Source: Dehalococcoidia bacterium
GTDB taxonomy: Bacteria; Chloroflexota; Dehalococcoidia; Plut-88900
DNA length: 64,000 bases
Assembly: GCA_965197645.1 (NCBI GenBank)
Contig: OZ240219.1
Location: 1,696,001 to 1,760,000 of the forward strand
Direction: 5' to 3'
Positions 1-64,000 of the stretch are shown piece after piece. A program made the translations under genes and the position numbers. Numbering within the stretch: the first letter of the stretch is position 1; the number at the start of each line of letters is the position of its first letter. Under the pieces are notes generated by a model. That model did no database searches. It saw nothing but the letters and a program-made list of their open reading frames with translations, and had not been told where the DNA came from.

Positions 1-73
1 GGACGCTGGTCAACTACGTGCTGGACCTGGCCGGTGAATGAGATCGTCGCACAGACGAAGTAGAGCCAACTGA

Positions 74-1207
74 ATGATTCAATCTCTAAGACGACAAAAG
101 AGGGATACAGACGAGGAGGAACGGGAGCGGTTCCTCGGCTATCTTCGAAACGAGCTGGAGTCATTGACCCTGTACAACTCCATGGCGGAGATAGAGAAGG
201 ACTCTGAACGGTCCCAGCTGTTTCGCAACCTGGCCCAGGCGGAAACGCGCCACGTTCGAGTGTGGGCCCGGAAACTGGGTATTGAAGACCCAATCAACCG
301 GATATCAGGTCGCACGACGAGAGTCAAGCTTCTTAGCTTCATCGCCCGGGTCTTCGGCACCCGGTCCGTAATGCCCCTCATCCTGAGAGCCGAGGCGGCG
401 GACATCGACACCCTCAGGGACGACCCCGACGCATCCTCGATTATAGGGGAGGAACGGGAGCACTTCGGCGCTTTGGGCAAGCTGGCGGGTACGGCTGGAT
501 ACGCCCAGATCGTCTCCCTGGAGCGTCGACACTACAGCGGCACGGCCAACGTTCGTGCAGGGGTGTTGGGGTTCAACGATGGCCTAGTGTCAAATCTCAG
601 TCTGGTGATGGGCGTGGCAGGAGCGACTACCGAGGTCGGCTTCATCGTCCTGGCAGGTGTGTCCGGGCTGCTGGCCGGAGCGTTTTCCATGGCCGCGGGA
701 GAGTACGTATCCGTCCGCGCCCAACGGGATATCTACGAGAGAGAGCTGGACGTGGAGCGGGCCGAGCTCAAGGAGGTGCCGGGGCAGGAGGCCCAGGAGT
801 TGGCGATGATCTATCGTGACAAGGGTTTCAGCCGGGAGGAGGCTAGGGCCGTCGCAAATCGCATCATCTCCAATCCCGAGGTGGCCCTTGAGACGTTGGC
901 TCGGGAGGAGCTCGGACTTGACCCGTCCCAGCTTGGCTCGCCCTGGGCTGCCGCTATCAGCTCTTTCATCGCCTTCGCCCTGGGGGCGCTGGTGCCCGTC
1001 TTGCCTCACATGATCGCTTCGGGGATGTTGGGCTTTGCTTTGAGCATCGGGATCAGCGGCGGCATGCTGTTGACCGTGGGCGCCCTCATCGCCGTTCTCA
1101 CCGGTAAGAACGGCATCGTAGGCGGTGTGCGCATGTTGATGGTGGGGGCAACCGCCGCTGCGATAACCTTCGGAATCGGGAATGCCGTCGGCGTTGTCAT
1201 CGATTGA
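74..1207 (+). CDS. VIT1/CCC1 family Fe/Mn transporter with N-terminal rubrerythrin/ferritin-like domain
   Basis: N-terminal ExxH motifs (ETRH, EREH); VIT1 signatures GFNDGLVS, GAFSMAAGEYVSV, LAREELG; C-terminal TM helices. Confidence 0.88.
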   Translation: MIQSLRRQKRDTDEEERERFLGYLRNELESLTLYNSMAEIEKDSERSQLFRNLAQAETRHVRVWARKLGIEDPINRISGRTTRVKLLSFIARVFGTRSVMPLILRAEAADIDTLRDDPDASSIIGEEREHFGALGKLAGTAGYAQIVSLERRHYSGTANVRAGVLGFNDGLVSNLSLVMGVAGATTEVGFIVLAGVSGLLAGAFSMAAGEYVSVRAQRDIYERELDVERAELKEVPGQEAQELAMIYRDKGFSREEARAVANRIISNPEVALETLAREELGLDPSQLGSPWAAAISSFIAFALGALVPVLPHMIASGMLGFALSIGISGGMLLTVGALIAVLTGKNGIVGGVRMLMVGATAAAITFGIGNAVGVVID

Positions 1208-1223
1208 GGAGCAAGCAGGTAAG

Positions 1224-2735
1224 ATGAGGAACCTACCGACAGTATTGCTTGTCCTTCTGATAGGCGCGGTTATCCTCTCGGGATGCAACCCTCGAGGATC
1301 ATCTGACGATGGGGCCTTTTCCGAGTGGATACCGGTCCCGTCCAACGCTGACTTCGTTGTCAGCATTCGCGTAGGCGAGCTACTGGCCGACCCAGACGTC
1401 GCCAGTATCGTCGAGTCCATATCCTTGTTCGACGGTGAGTCTCTAACCCTTGATAGTCTAGTGGCGGAGGCGACGGAGGAGGTGGGGATAGACTTTCGAC
1501 GGGTGAACAGGTTAATCGTATTTGGAGACCTGAATACTGACGAATATTTTGGGGCCCTCATTGAAAGCGATATAGACCAAGAGCTGTTCCTCGCCGAGCT
1601 GGAGGCGTTGCTGAACGAGTCGCCTAGCATTGAGGACTACAAGGGGTACGAACTGCATGTCTTCAGCGACGACGGTGTGACGCTGGTCTGGCTGGACTCG
1701 GACACCGTGCTGGCTGGCGGCCCCAGTTCGGAGGTGGCAAAGGACGTGATCGACGTCGTCGAACGCGATGCCGAGCCGGCGTCTGGCCCGATGATGGGCC
1801 TCTTCGGTACCCTGGGAGAACCTTGGGTCAAAGGCGCGTTCAAGCTACCGGCGGAGCTGGCGAGTGAAGACGAAGTGATAATTTCGGGTCTCGATCTAAG
1901 CCTGCTCACGGAGATCCAATTGATTGGCTTCGTCGTAGACAAGGTGCAGAGTGAGTTTAACGTAGAGGTGTCAATACGGTATCCAACAGAGGAGCGAGCG
2001 GAGGAGGCGGCCGAGGTACTGAACAGTCTCGTCACACTGATAGATGCGTTCACCGACGACGGGTACGCCGCGGGGTACATCGACCGGATCGAGGCATCAT
2101 CGGAAGACACCATCACAAGGGCTACCTACAGCATCACCGTCGAAGAGTTGCTATCGGCGTTCGAGGAGTGGACGGATCTATTGGCGAGCTTCGGGTTGGG
2201 CGATGAATTCTCTTCCTCCGAATCGGTGGAACCCCTGGAGATTGAGGGGACAACCGACCCAACGGACGGAGCTCCCCAATTGCTGGTCGGAGAGCTGTAT
2301 TTTCAGGCCGTTGCAATCGATAGCCGGGAGCATATCCCCGTCGGGCAGGCCGCTCGCTCCTATTCCAGCAACCCGCCTACATCCGGCCCTCATTGGAGCG
2401 CGGTGGGCATTGCGCCAACACCCTGGGGCATCAAGACGGACGTGGTGCCGGACGAGGCTCTGGTGCACAATCTGGAGCACGGCGGCATAGTCATCCACTA
2501 TCAGCCTACGGCCCCTCCAAGTCTCGTAGATCAGCTAGTGAGCTTTGTTCAAAGCCAGCCGAACTATCCCAACGGATACGTTCTGGCCCCGCGAGAAACC
2601 TTGCCCGCCACTATCACCCTGAGCGCGTGGGAATACTATCTCCCTCTGTTCCAGTTTAACGAGCAGCAGATGCGGGGCTTCATAAGCGCGCACTACGACC
2701 AAGGGCCAGAGACATTAGACGGCCAACTCAAGTAA
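1224..2735 (+). CDS. Acidic lipoprotein with C-terminal DUF3105-like domain
   Basis: Signal peptide with lipobox LSGC from ATG 1224 (ORF track starts 1182); C-terminal NPPTSGPHW and VHNLEHG motifs. Confidence 0.7.
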   Translation: MRNLPTVLLVLLIGAVILSGCNPRGSSDDGAFSEWIPVPSNADFVVSIRVGELLADPDVASIVESISLFDGESLTLDSLVAEATEEVGIDFRRVNRLIVFGDLNTDEYFGALIESDIDQELFLAELEALLNESPSIEDYKGYELHVFSDDGVTLVWLDSDTVLAGGPSSEVAKDVIDVVERDAEPASGPMMGLFGTLGEPWVKGAFKLPAELASEDEVIISGLDLSLLTEIQLIGFVVDKVQSEFNVEVSIRYPTEERAEEAAEVLNSLVTLIDAFTDDGYAAGYIDRIEASSEDTITRATYSITVEELLSAFEEWTDLLASFGLGDEFSSSESVEPLEIEGTTDPTDGAPQLLVGELYFQAVAIDSREHIPVGQAARSYSSNPPTSGPHWSAVGIAPTPWGIKTDVVPDEALVHNLEHGGIVIHYQPTAPPSLVDQLVSFVQSQPNYPNGYVLAPRETLPATITLSAWEYYLPLFQFNEQQMRGFISAHYDQGPETLDGQLK

Positions 2736-2862
2736 GAGCTGGGCCGCCCTTAGCCATGTTTCTGGCCAAGATCTTCGTCACGCTAAAGCCGACGTGAATG
2801 ACCCCCAGCCCTGAACGGTCAGGAAGCCACGTGGATGTTCGGAAGGGCTTTTCGATACTCGG

Positions 2863-3834
2863 CTACACCCGGCGACTCTCAGTCAAAATCTCCCTGAGCT
2901 GAGCGATGTCCAGGTTGCCGCCGCTGAGGACCAGCACCACCTTCTTGCCCCTTATCCGGCTCCTGATCTGCAAGGCTCCGGCCAGGGCCGCGGCCCCGGC
3001 TCCTTCAGCGAGAGAGTGGGCCTTCTCCAACAGCATGACTATCGCCGCCTTCATCTCCTCTTCGCTGACCTGAAGGAAATCGTCCAATAGGTCCCTCATT
3101 ATGCTCTGGGTCAGGTCGAAGGGTACCCGGGTGGCCAGCCCTTCGGCGAAGGTCTCCACCTTCGCCTCTACGTGCGTTCGATTCTTCCAGGACAGGTATG
3201 CCGCGGGCGCTTTCTCGGCCCCGACCCCTATGACCTGTATGGCGGGATTGATGCTCTTGGACACGATGGCGGTGCCGCACACTCCGCTTCCCCCTCCTAC
3301 CGGCACCAGAACGACGTCGACGTCCGGGAGGTCCTCGATGATCTCCAGGGCGTAGGTACCGACGCCTGCTATGAGGAGCGGTTCGTTGCCGCTGTGGATG
3401 TACCTGTAGTTGAACTCGGCGGTCAGGCGACCTACCTCTTCTCGGGCCTCGTCGAAGTCGGCGCCGTGGACCACGATCTCTGCACCCAGATTTTCCATGG
3501 CCTCGACCTTGCCCGGGTTGGCGCCTTCCGGCACCACGATGACGGACTTGGTTCCGAACAGCCGGCTGGCGTAAGCCACGGACTGACCATGGTTCCCCGT
3601 GGATGCCGAGATCACGCCCCTGGCTCTCTCGTCGTTGGAGAGCCTGGAGATCAGATTGATGCCGCCCCTGACTTTGAATGCGCCAATGGGTTGGTGGTTC
3701 TCGTGCTTCAGATAGGTCTCGGAGCCCAGGACCTGGCTGAGGCCCGGGTAGTGGATCAGGGGAGTGGGAGGTAGATAAGGGCTGATGACGTCACGCGCTG
3801 ACAAGACGTCTGCCAGTGTTGGGCGATGATCCAT
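2863..3834 (-). CDS. PLP-dependent threonine/serine dehydratase (fold type II, no ACT domain)
   Basis: GAFKVRG PLP lysine, STGNHG, PVGGGSG, LSGGN. Confidence 0.9.
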   Translation of the reverse strand: MDHRPTLADVLSARDVISPYLPPTPLIHYPGLSQVLGSETYLKHENHQPIGAFKVRGGINLISRLSNDERARGVISASTGNHGQSVAYASRLFGTKSVIVVPEGANPGKVEAMENLGAEIVVHGADFDEAREEVGRLTAEFNYRYIHSGNEPLLIAGVGTYALEIIEDLPDVDVVLVPVGGGSGVCGTAIVSKSINPAIQVIGVGAEKAPAAYLSWKNRTHVEAKVETFAEGLATRVPFDLTQSIMRDLLDDFLQVSEEEMKAAIVMLLEKAHSLAEGAGAAALAGALQIRSRIRGKKVVLVLSGGNLDIAQLREILTESRRV

Positions 3835-3952
3835 ATGTCGGGCTCAATGCCTCCTTGGAGGGGATTTGGCCCCATGATAAGAGCGGTCCCGTAGTGGTGC
3901 AATGCTTGATCCGGCGCTGGTTGCAACTTGCCTGTACCGAGTTGAGTTATTG

Positions 3953-3981
3953 TTGAAATGAGTACCGACGCAGTGTAACAT
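3953..3981 (+). promoter_or_regulatory. Putative sigma70 promoter for prkA-rplS-priA
   Basis: TTGAAA-17 nt-TAACAT, followed by strong RBS GGAGGAGG before ATG 4040. Confidence 0.45.
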
Positions 3982-4039
3982 CGAAGGTATGCCATCAGCT
4001 TCGTGGAAGGCTCGACGGAGGAGGAGTCAGGGGTTGTAA

Positions 4040-6109
4040 ATGGACCTGGACAAACTGCTGGAAGAGGCTAGACAGGACCAGGAGAAGCTCAGCTGGGAAG
4101 GTACCTTTGGCGACTATCTGGAGATGGTCATCAAGGACCCCGGATTGGCCAGGCTGTCCCACGCCCGGATCTACGACATGATAATGGGCGCCGGCGTGGA
4201 GACCAATGAGCTGGGCGAGCGCCAATACAAGCTCTTCCTGGATGACCTGTATGGCCTGGAGCGGCCTCTGGAGCGCATCGTTGACTACTTCAGCTCCGCC
4301 GCCAACCGCCTGGAGGTCCGCAAGCGGATACTCCTGCTCCTGGGTCCTCCCAGCACCGGCAAGTCCACCATCGTCAACATACTGAAGAAGGCCCTGGAAG
4401 AGTACACCAGGACCGAAGAAGGCGAGGTCTACTCCATCAAGGGCTGTCCCATGCAGGAGGAGCCTCTCCACCTGATACCGGACCGGCTTCGAGCACAGTT
4501 CGAGAAGGAGTACGGGGTGTATATCGAGGGCGATCTGTGTCCTCACTGCACCTACGTGCTTCGGGACCGATACCAGGGTAAAGTCAAAGAGGTGCCTGTG
4601 GAACGGATCGTGCTCAGCGAGCGGCAGGGTGTCGGCATCGGCACCTACGTAGCGACCGACCCGGAGTCCCAGGACATCACCCGTCTCGTCGGGTCTATAG
4701 ATTCGTCCTTCGTCGGGAAGGATAGGGTGGAGACGGCCGGCAAGACCTACCGATTGGACGGCGAGCTGAACGTGGCCAGCCGCGGCGTCATGGACTTCAT
4801 AGAGATGCTCAAGTGCAACGAGCTGTTCCTGACCACTCTGGTGACGGTGACCCAAGAGCAGACCATCAAGATGGGCAGGTTCGGCACCGTCTACGTGGAC
4901 GAAGCGATAGTGGCCCACAGCAACGAAGGCGACTATCGCGCCTTCGTTGAGAACCAGCACACCGAGGCGCTGCAAGACCGGATAGTGTTGGTAAAGATCC
5001 CCTATAACCTCAAGCTGAGTGAAGAGACCCGCATTTATCGGAAGCTGCTTCAGGGGACCGAGACCGACAAGGTCCACTTCGCTCCTCTCACCCTCAACGT
5101 GGCGAGCACCCTGGCGATCCTGTCCAGGCTGGACACCTCGAAGAAGAGCGGGATGTCCATCATGGACAAGCTGGCCCTGTACGATGGCCAGCACGTGCGA
5201 GGATTCAGCCGTAAGGACGCGATAGAGCTGCAGGACAAGTCCACGGACGAAGGCCTCACAGGCATCTCTCCCAGGTACGTGGTGAACCGGCTCTCGGCTT
5301 TGAGCTCCGATCCGGACCTGAAGTGCATCGATCCCATGACTGCTCTTCAGGCCCTGGCGGACGGGCTGGACCAGCACATACCTATCTACGAGCAGACCAT
5401 GGAGCCGGTGGACGGTCAACAACAGCAACCCCGGCGTTCGAGGGTTACGGGTCTTACTTCCAAGGAAGACTACTTGAAGGGCCTGCAGACCATATTCATC
5501 GAGGCCCGTGATGGGTACAGGGAGCTGGCGAAGAAGGAGTTTCGAAAGGCCTTCGTGGACTCCTTCGAGCACCAGGCTCGGAACACTTTCAATACCTACG
5601 TCAAGAACATCACGGCCTATGTGAACGACGACAAGATCATCGATGAAGGGTCCGGGCAAGAGCGGGAGTCGGACGATCGGTTCATGAGGCAGATCGAGGA
5701 CTCCGCTTCAATCCGAGGGCATAATCGCGATGCCTTTCGGAAGGAAGCGCTCGACCGCTTGAGCTACCTAAAGGAGAGGGGTCGGGAGATCGATTACACC
5801 AGCCATGATATCCTTAAGGACGGCATCGAGAGGCGACTGCTCCCGGACGGCCGCGAGATAGAGCAGGTACTGCACTCCGGCAGAATATCCGATGAGGAAC
5901 GAAGGGAAAAGCTTGAACAGGTCCGGAAGCGGTTGGTAGATCATTTCGGATACTGTCAAATCTGCTCTGCAAAGCTGGTAGACTACGTGGCATCGGATAC
6001 CAGCGATTCAAGAGAGCTATACAGGGGAAGGAGAGAACCGACAAACAGAGAACTTGAGCCGATAGGACAAAGGCGAGGCTTGTTCAGCTGGTTGTTGGGC
6101 GATAGATAG
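4040..6109 (+). CDS. prkA: PrkA/YeaG family AAA+ serine protein kinase
   Basis: Walker [42 protein letters not shown], GYCxxCS C-terminus. Confidence 0.85.
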
Positions 6110-6114
6110 AAACT

Positions 6115-6477
6115 ATGAGTCCTCTTATAAAAGTCGATGTAGCAGACATAGTCAAGGTGGAACCCAACCCAGACGTCCCCCGCATCGAGTCGGGGCAGAC
6201 GGTCAAGGTCCACTTCAAGGTCGTCGAGGGAGAGCGGGAGCGGGTCCAGGTGTTCCAGGGAACGGTCATCCGGGTGCGCAATGGCGGCCCGGACGCCAAC
6301 TTTACCGTTCGGCGCATCTCCCACGGAGTGGGCGTGGAGCGCACCTTCCTTCTACACTCCCCCAGACTTCAAAAGGTAGAGGTGGTCCGCCACGGCAGGG
6401 TCAGGCGGTCCCGGCTCTACTACCTGAGGCAACGGTCCGGCAAGGCCGCCCGCATCCGAGAGAAGCGCTTCAACTAG
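6115..6477 (+). CDS. rplS: 50S ribosomal protein L19
   Basis: [39 protein letters not shown]. Confidence 0.97.
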
Positions 6478-6548
6478 TGGCGCCCTTGGGAACGGACCTC
6501 TTTCCGTGCCCGGAGGCGCAAGCTCGGACCGGAAATGCTCGCTTGTAG

Positions 6549-9011
6549 ATGAGCTTCGCAGAGGTAGCAGTAGACGCCCCTTGGACGCAACAGAGGACAT
6601 TTAGCTACTCCGTTCCCAACGAGCTCTCCGTACAGGCAGCCCAATCGGTCTGGGTCCCCTTCGGACGGCGGGTCCTTCAGGGGATAGTTTACGAGATTGG
6701 CCCCACCTCCGCGGTCGAAGAGACCAAGGACGTAATCTCCGTAATCGATCCTTCTCCCCTTTTGTCGCAAGCACAGCTAAATCTGGCCCGCTGGATCTCA
6801 GGGCGCTATCTCACCTCCCTGTTTGACGCCACGGCCCTGATGCTTCCCGCTGGTTTTCGCAGGCGAATCCTCACCTTCTTCTCCATCGCTCCGGTCTGCC
6901 ATGACAAGCCTTCAAGCCCCGGTCAGAAACGGGTCTTCGATTACGTGCAACGCCGGGGCACGGTGGAGCTGGAATCCATGAAGAAGGGTCTTGGCGTCAA
7001 GGCGGTCAATGCGGCGGAAAGAATGGCCAAGAAAGGCATTCTAAATCGTGAATGGCGTTGGGCCAGGCCGAAAATAGGGCCCAAGTACGTCAATGCTGTA
7101 CGGCTGGCCATCGACAAAGACGAAGCTGCCATTCAGATGGAGGCGCTGAGGAAAAAGCGGGCTACCCGGCGATCGGCTCTTATCGGGGCCCTGGTAGACC
7201 ACGACGGGCCAATCTCATCCACCGAGCTGCGGGGCTTGGACATCGATCCCTCAGTGGCGAGAGCGCTGGAGGAGCAGGGGCTGGTAACCATCGAACGGGT
7301 CCGCGTGCACCGGGACCCGTTGGGATACAAGAGCTTCCAGCGATCTTCCCAGCCCCGGCTCACCCGACACCAGCAGGAAGCCTGGCAGACCGTATCCGAT
7401 TCCATGGACCGGGGTGAAGCGAGACCGTTCCTTCTATACGGGGTCACCGGCAGTGGAAAAACCGAAATATACCTCAGAGCCCTGGAAAAGGCTGTGGCCC
7501 TCGGTAAGCGGGGCCTGGTCCTCGTGCCGGAGATATCTCTCACGCCCCAGACCATCGACCGGTTCGGCTCCCGATTTCCGAACAGGGTTGCAGTGCTCCA
7601 CAGCCGGTTGTCCCTGGGGGAGCGGTTCGATGAGTGGTGGCGGATAAAAGAGGGGCAGTTCGACGTGGTGATAGGCTCGAGGAGCGCGGTCTTCGCCCCT
7701 CAGCCGGACCTGGGTCTGATTGTGCTCGACGAAGAGCATGACGCCGCATACAAGCAGGCCGACCCGGCGCCCCGGTATCACGCTCGAGAGGTGACATTGA
7801 AGCTGGCCCGGGAGACCGGCGCCACGGTCGTGTTGGGAAGCGCTACCCCGGACGTCGGCATCTACCACAGGGCTAGCCAGGGTGAGTTCCAGCTACTGGA
7901 GCTGCCCGAACGGATTATCGCCAACGGCCCCTCGCTCCGAGAGGACAACGGCTCTGCGCAGTACCAGGTGAAGGAGAAGCCGCAGCTTCCCCAGGTACAG
8001 GTAGTCGACATGAGGGCGGAGCTGCGAGAGGGCAACAGGAGTATCTTTAGTAGTGCCCTCACCGGGGCCATAGACTCCGCTCTGTCCAGCAGGGAACAGA
8101 TAATCCTGTTTATCAACCGCCGGGGGACCGCGGCTTTCATCCAGTGCCAGGACTGCGGCTACTCCTCCAAATGCAAGAGATGCGAGGTAAGTCTGACGTA
8201 CCACTCGTCCTGGGAACGGCTGGTGTGCCATCACTGCGGCTACAACACCACCAGGCCGAAGACCTGTCAGGAGTGTGGCAGCCAGCGGCTCGGCTATCTG
8301 GGTCTAGGGACGCAAGGGGTGGAGGAGGAGATGCTCAGAGCTTTTCCCAGCGCCAGGTTGCTCCGCTGGGACAGAGACGTCACTGGCGGCAAGCACTCCC
8401 ACGAGGAGATACTGCAGAAATTTCTTTCCCACGAGGCCGATGTACTGATAGGGACCCAGATGATAGCCAAGGGCCTGCACATGCCCCGGGTGACGCTGGT
8501 AGGGGTGATAAGCGCCGACGTCGGCATCAACCTGCCGGACTTTCGGGCGGGCGAGAGAGTATTCCAGGTATTGAATCAGGTGGCCGGGCGGGCCGGCCGC
8601 GGGCCTTTGGGGGGCAGCGTGATAGTCCAGACTTTCAACCCGCACCACTATGCCATCGAAGCGGCGGCCCACCACGACTACGCCGGGTTCTACAAGCAGG
8701 AGATGACCTATAGAAGGCATCACCATTACCCTCCCTTCAGCAGGCTCGCCAGGCTGGTCTATACCCACACAGGTATGGCCCAAACCCGTGAGGAGTCCCA
8801 GCGGATGGCCAAGGAGCTGAGACGAGAGGTGGAGGTCAAGGGGACTCCAAACACGGACGTCCTGGGCCCGGTGCCCTGCTACATACCCAGGGTTAGAGGC
8901 AGGCACAGGTGGCAGATTCTGGTCAGAACGTCCGAACCTGAAGTGCTCCTAAAAGATATCCCGTTGCCGGAGCGATGGGCAGTCGATATAGACCCGGCAA
9001 CCCTTCTTTGA
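6549..9011 (+). CDS. priA: Primosomal protein N' (replication restart helicase)
   Basis: GVTGSGKTE, DEEHD, GSATP, four CxxC Zn motifs, GTQMIAKG, QVAGRAGR. Confidence 0.96.
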   Translation: MSFAEVAVDAPWTQQRTFSYSVPNELSVQAAQSVWVPFGRRVLQGIVYEIGPTSAVEETKDVISVIDPSPLLSQAQLNLARWISGRYLTSLFDATALMLPAGFRRRILTFFSIAPVCHDKPSSPGQKRVFDYVQRRGTVELESMKKGLGVKAVNAAERMAKKGILNREWRWARPKIGPKYVNAVRLAIDKDEAAIQMEALRKKRATRRSALIGALVDHDGPISSTELRGLDIDPSVARALEEQGLVTIERVRVHRDPLGYKSFQRSSQPRLTRHQQEAWQTVSDSMDRGEARPFLLYGVTGSGKTEIYLRALEKAVALGKRGLVLVPEISLTPQTIDRFGSRFPNRVAVLHSRLSLGERFDEWWRIKEGQFDVVIGSRSAVFAPQPDLGLIVLDEEHDAAYKQADPAPRYHAREVTLKLARETGATVVLGSATPDVGIYHRASQGEFQLLELPERIIANGPSLREDNGSAQYQVKEKPQLPQVQVVDMRAELREGNRSIFSSALTGAIDSALSSREQIILFINRRGTAAFIQCQDCGYSSKCKRCEVSLTYHSSWERLVCHHCGYNTTRPKTCQECGSQRLGYLGLGTQGVEEEMLRAFPSARLLRWDRDVTGGKHSHEEILQKFLSHEADVLIGTQMIAKGLHMPRVTLVGVISADVGINLPDFRAGERVFQVLNQVAGRAGRGPLGGSVIVQTFNPHHYAIEAAAHHDYAGFYKQEMTYRRHHHYPPFSRLARLVYTHTGMAQTREESQRMAKELRREVEVKGTPNTDVLGPVPCYIPRVRGRHRWQILVRTSEPEVLLKDIPLPERWAVDIDPATLL

Positions 9012-9013
9012 GG

Positions 9014-9042
9014 TTTACAAGTTTTAGACCATTTCATAAAAT
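9014..9042 (+). promoter_or_regulatory. Putative sigma70 promoter for def-cca
   Basis: TTTACA-17 nt-TAAAAT in AT-rich gap; RBS GGAGG before TTG 9116. Confidence 0.55.
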
Positions 9043-9115
9043 GTAGCCCGATTCAATCCTGTGGTCGGCACGGCCTTAATATCTAGTCTAGAAAGCAAAC
9101 TGGTGGAGGCCTAAC

Positions 9116-9643
9116 TTGGCGGTTCGTCCCCTTAGAGTCGTGCCCGATCCGGTCCTTCGGCAGAAGGCCAAGAAGGTACGAAACATAGACGCCTCTATAC
9201 GCAGGCTGGTCGAGGATATGATCGATACGATGCGGGCCAACCATGGGGTTGGGCTGGCGGCGCCCCAGGTTGGCGTGTCCCTCAGGGTTATAGTAATCGA
9301 GATACCGGAGGAGCCGGTACTGACCATGGTCAATCCGGAAATAGTGAAAAGGTCCGGACTGCGGGATGTAACCGAGGGCTGTCTCAGCGTGCCCGGCTAT
9401 CGAGGCGAAATCAAGCGCGCCGAGACGATCACTGCCAAGGGACTGGGCCTTGACGGCAAAGTGGTACGGATCAAGGGCCAGGAGCTTCTCGCCCAGGCTC
9501 TGGAGCACGAAACTGGACATATTCAGGGCAACCTATACACTGACTTGCTGGAGAGCATGGACGATCTCTACAGGCTGGAGCTGGCAGAGGAATCGCCGAG
9601 GATCCATGCCGCCGATCCAGTATCCCACGGTACGGATAGTTGA
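9116..9643 (+). CDS. def: Peptide deformylase
   Basis: GVGLAAPQ, EGCLS, HETGH (variant of HExxH); TTG start. Confidence 0.93.
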   Translation: MAVRPLRVVPDPVLRQKAKKVRNIDASIRRLVEDMIDTMRANHGVGLAAPQVGVSLRVIVIEIPEEPVLTMVNPEIVKRSGLRDVTEGCLSVPGYRGEIKRAETITAKGLGLDGKVVRIKGQELLAQALEHETGHIQGNLYTDLLESMDDLYRLELAEESPRIHAADPVSHGTDS

Positions 9644-11130
9644 ACACTGAAACAGAGATAGATACCAACGCTGTCCCTTTCCTGGGGCAGCTGGCAGCAC
9701 ATATCCGAGACCACGCCGGCGAAACCTACCTGGTTGGCGGGTTCCTGCGGGACACTCTCCTGGGTCGATCGACCGGTGACATCGACCTGGCGGTTACGGG
9801 CCCCTTCGAGTCCCTGGCTGGGACCATCGCAGACTCCTTGAACGGTACCCTCGTAGTGCTGGGCAAAGAGGAGCGGGTTGCCCGGGTAGTCTTATCCACT
9901 GACGAAGTCCGCCAGATAGACATCACGCCCATCACCGAGGACATAGCCTCGGATCTGGCGCGCCGAGACTTCACCATAGATGCCCTGGCCGTCTCACTGG
10001 ATTACGCAAACGGCGCACCCTGCGTTGCCGACGTCATCGATCCATTCGGCGGGGTGAAGGACCTTCGAAAAGGGGTAGTCCAGGCAGTGGGTACGGAGGT
10101 CTTCCGAAACGATCCGGTGAGGATGATGAGGGCGGTCCGGCTGTCGGCCGAGCTCGGCTTCTCCATAGACCGGGACACTCGGACCCTCATCAGAAGAGAC
10201 TGCCAGCTGTTGAAGGGAGTACCGGCCGAACGGACAACAGCCGAGTTGTGTCTCATCCTCGCCTCGAACCGCACACACCAATCGCTTGGACTGATGGAGG
10301 ACCTGGGCCTGCTGCGACTGATCATACCGGAGCTGGATGAAAGCATAGGCGTAGAACAGCCGAAGGAACACTACTGGGAGGTCTACGAGCATTTGCTGGA
10401 AACGGTACGCGCCGTCGAGCAGGTCATGGGCGAGACCACCGAAGAGCCCGATGCGTTCATAGGTTCCCTGGACTGGACTGGCGAGTACCTTCATTACCTG
10501 AATGAAGAAATGGCGGGTCCCTGCTCCAGGCGGGGCCTTGCGAAACTGGCGGCGCTTCTACACGACGTGGCCAAACCCCGGACCAAGACCATCCAACCCG
10601 ACGGTAGGATGAGGTTCTTCGGCCACTCCCAAGTTGGAGCCGAAATGGTGGGCCCAATCATGAGGAGGTTGCGGTTCGGTACGCGGGAGACGAGGCACGT
10701 GGAAGCCATAGTACTCCACCATCTCCGGCCGGGCCTGATGAACAGCCCCGGAGAGCCACCCACGCCTAGGGCGATCTACAAGTTCTTCCGCGACGCCGGC
10801 CGCTCCGCCGTGGACACCGTTCTGGTCAACCTATCCGATTACAGGGCCACCCGCGGGCCGATGCTTACCTGGGATGAATGGACCAGATACACGGAAAACT
10901 GCAAGCGTATCCTATCCAAGGGTCTGGAACAGAAGGCCCCTCGCCCTAAGCCCCTGGTCACGGGACATGATCTGATGAAGACGCTGCGAATATCCGAGGG
11001 CCCGCTGGTGGGAAGGCTGCTCGAAGAAGTTAGGGAAGCCCTGGCTGCCGGAGAGATCGATACCCGGGAGCAGGCCCTGGAACTGGCCGGGAAAAAGGTT
11101 GGAGCCTCGGTATCTGAAAGTACCGATTGA
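9640..11130 (+). CDS. Class II tRNA nucleotidyltransferase with HD domain (probably CC-adding type)
   Basis: VGGFLRD..DIDL, DLARRDFT, DPxRxxR, LHDVAKP HD domain. Confidence 0.85.
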   Translation: MNTETEIDTNAVPFLGQLAAHIRDHAGETYLVGGFLRDTLLGRSTGDIDLAVTGPFESLAGTIADSLNGTLVVLGKEERVARVVLSTDEVRQIDITPITEDIASDLARRDFTIDALAVSLDYANGAPCVADVIDPFGGVKDLRKGVVQAVGTEVFRNDPVRMMRAVRLSAELGFSIDRDTRTLIRRDCQLLKGVPAERTTAELCLILASNRTHQSLGLMEDLGLLRLIIPELDESIGVEQPKEHYWEVYEHLLETVRAVEQVMGETTEEPDAFIGSLDWTGEYLHYLNEEMAGPCSRRGLAKLAALLHDVAKPRTKTIQPDGRMRFFGHSQVGAEMVGPIMRRLRFGTRETRHVEAIVLHHLRPGLMNSPGEPPTPRAIYKFFRDAGRSAVDTVLVNLSDYRATRGPMLTWDEWTRYTENCKRILSKGLEQKAPRPKPLVTGHDLMKTLRISEGPLVGRLLEEVREALAAGEIDTREQALELAGKKVGASVSESTD

Positions 11131-11183
11131 AATCCGTTGCAATTCGTTAATAAACAATAGTGAAGGACTAAGCTGGAGTCGAT

Positions 11184-13601
11184 TTGTTCTCTATTCTCAG
11201 ACTGTTAAGGTATTTGCCGAAGGGCAACGCCCTTCGATTGCTGATAGTAGGCGTGATCTTCGTCCTGGGGCTCATGGCCTTGGCGTTCAACGACCTTTCC
11301 CCCTTTGGCATCGACCGGCAGGGGTTCAGGCAAGGGCTGGACATACAGGGCGGGAGCCACCTGGTGTACGAGGCCCGAGCCGACGAGGACGGGGATATCA
11401 ACGTTACACAAGCCCAGATGGAGGGAGTTGCCAGAATCATCCGCAGGCGGGTGGATGCCTTCGGAGTCGCAGAGCCCATAGTGCAGCGGGTCGGCGACCA
11501 TCGGATCATGGTCCAGATTCCCGGAGTAAGGGACGTGGAGAGGGCCAAGAAGCTGATCGGCGCCACGGCCCAACTGGACTTCCGGGAGCAGAGACTTCGA
11601 GAAGACGGCACCCCCGTTATCGATCTGAACGGGAGCATAATCTGGGACCCGGCCATGGGCACCGGTCGCAGCGGGCAGGCGGTGCACCTGACGGGTCAGT
11701 TCATGCTGCCCAACTCCCAGGTGATCGTTGATCCCACGACGAACCTGCCCAACGTGGCGTTTCAGCTCAATGGCGATGGAGCCAGGCTCTTCGAGCAGAT
11801 CACCGAAAGGCTTCTCGGCCAGCCCCTGGGAATCTTCCTGGACGATCTCTTGATTTCCGCTCCCACCGTTCAAGCGGTAATCCGTGAAAACGGTGTGATT
11901 AGCAACCTCAGCTTGGACGAGGCGGAAGACCTGTCCATTGAGCTTAACGCAGGCGCCCTGCCCATACCAATAGAGCTCATCCGGGAGCAGGACGTGGACG
12001 CTACGCTGGGGCAGGAATCGGTGGACAAGAGCATGGTGGCCGCGGTGATTGGCCTGCTGGCCGTGTTGGTCTTCATGATGCTCTACTACCGTCTGCCCGG
12101 AGCGTTGGCGGCGTGCGCCCTGGTGATTTACGGCATCGTGGTGCTTTGCTCCTTCAAGCTGATACCCGTCACCCTGACCCTATCGGGTCTCGCAGGGTTC
12201 ATACTCTCCATCGGTATGGCGGTGGACGCAAACATCCTGATATTCGAACGTCTGAAAGAGGAGCTCAGGTCCGGAAGAAGTTTGAGAGCCGCCGTCGAGG
12301 CCGGATTCAACCGTGCCTGGCCGGCTATCCGAGACAGCAACGTGTCCACCCTGCTGACCTGCGGCATCCTGTTTTGGTTCGGCGATAAGCTGGGTACCCC
12401 GCTGGTGACCGGGTTCGCAGTGGCCCTTGCCATCGGTGTGGTTACCAGCATGTTTACGGCCATGTTCGTAACCCGCAGCTTCCTCCGGTTCTTCATCGGC
12501 CCCAACCTGGAGACCAAGCTGCATTACTTCAACGTGGACAGAAGAGTTCAAAACGATGAAGACCGAGAGGCAGCGCCGGCGGTCGGCAGGTTGGAGAACA
12601 CCCGGCTAAATCTGGTGGACCGGCGGATGTGGTACATCATTATCTCGGCGATAGTGATACTGCCCGGTTTGATGTCCCTGATCTTTCCACCGGCCTTCAA
12701 GCTCGGCATCGAGTTCTCCTCCGGCGCCACTATAGAGGTATCGTTCATCAATCCCCAGGACGTCGGGCTGCGGAGAGAAGCCCAGGTAACCACCTCGGCA
12801 ATCAGGGACGAGGTAGCCAACCTCGGGCACGGGGACGCCATCGTCCAGAAGCTGGGGTCCAACTCGTTCCTCATTCGAACGAAGGCACTGGCCTCCGGGG
12901 AGCTGGACGATCAGGGCAACGTGGGTCCATCAGAGAGCGAGATGATCAAGAATGCCCTGGAGAGGAGATACGGTCCAACCAGCATAGACAAATTCGAGAT
13001 ATCCTTCGTCTCGGCGATTGTAGCCGCGGAATCGGTGCGCAACGCGGGCATCGCAGTCCTCGTGGCTATATTGGGCATCTTCGTGTACATCGCCTACGCT
13101 TTTCGCAAGATGCCCCACTTCTTCCGGTATAGCTTCGCCGCAATCATCGCTCTCTTCCACGACGTGATCATCATCCTCGGGCTCTTCTCCATCTTGGGCA
13201 AAGTCATCGACATGGAGATCAGCACCATGTTCATCACCGGGCTGCTGGCGGTGATCGGCTACAGCATCAACGATACCATCGTAGTGCTGGACAGGGTGCG
13301 AGAGAACGTTCAGAACCGGGCGGGCGAGAGCTTCGAGCAGATAGTGAACAACAGTCTCCTGGAGACCATGGGCCGATCTATGAATACCAGTCTCACGACT
13401 GCGTTCATGCAGATATCTCTGCTGGTCATAGGCGGCGCCACGCTAAAGCCCTTCATCCTCGTCCTGTTTATCGGTACAATAGTCGGGACGTATAGCTCTA
13501 TCTTCATCGCTACGCAGCTGCTGGTTATCTGGGATAAGCAGGAGTTCGGGCAGCTGTGGCGCAGAGTGCAGGTCAGACTGGCCGGAGCCAGGGAAAACTA
13601 G
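11184..13601 (+). CDS. secDF: Fused protein translocase subunit SecDF
   Basis: SecD motifs GLDIQGG, GMAVDANILIFER; SecF motifs GIEFSSG, GYSINDTIVVLDRVRE in one ORF; start codon uncertain. Confidence 0.92.
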   Translation: MFSILRLLRYLPKGNALRLLIVGVIFVLGLMALAFNDLSPFGIDRQGFRQGLDIQGGSHLVYEARADEDGDINVTQAQMEGVARIIRRRVDAFGVAEPIVQRVGDHRIMVQIPGVRDVERAKKLIGATAQLDFREQRLREDGTPVIDLNGSIIWDPAMGTGRSGQAVHLTGQFMLPNSQVIVDPTTNLPNVAFQLNGDGARLFEQITERLLGQPLGIFLDDLLISAPTVQAVIRENGVISNLSLDEAEDLSIELNAGALPIPIELIREQDVDATLGQESVDKSMVAAVIGLLAVLVFMMLYYRLPGALAACALVIYGIVVLCSFKLIPVTLTLSGLAGFILSIGMAVDANILIFERLKEELRSGRSLRAAVEAGFNRAWPAIRDSNVSTLLTCGILFWFGDKLGTPLVTGFAVALAIGVVTSMFTAMFVTRSFLRFFIGPNLETKLHYFNVDRRVQNDEDREAAPAVGRLENTRLNLVDRRMWYIIISAIVILPGLMSLIFPPAFKLGIEFSSGATIEVSFINPQDVGLRREAQVTTSAIRDEVANLGHGDAIVQKLGSNSFLIRTKALASGELDDQGNVGPSESEMIKNALERRYGPTSIDKFEISFVSAIVAAESVRNAGIAVLVAILGIFVYIAYAFRKMPHFFRYSFAAIIALFHDVIIILGLFSILGKVIDMEISTMFITGLLAVIGYSINDTIVVLDRVRENVQNRAGESFEQIVNNSLLETMGRSMNTSLTTAFMQISLLVIGGATLKPFILVLFIGTIVGTYSSIFIATQLLVIWDKQEFGQLWRRVQVRLAGAREN

Positions 13602-13611
13602 GGGGTAGGAA

Positions 13612-14487
13612 ATGAGAGAGAAGCTGATTCCGCTGGAGCAGGTCAGCAAGCTGGTCCGGGACGGAGACCAGGTGCTGATGATGGGCGGCATGGAGTTCAC
13701 GCCCATGGCCGTCCTGAGAGAGATAGTCAGAGCCGGGGTCAAGGACCTCCACACCGTCGGAGTGGTAGGCGGGGCCATGAACCTGGACTTCCTCATCGGG
13801 GCCGGCGTCACAAACACCGTCGAAACCTGCGACCTGAGCCTGCCCCCGTATGCTCGGGTGGCTCCCAACTACCTGCGATACCAGAAGGCCGGCCGGGTCA
13901 AGATGAAGGACAACACCTGAGGGATCATGTACAGCATGGTCCAGGCTGGATCAATGGGAGTCCCCTTCGTGCCCACCCTTGGATACGCGGGCACCGACAT
14001 CCTTGAGCGTAGAGAGGACTTCAAGGTGATTCCACACCCCTTCGCGGAGGGTGAACGGATTGTGGTCGCCGAAGCCATTACCCCGGACGTGGCCCTCTTC
14101 CACGGCCCCAGGGCCGACAGGTTCGGGAATGTCCTGGCCGCGAATACGGGAGAGGCGCTGACACTGGCGCTGGCCTCCCGCAAGGTCATAGTCTCCGTCG
14201 AAGAGATTGTTGACGAGGTATCACCTCACGACCACGCCGGAGAGTACATACCCGCCCTGAACGTTACCGCGGTGGTGCATGCTCCCTTTGGGGCGCACCC
14301 CACCGGATGTCCCGGTTTCTACGAAGAAGACGTGGCCCACGTACAAGAGTACGTGGAGGCCTCGGCCTCCGACGATGCCTTCTCCGGGTACTTGGAGAGA
14401 TACGTCTTCGGCCCCGGGAGCCACGACTCTTATCTTGATAGGGTCGAGTTGAAGACCGAGGAGAAGGTGCCGGGACCGGTAGGTTAG
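13612..14487 (+). CDS. Family I CoA-transferase-fold alpha subunit (GctA/IpdA-like), probable selenoprotein with in-frame TGA at 13918-13920 (residue 103 of 291)
   Basis: ORFs 13612-13920 and 13927-14487 are in the same frame, joined by TGA-GGG-ATC; together they give one full-length alpha subunit (VRDGD, PDVALFH..RADRFGN, VSVEEIV, APFGAHPT). Confidence 0.8.
13921..13965 (+). promoter_or_regulatory. Putative bacterial SECIS hairpin
   Basis: CAGC 13932-35 pairs GCTG 13945-48; inner TG/CA closes a GUC loop 19 nt after the UGA; GATC/GATC or GGGA/TCCC lower stems. Confidence 0.5.
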
Positions 14488-15233
14488 TGTCCACTACCGG
14501 CGCCGACTGCAAACTGGAAGAGTACCTAGCGGTCCTCCTGTCGCGGGAGGTGCGGGACTTCGAGACCTCCGCCTGTGGAGCGCTCTCCTTCATACCGGCG
14601 GCCGGCCTGATCCTCGCCGAGTCTACTCACGCCTCTCACGGGGAGTACATCATCCTCGGCAGCCCGGCTTACCAGCCCTTCGCCTCTCCCAAAGACTTCC
14701 ACTACTTGGCCCAACGCGGGCAGATGGACCTGTTCTTCATCGGGGCAATCGAGATCGATAAGAGGGCGAATTTCAACCTCCACCTGATCGGTGACCCCGA
14801 CGAGCCGGATGTCCGGATGCCCGGCGGATACGGTACGGGCCTGCTTTACTACGCCGTGCCTCGCATCGTGCTGTTCCGTACCAAGCACGACAGGCGGACG
14901 TTCGTGGAAGAGGTCAATTTCGTGTCGGGGGCCGGCACGTCCCCCGAGGGGATAGCCAGGCGAAACCGAGAGGTCAGGGTGATCACACCGATGTCGATTA
15001 TGGAGCTGGACACGGAGACCCGTCTGCTAAAGCTGGTCTCGATACATGCCGGATACACCCTGGACGACGTTCAGGCAAACACTGGATTCGATCTGGGAGT
15101 GGACGGCGAAGCTCCGGTGACGCCTCCACCGACGAACGAGGAACTGACGAGTCTTCGTACCGTAGCGAAGCAGCGGATGATCGAGAGCGATACCTACGCC
15201 GATCTGGCCAGGTCTCTGATCAGAGAGCCCTAG
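14487..15233 (+). CDS. Family I CoA-transferase-fold beta subunit (GctB/IpdB-like)
   Basis: GAIEIDKRANFN, RMPGGYG, RTFVEEVNFVS, VQANTGFDL; GTG start overlaps alpha stop. Confidence 0.85.
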   Translation: MSTTGADCKLEEYLAVLLSREVRDFETSACGALSFIPAAGLILAESTHASHGEYIILGSPAYQPFASPKDFHYLAQRGQMDLFFIGAIEIDKRANFNLHLIGDPDEPDVRMPGGYGTGLLYYAVPRIVLFRTKHDRRTFVEEVNFVSGAGTSPEGIARRNREVRVITPMSIMELDTETRLLKLVSIHAGYTLDDVQANTGFDLGVDGEAPVTPPPTNEELTSLRTVAKQRMIESDTYADLARSLIREP

Positions 15234-16326
15234 CCCGTCTCAACCAGCTTTCGTCGAACCCGGGGCCGGTGTAGACGTTCTTGAGGGTGCGGACCCTTTC
15301 GATCCGCTCTTCAGCCAGCCGGTCTGCGGCTTGGGCCGTGGTCACTCCGTCCGCCTTGGACTTGGCTATGACGTTGGTCATCGTATCGTACACGTTGGCG
15401 GTCATGTCCATGGCGGCTTCCCGGCTGTAGCCCCCTATCTCGCACGCCACGGTTATGATCCCGCCGGGATTGATGGCGTAGTCCGGGGCGTAGAGAATTC
15501 CCGCATCGTGGAGCTCTTTGGCGTGCTCATCTTCCAGGAGCTGGTTGTTGGCCGCTCCGGCGACGATGGGGGACTTGAGCCGGGGTATTGTGTCGCTGTT
15601 TAGGACTCCGCCCAGAGCGCAGGGGGAGAAGATATCGCACTCTACGTCGTAGATATCATCAGGGCTGACTATAGTGGCGCCCATTTCGGAAGCCATGGCT
15701 ATTCGACCCTCGTTAATATCGGCGGCGATGATGTGAGCGCCTTCCTCTTTCAGGTACTCGGCGAAGCTGTAGGCGACCTTGCCGAATCCCTGTATTGCTA
15801 CCGTCTTACCCTCCAGCGAGTCTGAGCCGAAGACCTCTTTGCAGCAGGCCTGAGAGCCTTTGTAGATTCCATAGCCGGTGATCACCTCTGCGCCACCCAG
15901 ACCGCCCCGGGCCTCGGGCAGGCCCGATGCGTAGGGCGTCTCCTTCCGGACGTTGACCAGGTCGTCCACCACCGTACCCACGTCTTCAGTGGTGAGGTAC
16001 CGGCCGCCCAGGGTGTTGATGAATCGACCGTGGGCGCGGAACAGAGCTTCGGTCTTATCGGTGTTGGGGTCGCCGATGATGAGGGCTTTGCCGCCGCCCA
16101 GGTCCAGTCCGGCGAGGGAAGACTTGTAGGTCATGGCCCTGGCTAGGCGAAGTACGTCGAGAAGGGCCTCTTCTTCGGTGGCGAAGGGCCACATGCGGGT
16201 GCCGCCACAGGCCGGGCCCAGGGTGGTATCGTGAACGCAGATGAGGGCTTTCAGCCCCGCTTCCTTGTCGGTATAGATGGCCAGCTCTTCGTACTCGTAC
16301 TGGCCCATGTAATCGAAAATCTTCAA
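15220..16326 (-). CDS. Leu/Phe/Val dehydrogenase
   Basis: LGPACGGTR, MTYK, LGGGK, EDVGT, GFGKV, GAANNQL; converges on and overlaps the beta subunit by 14 bp. Confidence 0.92.
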   Translation of the reverse strand: MKIFDYMGQYEYEELAIYTDKEAGLKALICVHDTTLGPACGGTRMWPFATEEEALLDVLRLARAMTYKSSLAGLDLGGGKALIIGDPNTDKTEALFRAHGRFINTLGGRYLTTEDVGTVVDDLVNVRKETPYASGLPEARGGLGGAEVITGYGIYKGSQACCKEVFGSDSLEGKTVAIQGFGKVAYSFAEYLKEEGAHIIAADINEGRIAMASEMGATIVSPDDIYDVECDIFSPCALGGVLNSDTIPRLKSPIVAGAANNQLLEDEHAKELHDAGILYAPDYAINPGGIITVACEIGGYSREAAMDMTANVYDTMTNVIAKSKADGVTTAQAADRLAEERIERVRTLKNVYTGPGFDESWLRRARAL

Positions 16327-16473
16327 GGAGTCACCTCCACCGGTTCAATCAAAGCGCGATGGGGCAAGAGCTAGCTTTATTGGATGTTTCGACAGCCCCC
16401 CCCGCTGTGCGACCCTATGATAACACACGGTGCTGCCTATCGACCGGGGATTCGGGAGTTGCGGAGCTGGTCT

Positions 16474-17727
16474 CTACTCGGGGGAAGCTGTGGTCTCGGA
16501 GATGAGGGCTTCCCCTTCCGAGATGAGCTCCCGTTTTCTCTGCTCGGACCAACCCCTGGAATCGGACATCGAGTCGACGTAGGCTTTGAGGGAGTCCAGC
16601 GGGGTCATCGACTCTACGGACTGATCGCCCAGCCTGACGGTGCGCTCCCTTTCCACCTCTCTGGATATGGATGCGACGAAGTGGGCGTCGGACAGGGCTC
16701 TGCGGATCTCCGCCTCGCGGATGCCGGCGTCCAGCTCTGAGGGGACCTTGATGCGGAGGCGGACTATGGCGTCGGCGATCGAGTGTCGCTGTACCTCCCG
16801 GAGTACGACAGCCGTCGGGTCCAGATCGTCGGGTTTGACGTCGATGTCGATGGTGACGAAACGCCTGGCCTTTACCTGGTGGAACTGGTAGGAGGTAACC
16901 CGCTGGCCCTGGGGCAACGACGGGTCTATATCGACTACGTAGAATCCCTTGTCGTCCTTCTCTTCGCCGAAGTCCACCCGCTGCAGGCTGCCGCAGTACA
17001 CGACGGGCGGCGATTCGTTCAGCACCTGCATGCGATGGATGTGGCCGAGGCCGACGTAATCGAAGGTGGGCTGTGAAACGGTGCTTCGGAGCAGGACGTG
17101 ATCGCTGCCGACCATCATGCTCCGCTCCGAGCCGAGGGTGGCTTCGGATATGGACACGTGGGCGGTGAGGATGGAGGGGATGGAGGCGTCGAGGGCCTGG
17201 GACTCCTTCAGCACGTGGGCGGTCAGGATGTCCTCGATGCGCCGGTTCATCTCGTCGAAGGTGAGATTCTTTGCGGTGTCTCTCGCCAGGAGGACGCTGC
17301 GTCGAGGCCAGGGGATGGCGACGATCTGGACGGGGCCGGAGCGGGTCTCTATTCGGGTTGTGCCGGCGGTCCCGGCTACTGTGACGTTGTCGATGGCCAG
17401 GGTATCGAATATCTCGATGGCGGTGGCCCGGGCGAGGGCATTGGGTAGATCGTGGTTTCCCACCAGGAGGAAGACCTTGATGCCCTCTCCCGCCAGGCGG
17501 CCGATGCGCTTGGCGAACTCTCGCTGCTGGGTCTGGTTGGGCTCTCTGCTCTTGTAGGCGTCCCCGGCGAAGAGGACCAGGTCCACGGAGCTTTCTATGG
17601 CGAAGTCCACCAGCTCGTCGAAGGCGGCGAGGAAGTCTCCCATGCGGGTGGAGAGGCCGGTGGCGGGATCGGTGCGGCCATAGTTCTCCACGCCGATGTG
17701 CAGGTCAGAGAAGTGGAGTATACGCAT
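16474..17727 (-). CDS. sbcD: SbcD/Mre11 family DNA repair nuclease
   Basis: SDLHIG, AGDAY, VGNHD, AH, LGHIH phosphoesterase motifs; GSLQRVDFGE. Confidence 0.92.
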   Translation of the reverse strand: MRILHFSDLHIGVENYGRTDPATGLSTRMGDFLAAFDELVDFAIESSVDLVLFAGDAYKSREPNQTQQREFAKRIGRLAGEGIKVFLLVGNHDLPNALARATAIEIFDTLAIDNVTVAGTAGTTRIETRSGPVQIVAIPWPRRSVLLARDTAKNLTFDEMNRRIEDILTAHVLKESQALDASIPSILTAHVSISEATLGSERSMMVGSDHVLLRSTVSQPTFDYVGLGHIHRMQVLNESPPVVYCGSLQRVDFGEEKDDKGFYVVDIDPSLPQGQRVTSYQFHQVKARRFVTIDIDVKPDDLDPTAVVLREVQRHSIADAIVRLRIKVPSELDAGIREAEIRRALSDAHFVASISREVERERTVRLGDQSVESMTPLDSLKAYVDSMSDSRGWSEQRKRELISEGEALISETTASPE

Positions 17728-17931
17728 TAGGGGTGGGGTTGGGTATTTTACCTAGGGTTTGCGCCGGATTGACGCCGAACTCACTCGTCTAGTGTGCTGC
17801 TCCCTATGGAGACCTCAATGATAACAAACGGACGAAAAGAACGCCGGCGTTTACTGAAGAAGACGTTCTCTTGGGTTAAGTCCCGAATGCTATAGGTATC
17901 GCGGCTATGCTACAATGACATTGATTATGGT

Positions 17932-18375
17932 CTAGAATGGCAAATCGTCTGCTACCATCACGGGATCGTCTGAATTGCTTTCCCAATCAGCCAGCGCCCA
18001 CATTCCTTGGCCAAGACTCACAAATCTGGCGTCAGAACTTAGGTGAGCACCTGTATTCTTGACGGGGTCTTCCCCGGGTACATTGATGCCATAGTCAAGC
18101 AAATTGTCGTATATCGCCTTATAGTGCAATGGGGTTTGAGCACACCCCAGTATCTCGAACATCGTATCGTGCAAATCTTCTGACCGCAGTTGTTGACCTG
18201 CGGTGGCTCCTTCCCACTGGGAGTAGTCAGCGAGCATACCTCGATAATTCTCAACTTTCTCAGCGATGTGGTCGTATGAGGCTTGTGCCTCCTTCAATTG
18301 CCTGTCGCGATCTCCCAACTCTGCCTCCAACTCTTTCAGGCGTTTCGTTACGTCGCGGATTACGATACTACTCAT
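17932..18375 (-). CDS. Coiled-coil + HARE-like winged-HTH protein with SSB-like C-terminal DDLPF tail (147 aa)
   Basis: RBS AGGAGGAGG before ATG 18375; heptad-rich N-terminus; EILxxAxxPLHYKxI...AHLSSDARF...GxGxWxLxxW; ends VADDLPF. Confidence 0.7.
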   Translation of the reverse strand: MSSIVIRDVTKRLKELEAELGDRDRQLKEAQASYDHIAEKVENYRGMLADYSQWEGATAGQQLRSEDLHDTMFEILGCAQTPLHYKAIYDNLLDYGINVPGEDPVKNTGAHLSSDARFVSLGQGMWALADWESNSDDPVMVADDLPF

Positions 18376-18430
18376 AAAATTCCTCCTCCTAGCCCTTGAC
18401 AACATGACCCTAGTGTGTTCAATGAATGTG

Positions 18431-18502
18431 TGGAGAGGACGGGTATCGAACCCGCATCACCCGACTCTAACTCGGGTATCTTCCCCATTAGAAGACCTCC
18501 CC
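18431..18502 (-). tRNA. Non-canonical tRNA/tRNA-like gene: Ala-type acceptor, anticodon UAG, no encoded CCA
   Basis: GGGGAGG/CCUCUCC-A acceptor, U8, D-loop AAUGGGGA, anticodon arm CCCGA-GUUAGAG-UCGGG, 4-nt variable loop, T-arm GCGGG-UUCGAUA-CCCGU. Confidence 0.75.
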
Positions 18503-18667
18503 ACGACGTGCATTCGGTAGGGTTTGCCCCCCGCCACCGGATCCCCGCAAGGGACCAGTGGCCAATGCCGAAGGTACGTGTGGCCCAGGTAGGGATTGCA
18601 CGTACAGCATTAATTGGTGTTGCAGCACCAGCTGATACTCCTGTGATCTCAGGCCCCTGCCTGGGCC
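18503..18667 (-). ncRNA. Putative structured non-coding RNA or leader upstream of the tRNA-like element
   Basis: GGCCCAGG-C-AGGG pairs CCCT-A-CCTGGGCC closing an 87-nt module; second 60-nt module GCATTGG...CCGAATGC with internal hairpins; starts at the predicted TSS. Confidence 0.5.
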
Positions 18668-18673
18668 ACATCC

Positions 18674-18703
18674 ATTGTAGGGCAGCGCATGATACGCCGT
18701 CAA
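18674..18703 (-). promoter_or_regulatory. Sigma70-type promoter for the ncRNA-tRNA-like-HTH unit
   Basis: TTGACG (18703-18698)-18 nt-TACAAT (18679-18674); +1 would fall about 18667. Confidence 0.65.
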
Positions 18704-18775
18704 TCGGAATATGAAGCAATTTTCCCCATGTAGTGTCCACCCGTCTCGTGCCTGCCGCAGAATGGCCATCGATAG

Positions 18776-19027
18776 TCAGTTATCAACCCGTACGATGGAG
18801 TGACCCATGGCCGGCCCCAACTTCGCTGGCAGGCCGTTCCGCCTACAATGAAGTCTGGCGAAGGCTGCCATCTTCCTGCGAGTCACCTCGAGGAATGTGT
18901 TTCCGTCCCATCCTCCAGCCCATTCCGTTGCACGTCCCATTCCGGCTAAGGCGAAAAGAAAGCTGTACACCGGCTCTGGTGGTCGGTTGAGGTACGAGAT
19001 TTTAACTACACCCACATCGAGTCCCAT
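18776..19027 (-). CDS. Small hypothetical protein, possibly 3'-truncated
   Basis: G-rich RBS before ATG; globular-looking N-terminus (MGLDVGVV..WAGGWDGNTFLE); C-terminus looks random. Confidence 0.4.
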   Translation of the reverse strand: MGLDVGVVKISYLNRPPEPVYSFLFALAGMGRATEWAGGWDGNTFLEVTRRKMAAFARLHCRRNGLPAKLGPAMGHSIVRVDN

Positions 19028-19099
19028 GCTGTTCCCCCCGTTGAATTTGGTCCAGCATTGTATCGGACCCGCGGCGATTTGAGAGGACCCTAACGGAAA

Positions 19100-19208
19100 C
19101 CCTCACCCCTGGCCCCTCTCCCTTAGCAAGGGAGAGGGGAATAAGAACAGGTGGGGGACACCCCCATACCCCCGTCAAAAGGGGCAAGGCCCCTTTGGAA
19201 TCCCCCCT
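19100..19208. repeat. REP-like palindromic elements
   Basis: CCCTCACCCC-TGG-CCCCTCTCCCTT-AGC-AAGGGAGAGGGG perfect hairpin, then GGGGACACCCCC...AAAGGGGC-AAG-GCCCCTTT-GGAATCCCC. Confidence 0.65.
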
Positions 19209-19286
19209 GTATCGACGGCTAGTTGGGAGAAATCAGGTGGGGAACCCCCGGCTCTCGTTTCGGGGTTGAGGAAAGGGCCGGTGGCC

Positions 19287-20612
19287 TCAGCTCTCTAGCT
19301 GGTTTCGCAGGGCGTCCGCCAACCCGTCTATACTCACCCGCTCCTGGGCCATGGTGTCCCGGTTGCGGACGGTGACCTGGTGGTCATCCAGGGAGTCGAA
19401 GTCCACGGTGACGCAGAGGGGCGTGCCGATCTCGTCCTGCCGGCGGTAGCGGCGGCCGATGCTCTGGGCATCGTCGTACTGGGCCCGGAAGTGGGAGCGC
19501 ACCTGGTTGAAGACCTCCCTCGCCTTGGGCAGGAGCTTTTCGTTGCGGCTCAGGGGCAGGACGGCCACCTGCACCGGGCAGAGGTCTTTGTGCAGCTTCA
19601 GCAGGACTCGGGTCTCATCGCGGACCATCTCCTCGTGGTAGGCGTCGATGATGAAGGCCAGGGCGGCCCTGTCCACGCCGGCGGCAGGCTCGATGACGTA
19701 GGGCAGGACGTGCTCCTTGGCATCGTTGTCGAAGTAGGTTAGCGAGCGGCCGCTGCTCTGGGAATGCTGCTTGAGATCGTAGTCGGTGCGGTTGGCGATG
19801 CCCTCGAGCTCGGACCAGCCCATGGGGAAGAGGTACTCGACGTCGGAGCAGGCCTTGGCGTAGTGGGCAAGCTCATCGGCCTCGTGGGGCCGGAGGCGCA
19901 GGTTTTCCTTTCGAATGCCCAGGTCAACGTACCAATCGAACCGCTCCTGAATCCAGTACTCGAGCCACTCGTCGTCGGCGCCGGGGTTGACGAAGAACTC
20001 CATCTCCATCTGCTCGAACTCCCGGGTACGGAAGGTGAAGTTGCCGGGAGTGATCTCGTTGCGAAAGGACTTGCCTATCTGGGCGATGCCGAAGGGGAGG
20101 CGCTTGCGGGTGGAGGTGAGGACGTTTTCGAAGTTGACGAAGATGCCCTGGGCGGTCTCCGGCCTGAGGTAGACGGTGGCGGCGTCCTCCTCGACGGGGC
20201 CCATGAAGGTCTTGAACATCAGATTGAACTGTCGAGGATCGGCCAGATCGCCCCCGCAGTCGGGGCAGGTGTCACCCTCGAGATCGTCGGAGCGAAAGCG
20301 GTGATGACAGACCCGGCACTCGACGAGGGGGTCAGAGAAGCTGTCCAGGTGCCCGCTGGCCTTCCAGACATCGGGATGGAGAAGGATGGCCGAATCGAGG
20401 CCGACGACGTCGTCCCTCCCGTGTACCATCGATCGCCACCACGCCTCCTTGACGTTGCGCTTGAGCTCGACGCCCAGGGGGCCGTAGTCCCATACGCTGC
20501 CGAGGCCGCCGTATATCTCGCTGTTCTGAAAGATCAGCCCCCGGCGCTTGCACAGGGACACGATCTTCTCCATCGTCACTACGTCCGAAGTTTGGGTCAC
20601 AGGGGTCTCCAT
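19287..20612 (-). CDS. glyQS: Glycine--tRNA ligase, alpha2 type
   Basis: [58 protein letters not shown]; start ATG 20612 or GTG 20600. Confidence 0.95.
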
Positions 20613-20762
20613 CGTGGTCGGTAGTCGGTAATGTACGGGTCTGACGCTTTTTCGAACGTTAACAATTTCGTCCAGGCATGTCAAAAGCGGATTTGAGTAG
20701 CGTCTTGACTGGGCAAGGCGCGATATGACAGACTAGGTCGTTGCTTCGGTAATCAGTCACAG

Positions 20763-21398
20763 ATGCTAATAGACCTTCACAATCACACCTGGCCCGCTTC
20801 CGACGACAGCCTGTTAAGTCCCGAGGAGCTGATAGAGAAGGCGAAGGCCGCCGGCATGGACGGCATCTGCATAACCGACCACGATTGGTTCTGGGACCCG
20901 GAGGAGGTCAAGCACCTGGGTGAAAAGATGGACTTCCTGGTGATTCCCGGCGTGGAAATCAATACCGAGGAGGGCCACCTGCTGGTCTTTGGACTGGAGG
21001 AGTATGTGTTCGGGATGCATAGGGCCTCCTTCGTGAAGAACGAGTTGGAGAAGAACGGCGGCGGAGCGATTATCGCCGCCCACCCCTATCGCAGGCAGTA
21101 CAAGCCGGAGCACGATGCAGAACAGTATCAGGAATCGTTGGAGAAGGCCGCCCGAAAGGGGATCTACGCCGTGGCCGATGGCATCGAGGTGATGAACGGC
21201 AGAGGTAAGGACCTGGAGAACAACTACTCCGGTGAGCTGGCCGGGATGCTGGGCATGAGCGGCGCCGCAACCAGCGATGCCCACCAGCAGCACGACATCG
21301 CCAAGAACGCCACCCGGTTCGAGCGCAGGATCACCGGCCTAGAGGACCTGATCACCGAGCTGAAAGCGGGCCGGTTCAAACCCGAGCCCCTTAGATAG
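20763..21398 (+). CDS. PHP-domain metal-dependent phosphoesterase
   Basis: DLHNHT, ITDH, GVE..GH, AHP, SDAH. Confidence 0.85.
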   Translation: MLIDLHNHTWPASDDSLLSPEELIEKAKAAGMDGICITDHDWFWDPEEVKHLGEKMDFLVIPGVEINTEEGHLLVFGLEEYVFGMHRASFVKNELEKNGGGAIIAAHPYRRQYKPEHDAEQYQESLEKAARKGIYAVADGIEVMNGRGKDLENNYSGELAGMLGMSGAATSDAHQQHDIAKNATRFERRITGLEDLITELKAGRFKPEPLR

Positions 21399-21434
21399 GC
21401 TACTTCCACTTCGGGCCTATCGGCGAGGATAGCA

Positions 21435-22436
21435 ATGCAAGCTGCAACTCCCCAGAATGACGTAGTACTGCAGGTCAAGAACCTCCACTCCTATTACAAC
21501 ACCAAGGAGGGAGTAGTTAAGGCCGTCAACGGTGTGACCTTCGATCTGCGGAAGGGCACCGTACTGGGAATCTTGGGCGAAAGCGGATGCGGCAAGACGG
21601 CCACGGCGCTATCCCTGCTCAGGCTGCTGCCCTTTCCTGGAGAGACCGTCGAGGGCGAGGTGATACTGAACGGCCGGGACCTGCTATCGCTGGATGATGA
21701 AGAGATAAGGCTGGTGCGAGGCTACGAGATGGCCATATCGTTCCAGGACGCCTCCAACGCACTCAATCCGGTGGCTACCGTGGGCGAGCAGGTCGGCGAG
21801 ATATTCTCGGCCCACTTCGAGATGACGGGGGAGGAGGCTGAGGAACGGGCCATAGATGCCCTCGACCGGATGGAGCTGCCCGACCCGGAGGAGCTGGTAA
21901 GACGGTACCCGTTCCAGATCAGCGGCGGCATGGCCCAGCGGGTGATGATGGCGATGGCGCTGGCCCTCCAGCCGGACGTACTGATCGCCGATGAGCCCAC
22001 GTCGGCCGTGGACGTTACGGTCCAAGCCTACATGGTGGGGCTGCTGAGGAAGCTGAAGGAGGAGCAGGGAGCCGCCATTATCCTCATAACCCACGATCTG
22101 GGGGTCATCGCCCAGCTAGCTGACATGGTAGCGGTGATGTACGCCGGATCGATAGTGGAGTACGCCGATACGGACACCCTTTTCAAACGGCCTTCCCATC
22201 CCTATACGTCGGCACTTATAGAATCCGTGCCCAGGATGGACATGCCCCACAAGATTCTGAAACCGCTGAGAGGCGCGCCTCCCAGCCTGTTGGACCCGCC
22301 CGAAGAGTGCTCCTTCCTTCCCAGGTGCCACAAGGCGATGACCCACTGCCGGATCTCGCCGATGCCGGCGTTGGAAGAGTTTGAATCGGGACACAGTGTG
22401 GCCTGTTACAATCGGGTGCTCCACGACTGGGCCTAG
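21435..22436 (+). CDS. Oligopeptide/dipeptide ABC transporter ATPase (OppD/DppD-like)
   Basis: GESGCGKT, ISGGMAQR, IADEPT, ITHDL, Cys-containing C-terminal domain. Confidence 0.92.
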   Translation: MQAATPQNDVVLQVKNLHSYYNTKEGVVKAVNGVTFDLRKGTVLGILGESGCGKTATALSLLRLLPFPGETVEGEVILNGRDLLSLDDEEIRLVRGYEMAISFQDASNALNPVATVGEQVGEIFSAHFEMTGEEAEERAIDALDRMELPDPEELVRRYPFQISGGMAQRVMMAMALALQPDVLIADEPTSAVDVTVQAYMVGLLRKLKEEQGAAIILITHDLGVIAQLADMVAVMYAGSIVEYADTDTLFKRPSHPYTSALIESVPRMDMPHKILKPLRGAPPSLLDPPEECSFLPRCHKAMTHCRISPMPALEEFESGHSVACYNRVLHDWA

Positions 22437-22500
22437 GCAGGGCAGGCCTTGCACCCATAACATGATAGAAGAGAGAGCAACATCCGAATCCGCACCCCCC

Positions 22501-22541
22501 TGTCATTGCGAGACCCGACGAAGTCGGGGCGTGGCAATCTA
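22501..22541. repeat. Short palindromic element (GTCATTGCGAG...GTGGCAATCT type)
   Basis: TGTCATTGCGAGA-CCCGAC-GAA-GTCGGG-GCGTGGCAATCT between convergent genes. Confidence 0.55.
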
Positions 22542-22623
22542 GCTACGTCTGGACGTTGCTCCGCCCCAGGTTGTTCTTCCATCCCGCTTTCGAACGAGGC
22601 TAGGGCGGGCTCGTCCTGGGGTG

Positions 22624-23652
22624 TTATTCGGTCCGGCGTGGAGGAACGCGAGACTGGGCCAGTTCGATGACCAGCAATTCCAGTGAGAGCTTTTCCGGAA
22701 GCTCGCCGGACTTGAAGGCCAAGTCAGCCTGCAGCATCTGTCGGTAGGCGCCCTTCAGCTCTTCGGTACGGTAGACGGCGGACTGGTCTAGCACTTTGCC
22801 GAGAGCGTAATCCGAGCTCAATCCCGCCGCTCGGCCGATATCCTGCCTGGATCCTCCCCGACGTTCCAGGTCCTTTGCAAGGGTGAGCATCCGGTACTGC
22901 CTGGCGAGCATGGTCATTACGTAGGAGGACGAGGCGCCGGACCTATACAGCGTGTCCAACTCGAGACAGGCCCGGGCGGGTCGTCCCTCTACAACAGCGT
23001 CCACCAGAGCGAAAATGTTGGACTCCCGAGAACCCGCTACCAGCCTCTCTACGTCCTGTTCATCTATCGGGCGGTCCAGGGCGAACACGGAGAGCTTGTC
23101 TATCTCGGCAGCCAGTGCCCAGAGGGACCCTCCTGCCGCGTGAGCCAGCCGTCTCACCGCTTCCGGGGTGATGGTAGAACCGGACTTGGAGGCGCGGTGC
23201 TGAATCCATTGATTAAGTCGTGATCCTCTCAGCGGGGTGAACTCCTTTGCCTCGGCGAGGGGAGAGAGGAGCTTGAGCATGGCGTTTTGCTTCTTCAGAA
23301 GTCCATCGACGAAGACCAGTGCCGTCGTTTCGGGCAGTGCCTGGAGGGAATCAGCGATGGATTGCCAGTCCTTTATGTTGGAGGAGTCCTTCCGCCGGCC
23401 GGCTGCTCCCCTTCGACCTCGGCGGTCCCTTTCCTCCCAACGGCCCAGAAAACCCTCGACGACGACCAACCGCCGGGGGCCGAGGAAGGGTACGGTTGAT
23501 GAGGCCATCAGAAGCTGGTCCGGGGTCAAGTCCGGGCCCTGGAGCCTGCTGGTGTTGGTCTCCAGCATGTCGGGCGGCCCCAGGTCGGCCTTCAACTCCT
23601 CGAGGGCCTCTCGCCGAGAGTAGTCGTTTTCGCCGAAGTAGATATGGATCAT
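22624..23652 (-). CDS. holA: DNA polymerase III delta subunit
   Basis: YFGENDY, PFLGPRRLVVV, EIDKL, IFALVDA, DLAFKSG. Confidence 0.88.
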   Translation of the reverse strand: MIHIYFGENDYSRREALEELKADLGPPDMLETNTSRLQGPDLTPDQLLMASSTVPFLGPRRLVVVEGFLGRWEERDRRGRRGAAGRRKDSSNIKDWQSIADSLQALPETTALVFVDGLLKKQNAMLKLLSPLAEAKEFTPLRGSRLNQWIQHRASKSGSTITPEAVRRLAHAAGGSLWALAAEIDKLSVFALDRPIDEQDVERLVAGSRESNIFALVDAVVEGRPARACLELDTLYRSGASSSYVMTMLARQYRMLTLAKDLERRGGSRQDIGRAAGLSSDYALGKVLDQSAVYRTEELKGAYRQMLQADLAFKSGELPEKLSLELLVIELAQSRVPPRRTE

Positions 23653-23661
23653 GCAGATCGA

Positions 23662-24942
23662 TCAGGTGGGTGTCGCGGTAATTCTAGGGCTGCGGGCGAG
23701 AAGGGTCAAAATCGCAGCGACGGCCAGCCCTACCAGGAAAATCCAAAAGGCGATGGTGAAATCTCCAGTACGATCGGCTATCACGACGGTGAGTAGAGGA
23801 GCCGCGGCGAAGGCGCAGCCGGTGGTAAACGAGACGACGCCCCGTATGCTCCCCAAGAATGTACGTCCAAAGTAGTTGGCGAAGAGCTGGGAAGTCAACG
23901 GGTCCATGCCGGCGACACCGGTGCCAAAGCAGATGGCCCACAAGACCATAAAGGGAACGTTGGTGGCATGGATCAGAAACAGCATGCCCACGCCGGCGAA
24001 GATGAAAGCGCCCGCCGCCGAGTACTTGGGGTTGACCCTGTCGGCGACCAGGAGCCAGATAGCCCGGCTGGTAAAGCTGGACACCGTTACAAGAGTCGCT
24101 CCAGTAATGGCGACGTCATCGGAGAAGTTCCCTTTGAGGTAGGTGACGCCGTTGATGAGGACCCCGGCCAGCGCCGACAGACCCAGATTGGTCGCGATCA
24201 GGATTAGCCAAAAGGGGGCGGTCCGCATAGCCGATGCCAATGTCCAGGAGACGCCCGATATGTGAGGGGTCGGTCTCGTTGCTCCGGCATGGGGTCCCGT
24301 GGGCGAATCTCCGTCTGGGAGAAGGCCGATATCTTCGGGGCTGCGCCTCATCAAGAGACTGTTCGCCGGCACCAAAACGGCGGCGATGATGATGCCCATG
24401 ATCAACCAGGTGGCCCTCCATCCGACCCCGGATACCATTACCTGGGTCAGAGGCAGCAGAATGATCCCGCTCAAGGGCCGTCCCATGGTGGCCATGATGA
24501 GCGCCTTGCCCCTGCGGCGGGTGAAGAACTTCGAGACCACCGTCGGCACCACGAGGGAGGCGGAGGCGTTCATCAGGAAGGCCACAAGCAGACCGAACAC
24601 AAGATAGTACTGCCACAGCTCTTGCACCTGGCTAACCAGGGCTATGCCCACGCCGCCGGTTAACGAGGCTATGGCCATGATGGCCCGCGGGCCGTTCTTC
24701 CGGTCCACCAGGGGTCCAACGAAGGGACTGACAACCGTGCCCACGATGGCGGAAATGGTTATACCCCAGACGATCTCGGTGAGGGACCAGCCCAGGTCTG
24801 CATCGTCGGCCATGGGCTTGATGAGCACGGCGAAGGCGTAGCCGGCGAAACCGGCCCCTCCGAAGTTGTTGGCGAAGCCAAGGGCTACTATCCACCACCC
24901 GTAGAAGGGACGCTGTCCGGTTATGGTGGGGAGCCTGGGCAA
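23662..24942 (-). CDS. MFS transporter (MCT/OFA-like)
   Basis: FYGWWIV start, ~12 TM segments, FFTRRRG, PEDIGLLPDG. Confidence 0.88.
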   Translation of the reverse strand: MPRLPTITGQRPFYGWWIVALGFANNFGGAGFAGYAFAVLIKPMADDADLGWSLTEIVWGITISAIVGTVVSPFVGPLVDRKNGPRAIMAIASLTGGVGIALVSQVQELWQYYLVFGLLVAFLMNASASLVVPTVVSKFFTRRRGKALIMATMGRPLSGIILLPLTQVMVSGVGWRATWLIMGIIIAAVLVPANSLLMRRSPEDIGLLPDGDSPTGPHAGATRPTPHISGVSWTLASAMRTAPFWLILIATNLGLSALAGVLINGVTYLKGNFSDDVAITGATLVTVSSFTSRAIWLLVADRVNPKYSAAGAFIFAGVGMLFLIHATNVPFMVLWAICFGTGVAGMDPLTSQLFANYFGRTFLGSIRGVVSFTTGCAFAAAPLLTVVIADRTGDFTIAFWIFLVGLAVAAILTLLARSPRITATPT

Positions 24943-25076
24943 GGGTGTAGTCGGCGGTGGGGAGAGATATCGCCCGTGTAGGGTACATCAGTTAGGGGCG
25001 GGACACTAGAGTTGGAAGGAGCGGTTGGCGAAGCGATCGGCGCCTCGCCGAATCGCGGCGGAGAATCAGGTCGTCT

Positions 25077-26381
25077 TCACGGGGCCGGTCTTGGTTCGGG
25101 GATGGAAGGCTTCTTGGCAAACAGCATGAGGACGGCGCAGAGGAGGAAGACGGCCAGGAAGAGGGTGAAGGGCAGGGTGTAGCTGTCTGTGACATCGTAC
25201 ATCCATGCGGCGAACACGGGTGCGCCGGCCATGGTCAGAAAGGTGACCGGCGAGGTTATGCCCCTTATCGATCCAAGGAAGGTCCGGCCATAGTAGTCGC
25301 CCCAGGCCAGGGCCGGTAGGGGCGATATCCCCGATACGCCGGTCCCGTATACCGCACCCCAGAGCACCAGCATCCAGAAGCTGTGGGCGTTCAAGAGCAG
25401 GATCACGGCCAGGCCGGGTAGGGCGAAGGTGAAGGCCGTCGAGAGGCGAATGTCGATCCGATCGGCCAGGAATGCCCACGGGAGCTTGCCGGTGAGCGAG
25501 AGGGCAGAGAAGACGGCAAAAGCAATGGTAGCTTCGCTCGAGCTGAAGCCCTGGGCATCGTCGGTGGCGTAGGCGAAGAAGTTGATGAGGATGGCGAGAA
25601 AGGCCATCATTGCCAGGCTGTTGGCAGCGAGGATCAGCCAGAAAGCACGGGTCCGGATGGCCTCCCGCATCGTCCAAGGGTAATCCTTGGCCTGGGCCCG
25701 GAGTGAATGGCCGTCGCCTTCGAGATCGGACAGGGAGTTGGAGTCACCATCGGGCCGCAGGCCTATGTCCTCGGGGCTGCTCCGCATGAACAAGAGACAC
25801 CAGGGGGTGGCCACTGCCCAGATGGTGAAGCCCAGAATGGTCCAGGCGGTCCGCCAGTCGAAGGATGAGATGAGGAAGTTGGTGTATGGGGCTATCAGCA
25901 TGCCGCTGGAGGGCAGTCCCATGCTGGCGAAGGATAGCGCCATGCCCCGCTTGCGCACGAACCATTTGGAGACGATGGTGGGCACGATGAAAGCCGGGAA
26001 GGCCTGGAGACCGAAGATCCCGGCGACGAAAAAGACCCCGAGGAACTGCCAGATGGCCTGGACTTGTCCAGCGGCTATCATCATCAGGCCTATGACGAAG
26101 GACCCGGCGCCGGTGACGAGCCGAGCGCCGTACCTCTCGTCCAGCAACGTCCCGATGTAGTGGCCGAAGATGGCGGCGGCGATCATAGCCAGTGAAGCCG
26201 CGGCAACGATGGAGCTGCGGCTCCAACCAAGGTCGTCCGCCATCGGTTTGACGAAGACGCTGAAGCCGGAGGAGCCGACGCCGGCCGTGGTCAGGTTCAG
26301 GACGTATCCCAGGACAACGATCCGCCAGCCGTAGTAGAACGCCGACCTCTTGGATGTTTCAGCTACGGCTTCGTCGGCCAT
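25077..26381 (-). CDS. MFS transporter (MCT/OFA-like), paralog of neighbour
   Basis: YYGWRIV, WFVRKRG, PEDIGLRPDG, YYGRTFLGSIRG. Confidence 0.88.
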   Translation of the reverse strand: MADEAVAETSKRSAFYYGWRIVVLGYVLNLTTAGVGSSGFSVFVKPMADDLGWSRSSIVAAASLAMIAAAIFGHYIGTLLDERYGARLVTGAGSFVIGLMMIAAGQVQAIWQFLGVFFVAGIFGLQAFPAFIVPTIVSKWFVRKRGMALSFASMGLPSSGMLIAPYTNFLISSFDWRTAWTILGFTIWAVATPWCLLFMRSSPEDIGLRPDGDSNSLSDLEGDGHSLRAQAKDYPWTMREAIRTRAFWLILAANSLAMMAFLAILINFFAYATDDAQGFSSSEATIAFAVFSALSLTGKLPWAFLADRIDIRLSTAFTFALPGLAVILLLNAHSFWMLVLWGAVYGTGVSGISPLPALAWGDYYGRTFLGSIRGITSPVTFLTMAGAPVFAAWMYDVTDSYTLPFTLFLAVFLLCAVLMLFAKKPSIPEPRPAP

Positions 26382-26399
26382 GGGATCGATGATGACGGC

Positions 26400-27302
26400 T
26401 CAGCTGATGGGGAGAGTGAGCTGACGTGCCGGGGGCGGGTTGGAGGGCCGGGGCATCGTTCTGGTCGTGAGGGAGTAGGTGCGGCGGAGCTCCCGGAGTC
26501 GTTTCGCGACGCCATCCTGGAACCGCTTAGAGGCGTAGGCCCCGGGATAGAGGCGCAGATATCCGGGCAGCAGGTGAGGGTACTCTTCCCTCATGAAACC
26601 GAGGAAGTGGTCCCGTGTGCCGTCCTTGAGGTGGAGCACCTGCCCATCTAGGAACCGGGCGCCATTGGCGGATGCGGCTCGGACCACCTCCCGAAGGCCT
26701 TCCAGGCTATCGGTGATGCCGGGTACTATGGGCGCCAGGAGCACGCCGGCGTTGATTCCCGCGCGGGCCAGCCGCTCCAGGGCAACCATGCGTTTCTCGG
26801 GGGGAGGTGTGCCCGGCTCCAGCCGTCTCGCCAGGTCTGTGTCTATGGTGGTCATGCTGAAGCAGACCGTGGCGTCGGCGTGGCGGGTCAGGTCTGATAG
26901 TATGTCTATGTCGCGGATGATCATGCTTCCTTTGGTGACCATGCGCACCGGGCTTCGGTAGTCGGCGAATGCCTCCAGGCATTGGCGGGTCAGTCGATAT
27001 TTGCCCTCGATGGGCTGGTACGGATCGGTGGCCGTTCCCACCGCTACCGGCTCCCTGCGCCACGACCGCCTGGACAGCTCCTGTCGAAGCACCTCGGCGA
27101 CATTGGTCTTGACGATGATAACACCGGTGAAATCGTCCCCCACGTTCAGGTCGTAATAAGAGTGGTAGCGGCGGGCGAAGCAGTAGTGGCAACCGTGGAC
27201 ACAGCCCCTGTAGGGGTTGAGGGACCAGTGAAACTGCATGCCTCGGACTTTGTTGAGGGCGCTGCGGCAAGGGGTCTCTTCGTAGCGAACGCGGGCCGAC
27301 AT
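26400..27302 (-). CDS. Radical SAM protein, Rv2578c/SPL-like DNA repair family
   Basis: NPYRGCVHGCHYC, GTATDPYQPIE, LEPGT, APIVPGITD. Confidence 0.88.
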   Translation of the reverse strand: MSARVRYEETPCRSALNKVRGMQFHWSLNPYRGCVHGCHYCFARRYHSYYDLNVGDDFTGVIIVKTNVAEVLRQELSRRSWRREPVAVGTATDPYQPIEGKYRLTRQCLEAFADYRSPVRMVTKGSMIIRDIDILSDLTRHADATVCFSMTTIDTDLARRLEPGTPPPEKRMVALERLARAGINAGVLLAPIVPGITDSLEGLREVVRAASANGARFLDGQVLHLKDGTRDHFLGFMREEYPHLLPGYLRLYPGAYASKRFQDGVAKRLRELRRTYSLTTRTMPRPSNPPPARQLTLPIS

Positions 27303-27340
27303 GGGGCGGCCTCCTTAGAAAGGGTGCCGCTAGGATATGA

Positions 27341-27356
27341 TAGAACAACCGTGCTA
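27341..27356. promoter_or_regulatory. Putative LexA (SOS) box
   Basis: TAGAAC-AACC-GTGCTA, one mismatch to GAAC-N4-GTTC, lying just downstream of a minus-strand TTGACT (27361-27356). Confidence 0.55.
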
Positions 27357-27437
27357 GTCAAGGACTGTCGTCATCCAGCTTCGTTGGGAAGGTTAAGGAA
27401 GGGGCAATCTCCTCTCAGTGCGCATGTTACCACTTTG

Positions 27438-27467
27438 TTGACACCTTCGAAATCCGAGCCATACAAT
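27438..27467 (+). promoter_or_regulatory. Sigma70 promoter for ychF-hemW
   Basis: TTGACA-18 nt-TACAAT. Confidence 0.65.
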
Positions 27468-27511
27468 CGAAACGAAGGCCCTGGCATATCGAGCAGAAAG
27501 CGGGATGCGGT

Positions 27512-28603
27512 TTGGATATCGGGATCATCGGGCTATCCGGAAGTGGCAAGTCCACCATCTTCAACTGCCTGATTCGCGGCAACGTCGATGGATCGGGACA
27601 GGGCGATCGGGTAAACCTCGGCGTGGCCAAGGTGCCCGACCCGCGACTCGATCGCCTTGCCGGGATATTTCAGCCGGAGCGGATAGTGCCGGCGGAGGTC
27701 CGGTACGTGGACGTACCCTTTACTCCTCGGGGCCTGGGAAAGACGGAGGGGTTCTCGGGGCAGCTGCTCAATCACCTGAGCAAGTGTGATGCTCTATTGC
27801 ACGTGGTGCGAGAGTTTGGTGAGCCGTCGGTGCCCCACGAGGAGGGAAGCGTCGATGCCGAGCGGGACATCGCAACCATGGACCTGGAGCTGGCCTACTC
27901 GGACATGGGCATTCTGGAACGGCGACGTCAGCGACTGGAAGACACTCTAAAGGGGGCCACGGCCCAGGAACGGCAACCGGTGCTGCGAGAGCAGGCGTTG
28001 ATCTCCCGGATCGAAGAGGGCTTGGAGAACAGTGTCAACGTTCGGGAGCAACAGATCGCTCCCGATGAGTCGAAGTCGATAAGCGGCTATCAGTTCCTTA
28101 CCGCGAAGCCGATGCTCCTGTTGGTCAACATCGGTGAGGAGGACCTTACCCGGATGGAGGAGCTTGAAGCCGACATGGCGGAGCGGTACCGGCGGCCGGG
28201 GGTGGGGACGGCGATGGTATCGGCGAAGCTGGAGGAGGAGCTGGCCCAGCTGGAGGAAGACGAGGCCCAGGTGTTTCGAGACGAGATGAACGTGGGGGAG
28301 CCGGCCACCGATAAGATCCTGCGGCGCTCCTACGATCTGTTGGGGCTGGTATCCTTCTTCACCACCGCCTCCAGCGAGGTCAGGGCCTGGTCCGTCCCCC
28401 GAAACACGGAGGCAGTCAAAGCGGCGGGCCGGATACACACAGATATGGAGCGGGGGTTCATTCGCGCAGAGGTGATAGGGTATGACGACCTGGTGGAGTG
28501 CGGCGGTCTGGCCGAGGCCCGGAAACGAGGGTTGTTGCGTTTGGAGGGGAAGGGTTACCAGGTCCAGGATGGAGACGTGATCACCTTCCTGTTCAATGTG
28601 TGA
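27512..28603 (+). CDS. ychF: Redox-regulated ATPase YchF
   Basis: GLSGSGKST, VPDPRL, FLTAKP, AGRIHTDMERGFIRAE, EGKGYQVQDGD..FNV. Confidence 0.93.
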   Translation: MDIGIIGLSGSGKSTIFNCLIRGNVDGSGQGDRVNLGVAKVPDPRLDRLAGIFQPERIVPAEVRYVDVPFTPRGLGKTEGFSGQLLNHLSKCDALLHVVREFGEPSVPHEEGSVDAERDIATMDLELAYSDMGILERRRQRLEDTLKGATAQERQPVLREQALISRIEEGLENSVNVREQQIAPDESKSISGYQFLTAKPMLLLVNIGEEDLTRMEELEADMAERYRRPGVGTAMVSAKLEEELAQLEEDEAQVFRDEMNVGEPATDKILRRSYDLLGLVSFFTTASSEVRAWSVPRNTEAVKAAGRIHTDMERGFIRAEVIGYDDLVECGGLAEARKRGLLRLEGKGYQVQDGDVITFLFNV

Positions 28604-28607
28604 GCCG

Positions 28608-29912
28608 ATGAACAGTCCACCTCGCCAGCGCAAGGGACCGATGACCCTGGGACTCTATCTGCACGTACCCTTCTGCGTGACCAAGTGCAACTACTGTGAT
28701 TTCAACACCTACGCCGGTATAGAAGACCTGATGCCGGCGTATGTCGATGCCCTGGTACTAGAGATCGGTATGTGGGGTCGGGTGGTGGATGGAGGCCCTC
28801 AAGTGGACACAATCTTCTTCGGCGGAGGCACCCCCTCCCACCTACCCGTGGAACAGATACGCAGGATCGTGGAAGCTTGCAATAATGCCTTCGACGTCGG
28901 TCTTCGTGCCGAGGTTACCCTGGAGTCCAACCCGGGAGACCTGACGTCCAGCCTGCTGGAGGGGCTGGTATCGGCAGGGGTGAACCGGCTGAGCATCGGT
29001 GTGCAGAGCTTTCACAATCGACATCTGGCGGCGCTGACCCGCAGACACTCGGCCGAGGAGGCGGTGAATGCCTTTCGAAGGGCCCAAGACGCCGGGTTCA
29101 CCAGCGTGAATCTGGACCTGATGTACGGCCTACCGGAGCAGTCTCTGCAGGAGTGGCAGGAAACCCTGGCCCAGGCGATGGAGCTGAGACCGGAACATCT
29201 GTCCCTGTACGCTCTGACCCTCGAGGAGGGAACGCCTCTTCATCGGAATGTTCGCCAGGGGACGGTGGCGGATCCTGACCCGGACCTGGCAGCCGACATG
29301 TACCTGCTCACCGAGGAACGGCTGGACAGAGCAGGCTACCGGCACTACGAGATCTCCAGCTGGGTGTTGCCCGGCCACGAGTGCCGGCATAACCTGGTCT
29401 ACTGGCGAAACCTGCCCTACCTCGGTATGGGGGCTGGGGCCCACTCGGGTTACGGGGGTTACCGGTTCTCCGACGAAAGGAGCCCGCGGAGGTACGTCGA
29501 GAGGGTTTCCCGGCTGGCGCAAGCGCGGAAGGAGAGCATCCACACTGATGTTTCGGAGGAGATGCTGAGGACGGTCGCACCCATCGACCAGCTGGAGGCC
29601 ATCGACCAGGGGTTGGAGATGGCAGAGACGATGATGCTGGGGCTGCGGCTCGAAGAGGGGGTCAGCTATGCCGGGTTCGAGGAGCGGTTCGAAAGGTCGT
29701 TGGAATCGGTGTATGGGACGGAGATCAGGGAGCTTGAGGGGCTGGAGCTGCTGGAGAGGCGGCCATCTACCCTCGGGCATGTTCCCCACGATGGCGGAGT
29801 CGACGGGAGCAAGAAGGCGAAAGACGGCGGGACGGAATCGGTGCGATTGACGTCCAGGGGCCGGTTGCTGGGCAACGAGGTGTTCAGCAGGTTTGTCGAG
29901 GTGCGGGTATAG
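28608..29912 (+). CDS. hemW: Radical SAM heme chaperone HemW (HemN-like)
   Basis: YLHVPFCVTKCNYCDF, GGGTPS, YEIS, HNLVYW; start 28608 or 28641. Confidence 0.88.
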   Translation: MNSPPRQRKGPMTLGLYLHVPFCVTKCNYCDFNTYAGIEDLMPAYVDALVLEIGMWGRVVDGGPQVDTIFFGGGTPSHLPVEQIRRIVEACNNAFDVGLRAEVTLESNPGDLTSSLLEGLVSAGVNRLSIGVQSFHNRHLAALTRRHSAEEAVNAFRRAQDAGFTSVNLDLMYGLPEQSLQEWQETLAQAMELRPEHLSLYALTLEEGTPLHRNVRQGTVADPDPDLAADMYLLTEERLDRAGYRHYEISSWVLPGHECRHNLVYWRNLPYLGMGAGAHSGYGGYRFSDERSPRRYVERVSRLAQARKESIHTDVSEEMLRTVAPIDQLEAIDQGLEMAETMMLGLRLEEGVSYAGFEERFERSLESVYGTEIRELEGLELLERRPSTLGHVPHDGGVDGSKKAKDGGTESVRLTSRGRLLGNEVFSRFVEVRV

Positions 29913-29988
29913 GTGTGCTCTGCCCCGTCTCGTTGCCCGTGCCATACCGCTCTGCTATTCTGAATCAGACCATGTACGAGGGTAATCT

Positions 29989-31851
29989 TTGTATGTCATA
30001 GGCACAGCGGGACACGTAGACCATGGGAAGTCGGCGCTGGTCCAGGCGCTGACCGGCATCGATCCGGACCGGCTCCAGGAGGAGAAGGAGCGGGGCCTGA
30101 CCATCGATCTCGGGTTTGCCTGGTTGACCCTGCCCAGCGGGCGTGAGGTCAGCATCGTCGACGTTCCAGGCCACGAGCGATTCATAAAGAACATGCTGGC
30201 CGGTGTGGGAAGCATAGACCTGGCCCTGCTGGTTGTTGCCGCCGACGAGGGGGTCATGCCCCAGACCCGGGAGCACCTGGCCATAGTCGATCTGCTCAGG
30301 ATCGACCGCCACCTGGTGGTGATTACAAAAAAGGACCTCGTGGAGGACGACTGGCTGGAGCTGGTTGAGGCCGATATCCAGGACGCCATCGAGGGGACGA
30401 GCCTGGAAGGGGCACAGATAATGGCGGTCTCGTCGATCACGGGAGACGGGCTGGACGACCTGGTGGCTGCCGTCGATGGCATGCTGCAAGAGGCGACCCC
30501 GAAGCAGGATATCGGCAGGCCGAGGCTGCCCATCGATCGCACGTTCACCATATCGGGATTCGGGACGGTGGTAACGGGTACGCTGATAGATGGCAAGCTG
30601 ACCGTCGGGCAGGAGGTCGAGGTCGTTCCGGGAGCGATAAAGAGCCGCATCCGGGGCATCCAGACCCACAAGAACAAGGTGGAGGTGGGGTCTCCGGGAT
30701 CGAGGGTGGCGGCCAACATATCGGGAGTGGGGCACGCGGAGATACGCAGGGGCCAGGTCCTCACTTCTCCCGGCTGGCTCAGAGAGAGCACCGCCGTTGA
30801 CGTTCGACTACGGATCATCCCGGATTGCCCCATCTCGATAAGACATAATGCCGCGGTGACCCTTCACATGGGCACCAGCGAGACGCCGGCCCTGGTGAGG
30901 CTGCTGGACTCGCAGGAGCTGGAGCCGGGCGCCGAGGGTTGGGCCCAGCTGCGGCTCCAGGACCCGATCGCCTTCATCAAGGGAGACCTGTTCATCATCC
31001 GGTCCCATCTGGGGACCCTGGGGGGCGGCGAGGTGGTAGAGACCCAGCCAAAACGGCACAAGCGTTTCCACGACAAGACCGTGGAGCGGCTGGAGGTGCT
31101 GGCTCAAGGTACTCCTGGGCAGGTGTTGATCAAAGTGCTGGAGTCCTCGGAGCCGCTTTCGGTGAAGAACCTCGTTCGAATAAGCACTCTCGCCGAGGAT
31201 ACGGCCAGGGAAGCCGTGCGGGCCCTGCACGAGGAGAAGGGGATAGTGGTGCTGGGAAAGGATGGACTCCAGGGCAATCCTCTCCTTTATTCCTATGCGG
31301 GGTGGCAGACTGTCAGGGAGAACAGTGAGGAGTACCTGCGGGGATACCACGAGCAGAACCCGCTGCGGCCGGGGGCGCCCAAGGAGGAGTTCCGCGGCAG
31401 GTTGAAGCTCTCGGCCCAGGCCTTCCCCCAGGTAATGGAGCGGCTGAAAGAGGAGGCAGTAGTCGTGGAAGAGGGTGCATCGGTGAGGCTACCCTCTCAC
31501 ACCCGGACGGTTAGCCAGGGCCAGCAGCAGGAGATAAACGCCTATCTGAAGGCGCTGGCCGGCAATCCCTTCTCGCCACCGACGGATATATCGATACTGC
31601 CGGAGCTGCTGTCAGGCCTGGTGGAGGAAGGCAAGGTGATCCGGGTCAGTGGAGACGTGGTCTTCGAGGCCGGTGCCTATCAGAAGATGGTCGACCAGGT
31701 GGTAGAGGAGGTGAGAGCGGAGGGCAAGGTGACAGTGGCGAGGGTAAGGGATATGTTCAAGACCAGTCGCAAGTACGCGCTGGCGTTTATGGAGTACCTG
31801 GACCAGGAAAAGATCACCCGTCGGGTCGGGGACGACAGAGTGCTGAGGTGA
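29989..31851 (+). CDS. selB: Selenocysteine-specific elongation factor
   Basis: [28 protein letters not shown]-terminal winged helices ending SRKYA..LEYLD..TRRVGD. Confidence 0.95.
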
Positions 31852-31920
31852 GGCGAGTATGGTGACCATTACTACCCCCTGGCCGGGTCAGCGATTTAGC
31901 AAACCGGGAGGCGCCTAGAT

Positions 31921-33174
31921 ATGTCCTTGGACATGGAAAAGACGGTGGGGCAGATCGGGGACATGGTGGAGCTGCTGAAGGGTGGGGAGGAAGAGTGGGG
32001 AAGACACCTGCGAACCGCCCTTTCGACGCTGGACGAGGCCGGCGCCGACCCGGTTTCCCTGCAACACAAGCTATCGTTAGCCGCCGACAAGGTGACCTGG
32101 CTGGTGGCCGGGGTTGACGAGCCACTCACCGCCCGGTATCCCGCACCCGAGCTGCCGGCCGACTTTTCGGTCCTCGCAACCGACGGCTCCGATATGGACG
32201 TCGACCGGCACGGAGCGGCGAGCTGTTACCTCATCAACATCGGCAGCGTGACGCTGAAGTACGGAAGCCGGCCCGATGCTGCCCTGGAGAGCGAACCTCG
32301 ATTGTACGCCGACGAGGAGGACATGGTACTGCGGGACCCGACTTCCAACCAGGAGCAGATGGTGACCGGCCAGGTTCTGGGGGCCAAACGGATGGTGGAG
32401 GAGTGTCGAGCGCTGCGCAGGATGATCGAAGAACGGGTCGCGGACGAACCCGCCTTGGCGCTGCTGGATGGCTCTCTCATACTGTGGAACCTGGGAGGCC
32501 GAGCCGTCCCCGATTTCGTGCTGGACGCCCTTCTGCACCGGGGACTGATGAAGGAGCTGAGCGCGTTCGAAGCGGCGTCCAAGGACAAACGGGTGGCCCT
32601 GGCCAGCTACATCAGCCATCCACGAAGTACCGACGTGGTGAACGCTCTGCGAGTAGCCATATGTCCCCACGAATCAGTGGACTGTGACACCCATTGTTCC
32701 CGGGGCCGAGACGGAAACAAGAGCTGCGGGACCTGCATGTCGAACCCCGCCGATCGAAGGGAATGCGACGAAGTAGCCGGCGTCACCGATAGACATCTGT
32801 TCGGGGAGTTGTTGCAAACCGGAGAGCGATCGGCCCTGTTCCTGAACCGTTCGCAGATAATGAACAGCTACGCTGACGGCCAGAAGATACATTTCTTCTA
32901 CCTGAACGTGGGTGACGAGGTGGCGAGGGTGGAGGTACCTCAGTGGGTCGCCGAGCGTAGAGAGCTGGTCGATCTGCTCCATTCGGTCTGCCTGGACCAG
33001 TGCCGGAAAGGGCACGGCTATCCCATAGCCCTGTCCGAGGCCCACGAGCAGGCGGTGGTGACGGGCGCCGATAGGGAGCAGTTCTGGTTGATGGTGGACC
33101 ATGCGCTGGGGGGCAACGGTCTGTGGCAGGGCGGCTCGGCCAAGAGCGTCAGCAAACGGACGAGGTGGATTTGA
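31921..33174 (+). CDS. nurA: NurA-family 5'-3' nuclease
   Basis: ATDGS, LLDGSL, ARVEVP, GHGYPIALSEAHEQAVV. Confidence 0.85.
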   Translation: MSLDMEKTVGQIGDMVELLKGGEEEWGRHLRTALSTLDEAGADPVSLQHKLSLAADKVTWLVAGVDEPLTARYPAPELPADFSVLATDGSDMDVDRHGAASCYLINIGSVTLKYGSRPDAALESEPRLYADEEDMVLRDPTSNQEQMVTGQVLGAKRMVEECRALRRMIEERVADEPALALLDGSLILWNLGGRAVPDFVLDALLHRGLMKELSAFEAASKDKRVALASYISHPRSTDVVNALRVAICPHESVDCDTHCSRGRDGNKSCGTCMSNPADRRECDEVAGVTDRHLFGELLQTGERSALFLNRSQIMNSYADGQKIHFFYLNVGDEVARVEVPQWVAERRELVDLLHSVCLDQCRKGHGYPIALSEAHEQAVVTGADREQFWLMVDHALGGNGLWQGGSAKSVSKRTRWI

Positions 33175-33280
33175 CGGAGCAGCATCCTACTAGCGCCTCA
33201 CCAGCTCTATGCGGTCCCCGTAGGGTAGAACGTCTGCATTCGGCACTACGTTCAGGAAGCACTTCGCATGTTTCTGCTAT

Positions 33281-34198
33281 CTATTTGTTCCAAGAAGGAT
33301 GGAGTGCGGAAACCAATTCGCTCTCGACTGACAGCCGTGCGCGTTTATCGCCCTTTATCGGATGGAACCACAGATAGAACGCGGTGCCCGTTTTTGCCCC
33401 ATTGAAGATCAGGTTGTTGATTCTACAATTCGTCTCTTGGCCGCCCTTGTAACAGTTCCTAGGTGATATGGTGCCATATCCGGTTGGTCCCCAGCGGGAT
33501 TCTAGATTCTCGCATTCACCGATGTAGAGTGGGTCGTCGCCACCAATAAGGACGTAGATGCCACTCCGCCGCCAACCTCGCGCTACCCGAAACCGGCAGA
33601 ACGGGCCATCACCGTATCTGTTGAGGGGCAGGTCACTATCGTTATGAAACCTGGACTGAGGAAACTCTTTGATGACTGCGCCACTTTCGTCACACACTGG
33701 TAGGATCGGTCCGACGATTCTGAAAGACCGCCCCACAAGGATACGGTCCATTTTGCGGACTTCGACTCTTGAAGGATCAAATCGAAAGCCCTCTCCCCCT
33801 TCTTCGTAGATGTCCTGACGGCTGAGACTCAGGCCTTCGGGCCACACCGCGGTGGGATGAACAGGCCACACCTCTTCCCGGCTCAGCTTACGGTTGCCCT
33901 CCGGGGACCTCCGCCGCCGGAAAAGCAGAGTTTCCGCGTCCATGTCGACCTCGCTAGTCTCCCACCCCGGCACGACCCAGGCAAGAGCGTGGCTGTGACC
34001 GTTGCTCTCGCTTGGATTTTCCCACCACTGGCGGTAACGACATGCGGACGGAGGCAGGTTGAAACCGAGGATCAACTCTATCTCGGCGAAGGAGGTCCTC
34101 CACTCCCGGTCCTGAATACCGCACAGGTGAGTGTACAACCTCTGGTACTTGCCCCGATTCGCCATCGCTCGATACTTCTGTGCTCGGTCTATCGCCAT
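33281..34198 (-). CDS. Two-domain hypothetical protein: small N-terminal KY..L/SFAEIE/WWEN domain fused to a GIY-YIG nuclease domain
   Basis: GIYVL..LYIGECENL..R, GQETNCRIN, terminal E..L..P.WN; start uncertain (34219, 34198 or later). Confidence 0.6.
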   Translation of the reverse strand: MAIDRAQKYRAMANRGKYQRLYTHLCGIQDREWRTSFAEIELILGFNLPPSACRYRQWWENPSESNGHSHALAWVVPGWETSEVDMDAETLLFRRRRSPEGNRKLSREEVWPVHPTAVWPEGLSLSRQDIYEEGGEGFRFDPSRVEVRKMDRILVGRSFRIVGPILPVCDESGAVIKEFPQSRFHNDSDLPLNRYGDGPFCRFRVARGWRRSGIYVLIGGDDPLYIGECENLESRWGPTGYGTISPRNCYKGGQETNCRINNLIFNGAKTGTAFYLWFHPIKGDKRARLSVESELVSALHPSWNK

Positions 34199-34367
34199 GG
34201 AGAGCCACCTTCTGTTCACCAGCCAATCGGAGTTGTTTGTACAGCATGATTATAGTTAATACCCTTTTATCAAGTGTTTGCATGCGCCAAAGGGTGATCG
34301 TCGGCCAACCCAGGCTGAGGAGATGGGTACACTAGACTTGGGAGCCTATCCCGCAGTGCGGAACTGG

Positions 34368-36095
34368 CTAGAGGCCGCGTGCTTCCGCTCTGCCGAGGAC
34401 CTCGACGCCGCCGTGGAGCAGACCGCTCTCGGGGTCTATCAGGACCCCGCCCGGCTTGGCGAAGGCGTACTCGCTGTAATCGGTGCCGCCGTCGACCATG
34501 CGGTGACCTCGTTGGGCCAGCTTCTCCACGATCTCCTCATCGATCTCGTTGTCGTACAGGGTGTATCGCTCGCTGCAATCCACCCTGGGGGCGGCGATGG
34601 CATCCTGGACGCCCATCCCGTGGTCTATGACGTTCATGGTCACCTGGGTAACGGCATTCATTATCCGTCGACCCCCGGGTGCTCCGATGGCCAGGAATGG
34701 CTTGCCGTCCCGCATCACCATCAGGGGGCCCATGTTCACCAGCGGCCGTTTGTAACCCTCGATGGAGTTGGCCCGATTCGGCTCCGGGTGGAACCAGATC
34801 ATCCCGCCGGCCATCTGTACGCCCGTGCCCCTGGGCACCACCATCGATTGGCTGGCTATGGTGTGGGTGCAGGAGACCATGTTCCGGTCTTTGTCTACTG
34901 CACTGATGTGGCTGGTACTCGACGGCGGCGTGAGTCCCGATGGCTGGAAGGCGAGCTCGGGCTTGGGCGAGTCATCGAACTGCCACGGGTCGTGAATCGC
35001 CTTCGCCTCGTAGGCCGTCCATGGGTGTACGTCGCTACCCTCCAATGCTGCGTTCTCCGCATCTATCTCGCCGGCCACAGATGCCCCGTAGCCCGGAGAC
35101 AGCATGCCTTTCATGGGTACGGGGACGAACTGGGGGTCTCCCAGGTAGTGGTACCTATCGGCGAAGGCGTGACGGGTCCCCTCGATGAAGGTGTGAAGGT
35201 ACTCGACGGAGTTGTGTCCCAGGCTGCCCAAGTCGAAGCTGTTGAGGATGGAAAGGGTCTCCAGCTCGGTGATTCCTCCGTTGGCCACCGGTATACCCAG
35301 GATGTCGTGGCCGCGGTAGCTGACCCGTGCGGGTTCCATGAAGGTGGGTTCGTAGTCGGCCAGGTCTTCGGATGTGACGAGGCTTCCACCCGTGCTCATC
35401 TCGTCGACGATGGCCGCGGCTATATCGCCCCGGTAGAAAGCATCGGGGCCGTTTTTCGCTATGAGCCTCAGCGTCTGGCCCAGGTCCCTCTGTACCAGCT
35501 TTTCGCCCGCGCCGTAAGGGAACCCGTTGTTGAGAAAGATGGAGGCCGCCTCGGGGAAACGGGTCAGCACCGCCATCTCCGTAGCCAGGGTCGCTGCGCC
35601 GAAGGGAAGCAGATGGAACCCGTTTTCGGCGTAATGTATGGCCGGTTCCAGGACCTGCTCCAGGGGCAGGGAGCCGTAGCGCTGGTGGGCCTGGCAGAAG
35701 CCGGCGACGCTGGTGGGTACCGTTACGCTTCGGTGTCCGTGAAGGTTCTCATCTCCTTCCACCTCTTTGATGGCGATGGAGTCGTCGGCTGAGCCCAGCA
35801 CGTTGTACATATCCACGGTGGCGACCTTGGGGGCACGGGGGCAGAACTCCAAGGCCACCGTTTCGTTGCGGTCGGCTACGTGGATGAGCATGAACCCACA
35901 GCCGGCGATACAGACCTCGAAGGGCTCGACGACCCAGGAGGTGGCCGCGGCGGCAAAAGTAGCATCGATGGCGTTGCCGCCGGCTTTCAGCATCTCGTAC
36001 CCGGCCTCGGCCGAATGGGGATGGTTGGCGGTGATCAGCCCGTTGCTTGCGACGACCTCTTCCTTGCTGGTCCGTTTTCTCGTTCGTAACGCCAT
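34368..36095 (-). CDS. ggt: Gamma-glutamyltransferase family Ntn-hydrolase
   Basis: GGNAIDA, catalytic STSHIS, GAPGG; RBS GGAGGAG before ATG 36095. Confidence 0.85.
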   Translation of the reverse strand: MALRTRKRTSKEEVVASNGLITANHPHSAEAGYEMLKAGGNAIDATFAAAATSWVVEPFEVCIAGCGFMLIHVADRNETVALEFCPRAPKVATVDMYNVLGSADDSIAIKEVEGDENLHGHRSVTVPTSVAGFCQAHQRYGSLPLEQVLEPAIHYAENGFHLLPFGAATLATEMAVLTRFPEAASIFLNNGFPYGAGEKLVQRDLGQTLRLIAKNGPDAFYRGDIAAAIVDEMSTGGSLVTSEDLADYEPTFMEPARVSYRGHDILGIPVANGGITELETLSILNSFDLGSLGHNSVEYLHTFIEGTRHAFADRYHYLGDPQFVPVPMKGMLSPGYGASVAGEIDAENAALEGSDVHPWTAYEAKAIHDPWQFDDSPKPELAFQPSGLTPPSSTSHISAVDKDRNMVSCTHTIASQSMVVPRGTGVQMAGGMIWFHPEPNRANSIEGYKRPLVNMGPLMVMRDGKPFLAIGAPGGRRIMNAVTQVTMNVIDHGMGVQDAIAAPRVDCSERYTLYDNEIDEEIVEKLAQRGHRMVDGGTDYSEYAFAKPGGVLIDPESGLLHGGVEVLGRAEARGL

Positions 36096-36339
36096 CTCTA
36101 TCTCCTCCCGGTACGGATTGCTCCAAAGAAATGAATGGGCACCGGCATAGCAGAGGATAGCACCGCTTCGAGCCGATTGCACGCCGGGCGATATCGCAGG
36201 CCAGGATGTATTCTGATAGAATCCAGCCGGTAGCGGAACCACAGATTAGGCCTTTCGGCGCCGCGACAGGAGTGGGTGAGAGGTCCCGATCGACACCCAG
36301 TCCGGACACCCTATCAAAGCCCAGTGAGGATACGACCGG

Positions 36340-37188
36340 GTGAGCATAAAGATAGAGGACATCGAAGCCAACGGCATGAGGTTCCGTTGCCGTACGGCCG
36401 GTGAGACCGGGGAACCGGTGGTACTGCTTCACGGTTTTCCCGAGACGTCCCACATGTGGACCCCCTTGATGGAGTCGCTGGCCACACAGGGGTATCGTTG
36501 CCTGGCGCCGGACCAGAGGGGATACAGCCCCGGCGCACGACCGGAAGAGACGGAGCACTACAGCTACGATCACCTTGCGAGCGACGTCATCGCACTCGCT
36601 GACGCGATGGGATTTGGAAAGATACACCTTATCGGTCACGACCACGGGGCCGGGGTGGGATGGGCCACGGTCTTCCGAAATCTGGACCGGATGCAAAGCT
36701 GGACCGCCCTATCGGTTCCGCACGTCGCCGCCTTCGTTAATGCGATACGCACCGACCCCGACCAGCAGGAGCGCAGCACCTACATCGGATTCTTCGTGAA
36801 GCCCGAGGCGCCGGAAAAGGAGCTGTCCGCCAACGATTACCAGAGCTTCAAGGAGTGGTGGGCCCTCAGCTCCGCAGAGGAGGTGGAGGACTATCTATCG
36901 GTGTTCCGGCAGGAGGGAGCGCTGACAGCCGCCTTGAACTGGTATCGGGCGGGACTGATTGGGGCGGGCGCCCCTCTGCTGTCCGTCGGTTCGATTTCCA
37001 CGCCTACGCTGATGATATGGGGCAACCAGGACGATGCCATAGGCCGCAAATCCAACGAAGACGCGCCCCAGTACATGACCGGGCCCTACAGATTTGTCGA
37101 GCTGGACGCAGGCCACTGGCTCGTCCAGGAAAAGACCGAGCGGGTAATCGACGAAGTGCTCCAGCACCTCAGGGCCAATCCCTTATGA
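36340..37188 (+). CDS. Alpha/beta hydrolase (epoxide hydrolase/dehalogenase-like)
   Basis: LHGFPE, DQRGY, GHDHG nucleophile Asp, LNWYR, AGHW. Confidence 0.88.
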   Translation: MSIKIEDIEANGMRFRCRTAGETGEPVVLLHGFPETSHMWTPLMESLATQGYRCLAPDQRGYSPGARPEETEHYSYDHLASDVIALADAMGFGKIHLIGHDHGAGVGWATVFRNLDRMQSWTALSVPHVAAFVNAIRTDPDQQERSTYIGFFVKPEAPEKELSANDYQSFKEWWALSSAEEVEDYLSVFRQEGALTAALNWYRAGLIGAGAPLLSVGSISTPTLMIWGNQDDAIGRKSNEDAPQYMTGPYRFVELDAGHWLVQEKTERVIDEVLQHLRANPL

Positions 37189-37263
37189 GTTGACCAGGTC
37201 TGGCGCTGTGGCTAGTATCGGTGACGCCCGGCTAACTATCGAGAGGCAGACGGAGCCTGGAAC

Positions 37264-38496
37264 ATGAACTTCGAACTGGAGTATTCCCCGGAGCAGGAGA
37301 GCTTCCGCCGCGAGGTACGGGACTGGCTTGGCAAGAACGTTCCGGACGACCTGGAGTTCCCCGTAGACTCCGAAGACCTGACCTTCGAACAGTACCGGAA
37401 ACGCAGAGACTTGGGCCGGGCGTTGGGCAATAAGGGCTGGCTGTGGCCGGCGGCGCCGATGGAGTATGGCGGCGGCGGGCTGTCGATGGACCGGGCGATA
37501 ATCATAACGGAGGAGCTGGACAGACTCGACCTGTCGCTGCCCCCCTACTACGATACTGGAGGCGCCCTGGGAGGAGCCTCCATACTGGTGTGGGGCTCCG
37601 AGGAGCAGAAGAAACGCTTCCTTCCTCCAATCATGAAGGGAGAGGTGCGTACCTGGCAGCTTCTGAGCGAACCGAACGCCGGTTCCGATCTGGCCGGCGT
37701 CCAGACCACGGCCATCCGGGACGGTGACGAGTACGTGATAAACGGTCAGAAGATATTCGTCGGCAGCGATCATGGCGCCGAGCAGTCCTGGATGATATGC
37801 GTCACGGATCTCGATGGGGAGCGCCACAAGAACGTCTCCTGGCTGGTTGTGCCCATGGACCTACCCGGGATATCGGTGCAGCCGATGGACCTGCTCGCCA
37901 CCAGTGGAGAGGGAGGCGGCGGCACAGGCAAGAAGAACTCGGTCTACTTCGATAATGTGCGTGTGCCCGCCTTCAACCTGGTGGGGGGAGAGAACAAGGG
38001 CTGGGATGTAGCCACGACCCACCTGGAGTTGGAGCACGGCGGAGGCGGCACGGTACGTAGGAACACCCTCGTAGACCGGTTTATCCAATACTGCAAGGAG
38101 ACCCATCGCAACGGCGCTCCCTTGAGCAAGGACCCGGACGTCCGTCAGAGGCTGGTGGACATCTATATCCAGGCGGAGGTCTCCAGGCTGTTCGGACTGA
38201 GGAACTTCTACCTCGCCAACGCCGACAAACCCCGCTCCTACGAGGGGCCCCAGTCCAGCTATTTCGACAAGATGTCCGGTCTGGACATATCGGAGCAGAT
38301 GCTGGATATCCTGGGCCCCTTCGCATTGGTGAAGGACGATAAGTGGAGCGTACTGAATGGGGCTATAGAGATGTACCAGCGGACGGCCATCGTGGACTTG
38401 CATCCGGGGGGAACGGCGGATATTCAGAAGGTGATCATGTCCAGGCGAATCGGCATCGGCCGGCCAACCAGAGAAGCAGCGGGCGCACTGGCCTAG
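37264..38496 (+). CDS. Acyl-CoA dehydrogenase subunit
   Basis: SEPNAGSDLA, INGQKIF, VYFDNVRVP, GGTADIQK. Confidence 0.9.
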   Translation: MNFELEYSPEQESFRREVRDWLGKNVPDDLEFPVDSEDLTFEQYRKRRDLGRALGNKGWLWPAAPMEYGGGGLSMDRAIIITEELDRLDLSLPPYYDTGGALGGASILVWGSEEQKKRFLPPIMKGEVRTWQLLSEPNAGSDLAGVQTTAIRDGDEYVINGQKIFVGSDHGAEQSWMICVTDLDGERHKNVSWLVVPMDLPGISVQPMDLLATSGEGGGGTGKKNSVYFDNVRVPAFNLVGGENKGWDVATTHLELEHGGGGTVRRNTLVDRFIQYCKETHRNGAPLSKDPDVRQRLVDIYIQAEVSRLFGLRNFYLANADKPRSYEGPQSSYFDKMSGLDISEQMLDILGPFALVKDDKWSVLNGAIEMYQRTAIVDLHPGGTADIQKVIMSRRIGIGRPTREAAGALA

Positions 38497-39600
38497 ATGG
38501 ACCTGTCATTAACAGAGGACCAGGAGCAGATAAAGAGAGTCGCGCAGGAGTTCGTCCAGCGGGAGTATTCCAAGCAGGCCCTGGTGGAGATGGATGATAT
38601 GGATGCCGGCCTCACCCTCGATGGATGGGAAAAGGCCGCTGAGATGGGCTGGCCAGGGATGCTCGTTCCTCACGAGTACGGCGGATCGGGCAACTCGCTG
38701 ACAGAGGTGGGAGTAGTGTTCGAGGAGCTGGGCAAAGGCCCGGTGCCCGGCCCCTATTTCACCTCGGGCGTGCTGGCGGCCCTAACGTTCATAGAAGCCG
38801 GGACCCAGGATCAAAAACGGTCTATGCTGCCCGGTATCGCCAGCGGCCGTCGAATCTGCATCCTGGCCTTGACCGAGCCGGACTACGGGTGGGACCCGGA
38901 ATCGGTACGGATGAAACTGGAGCGCCGCAACGGCTCCTATTCAATCAATGGCACCAAGCTCTTCGTACAGGACGTCTTCGGCGCAACAGATCTCGTCTGC
39001 GCGGTGCGGGATGGGGAAGACGTGAGGTTCGTCATGGTCGATGCCCGCGGTCCGGGGGTGAGAGTGCGTCCGCTGGATGGCTTCATCGCCGGAACTGCCG
39101 AGGTAACCTTCGACTCGGTGGAGATCGAAGAATCGAATGTGCTGGCCGGCGGATGGTCCGCATTCCAGCAGGCCGTGCTGAAGGCCGTTCCCATCCTTTG
39201 TGCCTACCAGGTCGGTGGCTGTGAGGCAGTGTTCGATATGTCGGTGGAGTACAGCCGCACCAGGCAGCAGTTCGGCAGGCCCATCGGCCGGTTCCAGCGG
39301 GTGCAGGACCATATAATACGGTTGGCAAATCACCTGGATGCAGCCCGCTGGACCACCTACGAAGCACTGTGGAAGCTGGATAACGGGAAGGACGCCGAGA
39401 CCAGCGTGCACATGGCCAAAGCGGTGGCCAGCGAAGGCTACCTGAAGTCCTGCGACGCGGCCCACGAAGTACACGCGGGGATCGGGATCGACAGGGAGTA
39501 TGGATTGACCTTCCATACCCGGATGTCGCGGACCCTGTATAGCTTCCTGGGCGATCCCACCTACCATAGAAGGAAGCTGGGCGACACCCTAGGCCTGTAA
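38497..39600 (+). CDS. Acyl-CoA dehydrogenase partner subunit
   Basis: Abuts previous gene; RQQFGRPIGRFQ, HEVHAGIG; short type typical of alpha2beta2 ACADs. Confidence 0.88.
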   Translation: MDLSLTEDQEQIKRVAQEFVQREYSKQALVEMDDMDAGLTLDGWEKAAEMGWPGMLVPHEYGGSGNSLTEVGVVFEELGKGPVPGPYFTSGVLAALTFIEAGTQDQKRSMLPGIASGRRICILALTEPDYGWDPESVRMKLERRNGSYSINGTKLFVQDVFGATDLVCAVRDGEDVRFVMVDARGPGVRVRPLDGFIAGTAEVTFDSVEIEESNVLAGGWSAFQQAVLKAVPILCAYQVGGCEAVFDMSVEYSRTRQQFGRPIGRFQRVQDHIIRLANHLDAARWTTYEALWKLDNGKDAETSVHMAKAVASEGYLKSCDAAHEVHAGIGIDREYGLTFHTRMSRTLYSFLGDPTYHRRKLGDTLGL

Positions 39601-39610
39601 TGGCCTGGCT

Positions 39611-42094
39611 TTGCCCGTTCTCCGAGTCGATACAGCGCACGTGGACCCAGCCTCGAAACCCGTCGGCCTGTTAAGCCCTTACCGGGTGCTGGACCTGGCC
39701 GACGAGGGCGGGATCCTAGCCGGCAAGATGTTCGCCGACCTCGGAGCGGACGTGATCGCGGTTGAGCCCCCGGGCGGCAACCCGGTCCGGCACCAGAGGC
39801 CCTTCTACAAGAACGACCCCCATCCGGAGCGCAGCCTGGTCTGGTGGGCCTACTCGGCGGGCAAGCGCAGCGTGACCCTCGACCTGGAGTCCGATGATGG
39901 CCTAAGAGATTTTCGCCTCATGGCCTCCACCGCCGATTTCATTTTCGAGTCCTACGCGCCCGGATACCTGGAAGAGCTGGGCCTGGGGTATGAATCGCTG
40001 CGAAAGGTCAATCCCGCGCTGATAGTGGTGTCCATGACCCCCTTCGGTCAGGACGGGCCCTATTCCGGATATCTATCCTCGGACCTGGTGGGTCTAGCCC
40101 TGGGCGGCCTGGTGAATCTCACGGGCGACGCGGACCGTGCCCCGTTGCGGCCCACCGAGCCCCAGTTCGGCCGGCTCACGGGGGCCTCGGGGGCGGTGGG
40201 CGCTATGGCAGCCCATCACTATCGGACCCTCACCGGCGTGGGGCAGCACGTCGACGTTTCAGGACAACAGGCGGTGGCCCGGGTCCTATCGGAAGCGCCT
40301 GCCACGTGGAGCTTCAGTAAAGTCAACGTGATGCGGGATGGGATCTACCGGGGGATGGCGCGCGGGGTCACGGCTCGTACCACATGGGACTGCAAGGACG
40401 GGTACGTTACCTATTCTCTGACCGGCGGTGGGCTAGGAGGCGGCACCAACGCCCTGTTTCGATGGATGGAGCGGGAAGGGTTCTCCGACGGGGAGGGCGA
40501 GGCGATCGACTGGACCAAGCAGGAGACACGGACGATGTCCCAGGATGTCCTGGACAGGGCCAGCGCCGACGTGGAGGCCTTCTTCATGGCGCACACGAAG
40601 GACGAGCTTTACGCCGGCATGCTAGAGCGCCGGGTACTCTTCTTCCCGGTAAGCACTCCCAGCGATATTCTTGGGGATGCCCAGCTGCAGGCCAGGGACT
40701 ACTTCGTGGAGATCGAGCATCCGGAGGAGAAGGCCAAGTTCCTCTATCCGGGGAGCTTCGTCAAGTCCACGGCGGGACGGGTGGGGGCGCTGCGCAGGGC
40801 GCCGAGAGTGGGAGAGCATAACGAGGAAGTCCTGGCCGAGTCAACGTCCACTCGAAATCCGACTCCCACCGGGAAGAGCTCGGCAAGGGGTGCATTCGAG
40901 GGGCTGAAAGTGCTGGATTTCTGTTGGGTTGCCATCGGGCCCCTGGCGACCCGGTACCTCGCGGACCACGGAGCGACGGTTGTGCGGGTGGAGTCGGGAA
41001 AGAGGGTGGAAACGCTGCGCGGCGCGGAGCCCTATGCGGATGGTGAGCCGGGTATCAACCGGAGCGGCTACTACGCCAACTACAACTGCAACAAATACGG
41101 GATCACGGTGAACCTAGCACACCCCAAAGCCAAAGCCCTGATCGGGCGATTTGTGCAGTGGGCAGACCTGGTGACCGAGAACTTTACGCCGGGCACGATG
41201 GAGCGCCGGGGAATCGGATACGAGGACCTGAAACGGATAAAGCCGGACATCATCATGTTCAGCGCTTCCATGCTGGGTCGGGGTGGCCCCCGCGACCATC
41301 AGCCCGGCTACGGGGGCCTGTTGGGATCGCTGGCCGGGTTCGTGAACCTGTGCGGCTGGCCCGACCGGTCTCCAGTGCCTCCCTACGGGGCCTACACCGA
41401 CTTCTTCCTGGCCCGATTCGCCCTTACCTCCATCGCAGCGGCCATCGACTATCGGAGGCGCACGGGTAAGGGCCAGCACCTGGACCTATCCCAGCTGGAG
41501 GCGGCGCTGCATTTCATATCACCCGCCATCCTCGATTACACCGTGAACGGCCACGAGCAGACCCGGCAGGGAAACGAGGACCCCAACGCCGCGCCCCATG
41601 GCGTGTACCCGTGCAAAGGTGGCGACAGATGGTGTGCTATTGCGGTCCACACGGAACAGCAGTGGGCCGCCCTTCGCCGGGCGATGGGCAATCCGGACTG
41701 GTGCCTCGGAGAGCGATTTGCCGGCCTGGCCAAACGCAAAGAGCACGAAGAACAGCTGGACCGGCTCATCAACCGGTGGACGGTTGGGTACACGCCGGAG
41801 GAGCTGATGGGCCTCCTGCAATCGGTGGGCGTGCCCGCCGGTGCGGTCAACCGGTGCGAAGACCTGTTCAAGGACGTCCAGCTGGCGCATCGGAATCACT
41901 ATATCGAGATGGACCACCCGGAGATGGGCAAACATACATTCGATGGGACCGAGTTCATCCTGCCCGCCTCTCCGGCTCGGTACGAGCGCCCCACACCGCT
42001 GTTGGGCCAGCACAACGAGTACGTCCTGAGGGAGATCCTCGGTATGAGCGACGACGAGGTGGGTGACCTGGTGGCGGAGGGAGTGCTGGAGTAA
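39611..42094 (+). CDS. Tandem-domain CaiB/BaiF (family III) CoA-transferase
   Basis: Two repeats each with VLD..GADVI/GATVV..E, KRSVTLDL/KYGITVNL, GEHN/GQHN; start uncertain. Confidence 0.9.
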   Translation: MPVLRVDTAHVDPASKPVGLLSPYRVLDLADEGGILAGKMFADLGADVIAVEPPGGNPVRHQRPFYKNDPHPERSLVWWAYSAGKRSVTLDLESDDGLRDFRLMASTADFIFESYAPGYLEELGLGYESLRKVNPALIVVSMTPFGQDGPYSGYLSSDLVGLALGGLVNLTGDADRAPLRPTEPQFGRLTGASGAVGAMAAHHYRTLTGVGQHVDVSGQQAVARVLSEAPATWSFSKVNVMRDGIYRGMARGVTARTTWDCKDGYVTYSLTGGGLGGGTNALFRWMEREGFSDGEGEAIDWTKQETRTMSQDVLDRASADVEAFFMAHTKDELYAGMLERRVLFFPVSTPSDILGDAQLQARDYFVEIEHPEEKAKFLYPGSFVKSTAGRVGALRRAPRVGEHNEEVLAESTSTRNPTPTGKSSARGAFEGLKVLDFCWVAIGPLATRYLADHGATVVRVESGKRVETLRGAEPYADGEPGINRSGYYANYNCNKYGITVNLAHPKAKALIGRFVQWADLVTENFTPGTMERRGIGYEDLKRIKPDIIMFSASMLGRGGPRDHQPGYGGLLGSLAGFVNLCGWPDRSPVPPYGAYTDFFLARFALTSIAAAIDYRRRTGKGQHLDLSQLEAALHFISPAILDYTVNGHEQTRQGNEDPNAAPHGVYPCKGGDRWCAIAVHTEQQWAALRRAMGNPDWCLGERFAGLAKRKEHEEQLDRLINRWTVGYTPEELMGLLQSVGVPAGAVNRCEDLFKDVQLAHRNHYIEMDHPEMGKHTFDGTEFILPASPARYERPTPLLGQHNEYVLREILGMSDDEVGDLVAEGVLE

Positions 42095-42150
42095 CGGCAA
42101 GGCCGGAGTAAAACAATCCTCGAACCCGCAATCGGGAATCGACCTCAATC

Positions 42151-42801
42151 GTGATAAAATTGGTTGGTGAAGGCCAATCGGTACAGGAGACGTACTTGGG
42201 CGACAGGGTAGGCGAGGTAATCGAAAGCGGCTCCACCGGGTTCGTTGCTCAGGCCTATGAGCTTCACTCCCCTCCTTCCCTGGGCAGCCTCGTCAAGGTC
42301 AAAGGTGGCCAGGGCGAGATCCTGGCCGTGGTCAGCAGCGCCGAGACCTCTTCGATTCAGCCCGGCCGGACGCCAGTAGCCCGGGGGCAAGACGATGCAT
42401 CGGAGGAGGAACTTCACGCCAACAACCCTCAGTTGGAAAAGCTGCTGTCCACCACCTTCACCGGACTGATTCTCGGCCACGTGGTCCACGGCCCGGACGG
42501 TGCAAATGGCGTGCGGGTATACCACCGGCTGCCGCCGCACCCGCCCAAGATCCACGCCTTCGTACTATCGTGTGACACCGACGAGGTAGCCAGGTTTACG
42601 GTGCAGACGGACTATCTGCCCCTGCTAGTTAGCTCGGCCACCGACACCCGGGACGAGCTGATTACCGCCTGTATCAGGTCCCTGGGCCGGGCCCATGCGC
42701 AGCCGAGGGACTACCTCGTCAGGGTTGGCAAAGAGCTATCGCTGCTGCTGGCCGGGGAGCCTCAACGGTTGAGTGCCATACTGAAGGGAATACGTGCTTG
42801 A
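42151..42801 (+). CDS. HAS-barrel-like protein associated with HerA
   Basis: VGEVIES..FVAQ, PSLGSLV, LPPHPPKIH; overlaps herA start; start uncertain. Confidence 0.65.
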   Translation: MIKLVGEGQSVQETYLGDRVGEVIESGSTGFVAQAYELHSPPSLGSLVKVKGGQGEILAVVSSAETSSIQPGRTPVARGQDDASEEELHANNPQLEKLLSTTFTGLILGHVVHGPDGANGVRVYHRLPPHPPKIHAFVLSCDTDEVARFTVQTDYLPLLVSSATDTRDELITACIRSLGRAHAQPRDYLVRVGKELSLLLAGEPQRLSAILKGIRA

Positions 42802-44474
42802 ACGACGATCTGCTCGACCTCAAAACCGACGACACCGATTCATCGAAGCGGCTGGGACGGGTGGTGGGGGGTTCGCTGATGGAGGGGGTCAGGATCAAGC
42901 TGGACGGAGATGTATCGGTTGAGGATATGGCCGTCGGCCGGTACGTGGTCATCGAAGGCGGCCGGCAACGGTTCTTCGGAATGATAACCGACGTTACCCT
43001 CGACAGCATCGATCCGCGGCTAACCATCAACCCGCCCGACATCTCGGACCCCTTTATCGCTGAGGTGTTGTCGGGCACGGCGCTGTACGGGAACCTCAAG
43101 GTGACGCCCATGCTCACCATTGCCGCCGACGATTTCAGCACTATCGAAGGTCCTCAGCCGGTTCGTACGGTGCCTTCCCACTTTTCGGAGTCCAGAGAGG
43201 CCTCGGACCAGGATATGACATCGGTGTTCGGCGGTGAGGACGAGAGGCACTTCTTCATCGGCAATCCGCTGGACATGGAGACCAAGGTCTGCCTCAACCT
43301 GGAAGAGTACGTGAAGCGGAGCAACGCCGTCTTCGGGAAGAGCGGGACGGGCAAGACCTTCCTGACGCGGCTGCTTCTGATAGGGATTCTGCAGAAGGAC
43401 GTGGGGGTCAACCTGGTCTTCGATATGCACGGCGAGTATGGGTGGCAAGGCTCCAGCGAGGGAGGTACGAAGGTCAAGGGGCTCAAACAGCTGTTCCCCT
43501 CCAAGGTGGCGGTGTTCTCCCTGGACCCGCAAAGTGCCCGGCAGCGGGGCGTCAGCACCGACGTGAACGTCGAGATAGGGTACGACGAGATCGAGCCCGA
43601 AGACATTGCCATGTTGAGAGAGACCCTGAACATGAGCGAGGTGGCGTCCCAGGCTGCGTACAGCCTGGAGAGACGGTACGGCGCCAAGAAGTGGCTCTCT
43701 ACTTTCCTCAACCTGGAGGGAACGGACGCCATCTTTGAGCTGGCAAAGGAGATCAACGTGAACGGCGAGGCGCTATCGGCGTTGCACCGTCGGCTGCAGA
43801 CGTTGCGCCGATTGCCCTTTCTGGTAGACAAGCCCCAACAGGACTCGGTGAAGCGGTCCCTGGAGTACCTGGAACGAGGGATCACCGTCGTGCTGGAGTT
43901 CGGGCGGTACGGCGATAATCTGGCGGCGTACATACTGGTCGCCAATCTGCTGAGCCGTCGGATCCACGATCAGTACGTGCGAAGGTCGGAACGTGCCCTG
44001 TCGAGCAATGGCGTCAAGCCCAAACCCCTGGTGATCACCATCGAGGAGGCGCACAAGTTCCTGAACCCGGGGCTGGCCAACCAGACCATCTTCGGAAACA
44101 TCGCCCGGGAGATGCGGAAGTACAACGTCACGCTGCTGGTGATAGACCAGCGTCCCAGCGGCATCGATGACGAGGTGATGTCCCAGATAGGCACCAAGAT
44201 AGCCTGCCTGCTGGACAATGAACGGGACGTAGACAGCGTGCTGACAGGGGTTTCCGGCAGAAGCCGCCTGAAATCGGTGTTGGCGAGCCTGGACAGCAAA
44301 CAGCAGGCCCTTATCTTCGGACACGCACTGCCCATGCCTGTGGTGGTCAAGACCAGGGAGTACGGCTCGGCCGAGTCCTATCAGAGCTTGACCGCTCGCT
44401 TCACCGGAGATAAAGGGAAGGACATGGTAGCCGTCGAGTCCGACCTGGAGGACCTGTGGGGAGAAGGGGAGTAG
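42798..44474 (+). CDS. herA: HerA-family ATPase/DNA translocase
   Basis: N-terminal HAS barrel, GKSGTGKT, FDMHGEY, IEEAHKF, AREMRK, DQRPS. Confidence 0.85.
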   Translation: MNDDLLDLKTDDTDSSKRLGRVVGGSLMEGVRIKLDGDVSVEDMAVGRYVVIEGGRQRFFGMITDVTLDSIDPRLTINPPDISDPFIAEVLSGTALYGNLKVTPMLTIAADDFSTIEGPQPVRTVPSHFSESREASDQDMTSVFGGEDERHFFIGNPLDMETKVCLNLEEYVKRSNAVFGKSGTGKTFLTRLLLIGILQKDVGVNLVFDMHGEYGWQGSSEGGTKVKGLKQLFPSKVAVFSLDPQSARQRGVSTDVNVEIGYDEIEPEDIAMLRETLNMSEVASQAAYSLERRYGAKKWLSTFLNLEGTDAIFELAKEINVNGEALSALHRRLQTLRRLPFLVDKPQQDSVKRSLEYLERGITVVLEFGRYGDNLAAYILVANLLSRRIHDQYVRRSERALSSNGVKPKPLVITIEEAHKFLNPGLANQTIFGNIAREMRKYNVTLLVIDQRPSGIDDEVMSQIGTKIACLLDNERDVDSVLTGVSGRSRLKSVLASLDSKQQALIFGHALPMPVVVKTREYGSAESYQSLTARFTGDKGKDMVAVESDLEDLWGEGE

Positions 44475-44513
44475 GCGGGGTCCGACGTAATCTCGACCCT
44501 GGCCAGGGTCTGC

Positions 44514-46679
44514 TTAGGTGGAGAAGGAGGCTGAATCCATAAACCGGACCAGGACGTTACCGGTGATTCGGGAGACGTTGTTGTCGTAGGCGTTGTGGGA
44601 GAGGGAGGCGCACCAGGCCATCGAGCTGATGGAGAAAACGGCGCCACCAACGCCGGTCTCGAAGAATACCATCTCCGCGGTGTAGTCCTCTTTGATCAGG
44701 CCGTACTTGCCGGTGTGCTCGGTGTGGCCTTCCGAACGGGCCAGGACCAGCTCGTTGGAGGACAGATCGCGGCGAAAGCGGTCCGAGGTGTTGTCCCACT
44801 CCTGGCCGACGGCGCCCCCTCGCAAGCCGAAGTTGCCGATCAGCTCATCGTCTCCAATGCCCTCGAAGATGAACTTGGCCCGGCGGTCGAAGCTGTCGGG
44901 CTGCCGCCGGTAGTAGGTCGAGTGGTCGAAGCCCTGGGCGGAGGTGCTGACCCCGATCAGTTTGTCGGAAGAGCGGCCTGAAAGCCAGGTGTAACCGCCT
45001 CTTTCACCCGTGGTGGACATCTCGTTCTCGCCGGCCCGGTTGGCGTATCGACTTTTCCACAGCTCCGATTTTCTACACTCCATTATCCATGGTCGATCGG
45101 GGTGGTAGGCGACGAGGAAGGAGTAGATGTTGCCGCCCAGCATCATCAGCCGTCCGCCCCGGTGGGTGTAGTCGTGGAGGGCGTCCCACATTCGCGTCGA
45201 AATGTACTCCGGATGGGTCGAGCTAAGGACGACTTGATAAGGCTCCAGGCTAGGCAGTCCTTCGCGGTCCAGGTCCTCATCGGTGATCACGTCGTAGGCG
45301 ATGCCTTCGGCCTCCAGCCAATCGGTCAGGTAGAGGTCGCTGGGATAGCCCTCCCATCTGCGGTGTCCGGGCCGCATGAAGAGGTTGGGGCGTAGGCGGG
45401 AGACGTAGCAGACATCGGTCCCGTCCTTGTGCTGGTCATAGACTGAGGGCCCAAGCTCTGGATGCTCGATGAGATAACGGTCTTCGAGGCCGTACTCCAA
45501 GTACCGGTTGAGGAGCATTTCCTGGGTGGGCTGTTCCCACCAGAAGCGGGAGTTGCCGTAGGCCAGATAGGTACCGGTGGACGCCAGAAGGAGACATTTC
45601 GCCCTCGGCTTATCGGGTGAAGGCCTGACGAAAAAGGGTATGAAGTCCTCGTGGTCTCTCGACTGGACGTGGACGGCGTAGAAACCACTTTTCAGATCGG
45701 TCGGGACGGTCCACTCCACCGAGGGCTGCCATCTGCAGTCTTCTAGACCGTCCTCCAGGAAATGGATGGCTCCATACTCCTCGGGAGCCGCGGACAGCGT
45801 CGAATTGGACCAATTGGAGCCGCAAACACCGCGCATCGGCAGGTTGAGCAGTTGGCCCGATATTCTGTTGGCCGAGACGTCGGTGATAGTGTAGGTGTCG
45901 ATGCCGATGGAGAAGTCCCACGCAGCGACGGTATCATCGGGCAGGTGTCCGGTGGCCAGAGAGGCTATCTCGCTGGGCCTGAGAGCCCGGCTGGCAATGG
46001 CAGGCCTCTCTATCCGACCGTTGAAGTGCTTCTCCGTGACAATCCGCTCTCCACTTCGGCTCTTCGCCTGGGCCCCTACCAGGAAAGGTGTGTCCGGGTC
46101 GCCGATTTCGCCAGCAGGGGCATTGAATACCTCCGATGAAGGACCAGTATCGGCCCCCGCATCATTCAGAGGGTTGCAGTGGATGGATACCTCGCGGGTG
46201 TTGGACTGGTAGGTAGCAGCGATGGTGTACCATCTCCTCGCTTCCAACCGAGTGCCGAGGGCCAGGGACTCGTTGCCCAAGGCCAGCGCCGGCCGCCCCT
46301 CACTATCGATGAGGAGGGCAAACCCCCGCTGTGCATCTCCGGTGTAGCGGGATAGGACCACCTGGTCTCCATTACCGGGCAGGGTGGGGAAGACGTTTGC
46401 TTGAAGAGTGAAATCGGTCAGCCCTGAAAGCAGAGGATGATCATCGATTAGCGCGTAGGAGCCCGGGTGTACAGGCTGAAAGAGGCCCTCATGCTCGCCA
46501 AGAGATGACACCCGCTCGGACTTGATACCCGGCCCCAGCGGGTTGGGATCGTAAGAGACCATACGCACGATCTCAGCGTTGAAGGAGGAGACGTTGGCGT
46601 CGCAGCTAACGTAGCCACGAAGGGTTTCGGCGGGGGCTACGGAGAGGGTATCGGTGTATCCGATGATGCCTTTGGTCAT
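44514..46679 (-). CDS. N,N-dimethylformamidase large subunit-like protein
   Basis: LamG-like domain; YLAYGN, SVYDxHxDG, SRLRP, HPEY, LGGN, GAVFS..W, DNNVSRITxNV; ATG 46679 overlaps small subunit stop. Confidence 0.82.
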   Translation of the reverse strand: MTKGIIGYTDTLSVAPAETLRGYVSCDANVSSFNAEIVRMVSYDPNPLGPGIKSERVSSLGEHEGLFQPVHPGSYALIDDHPLLSGLTDFTLQANVFPTLPGNGDQVVLSRYTGDAQRGFALLIDSEGRPALALGNESLALGTRLEARRWYTIAATYQSNTREVSIHCNPLNDAGADTGPSSEVFNAPAGEIGDPDTPFLVGAQAKSRSGERIVTEKHFNGRIERPAIASRALRPSEIASLATGHLPDDTVAAWDFSIGIDTYTITDVSANRISGQLLNLPMRGVCGSNWSNSTLSAAPEEYGAIHFLEDGLEDCRWQPSVEWTVPTDLKSGFYAVHVQSRDHEDFIPFFVRPSPDKPRAKCLLLASTGTYLAYGNSRFWWEQPTQEMLLNRYLEYGLEDRYLIEHPELGPSVYDQHKDGTDVCYVSRLRPNLFMRPGHRRWEGYPSDLYLTDWLEAEGIAYDVITDEDLDREGLPSLEPYQVVLSSTHPEYISTRMWDALHDYTHRGGRLMMLGGNIYSFLVAYHPDRPWIMECRKSELWKSRYANRAGENEMSTTGERGGYTWLSGRSSDKLIGVSTSAQGFDHSTYYRRQPDSFDRRAKFIFEGIGDDELIGNFGLRGGAVGQEWDNTSDRFRRDLSSNELVLARSEGHTEHTGKYGLIKEDYTAEMVFFETGVGGAVFSISSMAWCASLSHNAYDNNVSRITGNVLVRFMDSASFST

Positions 46680-47044
46680 TCTATCGGCAGTTCCCGGCCG
46701 GTGTGCCGCTTCCACTGGAGCTTGAGCAGCGCCCACTCGGCGTCTTCGAAACGCGTAAAGGGAGATTCATCGAGCACTTCTACCGGGCCGGTGCGGCGGT
46801 CGACGTGTATCTCGGCAATGACCCACTCCTGGTGGGGCTTGCGGCAGAGGATGACGTACCTGCCGTCTCCATAAGGGTTCCCATTCACTGCCTGAAGCCG
46901 GACGATGTTCAACATCTCCTGCACCTCGGGGTCGTGCGGGGCGGCGGGGTTGTCGCGATACCGCTGGGCGAGGTCCGTCCGCGACGGATCGATCTTGCGG
47001 TCTATGAATTCCCGTTCCGGGCCTGTGGGTTCTGGAAAGAGCAT
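46676..47044 (-). CDS. N,N-dimethylformamidase small subunit-like protein
   Basis: Translationally coupled to large subunit; PHQEWVIA, FEDAEWALLKLQW motifs. Confidence 0.7.
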   Translation of the reverse strand: MLFPEPTGPEREFIDRKIDPSRTDLAQRYRDNPAAPHDPEVQEMLNIVRLQAVNGNPYGDGRYVILCRKPHQEWVIAEIHVDRRTGPVEVLDESPFTRFEDAEWALLKLQWKRHTGRELPIE

Positions 47045-47146
47045 GGAAAGCGATTATTGGTCCGGCCTTACCGGTCGATCAGGCACATCTGAGGTGGAGA
47101 ACCATCCCGCCCAGCCGCCGGGACAGGTGGGATGGAACGGGTCTAC

Positions 47147-48094
47147 CTACTTGATTCTAGTGATGATAGAGTCGGCCTGGGATATGGTAGCCTTCATCAG
47201 GTCCTCGGTGCTCAGCACCTCGGTTATGAGGCCTGCGCCTGCACCGCACAGGGCGAGGCCCTCCTCAAGTCTGCCATCCAGCAGGGCGGCGCGCTCCAGG
47301 TCGTCGACCAGGTAGAGGCTCAGCTCTCGTTTCGACCCGTTGCCCCCCTGGAAGATGCTGGAGGCGGCGTTCTTCAGGACCCGCCGTTGCTGGGAGTCGA
47401 CGTTGATGATGGTGGTGCTGGAATCGATGGCGTTGATTATGGCCTCTTTGATGTTGTGGTGGGCGATGCACTCGTGGGTGGCGATGAAGCGTGTCCCCAT
47501 CTGGGCCGCCGTTGCGCCCAGCGAAAGGGCGGCGGCGAGGCCGCGGCCATCGACGATGCCGCCGGCCGCCACCACCGGGATCTCCACTGCGTCAACCACT
47601 TGGGGGACCAGGGCGAAGGTGGGCAGCTCGTTGCGTCCGACCTGGTTGCCGGCCTCGTGGCCCTGGGCCACTATCACGTCGGCGCCCCGTGCTTCTGCCG
47701 CCCGAGCCTCGCTGACCGAGGAGGCCACGTGGAACACGGTGATCCCCGCGTCTTTTATCAGGCCGGTATGGACGTCCGGGCTGCCCAGGGCGGTGAAGAC
47801 CACAGGCACAGACTGTTCAATGGTGATGTTGACGAGGGTGTCCAGCTGGAGGTGTCCCAGGTTCAGGGATACGCCGTAAGGCTTGGTGGTCAAGGCCCGC
47901 AGCTTGCGAAGCTGGGCGTGGTAGTTCTCGGCGATATCTCCATTGGCCGGCAGACCGGCATTGGGCACTATCACACCCAGCCCTCCGGCGTTGGAGACGG
48001 CAGCCGCCAACTCGGCATTGGAGACCCAGCTCATTCCGGCCTGGATGATCGCGTGCTGAATTCCCAGCGACTTGGATAGCTTTGTGGTCTTCAT
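47147..48094 (-). CDS. Nitronate monooxygenase / FabK-like FMN enzyme
   Basis: IIQAGM, VSNAGGLG, GHEAG, AAGGIVDGRG, QMGTRF. Confidence 0.87.
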   Translation of the reverse strand: MKTTKLSKSLGIQHAIIQAGMSWVSNAELAAAVSNAGGLGVIVPNAGLPANGDIAENYHAQLRKLRALTTKPYGVSLNLGHLQLDTLVNITIEQSVPVVFTALGSPDVHTGLIKDAGITVFHVASSVSEARAAEARGADVIVAQGHEAGNQVGRNELPTFALVPQVVDAVEIPVVAAGGIVDGRGLAAALSLGATAAQMGTRFIATHECIAHHNIKEAIINAIDSSTTIINVDSQQRRVLKNAASSIFQGGNGSKRELSLYLVDDLERAALLDGRLEEGLALCGAGAGLITEVLSTEDLMKATISQADSIITRIK

Positions 48095-48228
48095 TGGACG
48101 GCCCCTTTCGGAGCGCGGTACGGAATCCGGCGCTGCACCGGCATAGAAGCAGACCGTTGTAGAGTCGAAACCGTTACTGCTTTAATGTGCGGTGGCTTAT
48201 GGTTCATGGGATGGTGGTTGGATTTGGC

Positions 48229-48257
48229 ATTCTAGTTTTAACGGTGTAGAGTGTCAA
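48229..48257 (-). promoter_or_regulatory. Near-consensus sigma70 promoter
   Basis: TTGACA (48257-48252)-17 nt-TAGAAT (48234-48229). Confidence 0.7.
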
Positions 48258-48327
48258 GTAGTTTGAGGGGGTCGTGATATACTATTGCGATTCTATACCT
48301 AGTACCATTGATTGCAAAGTAGAGCTG

Positions 48328-48510
48328 ATGAAAAAAGACCTGATGGAGATACTCGCCTGTCCTACCTGCAAAGGGAGCCTGGAGCTTTCTGTGGAGGAGG
48401 AGAAGGACGAGGAGATAATTGTCGGTTCCCTATCCTGCGCCAAGTGCTCGGAAAGCTACCCGATAGACGATTCAATCCCCAGTTTTCTGCCCGCTGAACT
48501 GCGCCAGTAA
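48328..48510 (+). CDS. Trm112-like protein
   Basis: LMEILACPTCKGSL..LSCAKC..YPIDDSIP. Confidence 0.85.
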   Translation: MKKDLMEILACPTCKGSLELSVEEEKDEEIIVGSLSCAKCSESYPIDDSIPSFLPAELRQ

Positions 48511-48524
48511 CCCGCTCCACTCCC

Positions 48525-49106
48525 TTACTCTGCGCCCTGCTTGTCCCTATCGACCATATGACCGGTCGGGCTGGGGATGAGGTCGTCAACGAAGAGGGGG
48601 CTCCAGTTGCGTCTCTTGATCTTCCCTTCAAGCTCCACGTCTGCGAGCATCTCGGAGATCGTCTGGCGCCGTACCGGATGCATGTGAGCGGGATCCAGCT
48701 CCACCAACGGGGCCAGGGTGAAGGCCCTTTCGTGTACTCGCGGGTGAGGAATAGTCAGCTGATCGCTATCGACGGTCTCGTCGCCGTAGAAAAGAAGATC
48801 GATGTCTATGGGCCGGGGAGCGTTCCTGAAGCTGAGCAACCTGCCCAACTGCTCTTCGATATGCTTGACGTAGTCCAGCAGTTTGGGAGGGCTGAGATCG
48901 GTGTAGGCGCAACAGACGCAGTTGAGGAACCAGGGCTGGTCCTTGTAGCCGACGGGTTCTGTCTCGTACAGAGAGGAGATACGGGCGACGGTGACATCGG
49001 GTGGCAACAGCTTGAAGGCCTGGGCCAGGTTCGCCTCCTTGTTTCCCACGTTGGAACCCAGTCCCATGTAAACTTTCGTGTGATGGACCAGACTTCTACG
49101 TTCCAT
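48525..49106 (-). CDS. folK: 6-hydroxymethyl-7,8-dihydropterin pyrophosphokinase
   Basis: GLGSNVG, SSLYETEP, PRPIDIDLL, IPHP..ERAF. Confidence 0.94.
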   Translation of the reverse strand: MERRSLVHHTKVYMGLGSNVGNKEANLAQAFKLLPPDVTVARISSLYETEPVGYKDQPWFLNCVCCAYTDLSPPKLLDYVKHIEEQLGRLLSFRNAPRPIDIDLLFYGDETVDSDQLTIPHPRVHERAFTLAPLVELDPAHMHPVRRQTISEMLADVELEGKIKRRNWSPLFVDDLIPSPTGHMVDRDKQGAE

Positions 49107-49974
49107 GGCGCCTCCACTCCGATGTTGATGACCGCCCTCTGACTATGGCATCGGTCATGCGGCAAACCCTGACCATCTGCCGGACATCATGGACGCGGAC
49201 GATGTCCGCTCCGTTGGCTATCGAAAGGGCCACCACCGCTGCCGTGCCCTCGACACGCTGATCCACAGGCAGATCCAGCACCCGGCCTACCATCGACTTT
49301 CTGGATGGACCCACCATAAGCGCGGGAGCGATTCCGACGATCTCGGACAACCGGTGGACCACTTCCAGGTTGTGCTCCATAGTCTTGCCGAAGCCCAGGC
49401 CGGGATCCACTATGACCCTCTCTATTCCAATCCCGTGTTGAACGGCTGTCCGAACGCTTTCCTCCAGCCAGAACCTGACCTCCGAGATCATGTCCGAATA
49501 GTTGGTGCCCTGCTGATTGTGCATCAGGACCACCGGCACGCCTGACTTGGCGACGAGGCTAGCCATGTTGGGGTCGTGCCGGAGGGCCCACTGATCGTTG
49601 ATCATGGATGCGCCGGAGTCCAGGGCTGCCTTGGCTACTTCCGAAGAGAAGGTGTCCACACTGATGGGCAGAGCAGTCTCGTGAGCGATGCGGTCGATGG
49701 CCGGAACGACCCGCTTCAACTCCTCTGCCGGAGCTACCGGTGTGTGGCCCGGGCGAGTGGAGTGGCCGCCAACGTCCAGTATGTCGGCGCCGTCCTCTTC
49801 GAACCGCTTTGCCTGATCAGCGATGGCGTTCAGGTCGCCGCCAAGCCCATCACCCGAGAAGGAATCGGGAGAGACGTTGATGATCCCCATGACGTGGGTC
49901 CGGGACCCCCATCTAAACTCGCGGCCCGGACAAAGGGTTACCGGCCTATCGTCTATTTGAGGGCTGGTGCTCAT
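49096..49974 (-). CDS. folP: Dihydropteroate synthase
   Basis: INVSPDSFS, STRPG, DPGLGFGK, SRKS, VRVHDV. Confidence 0.95.
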   Translation of the reverse strand: MSTSPQIDDRPVTLCPGREFRWGSRTHVMGIINVSPDSFSGDGLGGDLNAIADQAKRFEEDGADILDVGGHSTRPGHTPVAPAEELKRVVPAIDRIAHETALPISVDTFSSEVAKAALDSGASMINDQWALRHDPNMASLVAKSGVPVVLMHNQQGTNYSDMISEVRFWLEESVRTAVQHGIGIERVIVDPGLGFGKTMEHNLEVVHRLSEIVGIAPALMVGPSRKSMVGRVLDLPVDQRVEGTAAVVALSIANGADIVRVHDVRQMVRVCRMTDAIVRGRSSTSEWRRHGT

Positions 49975-50145
49975 TTCCGGTTGGTGAAAGAGGGCTGGCA
50001 GGCAAAGTCATTGTAGCACAAAGGGAGCTAACAGCTTCGGGAACTAGTTGTAAGGGTGGGGATTATCTGATAGCATTACCCAGGTAGCCCATCCGCCCCG
50101 GTCCATGACCGAAAACCCTTCGGAAATTCTGACGCTTACACATAA

Positions 50146-51702
<1,557 letters not shown>

Positions 51703-51879
51703 CATGGAATCGCTTCCAAAATGGCACAGAGCGGCGAATCGGATCGGCGAGGGTTAGGCAAGTGGCGTGGAGAAGAGCCCAGCCGGGAGCCCGAGAGAGG
51801 TGCGAGAGAGTGGAGAGGAATGGGTTGGCGCTCGGAATCCGGAGGAGCCGTGTCAGAGGAGGCCCGAAAACGAGTCGCC

Positions 51880-54147
51880 ATGTCAGATAGACCCGCTGTA
51901 AAGATAACTGACGTAACCTTGAGAGACGGCCACCAGTCGATCCTCGCTACGCGCATGCGCACCGAGGATATGGTCCCTATAGCCGATCAGATCGACAAGA
52001 TGGGCTTCTACTCGGTGGAGATGTGGGGTGGCGCCACCTTCGACGTGGCACACCGGTTCCTGAACGAGGACCCATGGGAGCGGGTGCGGACTCTGAAAAG
52101 GCTGATGCCCAATACCCCGTTCCAGATGCTGCTTCGAGGCCAGAACCTCGTTGGCTACCGGCACTACGCCGACGATGTTGTGAATGCCTTCATCAAGCAG
52201 GCGGCAGCGGTAGGGATTGATATCTTCCGGGTGTTCGATGCTCTAAACGACGAGCGAAACATGGAGTCCAGCTTTGCCGCCATAAAAGAGGCGGGTAAGC
52301 ACGTGCAGGGCACAGTATGCTACTCGCTGACCGAGGAGAGGTTGGGCGGGCCGGTCTTCACCCTGGACTACTATGTTGGCAAGGCCGTGAAGCTGGCGGA
52401 GATGGGGGCCGATAGTCTCTGCATCAAGGACATGAGCGGCCTCATCGGCCCTTACGATGCCTACGATCTGGTCAAAGCCCTCAAAGAGAAGATCAGCATA
52501 CCCATCCAGCTCCACACGCACTACACCAGCGGGATGGCGGCCATGAGCGGCCTCAAGGCCATCGAGGCCGGGCTGGATATACTGGACACGTCGATGGCGC
52601 CCTTTGCCCTTCGATCGTCTCATCCCTCCATTGAAACGATGTCGGCGGCGCTGAAAGACTCTCCCCAGGACCCGCGGCTGGACGTGCGCCGGGCTACCCA
52701 GGTAGGACAACACCTGGAGACGATCTTCCCCAAGTACCGAGACTACCTGGATACGAGTCGGGTGTCGGTGGTCGATACCCAGGTGCTGCGGCACCAGGTG
52801 CCCGGCGGCATGATAAGCAACCTGGCCTCCCAGCTCAGAGAGGCGGACGCCCTCGACAAGCTGGGCCAGGTCCACGAGGAGCTGGTCCAGGTCAGAAAAG
52901 ACCTGGGGTACCCGCCGTTGGTTACGCCCACCAGCCAGATGGTCGGTTCGCAGGCGGTGCAAAACGTGCTGTTCGGGCGGTACAAAGCTATCTCCGGCCA
53001 GGTGAAGGACTATCTGTTCGGGCTGTATGGACGTCCCCCTGCGGAAGTAAATCAAGACCTGTTGAAAGAAGCCCTCAAAGACTATCCCAGGGGCCAGACA
53101 CCAATAACCTCCAGGCCGGCCGACATGCTGGAAGACGAGATGAAGAAGGCCGAGGCGGAAACTAAAGACATAGCCGACGGCGTCGAGGATACGCTGGTCT
53201 ACGTTCTCTTCCCAACCACCGGGATGAGATATCTCAACTGGAAAGCCGGTAAGGAGAAACCTCCGTCTGAGGTCCAGGCTCGGACCTTGGAAGAGGTCAA
53301 GAAAGAAGACGATCTGGTCAAGAATGCCAGGGCGGGCAAGTTGGAAGCCGTAGCTTCCCGGACCGCCGGACCCCGGTCGTTCAACGTCCGGGTTGACGGC
53401 CGGCCGTACCAGGTGGATGTGGAGCCGCTGCCCGACGGCGAGGTCAAGGTGGAGCGGGTCGCACCCGCCGCACAACCCGCACCTGTGCCCAGTCGGCCTC
53501 CGGCCCCGCCGCCTACAACCTCCACAGCACAGCCTGTCCAGCCTCCGGCGCCATCGAGGCCTGCACCCTCGTCGAGGCCCAGCGCATCCCCAGCGGGTGA
53601 CAACGGAAGCATTGTGGCGCCGATGCCGGGCACGCTAATCCGATACGAGGTGGAGGTTGGACAGGAGGTCTCGGCGGGTGAGGTGGTGCTTATTATCGAG
53701 ACTATGAAGATGGAGAACGCGCTGAACGCACCCATCGATGGAAAGGTCACTTCGCTGCCTTGCCAACCCGGCCAGTCCGTGGCTAAAGATGCGGTGCTGG
53801 CGGTTGTGGAAGCGGTCGGCGCCCCCGTTGCTCCGGCGGAGGAAGTGGTGGAGGCCAAGCCGGAACCGGCGCCGCCTGCCCCTGAGCCCCAGCCTGTCGC
53901 GGCGGCTCCCGCCTCTGAGGCCCCGCCCTCGAACGACACCTCGATAAAATCGCCGATGCCCGGCACGCTTATCAGATACGAGGTGGAGGTTGGACAGGAA
54001 GTCACCGAGGGTCAGCCAGTGTTGATAATCGAGACTATGAAGATGGAGAACGCCCTGCCTTCGCCCGTGAACGGCAAGGTTGTATCGCTGCCTTGCCAGC
54101 CGGGACAGTCGGTTCCTAAAGACCATGTGCTGGCCGTTATCGGGTAG
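51880..54147 (+). CDS. Pyruvate/oxaloacetate carboxyltransferase (PycB/OadA/5S-like) with two C-terminal biotinyl domains
   Basis: LRDGHQS, WGGATFD, IKDM, HTH, PGGM, LVTPTSQ; two ETMKME motifs; start 51880 (51850 or 51721 possible). Confidence 0.9.
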   Translation: MSDRPAVKITDVTLRDGHQSILATRMRTEDMVPIADQIDKMGFYSVEMWGGATFDVAHRFLNEDPWERVRTLKRLMPNTPFQMLLRGQNLVGYRHYADDVVNAFIKQAAAVGIDIFRVFDALNDERNMESSFAAIKEAGKHVQGTVCYSLTEERLGGPVFTLDYYVGKAVKLAEMGADSLCIKDMSGLIGPYDAYDLVKALKEKISIPIQLHTHYTSGMAAMSGLKAIEAGLDILDTSMAPFALRSSHPSIETMSAALKDSPQDPRLDVRRATQVGQHLETIFPKYRDYLDTSRVSVVDTQVLRHQVPGGMISNLASQLREADALDKLGQVHEELVQVRKDLGYPPLVTPTSQMVGSQAVQNVLFGRYKAISGQVKDYLFGLYGRPPAEVNQDLLKEALKDYPRGQTPITSRPADMLEDEMKKAEAETKDIADGVEDTLVYVLFPTTGMRYLNWKAGKEKPPSEVQARTLEEVKKEDDLVKNARAGKLEAVASRTAGPRSFNVRVDGRPYQVDVEPLPDGEVKVERVAPAAQPAPVPSRPPAPPPTTSTAQPVQPPAPSRPAPSSRPSASPAGDNGSIVAPMPGTLIRYEVEVGQEVSAGEVVLIIETMKMENALNAPIDGKVTSLPCQPGQSVAKDAVLAVVEAVGAPVAPAEEVVEAKPEPAPPAPEPQPVAAAPASEAPPSNDTSIKSPMPGTLIRYEVEVGQEVTEGQPVLIIETMKMENALPSPVNGKVVSLPCQPGQSVPKDHVLAVIG
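53615..54140 (+). repeat. Intragenic duplication of biotinyl domain
   Basis: Copies start about 53619 and 53952, sharing near-identical DNA (e.g. GATACGAGGTGGAGGTTGGACAGGA, ATCGAGACTATGAAGATGGAGAACGC). Confidence 0.85.
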
Positions 54148-54219
54148 GACCTGGGGTTCGAAACTGCGATTGAAGAACGGCGAGAATAAAGAGAATTTGT
54201 CGAGGGGGAGGAACTCAAC

Positions 54220-55422
54220 GTGGTAGACATGCAGGCCATCAACGCCGCCAAAGAGCACTTTGGGACCGTTCTGGAACAGCAGCTTGCCCGGGTCGAGCGG
54301 ATTAAAGAGAGCGAGGAGGTCACGGACTACACCAAGCTGAATCCGGTCATTATCGGTATTCTGGGGGGCGATGGCATCGGGCCCTTCATCGCCGCCCACG
54401 CCCAGCGGGTCCTCGAGACGATGCTCGCGGAAGAGGTGCAATCGGGCAAAGTGGAGTTCCGCGTGCTTGAAGGCCTGACGATCGAGAACCGTGCCGAACA
54501 CTTGCAGGCCATCCCCGACGACGTGCTGGAGGACATCAAGAACTGCCACGTAACCCTCAAGGGGCCGACCACCACGCCAGAAAAGGGTGACGAATGGCCC
54601 AACATCGAAAGCTGCAACGTAGCCATGAGAAAAGAGCTGGACCTGTACGCCAACATCCGGCCGGTGCGCATTCCCAAAGAGGGGATTGACTGGACCTTTT
54701 TCCGTGAGAATACCGAGGACATCTACGCCGTTGGGAATCAGGGCGTTGGAGTAACCGACGATCTTGCCATCGACTTCCGGGTAATTAGCTCGCCGGGCGC
54801 CGAGAGAATCATCGACGCCGCCTTCCGGTACGCAAAGGACAACGGCAAGGATTCAGTGACGGTCGTTACCAAGGCCAATGTGGTGAAGACCACCGATGGG
54901 CTGTTCTTGGACATGGCCCGTAAGGTAGCGGAGAACTACCCGGACATCTCCTGGGAGGGCTGGTACATCGATATCATGACGGCTAAGCTGATCGACCCCA
55001 AGCGTCGGCAGAGCTTTCAGGTCATTGTGCTACCAAATCTCTACGGGGACATCCTCACCGACGAAGCCGCCGAAATGCAAGGCGGCGTTGGAACGGCCGG
55101 CAGCGCCAACGTGGGGAACAAGTACTCCATGTTCGAGGCTATCCACGGCAGCGCCCCCCGCATGGTCAAAACGGGCCGGGCCCAGTACGCTGACCCCAGC
55201 TCGATGATCCGGGCCGGCGCCATGCTTATGGAGCACATCGGATATCCGGAGCGGGGCCAGAAGCTGAACAAGGCCCTGGACATCTGCGGCCAGTACGAGC
55301 AGAAGGTGGTGCTGACGGGTAGGGACACCGGCGGGACGGGCGATGAGCTCGCCGACTACATCCTCGACACGGTCCAGGCCTCGGACATCGAGTCCCGGTG
55401 GGAGAGCTACGTACACGCCTAA
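54220..55422 (+). CDS. Isocitrate/isopropylmalate dehydrogenase family protein (probably isocitrate dehydrogenase)
   Basis: GDGIGP, KGPTTTP, RENTED, KANV, NLYGDILTDEAA, EAIHGSAP; adjacent to mdh. Confidence 0.85.
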   Translation: MVDMQAINAAKEHFGTVLEQQLARVERIKESEEVTDYTKLNPVIIGILGGDGIGPFIAAHAQRVLETMLAEEVQSGKVEFRVLEGLTIENRAEHLQAIPDDVLEDIKNCHVTLKGPTTTPEKGDEWPNIESCNVAMRKELDLYANIRPVRIPKEGIDWTFFRENTEDIYAVGNQGVGVTDDLAIDFRVISSPGAERIIDAAFRYAKDNGKDSVTVVTKANVVKTTDGLFLDMARKVAENYPDISWEGWYIDIMTAKLIDPKRRQSFQVIVLPNLYGDILTDEAAEMQGGVGTAGSANVGNKYSMFEAIHGSAPRMVKTGRAQYADPSSMIRAGAMLMEHIGYPERGQKLNKALDICGQYEQKVVLTGRDTGGTGDELADYILDTVQASDIESRWESYVHA

Positions 55423-55553
55423 GATGATTCGTTAGAGGCCCGGCGATACGAGGTGCTTTCCTCTCAGTGGAGACCGTTGCCGTATGACCCTGTGCCCTTC
55501 CCACTGAGATGGGGCTGAGTGAAGACAACCAAACCCGAGGGGGTATTATCGGA

Positions 55554-56495
55554 ATGAGAAAGAAGGTAACCATCGTAGGGGCCGGCATGGTCGGCTCCTC
55601 AAGCGCCCAGATGATCGCCGGGCGCGGGTATGCCGATATCGTCTTGATCGATGTAATCGAAGGGTTGCCGCAGGGAAAGGCGCTGGATCTGCTGGAAGCG
55701 GGGCCTGTCGTGGGCTATGACTCCCAGGTTATCGGCAGCAACGACTACGAAGACAGTACCGGTTCTGACATAGCGATTATCACCGCCGGCTTGCCAAGGA
55801 AACCCGGCATGAATCGAGACGATCTCTTGCTGACCAACATGAAAATAGTAACGGAGGTTACCGAGAACCTGGTGAAGCACTCTCCCAACTGCATCTTGAT
55901 GGTGGTGACCAATCCGTTGGATGCCATGGCCTATCTCGCATACAAGTTGAGCGGGTTTCCCCGCGAGCGGGTCGTAGGAATGGCGGGAGTGCTGGATACG
56001 GCCCGATTTAGGACCTTCTTGGCCCTAGAGCTGAATGTATCGGTTGCGGATGTATCGGCCTATGTGCTCGGCGGCCACGGCGATACCATGGTGCCGCTGG
56101 TCAGATACACCACCGTTGGAGGCGTTCCCATAGAGGAACTGATATCCCAGGACAGAATAGACGCCATAGTGCAGCGCACCAGGACCGGCGGCGCTGAGAT
56201 AGTGCGGCATCTGAAGACGGGGAGCGCCTTCTACGCTCCTGCCGCGGCGATAACCCAGATGGTGGACGCCATAGTCCTCGACAAAAACCAGGTGTTGCCC
56301 TGTGCCGTTTACCTTCAGGGCGAGTACGGCATCAACGACCTGTTCGTGGGGGCGCCGATCAAGCTGGGCGCTGGAGGCGTCAAGGAGATAATCGAGATAA
56401 AGCTCTCCAGCCAGGAGAAGGAGGCCCTAAACAACTCGGCAGAGGCCGTACGGGACCTGGTGGAGGTTATGAGGGCTAAGGAATCCGTAGCATAA
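55554..56495 (+). CDS. mdh: Malate dehydrogenase (LDH-like)
   Basis: [35 protein letters not shown]. Confidence 0.94.
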
Positions 56496-56641
56496 GCAGG
56501 TTACATATGCAGGTAGAAGGGACGGCCTCGATGTATCAAGACCGCCCCTTTTTGTTTGGATTCGGAGACGTCGGAAGATATCCGTTGGTGGGATCGGCCG
56601 CCTACTGGTAAACTTACCAGACCCGTTCGAGGAGGTAGGAG

Positions 56642-57001
56642 ATGGTAAAGACCAAGGGGCTTACCCATCTGAACCTGTCGGTCAAGGACATTCACAAGTC
56701 GCTCAAGTTCTATCAGGAAGCCTTCGGGATGGAGGTGCAGTTCTGGGTGGAGGACAACATGGTGTTCCTGAACACCCCCGGCTGCAACGACACCTTCACG
56801 CTCCAGCAGGCCCAGGAAGGCGAACAGGTTGGACCGGGAGGCGGGTTCAGCCACTTCGGATTCCAGCTGGATGGAGACTTGGACCAGGCGATCAGCGAGG
56901 TACAAGCGGCCGGAGGGGAGCTGATGAACCGGGGAGAGCACGCACCGGGACAGCCCTACGCTTACTTCAAAGACTTCGATGGATACGTCATAGAAATCTA
57001 A
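56642..57001 (+). CDS. VOC/glyoxalase family protein
   Basis: HLNLSV..FY..FG, HFGF, YFKDFDGYVIE; RBS GGAGG. Confidence 0.88.
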   Translation: MVKTKGLTHLNLSVKDIHKSLKFYQEAFGMEVQFWVEDNMVFLNTPGCNDTFTLQQAQEGEQVGPGGGFSHFGFQLDGDLDQAISEVQAAGGELMNRGEHAPGQPYAYFKDFDGYVIEI

Positions 57002-57047
57002 GGGCCGCTGGATAACTCAGGTGCGCCCAATACGTTAACATCTATCT

Positions 57048-58079
57048 ATGAGGTTCCGGTGGGCGAATCTGCTCCTTCTCTTATTGTTGGCCTCCGAGTT
57101 GGTCACAGGGCTGCTCAGCTACACCTCGGGGTCTGCAGGGCAGAAGTACTTCGTAGACCTGCACGGCATCGGGGGCTGGGCGATAGTGGGGGTACTGGTC
57201 TGGAAGTACCAGAACATTCTCCCGGCCCTCAAATCAGACCGGAGGCTGACGGCATCCCGGTTGGCCTTTCTGTTGCTTCTAGCACTCCTTGTCGCGACGA
57301 TGGCGGCGGGCATCCTGTGGACCTTCACCAACCCGCCGAGGATACTGGGGATCAGTGTGATCACCTGGCACGTGATTCTGGGGGTGGGCCTCACGCCGTT
57401 CCTGCTCTGGCACCTGGTAGTGCGGCGTCGCGGGTTGCCCTCCCTGAGCTACACCGAGGGACGGCGCACCTTCCTCAGGTTTTCCGCCCTGGGTCTGGCG
57501 GGTCTGGCGCTGTGGAGGGTTACGGACGTGGTCAAAGGGCCGTTGGGCGTGGCCGGGGCCGCTCGGCGGCACACCGGCTCCTATGAGAGGGGAAGCTTCT
57601 CGGGTAATCAGTTCCCGGTAACGTCGTGGCTGTTCGATAACCCTGCTCCTGTAGACGTCTCCGCCTGGAAGTTGAGGGTGGACGGCGCCGTCGACCAACC
57701 GCTGGAGCTGACCTACGATCAGCTGGTCCAGGACGCCGAGATCACCGCCACCCTCGATTGCACCGGCGGTTGGTACTCGACCCAGGAATGGCAGGGCATA
57801 GCCGTGTCTCGACTGCTGACGAGAGCCAGACCGATGTCAGAAGCCGAAAGCGTTACCTTCTGGTCGACGACGGGGTACTACCGGCGGTACTCGTTGGCCG
57901 ATGCGCGAAGTTCGTTGCTGGCGACACACGTAGGCGGCGAAAAGCTGGCCCACTCCCACGGGTTCCCGTTGAGGTTGGTCGGGCCGGGCAAGCGAGGCTT
58001 CAACTGGGTCAAGTGGGTTCACCGGATTGAGGTAAACACCACCTCGAGCTGGCTCCAGCCGCCCCTTCCCCTGCAGTAG
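57048..58079 (+). CDS. Membrane-anchored sulfite-oxidase-family molybdoenzyme
   Basis: Four N-terminal TMs, internal RRTFL, LDCTGGW Mo-ligand Cys, HGFPLRL..GFNWVKW. Confidence 0.82.
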   Translation: MRFRWANLLLLLLLASELVTGLLSYTSGSAGQKYFVDLHGIGGWAIVGVLVWKYQNILPALKSDRRLTASRLAFLLLLALLVATMAAGILWTFTNPPRILGISVITWHVILGVGLTPFLLWHLVVRRRGLPSLSYTEGRRTFLRFSALGLAGLALWRVTDVVKGPLGVAGAARRHTGSYERGSFSGNQFPVTSWLFDNPAPVDVSAWKLRVDGAVDQPLELTYDQLVQDAEITATLDCTGGWYSTQEWQGIAVSRLLTRARPMSEAESVTFWSTTGYYRRYSLADARSSLLATHVGGEKLAHSHGFPLRLVGPGKRGFNWVKWVHRIEVNTTSSWLQPPLPLQ

Positions 58080-58080
58080 G

Positions 58081-59013
58081 TTAGTCGCCGAAGGCGTCTT
58101 GGTAACGGGTGTTGAACTCCTCCGGGGTGAAGGAGTACTCCTGCGGGCCCTGCACCTCTATGGCGAAGGAGGCGCATACAGCACCCATCTGGGCCGCTTC
58201 GACCAGGCTCCTTCCCTCGACAAGCCCCTTGATAAGCCCACCCCGGTAGGCGTCTCCGGCGCCGGTGGGGTCGACCAGGGTGTCGGGGCGGGGTATGGGG
58301 GCGATCGGCAGGTCTTCGGCCTCGGTGGTTATCACCGATCCCTCCTCCCCTTTGGTGGTGATGATAGATCCCGTCAGGGCAAGCAGCTGGTCCTTGGACA
58401 GGCCGGTCTTGGTCTTGACCATCTCCAGCTCGTAGTCGTTGGAGATGAGGACTTGGGAGCCCTGGATGCACTCGGCCATTCGGTCGCCGTCCCAGATGGG
58501 TATCGATTGGCCGGGGTCGAAGATGAAGTTGGTGCCCTTGGACTGGTACACCCTGGAATAGGCCATCATGTCGTCCAGGTTGCCGGGCGCCACGATGCCT
58601 ATGCTGGCGACAGCGTCGGCGGACTCGAGGTCGAACTGGGAGGCGAGCTTCATGGCCCCCGCGTTGAATGCGGTAATCTGATTATCGGCCATGTCGGTGG
58701 TGATGTAGGCGCTGGCCGTGGCCTCCTCATCGATGATGCGGATGCTGTCCCGGGATATGTTGTGCTGATCCAGCCACTGGAAGTAGCGATCGTAGTCGTG
58801 GCCGATGGTGGCCATGATGGTGGGGTCCTCACCCATCAGCGATAGGGCATAGGCGATGTTGCCTGCCGTACCCCCCGGGCGTTCGGTGAGTCCGTTCACC
58901 GGGAAGCTGACGTTGATCATGTGCAGCTTGTCCGGCATCAGATGGTCGGAGAAGCGGCCGGGAAAGACCATGATACGGTCGTAGGCGATGGAACCCGATA
59001 CGTATATCTGCAT
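58081..59013 (-). CDS. PfkB carbohydrate kinase (adenosine kinase-like)
   Basis: GSIAYD, GGTAGNIA, FDPGQ, NDYE, DPTGAGDAYRGG. Confidence 0.88.
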   Translation of the reverse strand: MQIYVSGSIAYDRIMVFPGRFSDHLMPDKLHMINVSFPVNGLTERPGGTAGNIAYALSLMGEDPTIMATIGHDYDRYFQWLDQHNISRDSIRIIDEEATASAYITTDMADNQITAFNAGAMKLASQFDLESADAVASIGIVAPGNLDDMMAYSRVYQSKGTNFIFDPGQSIPIWDGDRMAECIQGSQVLISNDYELEMVKTKTGLSKDQLLALTGSIITTKGEEGSVITTEAEDLPIAPIPRPDTLVDPTGAGDAYRGGLIKGLVEGRSLVEAAQMGAVCASFAIEVQGPQEYSFTPEEFNTRYQDAFGD

Positions 59014-59095
59014 GGCGGATCAGAAGGGCTGTTGCACCGCAGAGATGGTACTTGCGCCGGTTGGAGGTGTCAATACGAGTTTCACAGCCTGGAGG

Positions 59096-61036
59096 TCATT
59101 GGTAGGTAGGATCGGGTGGCGGCCGCGTCTTCGTCAGCCCGACTCTACGTCTGATTTTTGCGCCCCACTCTGTAGGCCACAGGACGGCCAGCGTGAACAG
59201 AAGGGCGCCTGCGATAAACAAGACCAGGGCAAGCAGCTGGAGTCCCGAAAAGTACTCGTTGGCAGCGTTCTGGACGATGGTGTAGAGCTTGTCCGCCACC
59301 AGCAGCTTCGTGCCGTCCAGGCCACTAAGGGCGTCCTCCCGCTCATTTTCTATTAGATCTGAACCCTGCACCGACCAGACGCCACCCGCTGCGATGAGGA
59401 TTATCAGGGATGAGACGGTGAGCACGCCTAGCGCCCAGGCTAACCGGCTGCTCCATCTTCGGCCGCCGAGGAACCCGATGATTGTCAGCACGGCCAGCGC
59501 TATCAAGGAGGAGACCCACTGGAAGATACGGACGCTGCCTATTCTCTCGCGGCCTTTATCCAGCTCTTCCAGACGCTCACCCTCGTCGGCATCGATCATG
59601 TCCTGACGAAAGTCGGCAGCTGTATATGTCCACCCGTTGCGCAAGGCATCTCTAACATCATCCAGCACTCGGGGGCCGTCGTCCCCGAACTCGGTCTCCA
59701 GGTCACCTCGCAAGTCCTGAACGGTGTAGACCCAGCCGTCTTTGAACAATTCCCGCATATCATCTATCAGCTCGACGTTATGCTCGTCTCCGGAATCGAT
59801 GAGCGCTTGGCGAAGGTCGGCCTCGGTAAAGGTAACGCTGTTCGGAATCAGTGTGTCAACCTGCTCTTGAACGGGTCCGGATATGTCAATACGCGCCTGG
59901 TCAAGGAGGTCTGCCGCAGTGCTGCCGGGCGGGATGCATGCCGGTAGACCGGTCTGATCGAAATGAAGTGCCTCTCCCGGCCCACAGACGGAAGACTGCT
60001 CGACGAGGGCCACCAGCCGGGCCGTGGCGATATCCTCGATGACCGTGGCGGCATCCCTTTTGTTATCCTCCAGGGAAATGGTCACCGATAAAGCATCGGT
60101 ACGGCCCACGAGGTAAGGGCCGGAACTGTCGACTACCCTATCCACCTGCTCCTGCACCCAGTCGTCCGGAGCGGTCTGCTGCAGTGCCGAAAGTATCTCT
60201 TCCTCCGACACTGTTACTCCGTAGGGCAGACCGAACCCGCCCTGGACCGATTCTTGCACCTTGGGATTGATGACCTCGTCGTAGAGGATACTGTGTGTAT
60301 CTCCCTCTTGCAGCAGGTCCTTCACCTCCTCAAGGGCGATATCCGCTCGGTCAGCCAGCTGAACGTCTATGCGGAACGAATCTCTATCCCCGACGATGTA
60401 AGGCGTGAGTTCGTCTATGACGGCCCTCACCTGGGCTTCGACCCATTCCGGGGAGACGACGGCTCTGGCAGAGCGGACCAGTCGCTCGTCGGTTAAGGGA
60501 ATGCCGAACGGCAGTGAACTCCGGTCCTCCAGGGCCTTGTCGGCTTCTGGTTCGACGACCTCGGCGAAGAGGAGGTCATAGGTGTTGGCCTTGATGAATA
60601 GGGCACCGGCCTCATCAACGAGGATCGCGACCCGGTCTTTGGCTACGATGGTGAAGCTAAAGTTGTCCTCGCGCCCGGTGGCGTATCCACCAACCTGCTC
60701 CAACACTTGCTCCACCTGCTCCTGCACCCAGTCCGGAGGCAGGACGCGGTTGACTGCGGCCACTAGCTCATCGGTGGTCAGCTCCGTCGTGTCCAGGGGA
60801 TTGGCGTCGAGATCGCTGCCCAGGTCCTCGGGCTCTTTTGCCCTGGCCTCGTCCAGCACGGAGGCCAGCAGATCGTTCAGCACGAAATTGTAGACATCGG
60901 CCTTTCGAAGCTGTTCTACATAGAAGCTTTCGTTCAGAATGGTGTCGTTGAACCGGACCAGCAGAAGGTTCCCAAGGAGGACGACGAAGAACAGCAGAGC
61001 GAAGGGTATGACGAAGGCACGTCTGACCCAGATCAC
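59096..61036 (-). CDS. Hypothetical membrane protein with repetitive acidic extracytoplasmic domain
   Basis: N-terminal TM, three C-terminal TMs, repeated PxxWVxxQV and (G)WxYTxxDLR units. Confidence 0.65.
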   Translation of the reverse strand: MIWVRRAFVIPFALLFFVVLLGNLLLVRFNDTILNESFYVEQLRKADVYNFVLNDLLASVLDEARAKEPEDLGSDLDANPLDTTELTTDELVAAVNRVLPPDWVQEQVEQVLEQVGGYATGREDNFSFTIVAKDRVAILVDEAGALFIKANTYDLLFAEVVEPEADKALEDRSSLPFGIPLTDERLVRSARAVVSPEWVEAQVRAVIDELTPYIVGDRDSFRIDVQLADRADIALEEVKDLLQEGDTHSILYDEVINPKVQESVQGGFGLPYGVTVSEEEILSALQQTAPDDWVQEQVDRVVDSSGPYLVGRTDALSVTISLEDNKRDAATVIEDIATARLVALVEQSSVCGPGEALHFDQTGLPACIPPGSTAADLLDQARIDISGPVQEQVDTLIPNSVTFTEADLRQALIDSGDEHNVELIDDMRELFKDGWVYTVQDLRGDLETEFGDDGPRVLDDVRDALRNGWTYTAADFRQDMIDADEGERLEELDKGRERIGSVRIFQWVSSLIALAVLTIIGFLGGRRWSSRLAWALGVLTVSSLIILIAAGGVWSVQGSDLIENEREDALSGLDGTKLLVADKLYTIVQNAANEYFSGLQLLALVLFIAGALLFTLAVLWPTEWGAKIRRRVGLTKTRPPPDPTYQ

Positions 61037-61131
61037 CCGGAGCGCCTCCCGTTGACGGGATAAACTCTAGCGATCCTCCGCGATAGCGCAACTAGCGGAA
61101 ACGACAAGATTCGAGAGGGGGAGGACAGGCT

Positions 61132-62010
61132 TTAGGTTGCCAGCTTGGCGGTGAGCGGCTTGGTGGAGACGATGTGCTTGTTCAGCCCGAGTTCCTTGGG
61201 GGAGATGCCCAAGGCCAGGCCGAGAAACTGGGGCAGGTGGATGACGGGCAGTCCTATCTGGGTACGCTTTCGCTTCTCGGCCCGGGGCTGGCCTCCGTCC
61301 AGGTTGAGGTGACACAGGGGACAGGGGGTGACCATGACATTGGCCCCTTCGTTCTTGGCCTCGATCAGATGGTCACCGGCCATTCCTATGGATGCGGCCT
61401 CGTTCATGGTGAGGATGGGGAACCCGCAGCACTTGGTCTTGCCGCTGTAGTCGACCGCTATGCCGCCCAGCACCGAGGTTATCTGCTCGATGTAGGTGTC
61501 CCTGTCCGGGTTCTCATCGAATCCGAGGATCTCTGTGGGCCGGAGCACGTAGCAGCCGTAGAAGGGGGCGGCACGGACGCCCTCCAGGGGACGCACCACA
61601 AGCTCCTTGAGCTTGTCCAGGCCCACCTCCTCTACGATGACCCACATGAAGTGAGTGATCCGGGTGGTGCCTTTGTACTCCAAGCCCTCCTCGGCCAGGG
61701 TCTCGTTGACCTTGGCCAGGTACTCCGGGTCCGAGGTGAGCTTGTGGTTGGCTGCGCTCATCACCCCCTGACAGGTGCTGCAGATGGTCATGATGGGGAG
61801 GTCCATCTGCTCGGCCATGGCGAAGGTGCGGGCGTTGAGCGTATCGGCCAACTCAGGGTTGCGCTCGCTGAGGACGCCTGCGCCGGTGCAAGCCGCTTCC
61901 TTTAGCGGGACCAACTCCAGGCCCAGCTTGTCAGCGATGGACAGTGTGGAGTTATACAGCTCTGGGGCGCCGCCCTGGGCAACACAGCCTGGATACCAAG
62001 CGAACTTCAT
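61132..62010 (-). CDS. HdrB-like CCG-domain subunit of succinate dehydrogenase/fumarate reductase (SdhE-type)
   Basis: YPGC, ACTG..CSTC, FYGC, CCG..CPLC. Confidence 0.88.
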   Translation of the reverse strand: MKFAWYPGCVAQGGAPELYNSTLSIADKLGLELVPLKEAACTGAGVLSERNPELADTLNARTFAMAEQMDLPIMTICSTCQGVMSAANHKLTSDPEYLAKVNETLAEEGLEYKGTTRITHFMWVIVEEVGLDKLKELVVRPLEGVRAAPFYGCYVLRPTEILGFDENPDRDTYIEQITSVLGGIAVDYSGKTKCCGFPILTMNEAASIGMAGDHLIEAKNEGANVMVTPCPLCHLNLDGGQPRAEKRKRTQIGLPVIHLPQFLGLALGISPKELGLNKHIVSTKPLTAKLAT

Positions 62011-62013
62011 TCT

Positions 62014-62961
62014 TTATTTCTCATCCAGCTTTTCGAATATCTTCTTGACCTTGTCCGCTCCGGGCCGTTTGTGGTGAATCAGGGGAGGCATTTTGCCTGC
62101 TGCCAGGGCCCTGAGCCCCGTGGGGAGCTGGGCTAGCTGGGCACGGACGTTGGTGTAGCCGTAAGATTCTACAGCGAGGCGCGCTTCGTCCAGCCAGCCG
62201 CTGGCCTTCACGGAGCTAGCGAAGGAGTCGCTGTGGCGAACGCCGTTGTGGTCCTTGTAACCGGCATCCACGGCCTTCCTGCGCAGCTCCAGTATCTGCT
62301 CCATGGGCGCCACGCCCTTGGGGCACACTTCTACGCATTGGAAACAGTGGGTGCAGTCCCATATTCCGCCGGGCTCGCTCAGGATTTTGAGTCGGGACCG
62401 GGGACCTTTGTCGCGTGGATCATCGACGAAGCGAAGGGCCTTGGCCAGGGCGGCGGGGCCGAGGAAGTTCTTGTCCACCTCGAGGACGGTGCAGTCCGAT
62501 ACGCAGGAGCCGCACATGATGCAGCCCATCACCTGGTTGAGACCCAGCATGGAAGAGTTGGGAACGATGTACTCATGGTCCGGCGGCTCTCCGTCAGGCA
62601 GGAGCCAGGGGGTAACGGCCCTAATCTGGTTCCAGAAGACATCGATGTCCACGACCAGGTCTTTGATCACCGGCATGTTGCCGCTGGGCTCCACCAGTAC
62701 CGACGAAGTTCTGGCTAACGCATCGGTCAGCCTGGTGTTGCAGGCGAGCATGGCCTGCCCGTTGATGCGCATGGAGCAGGAGCCGCAGATGGCGCTTCGG
62801 CAGGAACAGCGGAGGGCGAGGCTACCGTCCTGGTACTCGCGGATGTTGATCAGGGCGTCAAGGACGGTATCGTTATCTCGCGCCTGCACTTGGAAATCTT
62901 CGTAATAAGGTTCCTCCCCGGACTCGGGGTTGAACCGGCGGACCTTCAGGTTGACGTCCAT
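62014..62961 (-). CDS. sdhB: Succinate dehydrogenase/fumarate reductase Fe-S subunit
   Basis: CRSAICGSC..LAC, CIMCGSCVSDC, CTHCFQCVEVCP, C-terminal extension. Confidence 0.93.
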   Translation of the reverse strand: MDVNLKVRRFNPESGEEPYYEDFQVQARDNDTVLDALINIREYQDGSLALRCSCRSAICGSCSMRINGQAMLACNTRLTDALARTSSVLVEPSGNMPVIKDLVVDIDVFWNQIRAVTPWLLPDGEPPDHEYIVPNSSMLGLNQVMGCIMCGSCVSDCTVLEVDKNFLGPAALAKALRFVDDPRDKGPRSRLKILSEPGGIWDCTHCFQCVEVCPKGVAPMEQILELRRKAVDAGYKDHNGVRHSDSFASSVKASGWLDEARLAVESYGYTNVRAQLAQLPTGLRALAAGKMPPLIHHKRPGADKVKKIFEKLDEK

Positions 62962-62982
62962 TTGATGACCTTCTAGGTTGAT

Positions 62983-64000
62983 CTAGTAACTTCTGACCTG
63001 GGGTTGCCACTTGGTGATGGTGACTGGGGCGAAATCTATGCGAGCCTCCTCGGGCTGATAGTAGGCCAGCACGTGACGCATCCAGTTATCGTCGTCCCGC
63101 TCCGGGTAGTCCAACCGGGTGTGGGCGCCCCGGCTCTCCTTACGGGTGAGGGCGCTGGCGACTATCGCTTCGGCACAGTCTAGCATGTATCCCAGCTCCA
63201 GTACGAACAGCAGGTTGGTGTTGAACACCCGCCCCTTGTCCTGTGGGACGACCTTCTTGTATCGCTCTTTGAGGTCAGCGATCTTTGATTGGGCCGTGTC
63301 CATGCCCTCTTGATCACGAAATACGGCGACGTGCTCGTGCATGGTCTGACCCATCTCGAGACGAAGCTTGGCGGCGGGCTCGCCGGCGTCATCCCTGGAC
63401 AGCAGCCCTTCGATGCGGGCGACTTCATCGCTAAGATGTCCGTTCAAGACGCGGGGCAAAGGCGTGTTCTGAGCGAACTCCGCGGCCGCGATGCCCGCCC
63501 GCCGGCCGAAGACGACGGTCTCCAGCAGCGAGTTGGCGCCGAGCCGGTTTCCGCCATGGAGGCTTATGCAGGCCACTTCGCCGGCGGCGTACAGTCCGGG
63601 GATGGAGGTGGCGCCATCGACGTCCGTCTTGATGCCGCCCATCTGGTAGTGCATCCCCGGGACTATGGGCACCGGCTCTTCGACGACGTCGATATCGGCG
63701 AACTGTAGGGCCAGCTCGTGGATCTGGGATAGCCGCTCCATGATCACGTCCCTGCCCAGGTGCCGGCAATCGAGGAGGACCGCTCCGTTGACACCCCGGC
63801 CTTCGTCGATCTCGACCCGTTCGGCGCGGGACACCACGTCGCGAGAGGCCAGCTCCATCTTGTTGGGAGCGTAGTAGGGATTGCGAGGGTTGCCCAGGAA
63901 CCGCTCACCCTTGGAGTTGAGCAGATAGGCGCCTTCGCCCCTGGCGGCCTCCGAGAGCAGGGCGCCGTTGGCGGGGAGGGTGGTGGGGTGGTACTGGACC
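62983..64000 (-). CDS. sdhA: Succinate dehydrogenase/fumarate reductase flavoprotein (5'-truncated by window edge)
   Basis: Frame open to the edge: VQYHPT, SEAARGEG, ELASRDVV, HYQMGG, HGGNRLGANSL, ESRGAH. Confidence 0.93.
   Translation of the reverse strand, partial: VQYHPTTLPANGALLSEAARGEGAYLLNSKGERFLGNPRNPYYAPNKMELASRDVVSRAERVEIDEGRGVNGAVLLDCRHLGRDVIMERLSQIHELALQFADIDVVEEPVPIVPGMHYQMGGIKTDVDGATSIPGLYAAGEVACISLHGGNRLGANSLLETVVFGRRAGIAAAEFAQNTPLPRVLNGHLSDEVARIEGLLSRDDAGEPAAKLRLEMGQTMHEHVAVFRDQEGMDTAQSKIADLKERYKKVVPQDKGRVFNTNLLFVLELGYMLDCAEAIVASALTRKESRGAHTRLDYPERDDDNWMRHVLAYYQPEEARIDFAPVTITKWQPQVRSY

Follow-up and report, generated by a model that had tools for sequence, protein, structure and literature searches.

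The window analysed here, a 64,000-nucleotide stretch of the genome of a Dehalococcoidia bacterium, carries on its forward strand (13612-14487) a gene of 291 codons, including a predicted selenocysteine (Sec) codon, that ends in a TAG stop at 14485-14487 and would encode the alpha subunit of a glutaconate-CoA-transferase-like alpha/beta enzyme. To a gene caller it looks like two genes. One open reading frame (13612-13920; 102 aa) ends in TGA and the other (13927-14487; 186 aa) continues in the identical frame, coordinates that bear out the initial annotation of this DNA, in which nothing but TGA-GGG-ATC was said to separate the two. Read through, with the TGA as U, they give the 291-residue product then proposed, in which U103 sits within KMKDNT-U-GIMYSM. 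The triplet at 13918-13920 (forward strand), which is read here as the Sec codon for residue 103 on the strength of column conservation and of Cys-bearing homologues, is the one and only internal TGA of the gene. That standard pipelines would split such a gene had been anticipated, and public annotations do so on a large scale: 77 of the best 120 database matches are fragments starting at query residues 105-115, some of them from SAR202 and Chloroflexi bins and labelled 'hypothetical protein' or 'CoA-transferase'. The alpha stop codon overlaps by one base the GTG start of a second forward-strand gene (14487-15233; 248 aa), which encodes the predicted beta subunit (Pfam CoA_trans, E 4.5e-13). 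Contigs from RNA libraries overlie portions of both genes, outside the TGA and the hairpin described below. The other neighbours in the window are housekeeping genes (PriA, Def, CCA-adding enzyme and SecDF), together with a convergent Glu/Leu/Phe/Val dehydrogenase.

The case for a sense UGA starts with the relatives of this gene. Of 21 loci examined, drawn from 41 related genomes, 14 have a TGA in the matching alignment column (14 genomes, this one included, which are not independent of one another). So do 47 of 52 named genome loci, which come from Chloroflexota/SAR202, SAR324, Binatia and other groups; this share overstates the frequency of Sec family-wide since these loci were retrieved with peptide patterns from this very subfamily. 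The column keeps its TGA down to 37% protein identity (range 37-100%, several phyla). The codon is not peculiar to one assembly, being present in 13 other related genomes in addition to the named loci, and the contigs of two further studies that run across it have no difference at this site among the differences listed. In full-length homologues, the Sec column is occupied by Cys in 41 of 43 cases, by Glu in two (the database homologues P0115 and P0119) and by Trp or Arg in none. The Cys of a D-x-T-C-P type motif, which the initial annotation had suggested for related alpha subunits, is indeed there, with DATCP, EHACP and DNTCG all seen, the Sec-type motif being D-N-T-U-G. In a tree of 111 proteins (identical proteins merged, loci without a match over query residues 20-250 left out), built with a 'quick' method that gives SH-aLRT support only, Sec and Cys forms interleave within a single 90-row clade (SH-aLRT 99) in which Cys/Sec is strictly conserved. 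At least seven Sec/Cys changes are needed on this tree, four of them forced by well-supported branches; the long branches L013, L014, L015 and L019 are placed with low certainty.

The organism is also equipped to decode the codon. The gene for the Sec-specific elongation factor SelB was correctly located in the initial annotation, at 29989-31851 on the forward strand (TIGR00475, 346.8 bits, cut-off 242.25, window positions 29995-31848); it is not adjacent to the alpha gene and acts in trans. The remaining components, which had been named as the ones to look for, are all in the genome, where selA (547.7 bits), selB (346.8 bits), selD (379.7 bits) and tRNA-Sec (66.4 bits) score above their curated cut-offs. 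ARAGORN reports a tRNA-SeC with anticodon tca, and selD is itself of the Sec type, with an in-frame TGA and a hairpin of its own. selA is above cut-off in 14 of 14 genomes with the TGA form, versus 30 of 41 overall. Among the 2252 open frames of this genome that are 300 codons or longer, 746 end in TGA, which is therefore an ordinary stop there.

Downstream of the TGA, within the coding sequence, lies a SECIS-like hairpin (13935-13956, forward strand) that has comparative support. Its 9-bp stem is formed by 13935-13943 pairing with 13947-13956, with base 13953 bulged, and is capped by a GGC loop (13944-13946). The core stem begins 17-19 nt past the TGA and the apical loop 23 nt past it, and this conserved form fits the hairpin with a G-starting loop that had been noticed 19 nt downstream. 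bSECISearch operates with numeric limits of 16-37 nt. When the stem is aligned across genomes, 92.5% of 468 cells are paired, versus 14.5-48.1% with the partner column slid. Pair 22-34 of the alignment occurs as AU (26), GU (22) and CG (3), although both sides change in just three of the nine stem pairs and most pairs are invariant, which makes the covariation thin. The codons CAG (Gln), GCT (Ala) and GGA (Gly) of the hairpin are the same in all 53 distinct Sec contexts, in which the wobble bases of the adjacent Gly, Val and Pro codons vary; in non-Sec relatives, the CAG, GCT and GGA sites are variable. Judged by these comparisons, the hairpin is under nucleotide-level constraint at synonymous sites. 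The window sequence taken by itself was rejected as a source of thermodynamic support: folding energy near the TGA is ordinary (z = 0.51, with 136 of 200 shuffles folding equally well) and the minimum-energy fold is another hairpin, at 13922-13942, specific to the window, so that the element at 13935-13956 rests on comparison between genomes. Searched at gathering thresholds, Rfam yields one tRNA in the window and nothing else.

The family to which the alpha subunit belongs is readily recognised. It matches Pfam CoA_trans (PF01144) with an E-value of 1.2e-18 and, among PDB sequences, GctA (1poi_A) with an E-value of 2.7e-33, and its AlphaFold2 model (pLDDT 94.1) has GctA, IpdA, AibA, AtoD and SCOT as top Foldseek matches, with TM scores of 0.87 to GctA and 0.85 to IpdA. 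No NCBIfam model scores above its cut-off (36.1 bits versus 128.5 for TIGR02429, 29.6 versus 315 for NF007394). In the alpha model, residue 103 is at the N-terminal end of a helix (103-115), right after a strand (97-100). Profile alignment by hhalign puts C/U103 on the Gln of the VPQG motif in a canonical alpha subunit that this genome also encodes, that is, Sec/Cys replaces here the alpha Gln of true transferases (Gln99 of SCOT). In TbASCT, the corresponding Gln110 (Gln99 in SsSCOT) is described as hydrogen-bonding the bound carboxylate beside the Glu-CoA thioester (PMC12817287). By alignment, Sec is located in the active-site column of the alpha subunit, and what the gene encodes is very probably a real selenoprotein with Sec at its active site.

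The beta subunit departs from the transferase scheme as well. Beta-family ORFs are present in 47 of 49 loci, immediately downstream of alpha in 45, and a profile of 18 of them (the ORF first taken as beta in locus L069, which was out of frame with 18% identity, was excluded from the alignment) matches GctB (E 3.8e-26), AibB and IpdB. The catalytic Glu of transferases (SENG motif; Glu54 of GctB) is not invariant in this family. hhalign matches it to a variable column holding P, D, K, R, E, T or A, with Pro in the window and Glu in about half of the 18 betas as read from the alignment rows; the alignment is weak there, with an hhalign probability of 71.7% around this Glu, and HMMER leaves VESG of GctB as an unaligned insertion. 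The stretch at the old Glu position is hydrophobic, Gly or variable (IILGS/IILDC) and has no conserved Cys. Residual transferase chemistry may persist in some family members. The early description of the gene product as a CoA-transferase alpha subunit thus stands as regards fold and family (PF01144), and probably falls as regards activity: because beta lacks a conserved Glu and alpha carries Sec instead of the active-site Gln, the enzyme probably operates without classical CoA transfer and is probably not a true CoA-transferase.

Comparison with characterised systems helps to delimit what it might be. The best match in sequence and fold, for both alpha and the beta profile, is glutaconate CoA-transferase GctAB from Acidaminococcus fermentans (PDB 1poi), with which this system shares a two-gene alpha/beta layout, a GAHPxxC motif and, three residues upstream of the Sec column, an acidic residue. 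It differs by the Gln that GctA has in the column holding Sec here and by the catalytic Glu54 described for GctB (PMC5380842), where this beta family has no conserved Glu. The same branch includes two enzymes that are not transferases, IpdAB (a ring-cleaving hydrolase) and AibAB (a decarboxylase). IpdAB, which hydrolyses COCHEA-CoA in steroid catabolism (PDB 6co6, 6con and 6coj), shares the fold (TM 0.85) and has Glu105 of IpdA exactly in the Sec column, wild-type chains showing E and the entry titled 'E105A' showing A. It differs in having Glu rather than Sec or Cys and in an identity of just 25-26%, and no steroid-catabolism (ring C/D) neighbours are found among the Pfam-annotated clusters, which are the commoner ones of the 49 loci. 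A 2018 PNAS paper reportedly assigns to Glu105 the role of catalytic base. The IpdAB beta subunit also does without the transferase Glu, having Gly57 instead, and IpdAB is reported to show no CoA transfer between short acyl substrates (PMC5380842). AibAB, the 3-methylglutaconyl-CoA decarboxylase of Myxococcus xanthus (PDB 5mzw; TM 0.77 query-normalised, 0.84 target-normalised), is likewise a non-transferase, in which another residue stands in for the beta Glu and a Cys is described as taking part in catalysis (PMC7756340). This Cys56, however, belongs to beta, where it takes the former Glu position; the Sec column of AibA is occupied by Gly, and the enzyme is no selenoprotein.

Gene neighbourhoods are less telling. 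In the 49 loci, no neighbour other than beta is common to more than 10. A family III CoA-transferase is encoded nearby in 10 of the 49. Sec-type SAR202 loci repeatedly show the gene order alpha, beta, family III CoA-transferase, 2-hydroxyacid dehydrogenase, which also occurs in Cys-type operons of Paracoccus and Cereibacter. The Paracoccus/Cereibacter operon further encodes an ABC transporter, an IclR regulator, an FGGY kinase and an aldolase-like enzyme, and its Cys-type alpha/beta pair in Paracoccus denitrificans PD1222 is PDEN_RS22910/22905.

The explanation that best accommodates these observations, in which we have high confidence when it is taken as a whole, is that 13612-14487 is a single, intact Sec-containing gene for the alpha subunit of a heterodimer that has abandoned classical transfer. 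UGA 13918 would be decoded as Sec by SelB and tRNA-Sec, with the hairpin at 13935-13956 as guide, and alpha would pair with the product of the overlapping downstream gene (14487-15233) to form a heterodimer in the glutaconate-CoA-transferase-like branch of the family I CoA-transferase fold. We infer acyl-CoA binding by the enzyme, without the classical ping-pong via Glu-CoA. Its Sec (Cys in relatives) may be a covalent nucleophile acting on the thioester or on a beta-keto carbon, which is plausible though far from assured, and a transient acyl-selenoester could then be resolved by water or a thiol. The substrate is probably a small hydroxy- or oxo-acid converted to its CoA thioester by a family III CoA-transferase, which is a guess since, beta aside, there is no conserved gene neighbour. 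A bolder version, which we put forward tentatively, makes this family the first selenoproteins in acyl-CoA metabolism and the first with a CoA-transferase fold; the alpha Sec would carry out covalent catalysis through an acyl-selenoester, the beta Glu having been abandoned. Examples of such chemistry would be a thiolase-like retro-Claisen cleavage or acyl transfer between thiols. It would be common to the Cys-type relatives (the 'CoA-transferases' of coenzyme-M alkene clusters and the Rhodobacterales operon), and would amount to a selenium-dependent step in the organic-acid catabolism of SAR202/Dehalococcoidia, SAR324 and Binatia.

Alternatively, Sec could act in redox chemistry or as a ligand. 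In the redox or thiol-exchange case, it would not attack carbon but would be linked through a selenenyl-sulfide to the thiol of CoA or of some other thiol cofactor. Redox enzymes make up most known selenoproteins (PMC13188914), and Cys-type relatives with a Cys-Cys pair ([ED]SCC) lie in coenzyme-M-dependent alkene/epoxide gene clusters that adjoin FAD-dependent disulfide-type oxidoreductases (Nocardioides JS614, Xanthobacter Py2 and Mycolicibacterium chubuense NBB4). However, Sec-type proteins have neither a second conserved Cys beside residue 103 nor a CxxU/UxxC motif, a conserved redox partner gene was not found in the 49 loci and the fold is one that binds acyl-CoA thioesters, all of which makes a redox centre unlikely.

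Somewhat more doubtful is the idea that the enzyme is an AibAB/IpdAB-like acyl-CoA decarboxylase, isomerase or hydrolase that forms no covalent intermediate and uses Sec/Cys103 as a general acid/base or a proton shuttle. The nearest solved relatives lacking the beta Glu do work in this manner, Cys56 of AibB having been proposed to protonate an enolate (PMC7756340), IpdA has Glu105 at the Sec column, and a D or E three residues upstream of that column is found in all homologue rows displayed as well as in GctA, AibA and IpdA. Yet the AibB Cys is on beta rather than alpha, and the cost of inserting Sec is usually repaid through nucleophilicity or redox chemistry. Selenols are mostly deprotonated at neutral pH, which makes Sec a poor general acid.

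An ordinary family I CoA-transferase, in which Sec merely lines the carboxylate pocket in the place of Gln, seems improbable. The PF01144 matches of both subunits, GctAB as top structural match and the Glu that about half of the aligned betas have in the hhalign-paired column are what one would expect of it. A catalytic residue should nevertheless be invariant, whereas this column is Pro in the window beta and D, K, R, T or A elsewhere. A passive lining would hardly explain strict Cys/Sec conservation across the 90 tree rows at the expense of a Sec machinery, and a second transferase would be redundant where family III CoA-transferases are encoded alongside. Hardly credible is a pseudogene, a true split into two polypeptides, a reassigned code or near-cognate readthrough: gene callers do split the gene, and the window has an ATG two codons past the TGA, but a stop kept at one column at 37-100% identity in several phyla and followed by a constrained hairpin is not decay, the next ATG in relatives is the conserved internal Met109 rather than a start at fixed distance, TGA is a common stop in a genome where this gene has a single internal one, and homologues carry Cys at the column, not Trp or Gly.

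The favoured reading, a Sec-dependent enzyme that has given up classical transfer, has the hallmarks of known selenoproteins as described in PMC13188914, namely Sec/Cys pairing at a catalytic nucleophile, an in-frame UGA, a downstream hairpin and prediction by comparison, and differs from them in fold and chemistry. The initial annotation had noted that the CoA-transferase fold lies outside the classic selenoprotein families, which holds against the 119 families in Table 1 of that survey (May 2026), where no CoA-transferase-fold (PF01144) family or acyl-CoA enzyme of that fold is listed. No earlier CoA-transferase-fold selenoprotein turned up among the titles and passages that literature searches returned, which took in PMC13326102, PMC2398784, PMC1976440, 10.1101/2022.07.06.499078, PMC5736913 and PMC7176365, although the supplementary tables of these surveys could contain the family as a low-confidence candidate.

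Uncultured bacteria of marine and subsurface habitats commonly carry this family. If the interpretation is true, it would (i) bring a new fold and a new metabolic branch, acyl-CoA processing, to a selenoproteome otherwise made up mostly of thioredoxin-like redox proteins, (ii) mean that the gene is mis-annotated at scale, so that metabolic reconstructions of abundant uncultured groups miss or mis-score the enzyme and (iii) offer, through a single column that is Sec/Cys here, Glu105 in IpdA and Gln in transferases, a handle on a third repurposing of this fold. Cultured bacteria with the Cys-type form, such as Paracoccus denitrificans PD1222 and Cereibacter sphaeroides KD131 with their operons and the alkene oxidisers with their clusters, are tractable systems in which the chemistry of this family could be worked out.

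Two forward-strand ORFs in the same frame, at 13612..13920 (102 aa, ending with TGA) and 13927..14487 (186 aa, beginning two codons after that TGA), are the 5′ and 3′ parts of a single gene, alpha (13612-14487). Translating the TGA at 13918-13920 as selenocysteine (Sec, U) yields a 291-residue protein with U103 within KMKDNT-U-GIMYSMVQAGSMGVPFVP, which confirms the initial annotation's reading of the two ORFs as one 291-aa protein. The beta gene (14487..15233, forward strand) has a GTG start and overlaps the TAG stop of alpha by one base. Both products match Pfam CoA_trans PF01144 (E 1.2e-18 for alpha, 4.5e-13 for beta), and no NCBIfam model reached its cut-off with either. The window covers positions 1696001-1760000 of the source genome, a single contig of 3.21 Mb with 60.8% G+C. 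The comparisons that follow make it highly probable that alpha is a genuine and widespread selenoprotein gene, predicted here and currently mis-annotated.

When the window's own genome and 40 relatives were searched with alpha and the best match per genome was scored, exactly one internal TGA was found in 14 of the 41 (G000, the window's own genome, and relatives G001, G003-G011, G015, G016 and G036), which span six genus codes and are from 100% down to 37% identical to the query. In all 14 loci the TGA falls in the residue 103 column (the Sec column), and seven further loci fetched from the same set have G, H, C, N, N, S and Q there. A one-genome-per-species scan returned 53 named loci, 52 of which cover the column (TGA in 47, TGC in one, AAC or AAT in four), a Sec:Cys ratio that is biased since the peptide patterns of the scan were taken from alpha's own subfamily. 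The two sets overlap in part, as combined they hold only 56 distinct Sec-type proteins. TGA loci carry Dehalococcoidia/SAR202/Chloroflexota, SAR324, Lambdaproteobacteria, Methylomirabilota, Binatia, Myxococcota and Planctomycetota bin labels. Three Sec-type genes labelled 'uncultured Enterobacteriaceae bacterium' (L077, L084 and L088) form a tight cluster with Binatia and Methylomirabilota sequences in the tree, and these labels are probably wrong. Contigs of two further studies cover 13500-15300 at 95-99% identity, and none of the differences listed (22 more are not shown) lies at 13918-13920 or within 13889-13988. The TGA is thus not unique to this assembly, which the initial annotation had named as a finding that would refute its reading.

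In the protein collection, 1134 clusters matched at E <= 1e-10. Among the best 120 of these, 77 are shorter than 230 aa and start at query residues 105-115, so gene callers restarted directly after the TGA. In the other 43, which are full length, the Sec column holds Cys in 41 and Glu in two, which upholds, among these best 120, the earlier expectation of Cys in related alpha subunits. The local motif is [DE]-x-[TA]-[C/U]-[GP], and an acidic residue three positions upstream of the Sec column was read by eye in every listed homologue row. A maximum-likelihood tree of 111 proteins places all Sec and nearly all Cys forms in one 90-row clade (support 99), in which 56 Sec rows and 34 Cys rows are interleaved, with at least seven Sec/Cys changes, four of them forced by well-supported branches. 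Selenoprotein families usually show such interleaving.

The recoding mechanism of alpha is the ordinary bacterial one. The genome has selB, as the initial annotation had it, and also selA, selD and tRNA-Sec, all four scoring above their cut-offs: tRNA-Sec (66.4 bits against a cut-off of 47; tRNA-SeC with anticodon tca by ARAGORN), selA (547.7 bits), selB (29989..31851, forward strand; 346.8 bits) and selD (379.7 bits). Of the 41 genomes, 30 have selA above its cut-off, and every one of the 14 with the TGA form is among them; this is a count and not a statistical test because the genomes are related. General reassignment of TGA is dismissed since this codon closes 746 of the 2252 open frames of >= 300 codons in the genome. 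The selD gene (L038, G000:C1:941844-942767, outside the window) is itself a predicted selenoprotein gene, whose single in-frame TGA lies in the motif ...HCAG-U-ASKF.... An 8-bp hairpin closed by a GUA loop lies 20 nt 3′ of that TGA and provides an internal comparison for the alpha hairpin.

The putative SECIS of alpha (13935-13956, forward strand) was studied in an alignment of the 48 nt from the TGA onward (61 Sec loci, reduced to 52 distinct rows). It has a 9-bp stem, pairing columns 18-26 with 30-39 around a bulge at column 36, and the aligned Sec loci have a GGC apical loop (13944-13946). Standard pairs occupy 92.5% of the 468 pair cells, against 14.5-48.1% after shifting the 3′ partner by 1-3 columns, and stem pair 22-34 is found as AU (26), GU (22) and CG (3). 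Constraint at synonymous sites is a stronger argument for the predicted hairpin than these pair counts. The upper stem and loop codons, Gln CAG, Ala GCT and Gly GGA, are the same in 53 of 53 distinct Sec contexts, whereas Gly codons at +3 and +39 and nearby Val and Pro codons each take three or four synonymous forms, and the bulged base, the wobble base of a Ser codon, varies. These frozen sites differ in a Cys locus (L078) and in Asn-type paralogues, and the distant Sec forms L013, L014 and L015 retain a hairpin whose loop is unchanged but whose stem sequence differs. Directly after the TGA, the local RNA has its lowest-energy fold in a second hairpin (13922-13942; 9 bp, ACA loop), which overlaps the conserved stem in its 5′ arm. 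This second hairpin is specific to the window; relatives use other codons there and do not form it. It might be a competitor of SECIS formation or be due to chance. Owing to this hairpin, and to the unremarkable local folding energy of the window's own sequence around the TGA, the case for a SECIS is comparative.

By sequence, the solved protein closest to alpha is GctA of glutaconate CoA-transferase (1poi_A, E 2.7e-33), followed by AibA of 3-methylglutaconyl-CoA decarboxylase (5mzw_A, E 7e-23) and IpdA of the COCHEA-CoA ring-cleaving hydrolase (6coj, 6co6 and 6con, E 5e-17 to 3.5e-13). An AlphaFold2 model of alpha (24 sequences, mean pLDDT 94.1) superposes on GctA (TM 0.87), IpdA (0.85) and AibA (0.77), with canonical AtoD and SCOT subunits ranking lower. 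A reactive Cys or Sec is often placed at a helix N-terminus, and in the model residue 103 opens helix 103-115, immediately after strand 97-100. In the alignments, the Sec column is an active-site column in every characterised relative. Where alpha has Sec, GctA has Gln, a canonical alpha subunit encoded elsewhere in the source genome has the Gln of VPQG, and wild-type IpdA from Rhodococcus and Mycobacterium has Glu. Ala at this column in the 'IpdAB E105A COCHEA-CoA complex' chain identifies it as IpdA Glu105, which reportedly has been proposed as the catalytic base. The Gln of this column (Gln110 in the trypanosome enzyme, matched to Gln99 in SsSCOT) is described as forming a hydrogen bond, next to the Glu-CoA thioester, with the acetate or succinate that is bound there (PMC12817287).

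The beta subunit points away from classical transferase chemistry. GctB Glu54, which corresponds to the SENG Glu of canonical betas in the source genome, has no conserved Glu counterpart in the beta family alignment. Its hhalign partner column is Pro in the window's beta and D, K, R, E, T or A elsewhere, and HMMER left the VESG of GctB unaligned to the family. Precedents are described for IpdAB, which lacks the transferase Glu and for which no CoA-transferase activity was seen (PMC5380842), and for AibB, in which Cys replaces the catalytic Glu (PMC7756340). The alpha/beta pair is likely not a classical transferase, a reading held at likely, and not proven, because beta aligns only weakly in this stretch (hhalign probability 71.7%).

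Beta is the only conserved neighbour of alpha among 49 loci, a beta-family ORF being found in 47 and lying directly downstream in 45. The ORF chosen as beta in one locus (L069:5328-6077) shares only 18% identity with the other betas and is seemingly out of frame, which may reflect an assembly frameshift or a wrong ORF choice. Other neighbours encode a family III CoA-transferase (10/49), a luciferase-like monooxygenase (10/49), an MFS transporter (7/49), a 2-hydroxyacid dehydrogenase (5/49), an enoyl-CoA hydratase (4/49) and, in a few loci, a PLP enzyme, an amidohydrolase and others. In the window, a Glu/Leu/Phe/Val dehydrogenase gene (15220-16326, reverse strand) converges with beta. This arrangement is confined to close relatives (4 of 49 loci) and could be fortuitous or tied to amino-acid catabolism. 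One SAR202 subgroup has the order alpha, beta, (GNAT), 2-hydroxyacid dehydrogenase, family III CoA-transferase. This last module also lies 3′ of Cys-type (DATCP) alpha/beta pairs in Paracoccus denitrificans PD1222 plasmid 1 (L095, PDEN_RS22910-22880) and Cereibacter sphaeroides KD131 pRSKD131A (L098). There alpha and beta are followed, in this order, by genes for a family III-size CoA transferase, a 2-hydroxyacid dehydrogenase, a fuculose-phosphate-aldolase-like protein, an FGGY kinase and an acetolactate-synthase-like (ThDP) enzyme, with an IclR regulator and a divergently oriented ABC transporter alongside, and the operon looks like a catabolic pathway in tractable hosts. Another Cys-type group has two adjacent Cys at the Sec column ([ED]SCC) and belongs to coenzyme-M-dependent gene clusters for alkenes and epoxides on Nocardioides sp. 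JS614 pNOCA01 (L096), Xanthobacter autotrophicus Py2 pXAUT01 (L099) and Mycolicibacterium chubuense NBB4 pMYCCH.01 (L100), next to phosphosulfolactate synthase, SDRs, CoA-ligase-like genes and an FAD-dependent or 2-oxopropyl-CoM-reductase-like oxidoreductase. To our knowledge, the role of the 'CoA-transferases' in such clusters is unproven. Judged by gene content, these contexts would fit processing of a CoA thioester made by another enzyme. A paralogous alpha/beta pair with His at the Sec column is found in Sinorhizobium meliloti pSymA (L101), where it adjoins F420 biosynthesis genes cofC, cofD and cofH, an F420-dependent LLM oxidoreductase and npdG, and in L017; it is another repurposing of this active-site column.

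Table 1 of a May 2026 review (PMC13188914) holds 119 prokaryotic selenoprotein families and subfamilies, and the whole of it has no CoA_trans or PF01144 entry. One of its entries is placed under a domain other than that of alpha. BSepDB is presented as built from previously reported families, and the main text of its paper makes no mention of CoA; no report of a CoA-transferase-fold selenoprotein was found in the other literature checked, including the GOS survey, the Olavius survey and the Haft preprint. Since the literature searched holds no such entry or report, alpha is classed as a new selenoprotein family and as a catalytic variant, not described before, of a known fold.

Sec has its advantage as a nucleophile, as a leaving group and in redox chemistry, and not as a proton donor; together with strict Cys/Sec conservation in a catalytic column, this suggests a nucleophilic Sec103. 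Most likely, (i) the alpha/beta pair would bind an acyl-CoA in the pocket that this fold typically has at the interface, (ii) Sec103 would stand where the substrate carboxylate is held in true transferases and where IpdA has its catalytic Glu, (iii) it would attack an electrophilic substrate carbon (thioester or beta-keto) and (iv) the resulting selenoester or adduct would be resolved afterwards.

Follow-up and report, generated by a model that had tools for sequence, protein, structure and literature searches.

Within the 64,000-nucleotide stretch of Dehalococcoidia DNA analysed here (the whole of which is termed 'the window'), two overlapping genes of the CoA-transferase fold raise a pair of linked questions: whether a TGA codon that interrupts the first of them is read as selenocysteine (Sec) and, if so, what a selenol would do in the active site of such an enzyme. 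The features on which both questions turn are the following, numbered by position in the window.

13612..14487, + strand: alpha subunit gene of the PF01144 CoA_trans fold, read here as a selenoprotein; 291 codons, a single frame once TGA is taken as U
13918..13920, + strand: TGA codon read as Sec103, motif DNT-U-G; relatives have TGA, and homologues Cys, in the same column
14487..15233, + strand: beta subunit gene, 248 aa, with a GTG start sharing 1 nt with the alpha stop

The original prediction had the pair begin at 13860, a position that falls within alpha, whose gene begins at 13612. Both products match PF01144 above its cut-off of 23 bits (67.8 bits for alpha and 49.5 bits for beta). The closest PDB relatives of alpha are GctA (2.7e-33, 118.9 bits), AibA (7e-23, 84.8 bits) and IpdA (5e-17, 65.6 bits), and the PDB relatives of beta are their partners IpdB (8.4e-13), AibB (2.3e-11) and GctB (1.8e-10). 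NCBIfam gave no match for beta and no specific model for alpha, for which only sub-threshold matches to pcaI/atoD were returned. The order alpha then beta recurs in 75 of 80 loci. From this homology, and from the overlap of the two genes, we infer that alpha and beta form a heterodimer of the glutaconate-CoA-transferase fold.

The in-frame UGA and its decoding

Under translation table 11 the alpha frame is broken into 13612..13920 (102 aa) and 13927..14487 (186 aa); with TGA read as U, a single frame of 291 aa results, with U103 at 13918-13920 as its sole in-frame TGA. The same codon might instead be a stop, so that alpha would be a split gene or pseudogene, or might be read as some other amino acid. 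Gene callers do split alpha: among the best 120 protein clusters retrieved from the database, 77 are fragments of 169-206 aa that begin at a Met just past the TGA, and 43 are full length. A stop, however, is difficult to reconcile with the fact that these fragments begin at differing Met positions, or with the identity of the codon itself. The 16 TGA-bearing relatives (from a set of 30 loci) all had TGA in exactly the Sec103 column, as did all 80 loci from genome contigs and 43 of the 80 from metagenome contigs; across 139 loci the stop-type codon in that column was always TGA, and never TAA or TAG. The TGA-bearing loci on genome contigs belong to taxa that include Dehalococcoidia/SAR202, Betaproteobacteria/Burkholderiales, SAR324, Binatia, Lambdaproteobacteria and Methylomirabilota.

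The surrounding protein and its homologues argue against a stop as well. Alignments made with tblastn pass through the TGA and cover residues 1-291, with conservation continuing on both flanks, and the 43 full-length homologues among those best 120 clusters carry Cys (41) or Glu (2) in the residue 103 column. A single clade (SH-aLRT 99) contains Sec and Cys forms interleaved, with five or more switches between them. Reassignment of the codon, for its part, is opposed by the use of TGA as an ordinary stop at the end of 19 of the 53 open reading frames in the window that reach 250 aa, which indicates that TGA is not generally reassigned. The genome also holds a full set of Sec machinery, again contrary to a stop: SelA (449 bits), SelD (379.7 bits, its gene carrying a TGA of its own), a tRNA-Sec (66.4 bits, anticodon TCA) and SelB. 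The gene for the last of these supporting factors lies, by chance, in the same window as the alpha/beta pair.

29995..31848, + strand: selB, Sec-specific elongation factor (TIGR00475, 346.8 bits, above cut-off); coordinates obtained by subtracting the window offset from contig positions 1725995-1727848

Bacterial SECIS elements follow rules of spacing and loop sequence, and bacterial selenoprotein genes are recognised by a stem-loop shortly downstream of the UGA; one such stem-loop is found here.

13937..13953, + strand: SECIS-like hairpin with a 7-bp stem and a GGC loop, the stem beginning 17 nt past the UGA

RNAalifold recovered this hairpin unprompted. Across 80 distinct sequences, 96.4% of 560 cells were paired, with three compensatory pairs, compared with pairing of at most 46% in slid controls, and the full seven-pair stem was present in none of 36 non-Sec homologues; such covariation runs counter to the reading of TGA as a stop. 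Weighing on the other side, the minimum-free-energy fold of the single sequence (68 nt after the UGA) favours a different local hairpin, directly after the UGA, with a z-score (0.21) that is not significant. That hairpin was considered as the SECIS element and rejected, as it is not conserved in relatives, and an Rfam scan of 13850-14050 returned two chance-level matches only and no SECIS family.

Alpha is thus almost certainly a true selenoprotein, in which UGA103 would be decoded as Sec with the help of the hairpin, SelA, SelB, SelD and tRNA-Sec. That the codon is a stop, or specifies another amino acid, is scarcely credible.

The lost glutamate of beta and the position of Sec103

Two codons in beta bear on whether the pair could act as a CoA-transferase.

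14655..14657, + strand: codon of beta Leu57, in the column of the canonical catalytic Glu (from profile-to-PDB alignment and the beta alignment)
14643..14645, + strand: codon of beta Glu53, four residues ahead of the canonical column; of 90 Sec-linked betas, 73 have E and 9 have D at this position

Residues 51-59 of beta read HGEYIILGS. When a 20-sequence beta profile was aligned with PDB chains, the Leu57 column was occupied by the Glu of 'IVESG' in GctB, by Gly in IpdB (RHA1) and, in AibB, by the Cys56 position (V or A in the chains, which are variants). These anchors match the residue assignments in two published reports, in which Glu54beta of GCT corresponds to Gly57beta of IpdAB (PMC5380842) and the thiol at the lost-Glu column of AibB is Cys56B (PMC7756340). 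The original prediction that beta lacks the catalytic Glu is borne out: across 90 Sec-linked betas the Leu57 column holds L in 84, R in four and I in two, and neither Glu nor Asp in any. Its quotation of the GctB motif as 'YESG' was wrong in its letters (chain 1poi_B has 'IVESG') and right as to the catalytic Glu found there. No other Glu of beta takes the canonical position, the nearest being Glu53 of GEYIILGS, four residues earlier. Sec-linked betas further differ from those of canonical paralogues by the absence of a stretch of about 28 residues after the Glu loop in the beta alignment. Among 30 loci, the U, E and G forms of alpha all go with a beta that lacks the Glu, and the five paralogues that keep it have H, N or M at the alpha Sec column. 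The organism's own genome contains one canonical SCOT/AtoDA-type paralogue (locus L004).

On the alpha side, the phmmer/HMMER alignment pairs residue 103 with position 117 of the IpdA (RHA1) chain, where 6co6_A has E and the variant 6coj_A has A, so that the proposed placement of Sec at the position of the IpdA Glu holds. The same column contains Q in GctA and G in AibA (phmmer) and, in an alignment with SCOT and AtoD, the Gln of a conserved PQG motif. According to PMC12817287, this residue (Gln110 of TbASCT, or Gln99 of SsSCOT, the SCOT number being assigned by offset arithmetic) hydrogen-bonds bound acetate or succinate beside the catalytic Glu. Within the clade that has no beta Glu, the occupant of this single column switches among Sec, Cys and Glu: Sec or Cys is invariant in all examined members of the U/C clade, and Glu appears in basal members of the non-canonical clade, as it does in IpdA. 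A catalytic role for Glu105 of IpdA was reportedly described by Crowe et al. in 2018.

The loss of the beta Glu, the alignment of residue 103 with the IpdA Glu and the PQG Gln, and the alternation of Sec, Cys and Glu together indicate that Sec103 very probably belongs to the active site of a repurposed fold, a proposal that homology now supports well. This placement of residue 103 is based on alignment with solved relatives about 25-30% identical in sequence. The alignment score of alpha is higher with the true transferase GctA (118.9 bits) than with IpdA (65.6 bits), so the presence of Sec at the IpdA position may be convergent.

The earlier suggestion that the pair may not be a CoA-transferase is, in part, upheld, because the defining beta Glu is absent (0 of 90) and the Gln of the alpha PQG motif is replaced by Sec; judged from the sequences, the pair is likely not a canonical CoA-transferase. 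GctAB of Acidaminococcus fermentans (PDB 1POI) has the same two-subunit PF01144 build, includes the best match of alpha and is matched by the beta profile at 9.4e-59 (1poi_B), but its GctB Glu54 ('IVESG') is replaced by Leu57 and its GctA Gln by Sec. SCOT, AtoDA and ASCT (PDB 3OXO, 1K6D and 6LP1) share the column, in which they carry the PQG Gln, but are true transferases with a SENG/ESG Glu.

The pair might nonetheless still be a CoA-transferase, one that employs another carboxylate (for example beta Glu53, or the Asp found next after Leu57 in close relatives) or proceeds by some unconventional route; the role of Sec would then be confined to tuning the binding of substrate where Gln is usual. 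Such a reading would suit the likeness of alpha to GctA, the Asp at +1 in 18 of 90 betas, and the correspondence of the Sec column to a substrate-binding Gln in true transferases (PMC12817287). It would also suit the acidic residue at -4 in 82 of 90 betas, which might serve as a carboxylate catalyst and to that extent counts against the explanation preferred below. Yet the canonical column is acidic in none of the 90, a residue four positions back on a strand would probably occupy a different place, the -4 acid is absent in the group of loci L015-L019, and the +1 Asp is Gly in the beta of the window. A separate family III CoA-transferase often adjoins the pair, and both of the characterised relatives that lack the Glu, IpdAB and AibAB, are described as other than transferases in PMC5380842 and PMC7756340. 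A surviving transferase is, on balance, very improbable.

Gene neighbours and candidate roles of Sec103

Clues to the substrate come from relatives alone and are not universal, the neighbours in the window being housekeeping genes (SecDF upstream and a convergent Leu/Val dehydrogenase). Of 80 Sec loci, 12 have a family III CoA-transferase (PF02515) beside the pair, as does the Cys-type locus L120. In NCBIfam this transferase is matched best by dicarboxylate enzymes (succinate-glutarate and mesaconate transferases), with every one of these matches below cut-off. Genes for TctC carboxylate receptors were present in 35 of the 80 loci, and one for an enoyl-CoA hydratase in nine. The family III and TctC neighbours together suggest that the substrate is a dicarboxylyl-CoA.

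Beyond beta, a partner search of the 80 loci found no universal neighbour, and no reductase, thioredoxin-like or flavoprotein partner was conserved beside the pair. Recurrent clusters of open reading frames that were considered as partners (c8, c14, c17, c19, c21 and c26-c29) have no Pfam match and are probably spurious frames, and two uncharacterised frames of 200 and 229 aa, which lie beside the family III transferases of L120 and L071, are mutually unrelated. DinB_2/YfiT-like thiol-transferase genes are found near the pair in L047, L071 and L120, with a rhodanese gene in L071.

The two Glu-less relatives of this fold frame what the pair might do. IpdAB (PDB 6CO6, 6CO9, 6COJ and 6CON), a COCHEA-CoA retro-Claisen ring-opening hydrolase of steroid catabolism, resembles the pair in its fold, in the lost beta Glu and in having a functional alpha residue at the Sec103 column, and Glu-bearing homologues are basal in the same non-canonical clade. 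It differs in that the alpha residue here is Sec or Cys rather than Glu (which appears only in more distant homologues) and the beta residue Leu rather than Gly, and in gene context: no steroid genes (ipdC, echA20, fadA6 and others) accompany the pair, and no conserved steroid cluster was found in the window or across the 80 related loci. According to PMC5380842, IpdAB, with its Gly57beta, has no CoA-transferase activity. AibA/AibB of Myxococcus xanthus (PDB 5MZW-5N03), which includes the second-best PDB match of alpha, is a 3-methylglutaconyl-CoA decarboxylase (PMC7756340); it too is a non-transferase of this fold, with a dicarboxylyl-CoA substrate that fits the carboxylate-type neighbours of the Sec loci, and in the same source a thiol (Cys56B) replaces its catalytic Glu and is proposed as a general acid. 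Unlike the Sec or Cys of the present pair, however, the Aib thiol is on beta, and AibA has Gly at the Sec column.

In the explanation that we prefer, the CoA-carrying beta Glu of class I transferases has been lost, and Sec (Cys in some lineages) sits at an active-site position on the alpha side. The pair would then transform the acyl moiety of an acyl-CoA. This substrate, likely a di- or tricarboxylyl-CoA, would in many relatives be supplied by the neighbouring family III CoA-transferase. The selenolate would attack an electrophilic acyl carbon (the carbonyl of a thioester or beta-keto group, or the beta-carbon of an enoyl thioester), and the transient Se-acyl or Se-alkyl enzyme intermediate would be resolved via hydrolysis, C-C cleavage or isomerisation. 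Taken as a whole (a selenoprotein, not a transferase, with selenolate attack on an acyl carbon), this explanation falls just short of probable. The proposal within it that Sec103 is a covalent nucleophile is a tentative one. Somewhat doubtful, if still a real possibility, is the fuller picture of a carbon-directed Sec that carries out a non-redox acyl-CoA reaction by way of an acyl-selenoester or Se-alkyl adduct, its catalytic centre moved to the other subunit, and that may open or decarboxylate carboxyl-rich CoA esters. Precedents for Sec that attacks carbon exist in glycine reductase (proteins A and B) and D-proline reductase (PrdB), although the reactions are reductive and the folds unrelated. 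The likeness would lie in the use of Sec to attack carbon instead of in peroxide or disulfide redox chemistry; the difference is that no conserved reductant-linked partner stands beside the alpha/beta pair.

Equally compatible with the sequence data is a general acid/base role, in which an enzyme of the same class (a non-transferase acyl-CoA lyase, hydrolase or isomerase) would use Sec103 for the protonation or deprotonation of an enolate or dienolate, or for the activation of water. The presence of Glu at the Sec column in the basal non-canonical clade and in IpdA suggests continuity of such a role, and Glu105 of IpdAB is said to have been proposed to activate water. A consideration against an acid/base role is that the cost of Sec is usually tied to nucleophilicity or redox chemistry. 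Further points in favour of such a role are the scores of alpha, which place AibA (84.8 bits) above IpdA (65.6 bits), the fit of TctC (35 of 80 loci) and of a dicarboxylate-like family III transferase with a dicarboxylyl-CoA decarboxylase or isomerase, and the proposal of Cys56B as a general acid in the same fold (PMC7756340). The parallel with AibAB is imperfect, in that its Cys stands on beta at the lost-Glu column, where the present beta has Leu, and is dispensable (PMC7756340) whereas the Sec or Cys here is invariant. A selenol of low pKa (5.2; PMC13188914) would, moreover, be a poor base. An acid/base role is, in sum, unlikely. The same dispensability of the active-site Cys in AibAB also counts against a nucleophilic Sec103, as a thiol in this fold need not attack (PMC7756340).

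The preferred explanation must also be set against redox chemistry, which characterises most known selenoproteins according to the reviews PMC13188914 and PMC9312934, so that the prior favours it. Sec103 would then be a redox or chalcogen-exchange centre by the CoA thiol, forming Se-S bonds with CoA, CoA persulfide, disulfides or Cys73, in a CoA-linked thiol/selenol oxidoreductase or sulfur-transfer enzyme. Cys73, found in 89% of 96 Sec alphas, could be the resolving thiol, a point against the preferred explanation, and the DinB_2/YfiT-like and rhodanese genes near the pair in the loci named above would fit. The proteins, however, have no UxxC, CxxU or similar motif; GctA also has Cys in the Cys73 column, where it may be structural; the neighbourhoods contain no conserved reductase, thioredoxin-like or flavoprotein gene; and related enzymes carry Glu, a non-redox residue, at the Sec column. 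Cys73 was rejected as a universal redox partner, its incidence falling short of all 96 alphas. A redox role is improbable.

Distribution and meaning of the family

The family is widespread, in SAR202/Dehalococcoidia of the ocean and in Burkholderiales of freshwater and soil. Because gene callers truncate alpha (as in the 77 fragments among the best 120 clusters), many SAR202, Dehalococcoidia and Betaproteobacteria genomes list it wrongly as a short 'glutaconate CoA-transferase subunit A', and no published selenoprotein list was found that includes the Sec alpha family. Cys orthologues occur in cultured Paenibacillus and Cohnella, which makes the function testable without Sec expression.

The alpha/beta pair thus appears to be an undescribed selenium enzyme that acts on CoA-bound acids. 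It would be a third case, after IpdAB and AibAB, in which the CoA-transferase fold has been rebuilt for another reaction. To our knowledge, almost every selenoprotein described so far is a redox enzyme; a Sec at the site of a substrate-binding Gln or catalytic Glu in an acyl-CoA fold would, if true, widen the biological chemistry of selenium.

An in-frame TGA in the alpha-subunit gene

Standard bacterial translation splits the alpha frame in two, leaving ORFs of 102 aa (13612..13920) and 186 aa (13927..14487), and when the TGA at 13918-13920 is translated as selenocysteine (Sec; U103) it becomes a single frame of 291 codons. The features concerned, and the selenocysteine machinery of the genome, are as follows.

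13612-14487, forward strand: alpha subunit, PF01144 (CoA_trans), 67.8 bits
14487..15233, forward strand: beta subunit, 248 aa, PF01144 (CoA_trans), 49.5 bits
13937-13953, forward strand: SECIS-like hairpin, 7-bp stem, GGC loop (RNAalifold and covariation)
~29995-31848, forward strand: selB, Sec-specific elongation factor, TIGR00475, 346.8 bits
G000:C1:941844-942767 (own genome): SelD, 379.7 bits, one in-frame TGA
Own genome: SelA, 449 bits
Own genome: tRNA-Sec, 66.4 bits, anticodon TCA

Matches of alpha to NCBIfam were limited to pcaI/atoD models below threshold, and beta had none.

The alpha subunit is almost certainly a real selenoprotein. Searched in all six frames, 61 related genomes gave 41 places, 16 of which (the window's own included) contain exactly one in-frame stop, TGA every time; these are 37 to 100% identical to the window protein, and a MAFFT alignment puts all 16 TGA codons in the residue-103 column. 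A scan using one genome per species yielded 114 relatives, and among the best 80 of these the same column holds TGA in 80/80; record titles from that scan name Dehalococcoidia/SAR202, Betaproteobacteria/Burkholderiales, SAR324, Binatia, Lambdaproteobacteria and Methylomirabilota. When metagenomes were scanned with Cys-type homologues as seeds, 80 loci came back, with TGA (43), Cys (8), Glu (15) or Val (2) at this position, a BLAST gap with an adjacent Glu in 11 and one locus unaligned. The first two sets may share some genomes, which means that counts from the three sets cannot strictly be summed. Most of the 43 metagenomic TGA loci fall into another Sec subfamily of alpha that is more distantly related (motif EYP-U-GALLRALQAGG; 35-39% identity to the window protein; L124-L161 and others), with TGA in the same column; the five long loci inspected (L124, L125, L129, L133 and L148) have no beta-like ORF in the 1.1 kb directly downstream.

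Among the best 120 of 1136 protein database matches, 77 are fragments of 169-206 aa with a Met start just past the TGA, and the remaining 43 are full length, with Cys (41) or Glu (2) in the column. Sec and Cys forms make up one clade of a quick maximum-likelihood tree (SH-aLRT 99), on which they are interleaved; the starred branches require at least five Sec/Cys switches. Because TGA terminates 19 of the 53 window ORFs of at least 250 aa, it is not generally reassigned in this genome, which encodes a complete Sec set (SelA, SelB, SelD and tRNA-Sec). Given the single in-frame TGA in its gene, the selenophosphate synthetase (SelD) is probably itself a selenoprotein. The selB gene lies ~16 kb downstream of the alpha gene, within the same window.

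The usual rules for bacterial SECIS elements concern spacing from the UGA and a G in the loop. The first base of the hairpin at 13937-13953 lies 17 nt past the UGA, and RNAalifold found the structure unprompted in 16 sequences. Across 80 distinct sequences, 96.4% of 560 stem cells are paired, compared with at most 46% in a control in which the partner was slid by 1-3 columns, and three stem pairs vary on both sides.

Compensatory stem pairs in the 80 distinct sequences
Pair 1: UA 45, CG 33
Pair 2: UA 29, AU 25, GC 4, CG 1
Pair 3: GU 53, AU 21, CG 5

A coding control was made because the stem partly overlies a conserved Q-A-G peptide: 36 distinct non-Sec homologues form a mean of 3.89 of the 7 pairs, with no perfect stem (0/36), as against a mean of 6.75 and 63/80 perfect stems in the Sec set. 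The loop Ala codon is GCT in 78/80 Sec genes. The EYP-U-G subfamily also has a 7-bp hairpin, its register slid by one base, which is perfect in 30/36 sequences versus 0/22 non-Sec genes of that set. Rfam contains no family matching the hairpin. An alternative 9-bp hairpin directly past the UGA (13921-13942), the minimum-free-energy favourite in this genome only, was rejected as unconserved in relatives.

Putative catalytic columns of the two subunits

The original prediction placed Sec at the catalytic position of IpdA, the alpha subunit of the ring-opening hydrolase IpdAB, and the alignment to IpdA agrees with this. The phmmer alignment, whose posterior probability is high around residue 103, sets that residue opposite chain position 117 of IpdA (RHA1). 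Structure 6co6_A has Glu at this position and the variant 6coj_A has Ala, so it is the residue mutated by the crystallographers; it is presumably Glu105, the catalytic base of the Crowe et al. 2018 proposal. Independently of this, BLASTP of alpha against the canonical paralogue encoded in the same genome sets Sec103 on the Gln of an 'NPQG' motif. SCOT and AtoD structures conserve this PQG motif, and offset arithmetic makes its Gln residue 99 in pig SCOT. PMC12817287 equates SsSCOT Gln99 with TbASCT Gln110, whose side chain hydrogen-bonds bound acetate or succinate beside the catalytic Glu. GctA, of glutaconate CoA-transferase, also has Gln here. True transferases therefore have Gln in this column, IpdA-like proteins have Glu, and the proteins described here have Sec or Cys; by homology, the column is predicted to belong to the active site in these three branches of the family. 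Sec lies at a position where the relatives have a catalytic or substrate-binding residue.

The canonical paralogue (G000:C1:2075986-2079570) is the genome's only other PF01144-like alpha, of AtoD/SCOT type with the PQG motif, and has a beta-like ORF on either side (227 and 221 aa).

A profile built from 20 betas covered GctB, IpdB and AibB (of the decarboxylase AibAB) over their whole length, and one of its columns holds the Glu of GctB 'IVESG', the Gly of IpdB and the V/A of AibB Cys56 variants. These anchors are consistent with both published correspondences: Glu54beta of GCT with Gly57beta in IpdAB of RHA1 (PMC5380842), and Cys56B in place of Glu in AibB (PMC7756340). In the window beta this column is Leu57; among 90 Sec-linked betas (150-400 aa) it is L in 84, R in 4 and I in 2, acidic in 0/90, and Cys-type loci with a beta (n=3) also have Leu. 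The predicted absence of a transferase Glu from beta thus held, and the Glu of 'EYIILGS' lies four residues before the canonical position. This residue, Glu53 (14643-14645), is acidic in 82/90 Sec-linked betas, with no acidic residue there in the L015-L019 group of loci. Paralogues from the 61-genome search with a beta Glu (n=5) have H, N or M in the alpha column, and the Sec, Glu and Gly alpha forms of that set are accompanied by a beta without it; an exception is metagenome locus L169, which combines alpha Cys with beta Glu.

Elsewhere in beta, Tyr115 (in a 'PGGYG' stretch) stands where canonical paralogues have a 'GSGGA' motif, and a stretch of ~28 residues after the catalytic-Glu loop of Glu-bearing canonical paralogues (columns 68-95 of the beta alignment) is absent from Sec-linked betas.

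Genomic context and probable function

The alpha stop and the GTG start of beta overlap by one base. Upstream on the same strand, the stop of a SecDF fusion gene lies 10 nt before the alpha start (window 13601-13612); 3' of the pair, on the opposite strand, is a Glu/Leu/Phe/Val-type dehydrogenase. Surroundings in the window's lineage are housekeeping, and loci L040-L044 share the order L19, PriA, deformylase, SecDF, alpha, beta. This conserved order and the 10-nt spacing suggest constitutive co-transcription of alpha and beta with housekeeping genes.

Neighbours in the best 80 of 114 relatives (one-genome-per-species scan)
Beta after alpha: 75/80 loci
TctC-type carboxylate receptors: 35/80 loci
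Family III CoA-transferase: 12/80 loci
Enoyl-CoA hydratase: 9/80 loci
MFS transporters: 8/80 loci
2-hydroxyacid dehydrogenase: 7/80 loci
ATP-grasp_5: 6/80 loci

None of the genes found is a universal partner across the 80 Sec loci. At the Cys-type locus L120 the gene order is ABC transporter, alpha, beta, an ORF without assignment, family III CoA-transferase, DinB_2. Family III enzymes near the pair show below-cut-off likeness to dicarboxylate transferases (succinate-glutarate, mesaconate), and the gene context of the relatives points to carboxylate CoA esters as substrates. DinB_2 genes (YfiT-like thiol-transferase, below cut-off) occur near the pair at both Sec-type and Cys-type loci (L047, L071, L120), with a rhodanese gene in L071 and luciferase-like monooxygenase genes in L047 and L071.

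Alpha scores highest against GctA (118.9 bits), followed by AibA (84.8) and IpdA (65.6). The pair lacks the defining Glu of class I transferases (GctAB/SCOT), the alpha Glu of IpdAB and the beta Cys of AibAB, and is therefore assigned to none of the three. The pair has the CoA-transferase fold, contains a selenoprotein and is without the transferase Glu, which confirms the original observation. We infer that it is not a CoA-transferase and would instead transform an acyl-CoA, because both characterised relatives without the Glu are non-transferases: IpdAB is a hydrolase without CoA-transferase activity (PMC5380842) and AibAB a decarboxylase (PMC7756340).

The original interpretation is supported in part, by the aligned position of Sec at the relatives' catalytic or substrate-binding column and by the missing beta Glu. 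The role tentatively favoured for Sec is that of a covalent nucleophile, which might attack the acyl group in a thiolase-like or Michael-type manner; the acyl-selenoester originally proposed would be one version of this. Somewhat less likely, Sec might act as a general acid/base by analogy with AibAB or IpdAB, and a putative redox or Se-S role ranks third, as a rather improbable one. A residual transferase comes fourth and would be very unlikely.

A full-text literature search found no printed description of this family. The selenoprotein tables of a 2026 review (PMC13188914) and a 2022 review (PMC9312934), the GOS study (PMC2398784) and a preprint (10.1101/2022.07.06.499078) name no PF01144/CoA-transferase selenoprotein in their main text, although their supplements could list one. 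The pair is new among repurposed GCT-fold enzymes, and is a new selenoprotein family. The family combines an ordinary fold with an unusual catalytic make-up; it is widespread, and its Cys orthologues make the function directly testable.

Follow-up and report, generated by a model that had tools for sequence, protein, structure and literature searches.

Only few natural tRNAs are known in which charging and anticodon are discordant, namely in the yeast CUG clades, in the mitochondria of Ashbya and, as tRNA-ProX, in Streptomyces, and each of these cases has taught something about the drift of the genetic code. In Ashbya gossypii, a mitochondrial tRNA-Ala with the anticodon UAG is charged by alanyl-tRNA synthetase (AlaRS) via G3·U70, and CUU and CUA are read as alanine (excerpts of PMC3874161). 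Acceptor identity and anticodon also disagree in tRNA-Ala(CAG) of the yeast CUG-Ala clade and in tRNA-ProX of Streptomyces and Kitasatospora, the latter with proline identity and a dedicated synthetase, ProRSx; natural mistranslator tRNAs often carry unusual nucleotides in the anticodon loop (excerpts of PMC11415595). The bacterial alanine identity set comprises A73, G2-C71, G3·U70, G4-C69 and G20, and G3·U70 transplanted alone switches other tRNAs to alanine (excerpts of PMC9976931). A bacterial hybrid between tRNA-Ala and tRNA-Leu was not found in the portions of the literature covered by our search.

The islet described here, located in the genome of a Dehalococcoidia bacterium, encodes a tRNA which shares the UAG anticodon, the class-I architecture and G3·U70 with the Ashbya tRNA as portrayed in these excerpts. 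While the latter is part of a fixed reassignment of the mitochondrial code, the islet tRNA is strain-specific and coexists with a canonical tRNA-Leu(UAG), and therefore the outcome would be competition or mistranslation and not a changed code. The disagreement between acceptor identity and anticodon is common to the islet tRNA, the yeast CUG-Ala tRNA and tRNA-ProX, but here an alanine identity is combined with a leucine anticodon, and no synthetase is encoded nearby. Compared to the unusual anticodon loops reported for mistranslators, the islet tRNA has a normal U33, its oddities being G32 and G38. With a probability of roughly 55%, we read the islet as acquired cargo composed of a tRNA of hybrid identity and a DNA-binding protein with a tail resembling that of the protein binding single-stranded DNA (SSB), the two being neighbours and not an obligate pair. 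A phage or another mobile element is the most likely origin of this cargo.

Insertion site and palindromic modules

The features of the islet and its flanks are listed below; positions refer to the window, i.e. the whole stretch of 64,000 nucleotides analysed.

16474-17727, minus strand: flanking gene for an SbcD-like metallophosphoesterase (Pfam Metallophos, E 5e-14)
17728-19286, 1559 bp: spacer between the flanking ORFs, the exact interval from the sbcD-like start to the GlyRS stop
17835-17852, minus strand: weak palindrome resembling a terminator, located downstream of the HTH gene and trailed by a U-rich run (by eye)
17932-18375, minus strand: coiled-coil and HARE-HTH protein of 147 aa (Pfam, NCBIfam, structure model)
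17935-17970, minus strand: residues 136-147 of this protein, acidic tail predicted to be disordered, ending in DDLPF
17974-18183, minus strand: residues 65-134, winged helix of the HARE type
18202-18372, minus strand: residues 2-58, long N-terminal helix (AlphaFold model)
18376-18430, minus strand: 55-nt spacer between tRNA and HTH gene, ribosome-binding box AGGAGGAGGA at 18390-18381
18431-18502, minus strand: atypical class-I tRNA, 72 nt, anticodon UAG (ARAGORN tRNA(tag), Rfam RF00005)
18506-18579, minus strand: palindromic module 2, outer stem enclosing two hairpins, one of 13 bp and one short
18580-18669, minus strand: palindromic module 1, closing stem of about 10-16 bp enclosing two internal hairpins
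18703-18674, minus strand: sigma-70-like promoter match TTGACG-18-TACAAT, 10 of 12 consensus positions
18776-19027, minus strand: small ORF, 83 aa, truncated at the 3' end; its family consists of stand-alone proteins about 95 aa long
18822-18825: left boundary of the insertion, situated within the small ORF
19085-19286, no strand assigned: palindromic repeats, REP-like, immediately following glyQS, with inverted repeats at 19113-19139 (12/12 bases) and 19175-19199
19287-20684, minus strand: flanking gene for a single-chain class-II glycyl-tRNA synthetase, glyQS (Pfam tRNA-synt_2b and HGTP_anticodon)

The gene order PHP-glyQS-sbcD was kept in all eight family genomes fetched, and the sbcD-like gene adjoins glyQS in nine family genomes; GlyRS is 72-78% identical to the enzymes of eight relatives. 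The spacer between the two genes differs in length and content. It measures about 70 bp in G006 and G010, about 320 bp in G004 and G011 and about 500 bp in G007, G008 and G009 (seven relatives, about 70-500 bp), while in G002 it extends to 6.7 kb and holds other cargo, including a DpdB/DndB-like protein and an N6_N4 methylase; in G008 a DUF4258 and DUF2283 pair was found. The glyQS-sbcD spacer is a variable insertion hotspot across the family, and the content of the 1559-bp spacer is a strain-specific insertion. The similarity on DNA level to G002 stops at islet query position 465, corresponding to 18822 of the window, contigs of the sequencing runs X5 and X6 match only from 18825 upward, and the protein alignment of the small ORF diverges after approximately residue 66. 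On entering the hotspot, the cargo would have cut off the end (3') of a small gene resident there.

The small ORF, already listed in the original prediction, belongs to a real gene family with 19 cluster representatives at E<=1e-3 (76-125 aa), although no match was obtained for it in Pfam, PHROG, NCBIfam or PADLOC. Compared with the protein encoded at this locus in G002, its product shows 65% identity, and compared with P0009, 87%. Full-length members of the family end with W..LPW.GD..MLHL.W, a motif missing from the copies of both the islet and G002; the islet copy lost its 3' end because the insertion junction falls inside the gene. The inverted repeats at 19113-19139 and 19175-19199 are perfect or near-perfect. 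The region of about 19085-19215 (islet query 72-202) is one of a family of dispersed repeats: it matches dozens of sites distributed over 22 of 40 relatives, with many sites in a genome, and a further copy exists in the genome of the islet itself (G000:C1:671984-672036), in agreement with the REP-like hairpins that had been proposed.

The GC content of the islet is 0.49-0.51 at 17750-18500 and 0.57-0.58 at 18500-19250, compared to 0.62-0.66 in the flanks, which bears out the description as an AT-rich islet between sbcD and glyQS. With a GC3 of 0.55, the HTH gene, like the small ORF (0.60), lies below the flanking genes (0.84 and 0.86); by this compositional measure, the codon usage of the insert is foreign. 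Every element of the original prediction was found at its site on the minus strand. The islet was also said to be free of integrase and transposase, and neither domain was present in any ORF scanned. A search for direct repeats of the att type or for inverted repeats at the ends of the insert yielded only matches of chance size (11-13 nt), and the sole repeat of the tRNA 3' end, 13 nt long (12/13), lies inside sbcD and is of chance size as well. An integrative element at a tRNA gene was rejected for lack of such a domain and of tRNA 3'-end direct repeats beyond chance. Likewise, PADLOC gave no match for either islet protein and Pfam no toxin or antitoxin domain in them, for which reason a known anti-phage defence or toxin-antitoxin system was discarded; no similar DNA or protein was present in 50,697 phage records. 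The fallback of the original prediction, a mobile-element remnant, is in line with the variable hotspot, the foreign codon usage, the truncated resident gene and the phage-like contigs of HTH relatives. Among the assembled contigs from four sequencing runs, one contig of 1730 nt carries the islet; it belongs to run X1, probably the sample from which the sequence originates. In run X5, the HTH gene and the bins of tRNA and leader were in parts covered at low depth.

For the sigma-70 promoter of the original prediction, the match itself is present, the only one in 17600-19400, but it is no better than chance, shuffled sequence giving a mean of 0.9. A similar split applies to the structured RNA modules proposed downstream of it. 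The palindromes are real, with a 16-nt inverted repeat of 94% complementarity in module 1 (18579-18594 / 18655-18670), and the leader of about 165 nt (18506-18669) folds on the minus strand with -82.1 kcal/mol (z = -4.23); structure on RNA level was not borne out, as the opposite (plus) strand folds better (z = -6.45). No Rfam family, be it T-box, riboswitch or other, was found in the leader at E<=1, and a T-box or other riboswitch was rejected for this reason; over the whole window, Rfam gave nothing at the gathering score except the tRNA. Further copies of the leader were not detected in its own genome, nor was a relative of leader or tRNA in 400 genomes of the class.

These palindromes might act as DNA, either as recombination or end sequences or as operators for the dimeric winged-helix protein, an alternative to which we assign a noticeable chance, though well short of an even one. 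The distance between the insertion junction and their start is about 120 bp, the neighbouring gene encodes a DNA binder predicted to be dimeric, the better fold of the plus strand is at odds with selection of minus-strand RNA helices containing G·U, and no Rfam family matches. Against this, the other end of the insert has no repeat to match, save the chance-size candidates mentioned, there is no other copy in the genome, and the position between the promoter-like site and the tRNA fits a pre-tRNA leader as well. In the reading as acquired cargo, transcription would yield the tRNA, possibly starting at the promoter-like site and including the palindromic leader of 165 nt.

The class-I tRNA with the anticodon UAG

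What had been described as a tRNA-like cloverleaf was called as a tRNA by ARAGORN and scored 48.2 bits with Rfam RF00005 (gathering score 29), covering model positions 1-71 in full length. Its acceptor end consists of G1-C72, G2-C71, G3·U70, G4-C69 and A73. G3·U70 occurs in only four of the 50 ARAGORN calls of the genome, i.e. in three tRNA-Ala and the islet tRNA, and the acceptor end GGGG/CUCC-A is common to these four. The islet tRNA carries the complete five-element bacterial alanine set, with G20 assigned by by-eye numbering of the 8-nt D loop AAUGGGGA. The anticodon, however, is UAG, corresponding to leucine and not to the NGC of alanine, in an unambiguous 7-nt loop on a perfect 5-bp stem. 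Acceptor stem (except G3·U70), anticodon stem and T stem are fully paired, with one G·U in the latter, and U8, A14, A15-U48, G18G19, A21, U33, A37, G53-C61 and a UUCGA T-loop are present. The D stem is weak and contains the mismatch U10·U25; G32 and G38 are unusual.

With 72 nt and a 4-nt variable loop, the architecture is not class II, the long variable arm of bacterial tRNA-Leu being missing, while the five canonical tRNA-Leu of the host are class-II molecules of 85-87 nt with GCCG or GCGG acceptor ends. Little confidence can be placed in a sixth ARAGORN call for leucine (89 nt, at 904114), for which Rfam gave no match. Elsewhere, the genome encodes a canonical tRNA-Leu(UAG) of 85 nt, three tRNA-Ala and a tmRNA (C1:2680279-2680635). 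The islet tRNA resembles tmRNA in its alanine-type G3·U70 acceptor end, its T arm and the structured sequence on its 5' side, but its D and anticodon arms are complete, which sets it apart from tmRNA; as ARAGORN did not call any tmRNA here, a tmRNA or two-piece tmRNA was rejected, and so was a permuted tmRNA, whose Rfam model reached 17.7 bits (gathering score 47) with the T arm only.

CCA is encoded by 47 of the 50 tRNA calls, including every canonical host tRNA, but not by the islet tRNA, which fits a foreign origin and would make 3' processing and CCA addition necessary. RNase P would cut at the 5' end, the 3' end would be trimmed, and CCA could be supplied by the CCA-adding enzyme of the host, a family present in the genome; for RNase Z, the best search result was 72.7 bits at a family cut-off of 293. 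The host AlaRS would then charge the islet tRNA via G3·U70, A73, G2-C71, G4-C69 and G20, and the UAG anticodon would read CUA, by wobble perhaps also CUG or CUU, placing alanine at leucine codons in competition with the canonical class-II tRNA-Leu(UAG). Judged by its identity elements, the islet tRNA, if expressed, would most likely be charged with alanine and read CUA.

Similar tRNAs were found by pattern scans. In species genomes, class-I tRNAs with an alanine acceptor end and UAG accounted for nine ARAGORN calls among 30 pattern matches, and several of the nine adjoin an integrase, transposase or methylase. One clear viral case, on a contig of 64 kb, is an Ala/UAG class-I tRNA without CCA and with an identical 7-bp acceptor stem; as the pattern fixed four of the seven pairs and an estimated 0.6 coincidences are expected among 40 matches, this identity is weak evidence. 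From MAGs and viral contigs, the scans also yielded alanine-acceptor tRNAs whose anticodon was UAG, GAA, GGU, UUC or UUA, as well as some with an anticodon loop of 8 nt. As with phage-encoded tRNAs, a lone tRNA without CCA lies among protein genes on foreign DNA. Ordinary phage tRNAs differ in that their identity matches the anticodon, and the islet does not retain any phage structural or integrase gene.

A relic would explain part of these data: tRNA and palindromes would be decaying leftovers of a mobile element, inert in the host, such as a phage tRNA whose expression or charging has ceased, and only the HTH gene, if any, would be functional. The tRNA is a singleton without a detected orthologue and scores below every one of the ten host class-I tRNAs sampled (63.9-73 bits). 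The mismatch in the D stem, G32 and G38, the absence of an encoded CCA and of an RNase Z above the cut-off, the promoter match at chance level and the visible truncation of the neighbouring small gene, a sign of damage to the locus, point in the same direction. Decay is difficult to reconcile with three of four tRNA stems perfectly paired save G3·U70 and one T-stem G·U, with the intact state of all tertiary-contact nucleotides checked and with a five-element alanine set unlikely to survive drift. Moreover, the viral tRNAs of the Ala/UAG kind score 47-48 bits, like the islet tRNA, and the low score may therefore be a property of the class and need not mean decay. On balance, we consider a relic unlikely, though a serious competitor.

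Charging with leucine is an improbable alternative. The tRNA would then be a novel class-I tRNA-Leu(UAG) which supplements CUA decoding for imported genes richer in AT, as phage tRNAs do. According to section 12 of PMC9976931, the leucine determinants in E. coli are A73, A15-U48, G18G19 and A20a, and its leucyl-tRNA synthetase (LeuRS) requires neither the long variable arm nor the anticodon. A73, A15-U48 and G18G19 are present in the islet tRNA by our own numbering, so that on sequence grounds some charging by LeuRS may occur. CUA is the second-rarest leucine codon of the host (5% of leucine codons), the type of codon usually supplemented by phage tRNAs. Conversely, A20a is absent, G3·U70 together with A73, G2-C71 and G4-C69 constitutes the AlaRS set, of which G3·U70 is by itself sufficient to switch identity in the experiments excerpted above, the canonical host tRNA-Leu differ in class and acceptor end, and the HTH gene contains a single CUA among 15 leucine codons.

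The winged-helix protein and its relation to the tRNA

The gene downstream of the tRNA had been predicted to encode a coiled-coil and winged-HTH protein behind a spacer of about 55 nt with a strong ribosome-binding site. The box lies in a spacer of exactly that length, in which the terminator scan called nothing, and for the protein, Pfam, NCBIfam and the structure model agree. Both profile matches were below the cut-offs, with 22.9 bits for Pfam PF05066 (HARE-HTH; cut-off 25.9, E 1.1e-4, profile 4-71 of 71) and 27.1 bits for TIGR04567 (cut-off 42, E 3.5e-6). The AlphaFold model (pLDDT 80.7) consists of the helix 2-58 and a winged helix, and the top Foldseek matches were N-terminal domains of the RNA polymerase delta subunit (best E 0.018). 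The protein has its predicted winged-helix fold, a sequence signature below the cut-offs and an acidic C-terminal extension in common with the RpoE delta N-terminal domain and HARE-HTH, but adds an N-terminal helix of 57 residues, a short tail of the SSB type and a mobile islet as its context. A delta subunit proper was rejected, given the TIGR04567 score, the preceding helix and a tail of only about 13 residues. The homodimer prediction scored 0.54 (control 0.35), which does not speak clearly for or against a dimer. In the proposed mode of action, the long helix would make the protein a dimer, and the HARE winged helix would bind DNA. The palindrome downstream of the gene was not called by the terminator scan, since its stem falls below 5 bp once a loop is allowed.

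The tip of SSB in E. coli is DDDIPF (excerpts of PMC5872125 and PMC7913777). The last 12 residues of the HTH protein match the tip of the host's main SSB at 10 positions, including DDLPF (E 1.2e-4), which is the best non-self match of the tail in the whole genome. On DNA level, only 27 of 39 positions are identical between tail and SSB tip, and therefore the tail is not a recent copy. A [D/E]DLPF tip is common to the three closest homologues. The resemblance to SSB comprises the terminal tip and a tail predicted to be disordered; SSB itself was rejected, as neither PF00436 nor an OB fold was found by Pfam and only the C-terminal tip is alike. Possibly, as the alignment suggests, the tail is a mimic of the SSB tip. 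The flexible segment DDPVM..DDLPF would then imitate the C-terminal tip of the host SSB and could recruit or titrate SSB-docking proteins.

Homologues of the HTH protein are rare. Seven were found among 5.8 billion proteins, three of them with PF05066 on record, and none by peptide patterns in species genomes or IMG/VR; two metagenome loci of homologues carry PHROG families. The original prediction had suggested one RNA-protein unit, which was not supported by the loci compared: a same-strand upstream tRNA or Rfam match was present at none of the 19 homologue loci of the same class and not at the one informative metagenome locus, the gene of L014 being situated at a contig edge with its upstream side unreadable. 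These 20 loci, without tRNA or structured RNA upstream, form a set outside of which the three closest homologues, P0002-P0004 (59-66% identity), lie, and the Pfam scan of neighbours covered 37 of 60 ORFs at the 19 class loci, with short, farther or small cut end ORFs omitted. A ribonucleoprotein, toxin-antitoxin or defence unit likewise found no backing in the 400 class genomes, in which leader and tRNA have no relative, or in PADLOC. No HTH homologue was detected beside 66 other alanine-acceptor tRNAs or in four viral records. A tblastn match in L048 beside another Ala/UAG tRNA (E 7.5e-4) was rejected, as it lies antisense inside an ORF of 282 aa. This ORF appears by eye to encode an IS-type transposase and had no Pfam match.

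Within the set of loci compared, which does not include the contexts of P0002-P0004, tRNA and HTH gene thus appear as neighbours rather than as an obligate pair; their co-transcription is possible, and a link to a tRNA may exist within the subfamily of P0002-P0004 only. That RNA and protein form one functional module transcribed together from leader, tRNA-like element and HTH gene (a ribonucleoprotein, a toxin-antitoxin system similar to type III or a defence system), with the protein binding or being controlled by RNA, is very unlikely: the tight packing on one strand with the 55-nt spacer free of a called terminator and the strong ribosome-binding site, the low-GC foreign signature of the whole block and the toxin-antitoxin-like and defence-like cargo in the hotspot of relatives would suit it, but the homologue loci, the alanine-acceptor tRNAs, the viral records and PADLOC all argue against it, HARE-HTH is a DNA-binding and not an RNA-binding fold, and folding of the palindromes is no worse on the opposite strand.

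Implications

If the tRNA is a dead relic, the finding shrinks to an ordinary small genomic islet. A more far-reaching version of the acquired cargo is speculative and rather unlikely: the islet tRNA would be a working bacterial Leu-to-Ala decoder from an undescribed, scattered set of tRNAs with alanine acceptor ends and non-alanine anticodons on phages or mobile elements, and the protein would be a second device for the manipulation of the host. If this is true, an element could use such tRNAs to recode or sabotage translation in the host or to have its own genes read in a different way, while the protein would be a sequence-specific DNA binder with a counterfeit SSB tail capturing the SSB interactome. 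The pattern scans suggest that the islet tRNA has company, and a systematic census appears worthwhile. A winged-helix protein with a near copy of the host SSB tip could show how mobile elements hijack the SSB docking hub, and the combination of alanine acceptor end and UAG anticodon in one bacterial tRNA, encoded on mobile DNA in a genome with a canonical tRNA-Leu(UAG), would amount to an experiment of nature on mistranslation that is either tolerated or used as a weapon.

Layout and composition of the glyQS–sbcD spacer

The islet (17728-19286) takes up the whole spacer between two genes of the minus strand, and its anatomy was given correctly in the original prediction. Read on the minus strand from glyQS to sbcD, the elements are as follows.

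19287-20684, minus strand: single-chain class-II glycyl-tRNA synthetase (glyQS), flank
19175-19199 and 19113-19139: inverted repeats, REP-like palindromes
19027-18776, minus strand: small ORF of 83 codons
18703-18674, minus strand: promoter-like TTGACG-18-TACAAT
18669-18506, minus strand: two strongly self-complementary modules
18502-18431, minus strand: tRNA (ARAGORN, Rfam)
between tRNA and HTH gene, minus strand: 55-nt spacer with AGGAGGAGGA box
18375-17932, minus strand: HTH gene, 147 codons
17970-17935, minus strand: tail of the HTH protein, resembling the tip of the SSB encoded at G000:C1:2509926-2510330 in the host genome
17727-16474, minus strand: SbcD-like metallophosphoesterase, flank

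The AT-richness seen earlier was confirmed, with a GC content of 0.49-0.51 at 17750-18500 and 0.57-0.58 up to 19250, compared to 0.62-0.66 in the flanks. The proposed sigma70 promoter is present as a match to TTGACG-18-TACAAT, but the number of such matches (one in the islet versus a mean of 0.9 in shuffled sequence) is at chance level. The modules described as structured RNA are strong palindromes, which fold with a z-score of -4.23 on the minus strand and of -6.45 on the plus strand. Since they fold well on both strands, and better on the plus strand, palindromy is established here, while a role at the RNA level is not supported.

Identity marks and relatives of the islet tRNA

The islet tRNA is the sole RNA-family match in the 64-kb window, called by ARAGORN as well as by the Rfam tRNA model (48.2 bits versus a gathering score of 29). 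It is a class I tRNA of 72 nt with a 4-nt variable loop; its anticodon, UAG, lies in a loop of 7 nt on top of a perfect 5-bp stem. The acceptor end (G1-C72, G2-C71, G3·U70, G4-C69, A73) shares GGGG/CUCC-A with the three host tRNA-Ala, and these three and the islet tRNA are the only ones with G3·U70 among the 50 ARAGORN calls of the genome. G20 is present in the D loop. The bacterial alanine identity set, as outlined in the sections on alanine identity of PMC9976931, consists of A73, G2-C71, G3·U70, G4-C69 and G20, and according to the same sections other tRNAs become alanine acceptors upon transplant of G3·U70 alone. With its acceptor end and G20, the islet tRNA therefore has the complete set. 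Judged by these marks, the combination of an alanine acceptor end with a leucine anticodon makes it a tRNA of hybrid identity.

The universal nucleotides for tertiary contacts (U8, A14, A15-U48, G18G19, A21, U33, A37, G53-C61 and the UUCGA T-loop; numbered by hand) are all in place. Three of the marks, A73, A15-U48 and G18G19, double as determinants of E. coli LeuRS, for which the long arm is dispensable (PMC9976931, section 12). Some leucine charging is therefore compatible with the sequence, and LeuRS may charge a part of the islet tRNA. Odd features are a U10·U25 mismatch and G32/G38, and the score lies under those of all ten host class I tRNAs sampled (63.9-73 bits). That the molecule is a dead relic appears unlikely, though it deserves some weight.

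The islet tRNA is an extra one, since the host already has a canonical 85-nt tRNA-Leu(UAG), three tRNA-Ala (CGC, GGC, UGC) and a tmRNA; the closest host tRNA is identical to it at no more than 53 of 72 positions. CCA is encoded in 47 of the 50 ARAGORN calls and is absent from the islet tRNA. The two other CCA-less calls, Thr(GGU) of 95 nt (G000:C1:492888-492982) and Leu(GAG) of 89 nt (904114-904202), did not match the Rfam tRNA model at E≤0.01; probably they were miscalled or are degenerate elements that resemble tRNAs. The genome has two genes of the PolyA_pol/CCA-adding family, one of them on the plus strand of the window (approximately 9724-10080), about 8 kb from the islet tRNA. For RNase Z, nothing in the genome scores as high as the family cut-off.

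Searches of 40 relatives and of 400 class genomes gave no orthologue of the islet tRNA. Among the species genomes, 30 loci fit a first pattern (class I tRNA, Ala-type acceptor end, anticodon region with TTAG), and ARAGORN called them as nine tRNA(UAG), ten ordinary tRNA-Ala(AGC), two UUA and one odd loop, with eight uncalled. Five of the nine UAG cases adjoin notable genes:

L044: UAG tRNA next to an integrase
L053: UAG tRNA next to Fic and IS genes
L048: UAG tRNA next to an IS-type transposase-like ORF (without a Pfam match) and a HigA-like gene, both read by eye
L061: UAG tRNA next to a DNA methylase
L058: UAG tRNA next to a CCA-adding enzyme

The other four (L033, L055, L037, L046) belong to candidate-phyla-radiation genomes (Peribacteria, Patescibacteria, Gracilibacteria), encode CCA and lie next to housekeeping genes (pth, obg, ychF, purK); their loops would have C at position 37, which makes the anticodon register doubtful. 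In IMG/VR, one of ten pattern matches is a clear class I tRNA(UAG), located as the sole tRNA on a 64-kb viral contig. It has the same 7-bp acceptor stem as the islet tRNA, lacks CCA and scores 48 bits. A second pattern, in which the whole acceptor stem of the islet tRNA was fixed, gave 26 new loci, comprising twelve ordinary tRNA-Ala, four with Phe, Thr, Tyr or Glu anticodons, eight with odd anticodon loops and two uncalled. The sequences nearest to the islet tRNA are 71-nt tRNA-Ala(CGC) of Phycisphaerae (58 of 72 positions, partly forced by the pattern).

G3·U70 and A73 were also seen with non-alanine anticodons or 8-nt loops at L116, L127, L113, L115, L135, L114, L138, L133, L049 and L054 (GAA, GGU, UUC, GUA, UUA; ARAGORN loops 'cata' or 'tatc'), in MAGs and viral contigs. 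A nearly identical 28-nt 3' half is found in five tRNAs of this kind, including the islet tRNA, and in three viral records the sole tRNA is of the G3·U70 non-alanine type (46.8-48 bits). Four Solirubrobacterales contigs (L034, L040, L051, L057) carry a conserved 71-72-nt element with a tRNA-like T arm, whose 3' end pairs with positions 3-10 instead of 1-7 and which is not called by ARAGORN.

An experimentally established analogue is the mitochondrial tRNA(UAG) of Ashbya, described in PMC3874161 as charged by AlaRS through G3·U70, so that CUU/CUA are read as alanine. The mistranslating tRNAs covered in the sections consulted of a 2024 review include yeast tRNA-Ala(CAG) and bacterial tRNA-ProX (PMC11415595). 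A bacterial Ala/Leu hybrid tRNA was found neither in these sections nor in a literature search.

The HTH protein and its SSB-like tail

The predicted winged-helix gene was confirmed, and its product carries in addition an SSB-like tail absent from the original prediction. Only seven homologues were found among 5.8 billion clustered proteins. The 147-aa protein scores just under the cut-offs of both the HARE-HTH and the RNA polymerase delta N-terminal models. Its AlphaFold model (pLDDT 80.7) consists of a single long helix (2-58), a winged helix (65-134) and a disordered tail, with delta-subunit N-terminal domains as best fold matches (E 0.018 or weaker).

The tail (...DDPVMVADDLPF) matches the C-terminal tip of the main SSB of the host (...DDPVMQPDDLPF). 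When the last 22 residues were compared with all six frames of the complete genome, this tip was the best non-self match (10/12 identical, including the terminal DDLPF; E 1.2e-4), followed by a match with E 0.43. Since only 27 of 39 nucleotides are identical, the tail is not a recent copy of the SSB tip. The three closest homologues (59-66% identity) likewise end with DDLPF or EDLPF, whereas 19 distant homologues of the class have basic tails. The SSB C-terminal hexapeptide is described in PMC5872125 and PMC7913777 as the conserved site at which partner proteins of SSB dock, and the tail may be a mimic of this motif. Four SSB-domain genes are found in the genome (G000:C1:2527-2826, 1959905-1960204, 2509926-2510237 and 3040989-3041288), one of which is part of an open frame of 525 aa. 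They have different tips at the C-terminus: DDLPF, DDMPF and, in two cases, an ending in ASPF(D).

Two metagenome loci with relatives of the protein are runs of small PHROG-matching genes, one of which is queuine-tRNA-ribosyltransferase-like. A profile search in 400 class genomes identified 24 with more distant helix-plus-HARE proteins. At the 19 loci fetched, where 37 of 60 neighbour ORFs were covered, a GHKL-type ATPase (HATPase_c_3) follows in four (L068, L069, L072, L073), and an N6_N4 methylase adjoins in two (L065, L078), which points to a recurring link of these distant homologues to DNA modification or restriction. A HigB-like gene adjoins in one.

Co-transcription of tRNA and HTH gene is plausible because of the 55-nt gap and no called terminator. 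Such close spacing to a gene is common for tRNAs embedded in operons. Contigs of X5, a sequencing run from another study, reached a low depth of 0.9-4.6, at 80% likeness or more, within the HTH gene where it is conserved (17984-18271) and in the bins of tRNA and leader (18416-18703). That tRNA and protein form a single ribonucleoprotein, toxin-antitoxin or defence unit is very improbable: a tRNA or Rfam match on the gene's strand lies upstream in none of the 19 class loci, nor at the single metagenome locus that extends upstream of the gene, a set separate from the three closest homologues, and PADLOC gave no match on the islet. The 19 class loci show one tRNA in all, a canonical tRNA-Ser encoded on the opposite strand at a distance of about 1 kb. 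A search of the 1.5 kb around each of 66 further tRNAs that have an Ala-type acceptor end, and of four viral records, gave no relatives of the HTH protein.

Variability of the spacer and origin of the islet

The order of a PHP-domain gene, glyQS and sbcD is kept in all eight family genomes fetched, with spacers between glyQS and sbcD of approximately 70 bp (G006, G010), 320 bp (G004, G011) and 500 bp (G007, G008, G009), and of 6.7 kb in G002. The G008 spacer contains a pair of DUF4258 and DUF2283 genes (L026 6976-7452), probably a toxin-antitoxin pair; a DUF2283-like ORF alone is kept in G004 and G011 (read by eye). The 6.7-kb island of G002 (L025, G002:C1:2594000-2604000; 2886-9553) encodes a YceI-like protein, an NYN fragment, a truncated small-ORF homologue, a 666-aa DpdB/DndB-like protein and an N6_N4 DNA methylase, and resembles an island for DNA modification or defence. 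By this genome comparison, the spacer is an insertion hotspot.

Besides the dispersed REP family, with matches in 22 of 40 relatives, the small ORF is the only part of the islet common to any relative. DNA similarity to G002 runs from 19029 to 18822, and in two sequencing runs of another study the matching contigs cover the islet only from 18825 upward. The small-ORF family comprises stand-alone proteins of approximately 95 aa (19 cluster representatives at E≤1e-3), whose conserved C-terminal motif is absent from the copies in the host genome and G002. The end of similarity at 18822-18825 and the missing motif place the left junction of the cargo inside the small ORF, at about 18825. The cargo genes have a foreign codon usage (GC3 of 0.55 for the HTH gene versus 0.84 for sbcD and 0.86 for glyQS). 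As stated earlier, the islet is free of integrase and transposase genes, and no convincing end repeat remains.

The fallback reading of the original prediction, a mobile-element remnant, agrees with the strain-specific insert, its foreign codons and the variable spacer in relatives. With a probability of roughly 55%, the islet would be a small, strain-specific mobile or phage-derived cargo in the glyQS–sbcD hotspot, notable for two components, the hybrid-identity tRNA and the winged-helix protein with its SSB-like tail; the tRNA, if expressed, would most likely be charged by AlaRS.

Follow-up and report, generated by a model that had tools for sequence, protein, structure and literature searches.

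What does a tRNA gene do when its acceptor end belongs to one amino acid and its anticodon to another, and is such a gene a gene at all? The question is raised by positions 18431..18502 (minus strand) of the window, as we call the whole stretch of 64,000 nucleotides analysed here (G000:C1:1696001-1760000, from the 3.21-Mb, single-contig genome G000). ARAGORN, which the earlier note on this DNA had named as a check, placed a tRNA-Leu(tag) at 18430-18502 and no other tRNA in the 64-kb window. Read as the reverse complement, the minus strand from 18502 to 18431 is a 72-nt class-I tRNA gene that aligns with Rfam RF00005 at full length (model positions 1-71 of 71) and, at 48.2 bits, clears the gathering score of 29 (E = 3.2e-07, taken over the 64 kb). 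The acceptor stem, GGGGAGG/CCUCUCC, consists of G1-C72, G2-C71, G3:U70, G4-C69, A5-U68, G6-C67, and G7-C66, with A73 as the discriminator; it is followed by U8 C9 and by a D stem (UUCU/AGAU) with a U10.U25 mismatch and the D loop AAUGGGGA, A14 and G18G19 being present. The anticodon stem CCCGA/UCGGG carries the loop GUUAGAG (G32, U33, anticodon UAG, A37, and G38), the variable loop is the 4-nt UGAU, giving A15/U48, the T arm is GCGGG-UUCGAUA-CCCGU, and the trailer reads CAC, not CCA. Acceptor and T stems have the canonical 7 and 5 bp (7/5), 20 of the 21 pairs are intact, and the strand folds into a cloverleaf-shaped four-way junction of -34.7 kcal/mol (z -3.78), with none of 200 shuffles as good. 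Altogether, this is a genuine tRNA gene, beyond chance. The earlier note, which gave no strand, had described an alanine-type cloverleaf with a UAG anticodon and a 4-nt variable loop, each feature of which was confirmed from the reverse complement, and the oddities that it entered as caveats, namely G32/G38, the U10-U25 mismatch, and the missing CCA, are all in the sequence as well. A match to permuted tmRNA (Rfam, 17.7 bits vs 47) was rejected, being merely the T arm.

According to the account in PMC9976931, the first three acceptor pairs and A73 are conserved in all known prokaryotic tRNA-Ala, and AlaRS recognises G3:U70 together with G1-C72, G2-C71, and A73 and ignores the anticodon. That G3:U70 is the determinant of an anticodon-blind AlaRS had been pointed out before, and it holds for this locus, where the complete alanine acceptor set is present. 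Among the 50 tRNA calls that ARAGORN makes in G000 (besides one tmRNA), G3:U70 occurs in four, the three tRNA-Ala and the window tRNA, and the same four are the only ones with the set G1-C72/G2-C71/G3:U70/G4-C69/A73. What the window tRNA lacks of a tRNA-Ala is the anticodon, UAG instead of an alanine NGC. What it lacks of a bacterial tRNA-Leu is the class-II long-arm body; all six canonical tRNA-Leu of G000 are class II with a long variable arm, and they measure 85-87 nt versus its 72 nt. The view that a bacterial tRNA-Leu needs this arm, held in the earlier note, is too strong: for leucylation in E. coli, PMC9976931 describes A73, A15-U48, and G18G19 as the features that matter and the long variable arm and the anticodon as dispensable. 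All of these E. coli LeuRS determinants occur in the window tRNA, and with A73 and A15/U48 in place it could therefore also be charged by LeuRS.

The window tRNA is supernumerary, because G000 encodes a canonical class-II tRNA-Leu(UAG) of 85 nt elsewhere. The codon CUA is rare, though in use, at 4.8 per 1000 codons, or 4.9% of leucine codons, as counted in a crude set of 1987 ORFs of at least 300 aa. CCA is encoded by 47 of the 50 tRNA calls, the exceptions being the window tRNA and two irregular calls; a CCA-adding-type nucleotidyltransferase is encoded in the window at 9640-11130, and no RNase Z was found in G000 at the NCBIfam cut-off (best match 72.7 vs 292.95 bits). Judged by its letters, the window tRNA combines a body of alanine type with an anticodon arm for leucine (UAG), a kind of hybrid gene that standard annotation tools label 'tRNA-Leu'.

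The gene sits in a segment of about 1.56 kb (17728..19286) between an sbcD-like gene (16474-17727) and glyS (19287-20684). The order along the minus strand is glyS, a REP-like repeat, an 83-aa ORF (18776..19027, minus strand), a promoter-like site, a leader, the tRNA, a spacer, a 147-aa ORF, and the sbcD-like gene. The promoter-like site, a sigma-70-like TTGACG-18-TACAAT at 18674..18703 (minus strand; 10 of 12 matches), is the only one in 17700-19300, where 1.1 are expected by chance, and its position makes it a candidate promoter. The 168-nt leader (18503..18670, minus strand) is structured, with a fold of -82.1 kcal/mol (z -3.58; 0 shuffles as good) and a 16-nt inverted repeat (18579-18594/18655-18670). 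Apart from the tRNA, no Rfam family was found at E≤1 in 18300-18800, and blastn detected no conservation of the leader at homologous loci. On the other side of the tRNA, a 55-nt spacer with a Shine-Dalgarno-like GGAGGAGG (18376..18430) leads to the 147-aa ORF (17932..18375), both on the minus strand; no minus-strand terminator-like site was found between the tRNA and this ORF, so that the two probably form one transcript. Neither the inserted cassette nor the partner protein had figured in the earlier account of the tRNA.

GlyRS was found in 10 of 11 family relatives of G000, and none of these 10 has a tRNA within 1.5 kb of glyS, which stands beside an sbcD homologue in 7 of them (about 70-510 nt apart) and beside a Leu/Phe-dehydrogenase gene in 2. 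The 147-aa protein was found in none of the 11 relatives, nor did a search of genome contigs with this HARE-type protein return any relative. Because the relatives' glyS loci are without the tRNA and the relatives without the 147-aa protein, the segment 17728-19286 is a lineage-specific insertion. Metagenome contigs of relatives, from four runs, appear to join 17727 to 19350 and 17733 to 18825, in keeping with an empty site and with a tRNA/HARE part that can move separately. The contig of a relative with the joint from 17733 to 18825 seems to retain the region of the 83-aa ORF without tRNA and HARE gene; membership of this ORF in the cassette is uncertain, and its product has no match in Pfam, PADLOC, or PHROGs. 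Metagenome runs X5 and X6 cover the HARE gene, the tRNA, and the leader patchily at a depth of 1.5-6, too thin for evidence, and at the borders of the insertion, where only short repeats (10-13 nt) were found, neither terminal repeats nor a target-site duplication is convincing. Altogether, the window tRNA gene is horizontally acquired, in a cassette inserted between glyS and sbcD. The neighbouring glyS is an ordinary syntenic gene, ancestral and outside the cassette, and 10 of the 11 family relatives have it without the tRNA.

A blastn search of 40 relatives with the 72-nt tRNA returned only a 31-nt T-arm match; blastn being too insensitive, covariance models were used instead. With the single-sequence model R1, 151 genomes of the class yielded, besides the G000 member, ordinary tRNAs at no more than 59 bits (Ala, Gly, Lys, and Gln) and one tRNA with an alanine body and an AAG anticodon. 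A pattern that describes class-I tRNAs by the acceptor end GGGG...CUCCA and the anticodon NAG, and that is biased by design, was scanned against one genome per species for 185,579 species and found 45 loci, 12 of which are tRNA-Leu calls of ARAGORN. Two of these, L070 and L100, from metagenome-assembled genomes labelled Dehalococcoidia, are clear homologues of the window tRNA and share with it U8 C9, the D arm, the T arm, G3:U70, A73, and the lack of CCA; the U10.U25 mismatch recurs in L100. An anticodon-blind pattern of the D and T arms added L110, on a JGI metagenome contig, whose tRNA is identical to that of L121 in genome G164, so that four distinct homologues are counted (window, L100, L070, and L110).

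Model R2, built from these four sequences, scored the members at 91-98 bits and all other tRNAs of five genomes at no more than 57 bits. The hybrid tRNA family is very rare: by covariance model it has members in 1 of 151 genomes of G000's class, by D-arm pattern in 1 of 401 (only G000), and members occur in 3 of 151 genomes among relatives of G156; R2 found 1 of 151 across G156's order, only G156 itself. The D-arm/T-arm pattern had 0 matches in viral contigs. Control patterns in viral contigs gave, as raw matches and matches confirmed by ARAGORN with that anticodon, 21 and 2 for NAG, 16 and 2 for NAC, 3 and 0 for NGT, and 6 and 0 for NGG, and no leucine-specific excess of alanine-acceptor tRNAs was shown in these controls.

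Across the four homologues, 96.4% of cells are paired, and three pairs (5-68, 6-67, and 29-41) have changed on both sides. Positions that never vary are G1-G4, U70-C72, A73, G49:U65, A14, A15, and U48; G3:U70 is thus kept in all four, with covariation in the pairs just below it. The odd features are kept as well, U8 C9 and the absence of CCA in all four and the U10 mismatch in three, and the canonical tRNAs examined in the hosts (Ala-UGC, Tyr, and Leu-GAG) all encode CCA. The covariation is real, but it is thin, for the window and the other three amount to no more than two independent lineages. The earlier note had named random decay of the anticodon arm among homologues as an outcome that would speak against its reading. 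No such decay was observed: the arm retains a 5-bp stem, with a single compensatory change, as well as the 7-nt loop and U33. The suspicion of a pseudo-tRNA in that note is likewise disfavoured by near-intact pairing, covariation, and conservation of the very features that had looked irregular.

The anticodon itself changes. Loop positions 32-38 read GUUAGAG in the window (anticodon UAG), UUGAGGG in L100 (GAG), CUGAGAA in L070 (GAG), and CUGUAAA in L110 (GUA, Tyr); with UAG, GAG, GAG, and GUA on one body, what is selected is not the reading of CUA in particular. Even the orthologous loci L100 and L110, whose flanking genes are shared, differ at 5 of 7 loop positions. The anticodon arm of L110 equals the canonical tRNA-Tyr arm of its own host in 17 of 17 nt, and the L100 loop is that of the canonical tRNA-Leu(GAG) of G156, G157, G164, and G000. 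The window loop is the least canonical of the four, differing from the loop of the tRNA-Leu(UAG) of G000, CUUAGGA, at 32, 37, and 38. To judge from these sequences, the variation looks like an exchange of decoder-quality arms on a constant alanine-type body, not like drift in a loop free of constraint.

All four homologous tRNAs stand 55-100 nt upstream of a small ORF with a helix and a winged helix-turn-helix (wHTH), on the same strand and with a strong Shine-Dalgarno motif before the ORF. The 147-aa protein of the window, type A5, reaches 22.9 bits with Pfam PF05066 HARE-HTH, below the cut-off of 25.9, and its type forms eight clusters in a set of 5.8 billion proteins, some of them carrying the annotation PF05066 HARE-HTH. 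Its AF2 model (mean pLDDT 80.9) has a helix at 2-58 and a C-terminal winged helix, and the best Foldseek match, a weak one, is the RNA polymerase delta subunit 8x6g_E (E 0.018), with 2krc and 2m4k also matched. The protein of L100, L070, and L110, type A6, forms 13 clusters with no Pfam match; its predicted fold, a helix at 7-44 plus a winged helix (pLDDT 78.4), has the same architecture as A5, and its weak Foldseek matches (Rok, RpoE 9a6y_A, and 8x6g_E) overlap with those of A5. Comparison of A5 with A6 by hhalign gave a probability of 6% and E 0.006, so homology is not shown by sequence, and the shared predicted architecture with the overlapping weak matches to RNA polymerase delta and Rok winged helices hints at a relationship between them. 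No partner protein has a match in PADLOC or PHROGs.

The linkage extends beyond the four tRNAs. A6-type proteins occur in 26 of 151 relatives of G156, and of the 25 A6 loci listed, 11 are preceded on the same strand, at 60-180 nt, by a tRNA-like element; they are exactly the 11 loci whose protein matches at E≤1e-25, and none of the 14 weaker loci has one. Nine of the 11 elements pass the Rfam tRNA gathering score, one is called by ARAGORN only, and one is irregular with only a 15-bit R2 match; a full CCA is encoded by none. By our reading of the sequences, six of the 11 appear to have an alanine acceptor (G3:U70 and A73) with the anticodons GUA, GAG, GAG, GAU, GAA, and GAG, and three appear to be class-II serine-like bodies with G73 and the leucine anticodons UAA, UAG, and CAA, the loops of these three being canonical leucine loops of G000. 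A5-type proteins occur in 18 of 151 relatives of G156, and at 7 of the 20 A5 loci listed (6 of the 18 genomes) a tRNA-like gene precedes the ORF on its own strand by 113-204 nt, a count that leaves out one tRNA on the other strand. All but one of these loci have a class-II body, with the anticodon UAA (3 loci), CCA (Trp), or UCA; the UCA tRNA, which is in both listed G235 loci, passes Rfam tRNA-Sec (55.9 vs 47 bits), and some of the A5-linked tRNAs (L201, L203, and L207) encode CCA. The three best A5 loci in other genomes have no upstream tRNA and carry a small ORF there instead. At one A5 locus the tRNA is of the same odd type as at an A6 locus, and this occurrence of the same tRNA types before A5 and A6 is the best evidence that both proteins play the same role. 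Most cassette bodies would, again by our reading, be of alanine type (G3:U70 and A73) or class-II serine type (mostly G73, with one A73 and one U73), and their anticodons are those for Leu, Tyr, Phe, Ile, or Trp, or UCA. Alanine and serine belong to those amino acids whose synthetases take no account of the anticodon, SerRS not reading it (as described in PMC11028032).

The window locus has the layout common to these cassettes, i.e., a small helix plus winged-helix gene preceded at 55-205 nt, on the same strand, by a tRNA-like gene. Some cassettes are multi-copy, with four copies in G207 and five in G235. The 2.8-kb core in G207 holds the tRNA, the A6 gene, an ORF pair, and a 306-aa ORF between 1.2-kb repeats; we take the ORF pair to be an IS5-family transposase and the flanking repeats to be IS630-like. 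The neighbourhood of L110 has a PaREP1/HEPN gene, the neighbours of L100 are presumably HicB-like and Phd/PIN-like ORFs and those of L070 presumably IS5-like ORFs, and no toxin-like gene was found in the window cassette. Altogether, the comparison of loci points to the hybrid tRNAs being part of a previously undescribed mobile cassette, in which they directly precede the gene of a small DNA-binding-type protein.

A gene with alanine determinants, conserved with covariation, carried by an insertion, and recurrently linked to a protein gene calls for a functional reading. The most economical one is miscoding, because alanine or serine bodies of anticodon-blind identity are combined with decoder-grade anticodon arms of other amino acids: the cassette tRNAs would be missense or nonsense suppressors, and the window member would be an alanine-charged tRNA from a mobile cassette that reads CUA and probably CUG. 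We give this reading a probability of about 0.45. We infer for the window cassette a course of transcription, processing, charging, decoding, and regulation in which the promoter would be followed by the leader, by the tRNA without CCA as the first gene, and by the gene for the coiled-coil plus HARE-type winged-helix protein. RNase P would cut the transcript at G1, the 3' side would be trimmed, and CCA would be added by the CCA-adding-type enzyme of the window. AlaRS, acting via G3:U70 and blind to the anticodon, would charge the tRNA with alanine, and on the ribosome the charged tRNA would compete for CUA codons (and probably, through wobble, for CUG) against the canonical class-II tRNA-Leu(UAG), with low-level Leu-to-Ala miscoding as the outcome. 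As for the linked winged-helix protein, its most likely task is control of the operon. Because the canonical tRNA-Leu(UAG) is present and CUA is normally used, the outcome would be ambiguity, not reassignment, and owing to G32, A37, G38, U10.U25, and C9 the window tRNA may decode poorly. Partner genes show no enrichment of matching codons, and this counts against miscoding, as do the absence of an encoded CCA, the absence of an RNase Z at cut-off, an anticodon that differs even between the orthologues L100 and L110, the possibility of charging by LeuRS, the best A5 loci being without a tRNA, the A5-A6 homology that sequence does not show, and the great rarity of the family.

The serious competitor, which we nonetheless hold to be unlikely, is that the cassette tRNA is a processed and probably aminoacylated RNA of the mobile element that does not decode and serves, together with the winged-helix protein, as a decoy or target of tRNA-directed nucleases, as a sensor, or as one half of a toxin/antidote-like pair. 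A precedent that also weighs against miscoding is that in E. coli some irregular tRNAs, found close to toxin-antitoxin systems and transposons, received an amino acid and yet took no part in translation, for which another service to the element has been suggested (in the account of PMC5389517). The accessory genes around L110, L100, and L070, the multiple copies in G207 and G235, G32/G38 in the window loop, and the inconstant anticodon all accord with such a role, whereas two of the four loops match those of canonical decoders exactly, down to positions 32, 37, and 38, which a non-decoder would not need, no partner protein has a PADLOC or PHROGs match, and the window cassette has no toxin-like gene. 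Decay is the least probable account of all. A functionless pseudo-tRNA carried along by the insertion could explain U10.U25, C9, G32/G38, the missing CCA, the low-end Rfam score (48 bits), and the restriction to one genome within the family (none of 11 relatives has it), but all of the 21 pairs except one are intact, the pairs covary, the odd features persist across four sequences in different contexts, and the linkage to the partner gene is conserved.

A role without aminoacylation, with the tRNA shape acting in the 5' UTR of the winged-helix gene as a processing or stability element for RNase P and 3' trimming, would agree with the constant position 55-180 nt upstream of the ORF, with the lack of a visible terminator in between, and with the missing CCA throughout the A6-type set. 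We regard it as very unlikely. RNase P recognition needs neither G3:U70 nor A73 nor an intact anticodon arm, and yet these are conserved together with U33 and canonical loops, and three A5-type tRNAs do encode CCA. Charging by LeuRS, alone or alongside AlaRS, would turn the gene into an odd, harmless, class-I extra tRNA-Leu. Here A73, A14, A15/U48, and G18G19 are on the supporting side, as are leucine anticodons in three of the four family members and the dispensability of long arm and anticodon in E. coli (PMC9976931), and we consider it distinctly unlikely nonetheless: G3:U70 together with G1-G4 and A73 never varies and is what AlaRS chiefly recognises, one orthologue has a tyrosine anticodon, the canonical tRNA-Leu genes of these genomes differ strongly in acceptor stems and D arms, and alanine- and serine-type bodies with many anticodons in related cassettes fit anticodon-blind mischarging better.

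The miscoding reading can be drawn wider, and in this wider form we hold it only tentatively, as a picture that is rather doubtful. Some Dehalococcoidia-type Chloroflexota would possess a mobile two-gene cassette that pairs a purpose-built miscoding tRNA, made of an alanine or serine body and an anticodon arm copied from a decoder of Leu, Tyr, Phe, Ile, Trp, or opal codons, with its own winged-helix regulator; it might permit a switchable, proteome-wide replacement of mostly hydrophobic residues by alanine or serine, for adaptation to stress or conflict or, as a tRNA-based toxin/regulator pair, for persistence of the element, with the window tRNA as the alanine/CUA member. To our knowledge, few natural code-breaking tRNAs of bacteria have come to light, namely allo-tRNAs and tRNAProX with ProRSx. 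An alanine-type tRNA that is conserved, mobile, and partner-linked, and whose sister cassettes swap anticodon arms, some of them identical to host decoders, would, if charged and decoding, be a third, independent kind of dedicated mistranslation machinery, from an uncultured phylum, with a built-in regulator and a clear evolutionary route through exchange of the anticodon arm.

The nearest relatives in kind are the allo-tRNAs and irregular tRNA polycistrons of soil bacteria (Mukai et al. 2017, PMC5389517). Their body identity (Ser, or Ala via G3:U70) conflicts with the anticodon, leucine codons included, as in the window tRNA, and they too occur in an accessory or mobile context, near toxin-antitoxin systems and transposable elements; irregular tRNAs bearing G3:U70 inserted alanine in E. 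coli (PMC5389517; review, PMC7609411). They differ in having a 12-bp acceptor branch of 8/4 or 9/3 and a long variable arm, in contrast to the 7/5 branch and 4-nt variable loop of the window tRNA, and the main account of PMC5389517 describes no helix plus winged-helix partner gene and deals with another phylum. The tRNAProX group (ProA/ProT/ProN) of Streptomyces and Kitasatospora, with its synthetase ProRSx (Schuntermann et al. 2023, PMC10404621), resembles the cassette in that one identity is kept, the anticodon varies, and a partner gene adjoins; tRNAProX and ProRSx cause proteome-wide missense substitution, according to the same source. There the identity is proline and the partner a synthetase isoform, whereas the window cassette has alanine identity and a small winged-helix protein, with no dedicated aminoacyl-tRNA synthetase isoform beside the tRNA. 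The mitochondrial tRNA-Ala(UAG) of Ashbya gossypii combines UAG with G3:U70 exactly as the window tRNA does and, as PMC7609411 relates, is charged by AlaRS and reads CUU/CUA as alanine; that case is a mitochondrial codon reassignment, whereas in G000 the canonical tRNA-Leu(UAG) persists and CUA is in normal use. A tRNA plus winged-helix cassette of the present kind was not found in the literature searched, whose scope was the articles without their supplements, and Figs. S5-S7 of Mukai et al. may hold similar tRNAs. Hybrid-identity bacterial tRNAs (allo-tRNAs and tRNAProX) and the pairing of UAG with G3:U70 in Ashbya mitochondria were thus already known; new are a canonical 7/5, class-I, alanine-type tRNA family with switching anticodon arms in Chloroflexota and the conserved coupling of such a hybrid tRNA to a small helix plus HARE-type winged-helix gene in a mobile cassette.

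The surroundings of the window tRNA contain two structured intergenic segments. Immediately downstream of glyS lies a REP/MITE-like repeat (19098-19220) with a perfect 12-nt hairpin inside it (19113-19124/19128-19139); according to blastn, approximately 20 incomplete copies, 68-91% identical, are scattered over the genome. Directly 5' of the tRNA, on the minus strand, the leader (18503-18670) forms a strong fold closed by a 16-nt inverted repeat (z score of -3.58). No Rfam family matches this leader, and the homologous cassettes do not retain it.

In genome G207, four copies of a 2.8-kb unit were found, comprising the tRNA, the gene for the A6-type winged-helix protein, IS5-like transposase open reading frames (ORFs), and a 306-aa ORF (locus L192, 5245-10470). 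The unit is bordered by 1.2-kb IS630-like repeats, and the arrangement looks like a composite transposon. In the closest relatives of the A5-type gene, the type found in the window, from other genomes (loci L196, L198, and L199), no tRNA is present upstream; its place is taken by a short conserved ORF of approximately 60-70 aa, and this replacement suggests that the ORF is an alternative first gene of the cassette.

Alanine-type bodies with leucine anticodons were also detected in other Chloroflexota genomes (L098, 2001-2072; L082, 2001-2072; L083, 2001-2071, in genome G069; and L101). These are ordinary tRNA-Ala-like molecules with a typical alanine D arm, G3:U70, and A73, some with an encoded CCA, and carry the anticodon UAG, GAG, or AAG. 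As no helix plus winged-helix gene lies downstream of these four tRNAs, they constitute a separate class of Ala/Leu hybrids. In Actinomycetota, Acidobacteriota, and other groups, elements of approximately 70 nt with the pattern GGGG...GGUUCGA...CUCCA (L071, L081, L085, L091, L092, L102, L103, L109, and others), the majority of them without an ARAGORN call, appear to form a small tRNA-like family of their own, whose acceptor end is of the G3:U70 type.

Nine viral contigs (L130-L133, L139, L140, and L142-L144) share a tRNA-like gene for which ARAGORN made no call; its acceptor end is of the type GGGGAG.../...CCUCUCCACCA, with a single variant ending in CCCCUCCACCA, and its anticodon arm reads CAGA-CUGUAAA-UCUG (Tyr GUA). 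In two other viral contigs (L054, 11-85; L057, 812-886), a phage tRNA combines an acceptor end of the alanine type, GGGGCCA.../...UGGCUCCACCA, with a UCA (opal) anticodon, which makes it a candidate UGA suppressor that would insert alanine. The source genome of the window itself encodes a SelB-like elongation factor (window 29989-31851) and, outside the window, a tRNA-Sec (C1:214533-214631), and therefore the organism uses selenocysteine.

Elsewhere in this genome, ARAGORN made two further calls, both without CCA. The irregular 89-nt tRNA-like element at C1:904114-904202, called "Leu gag," has a hairpin and a promoter-like site ahead of it, and its 5' half is similar to an irregular tRNA-like element located 5' of an A6-type gene in genome G173 (L168, 1321-1403); no partner ORF was seen next to the 89-nt element in the source genome. 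The 95-nt "tRNA-Thr ggt" call at C1:492888-492982 has a poor acceptor end; most likely it is either spurious or one more tRNA-like element of irregular form.

Within the cassette family, locus L110 harbors a second irregular tRNA (1567-1660, identical to L121 1403-1496), separated by 4 nt from the family member that follows it; at the corresponding place in L100, only a degenerate remnant of this second tRNA is left. ARAGORN designates it "Gly gcc," and the Rfam tRNA model gives it 50.1 bits. Its length is 91-94 nt, its variable arm is long, and its two ends can form a 9-bp pairing. Together with the adjacent family member, it forms a tandem resembling allo-tRNA.
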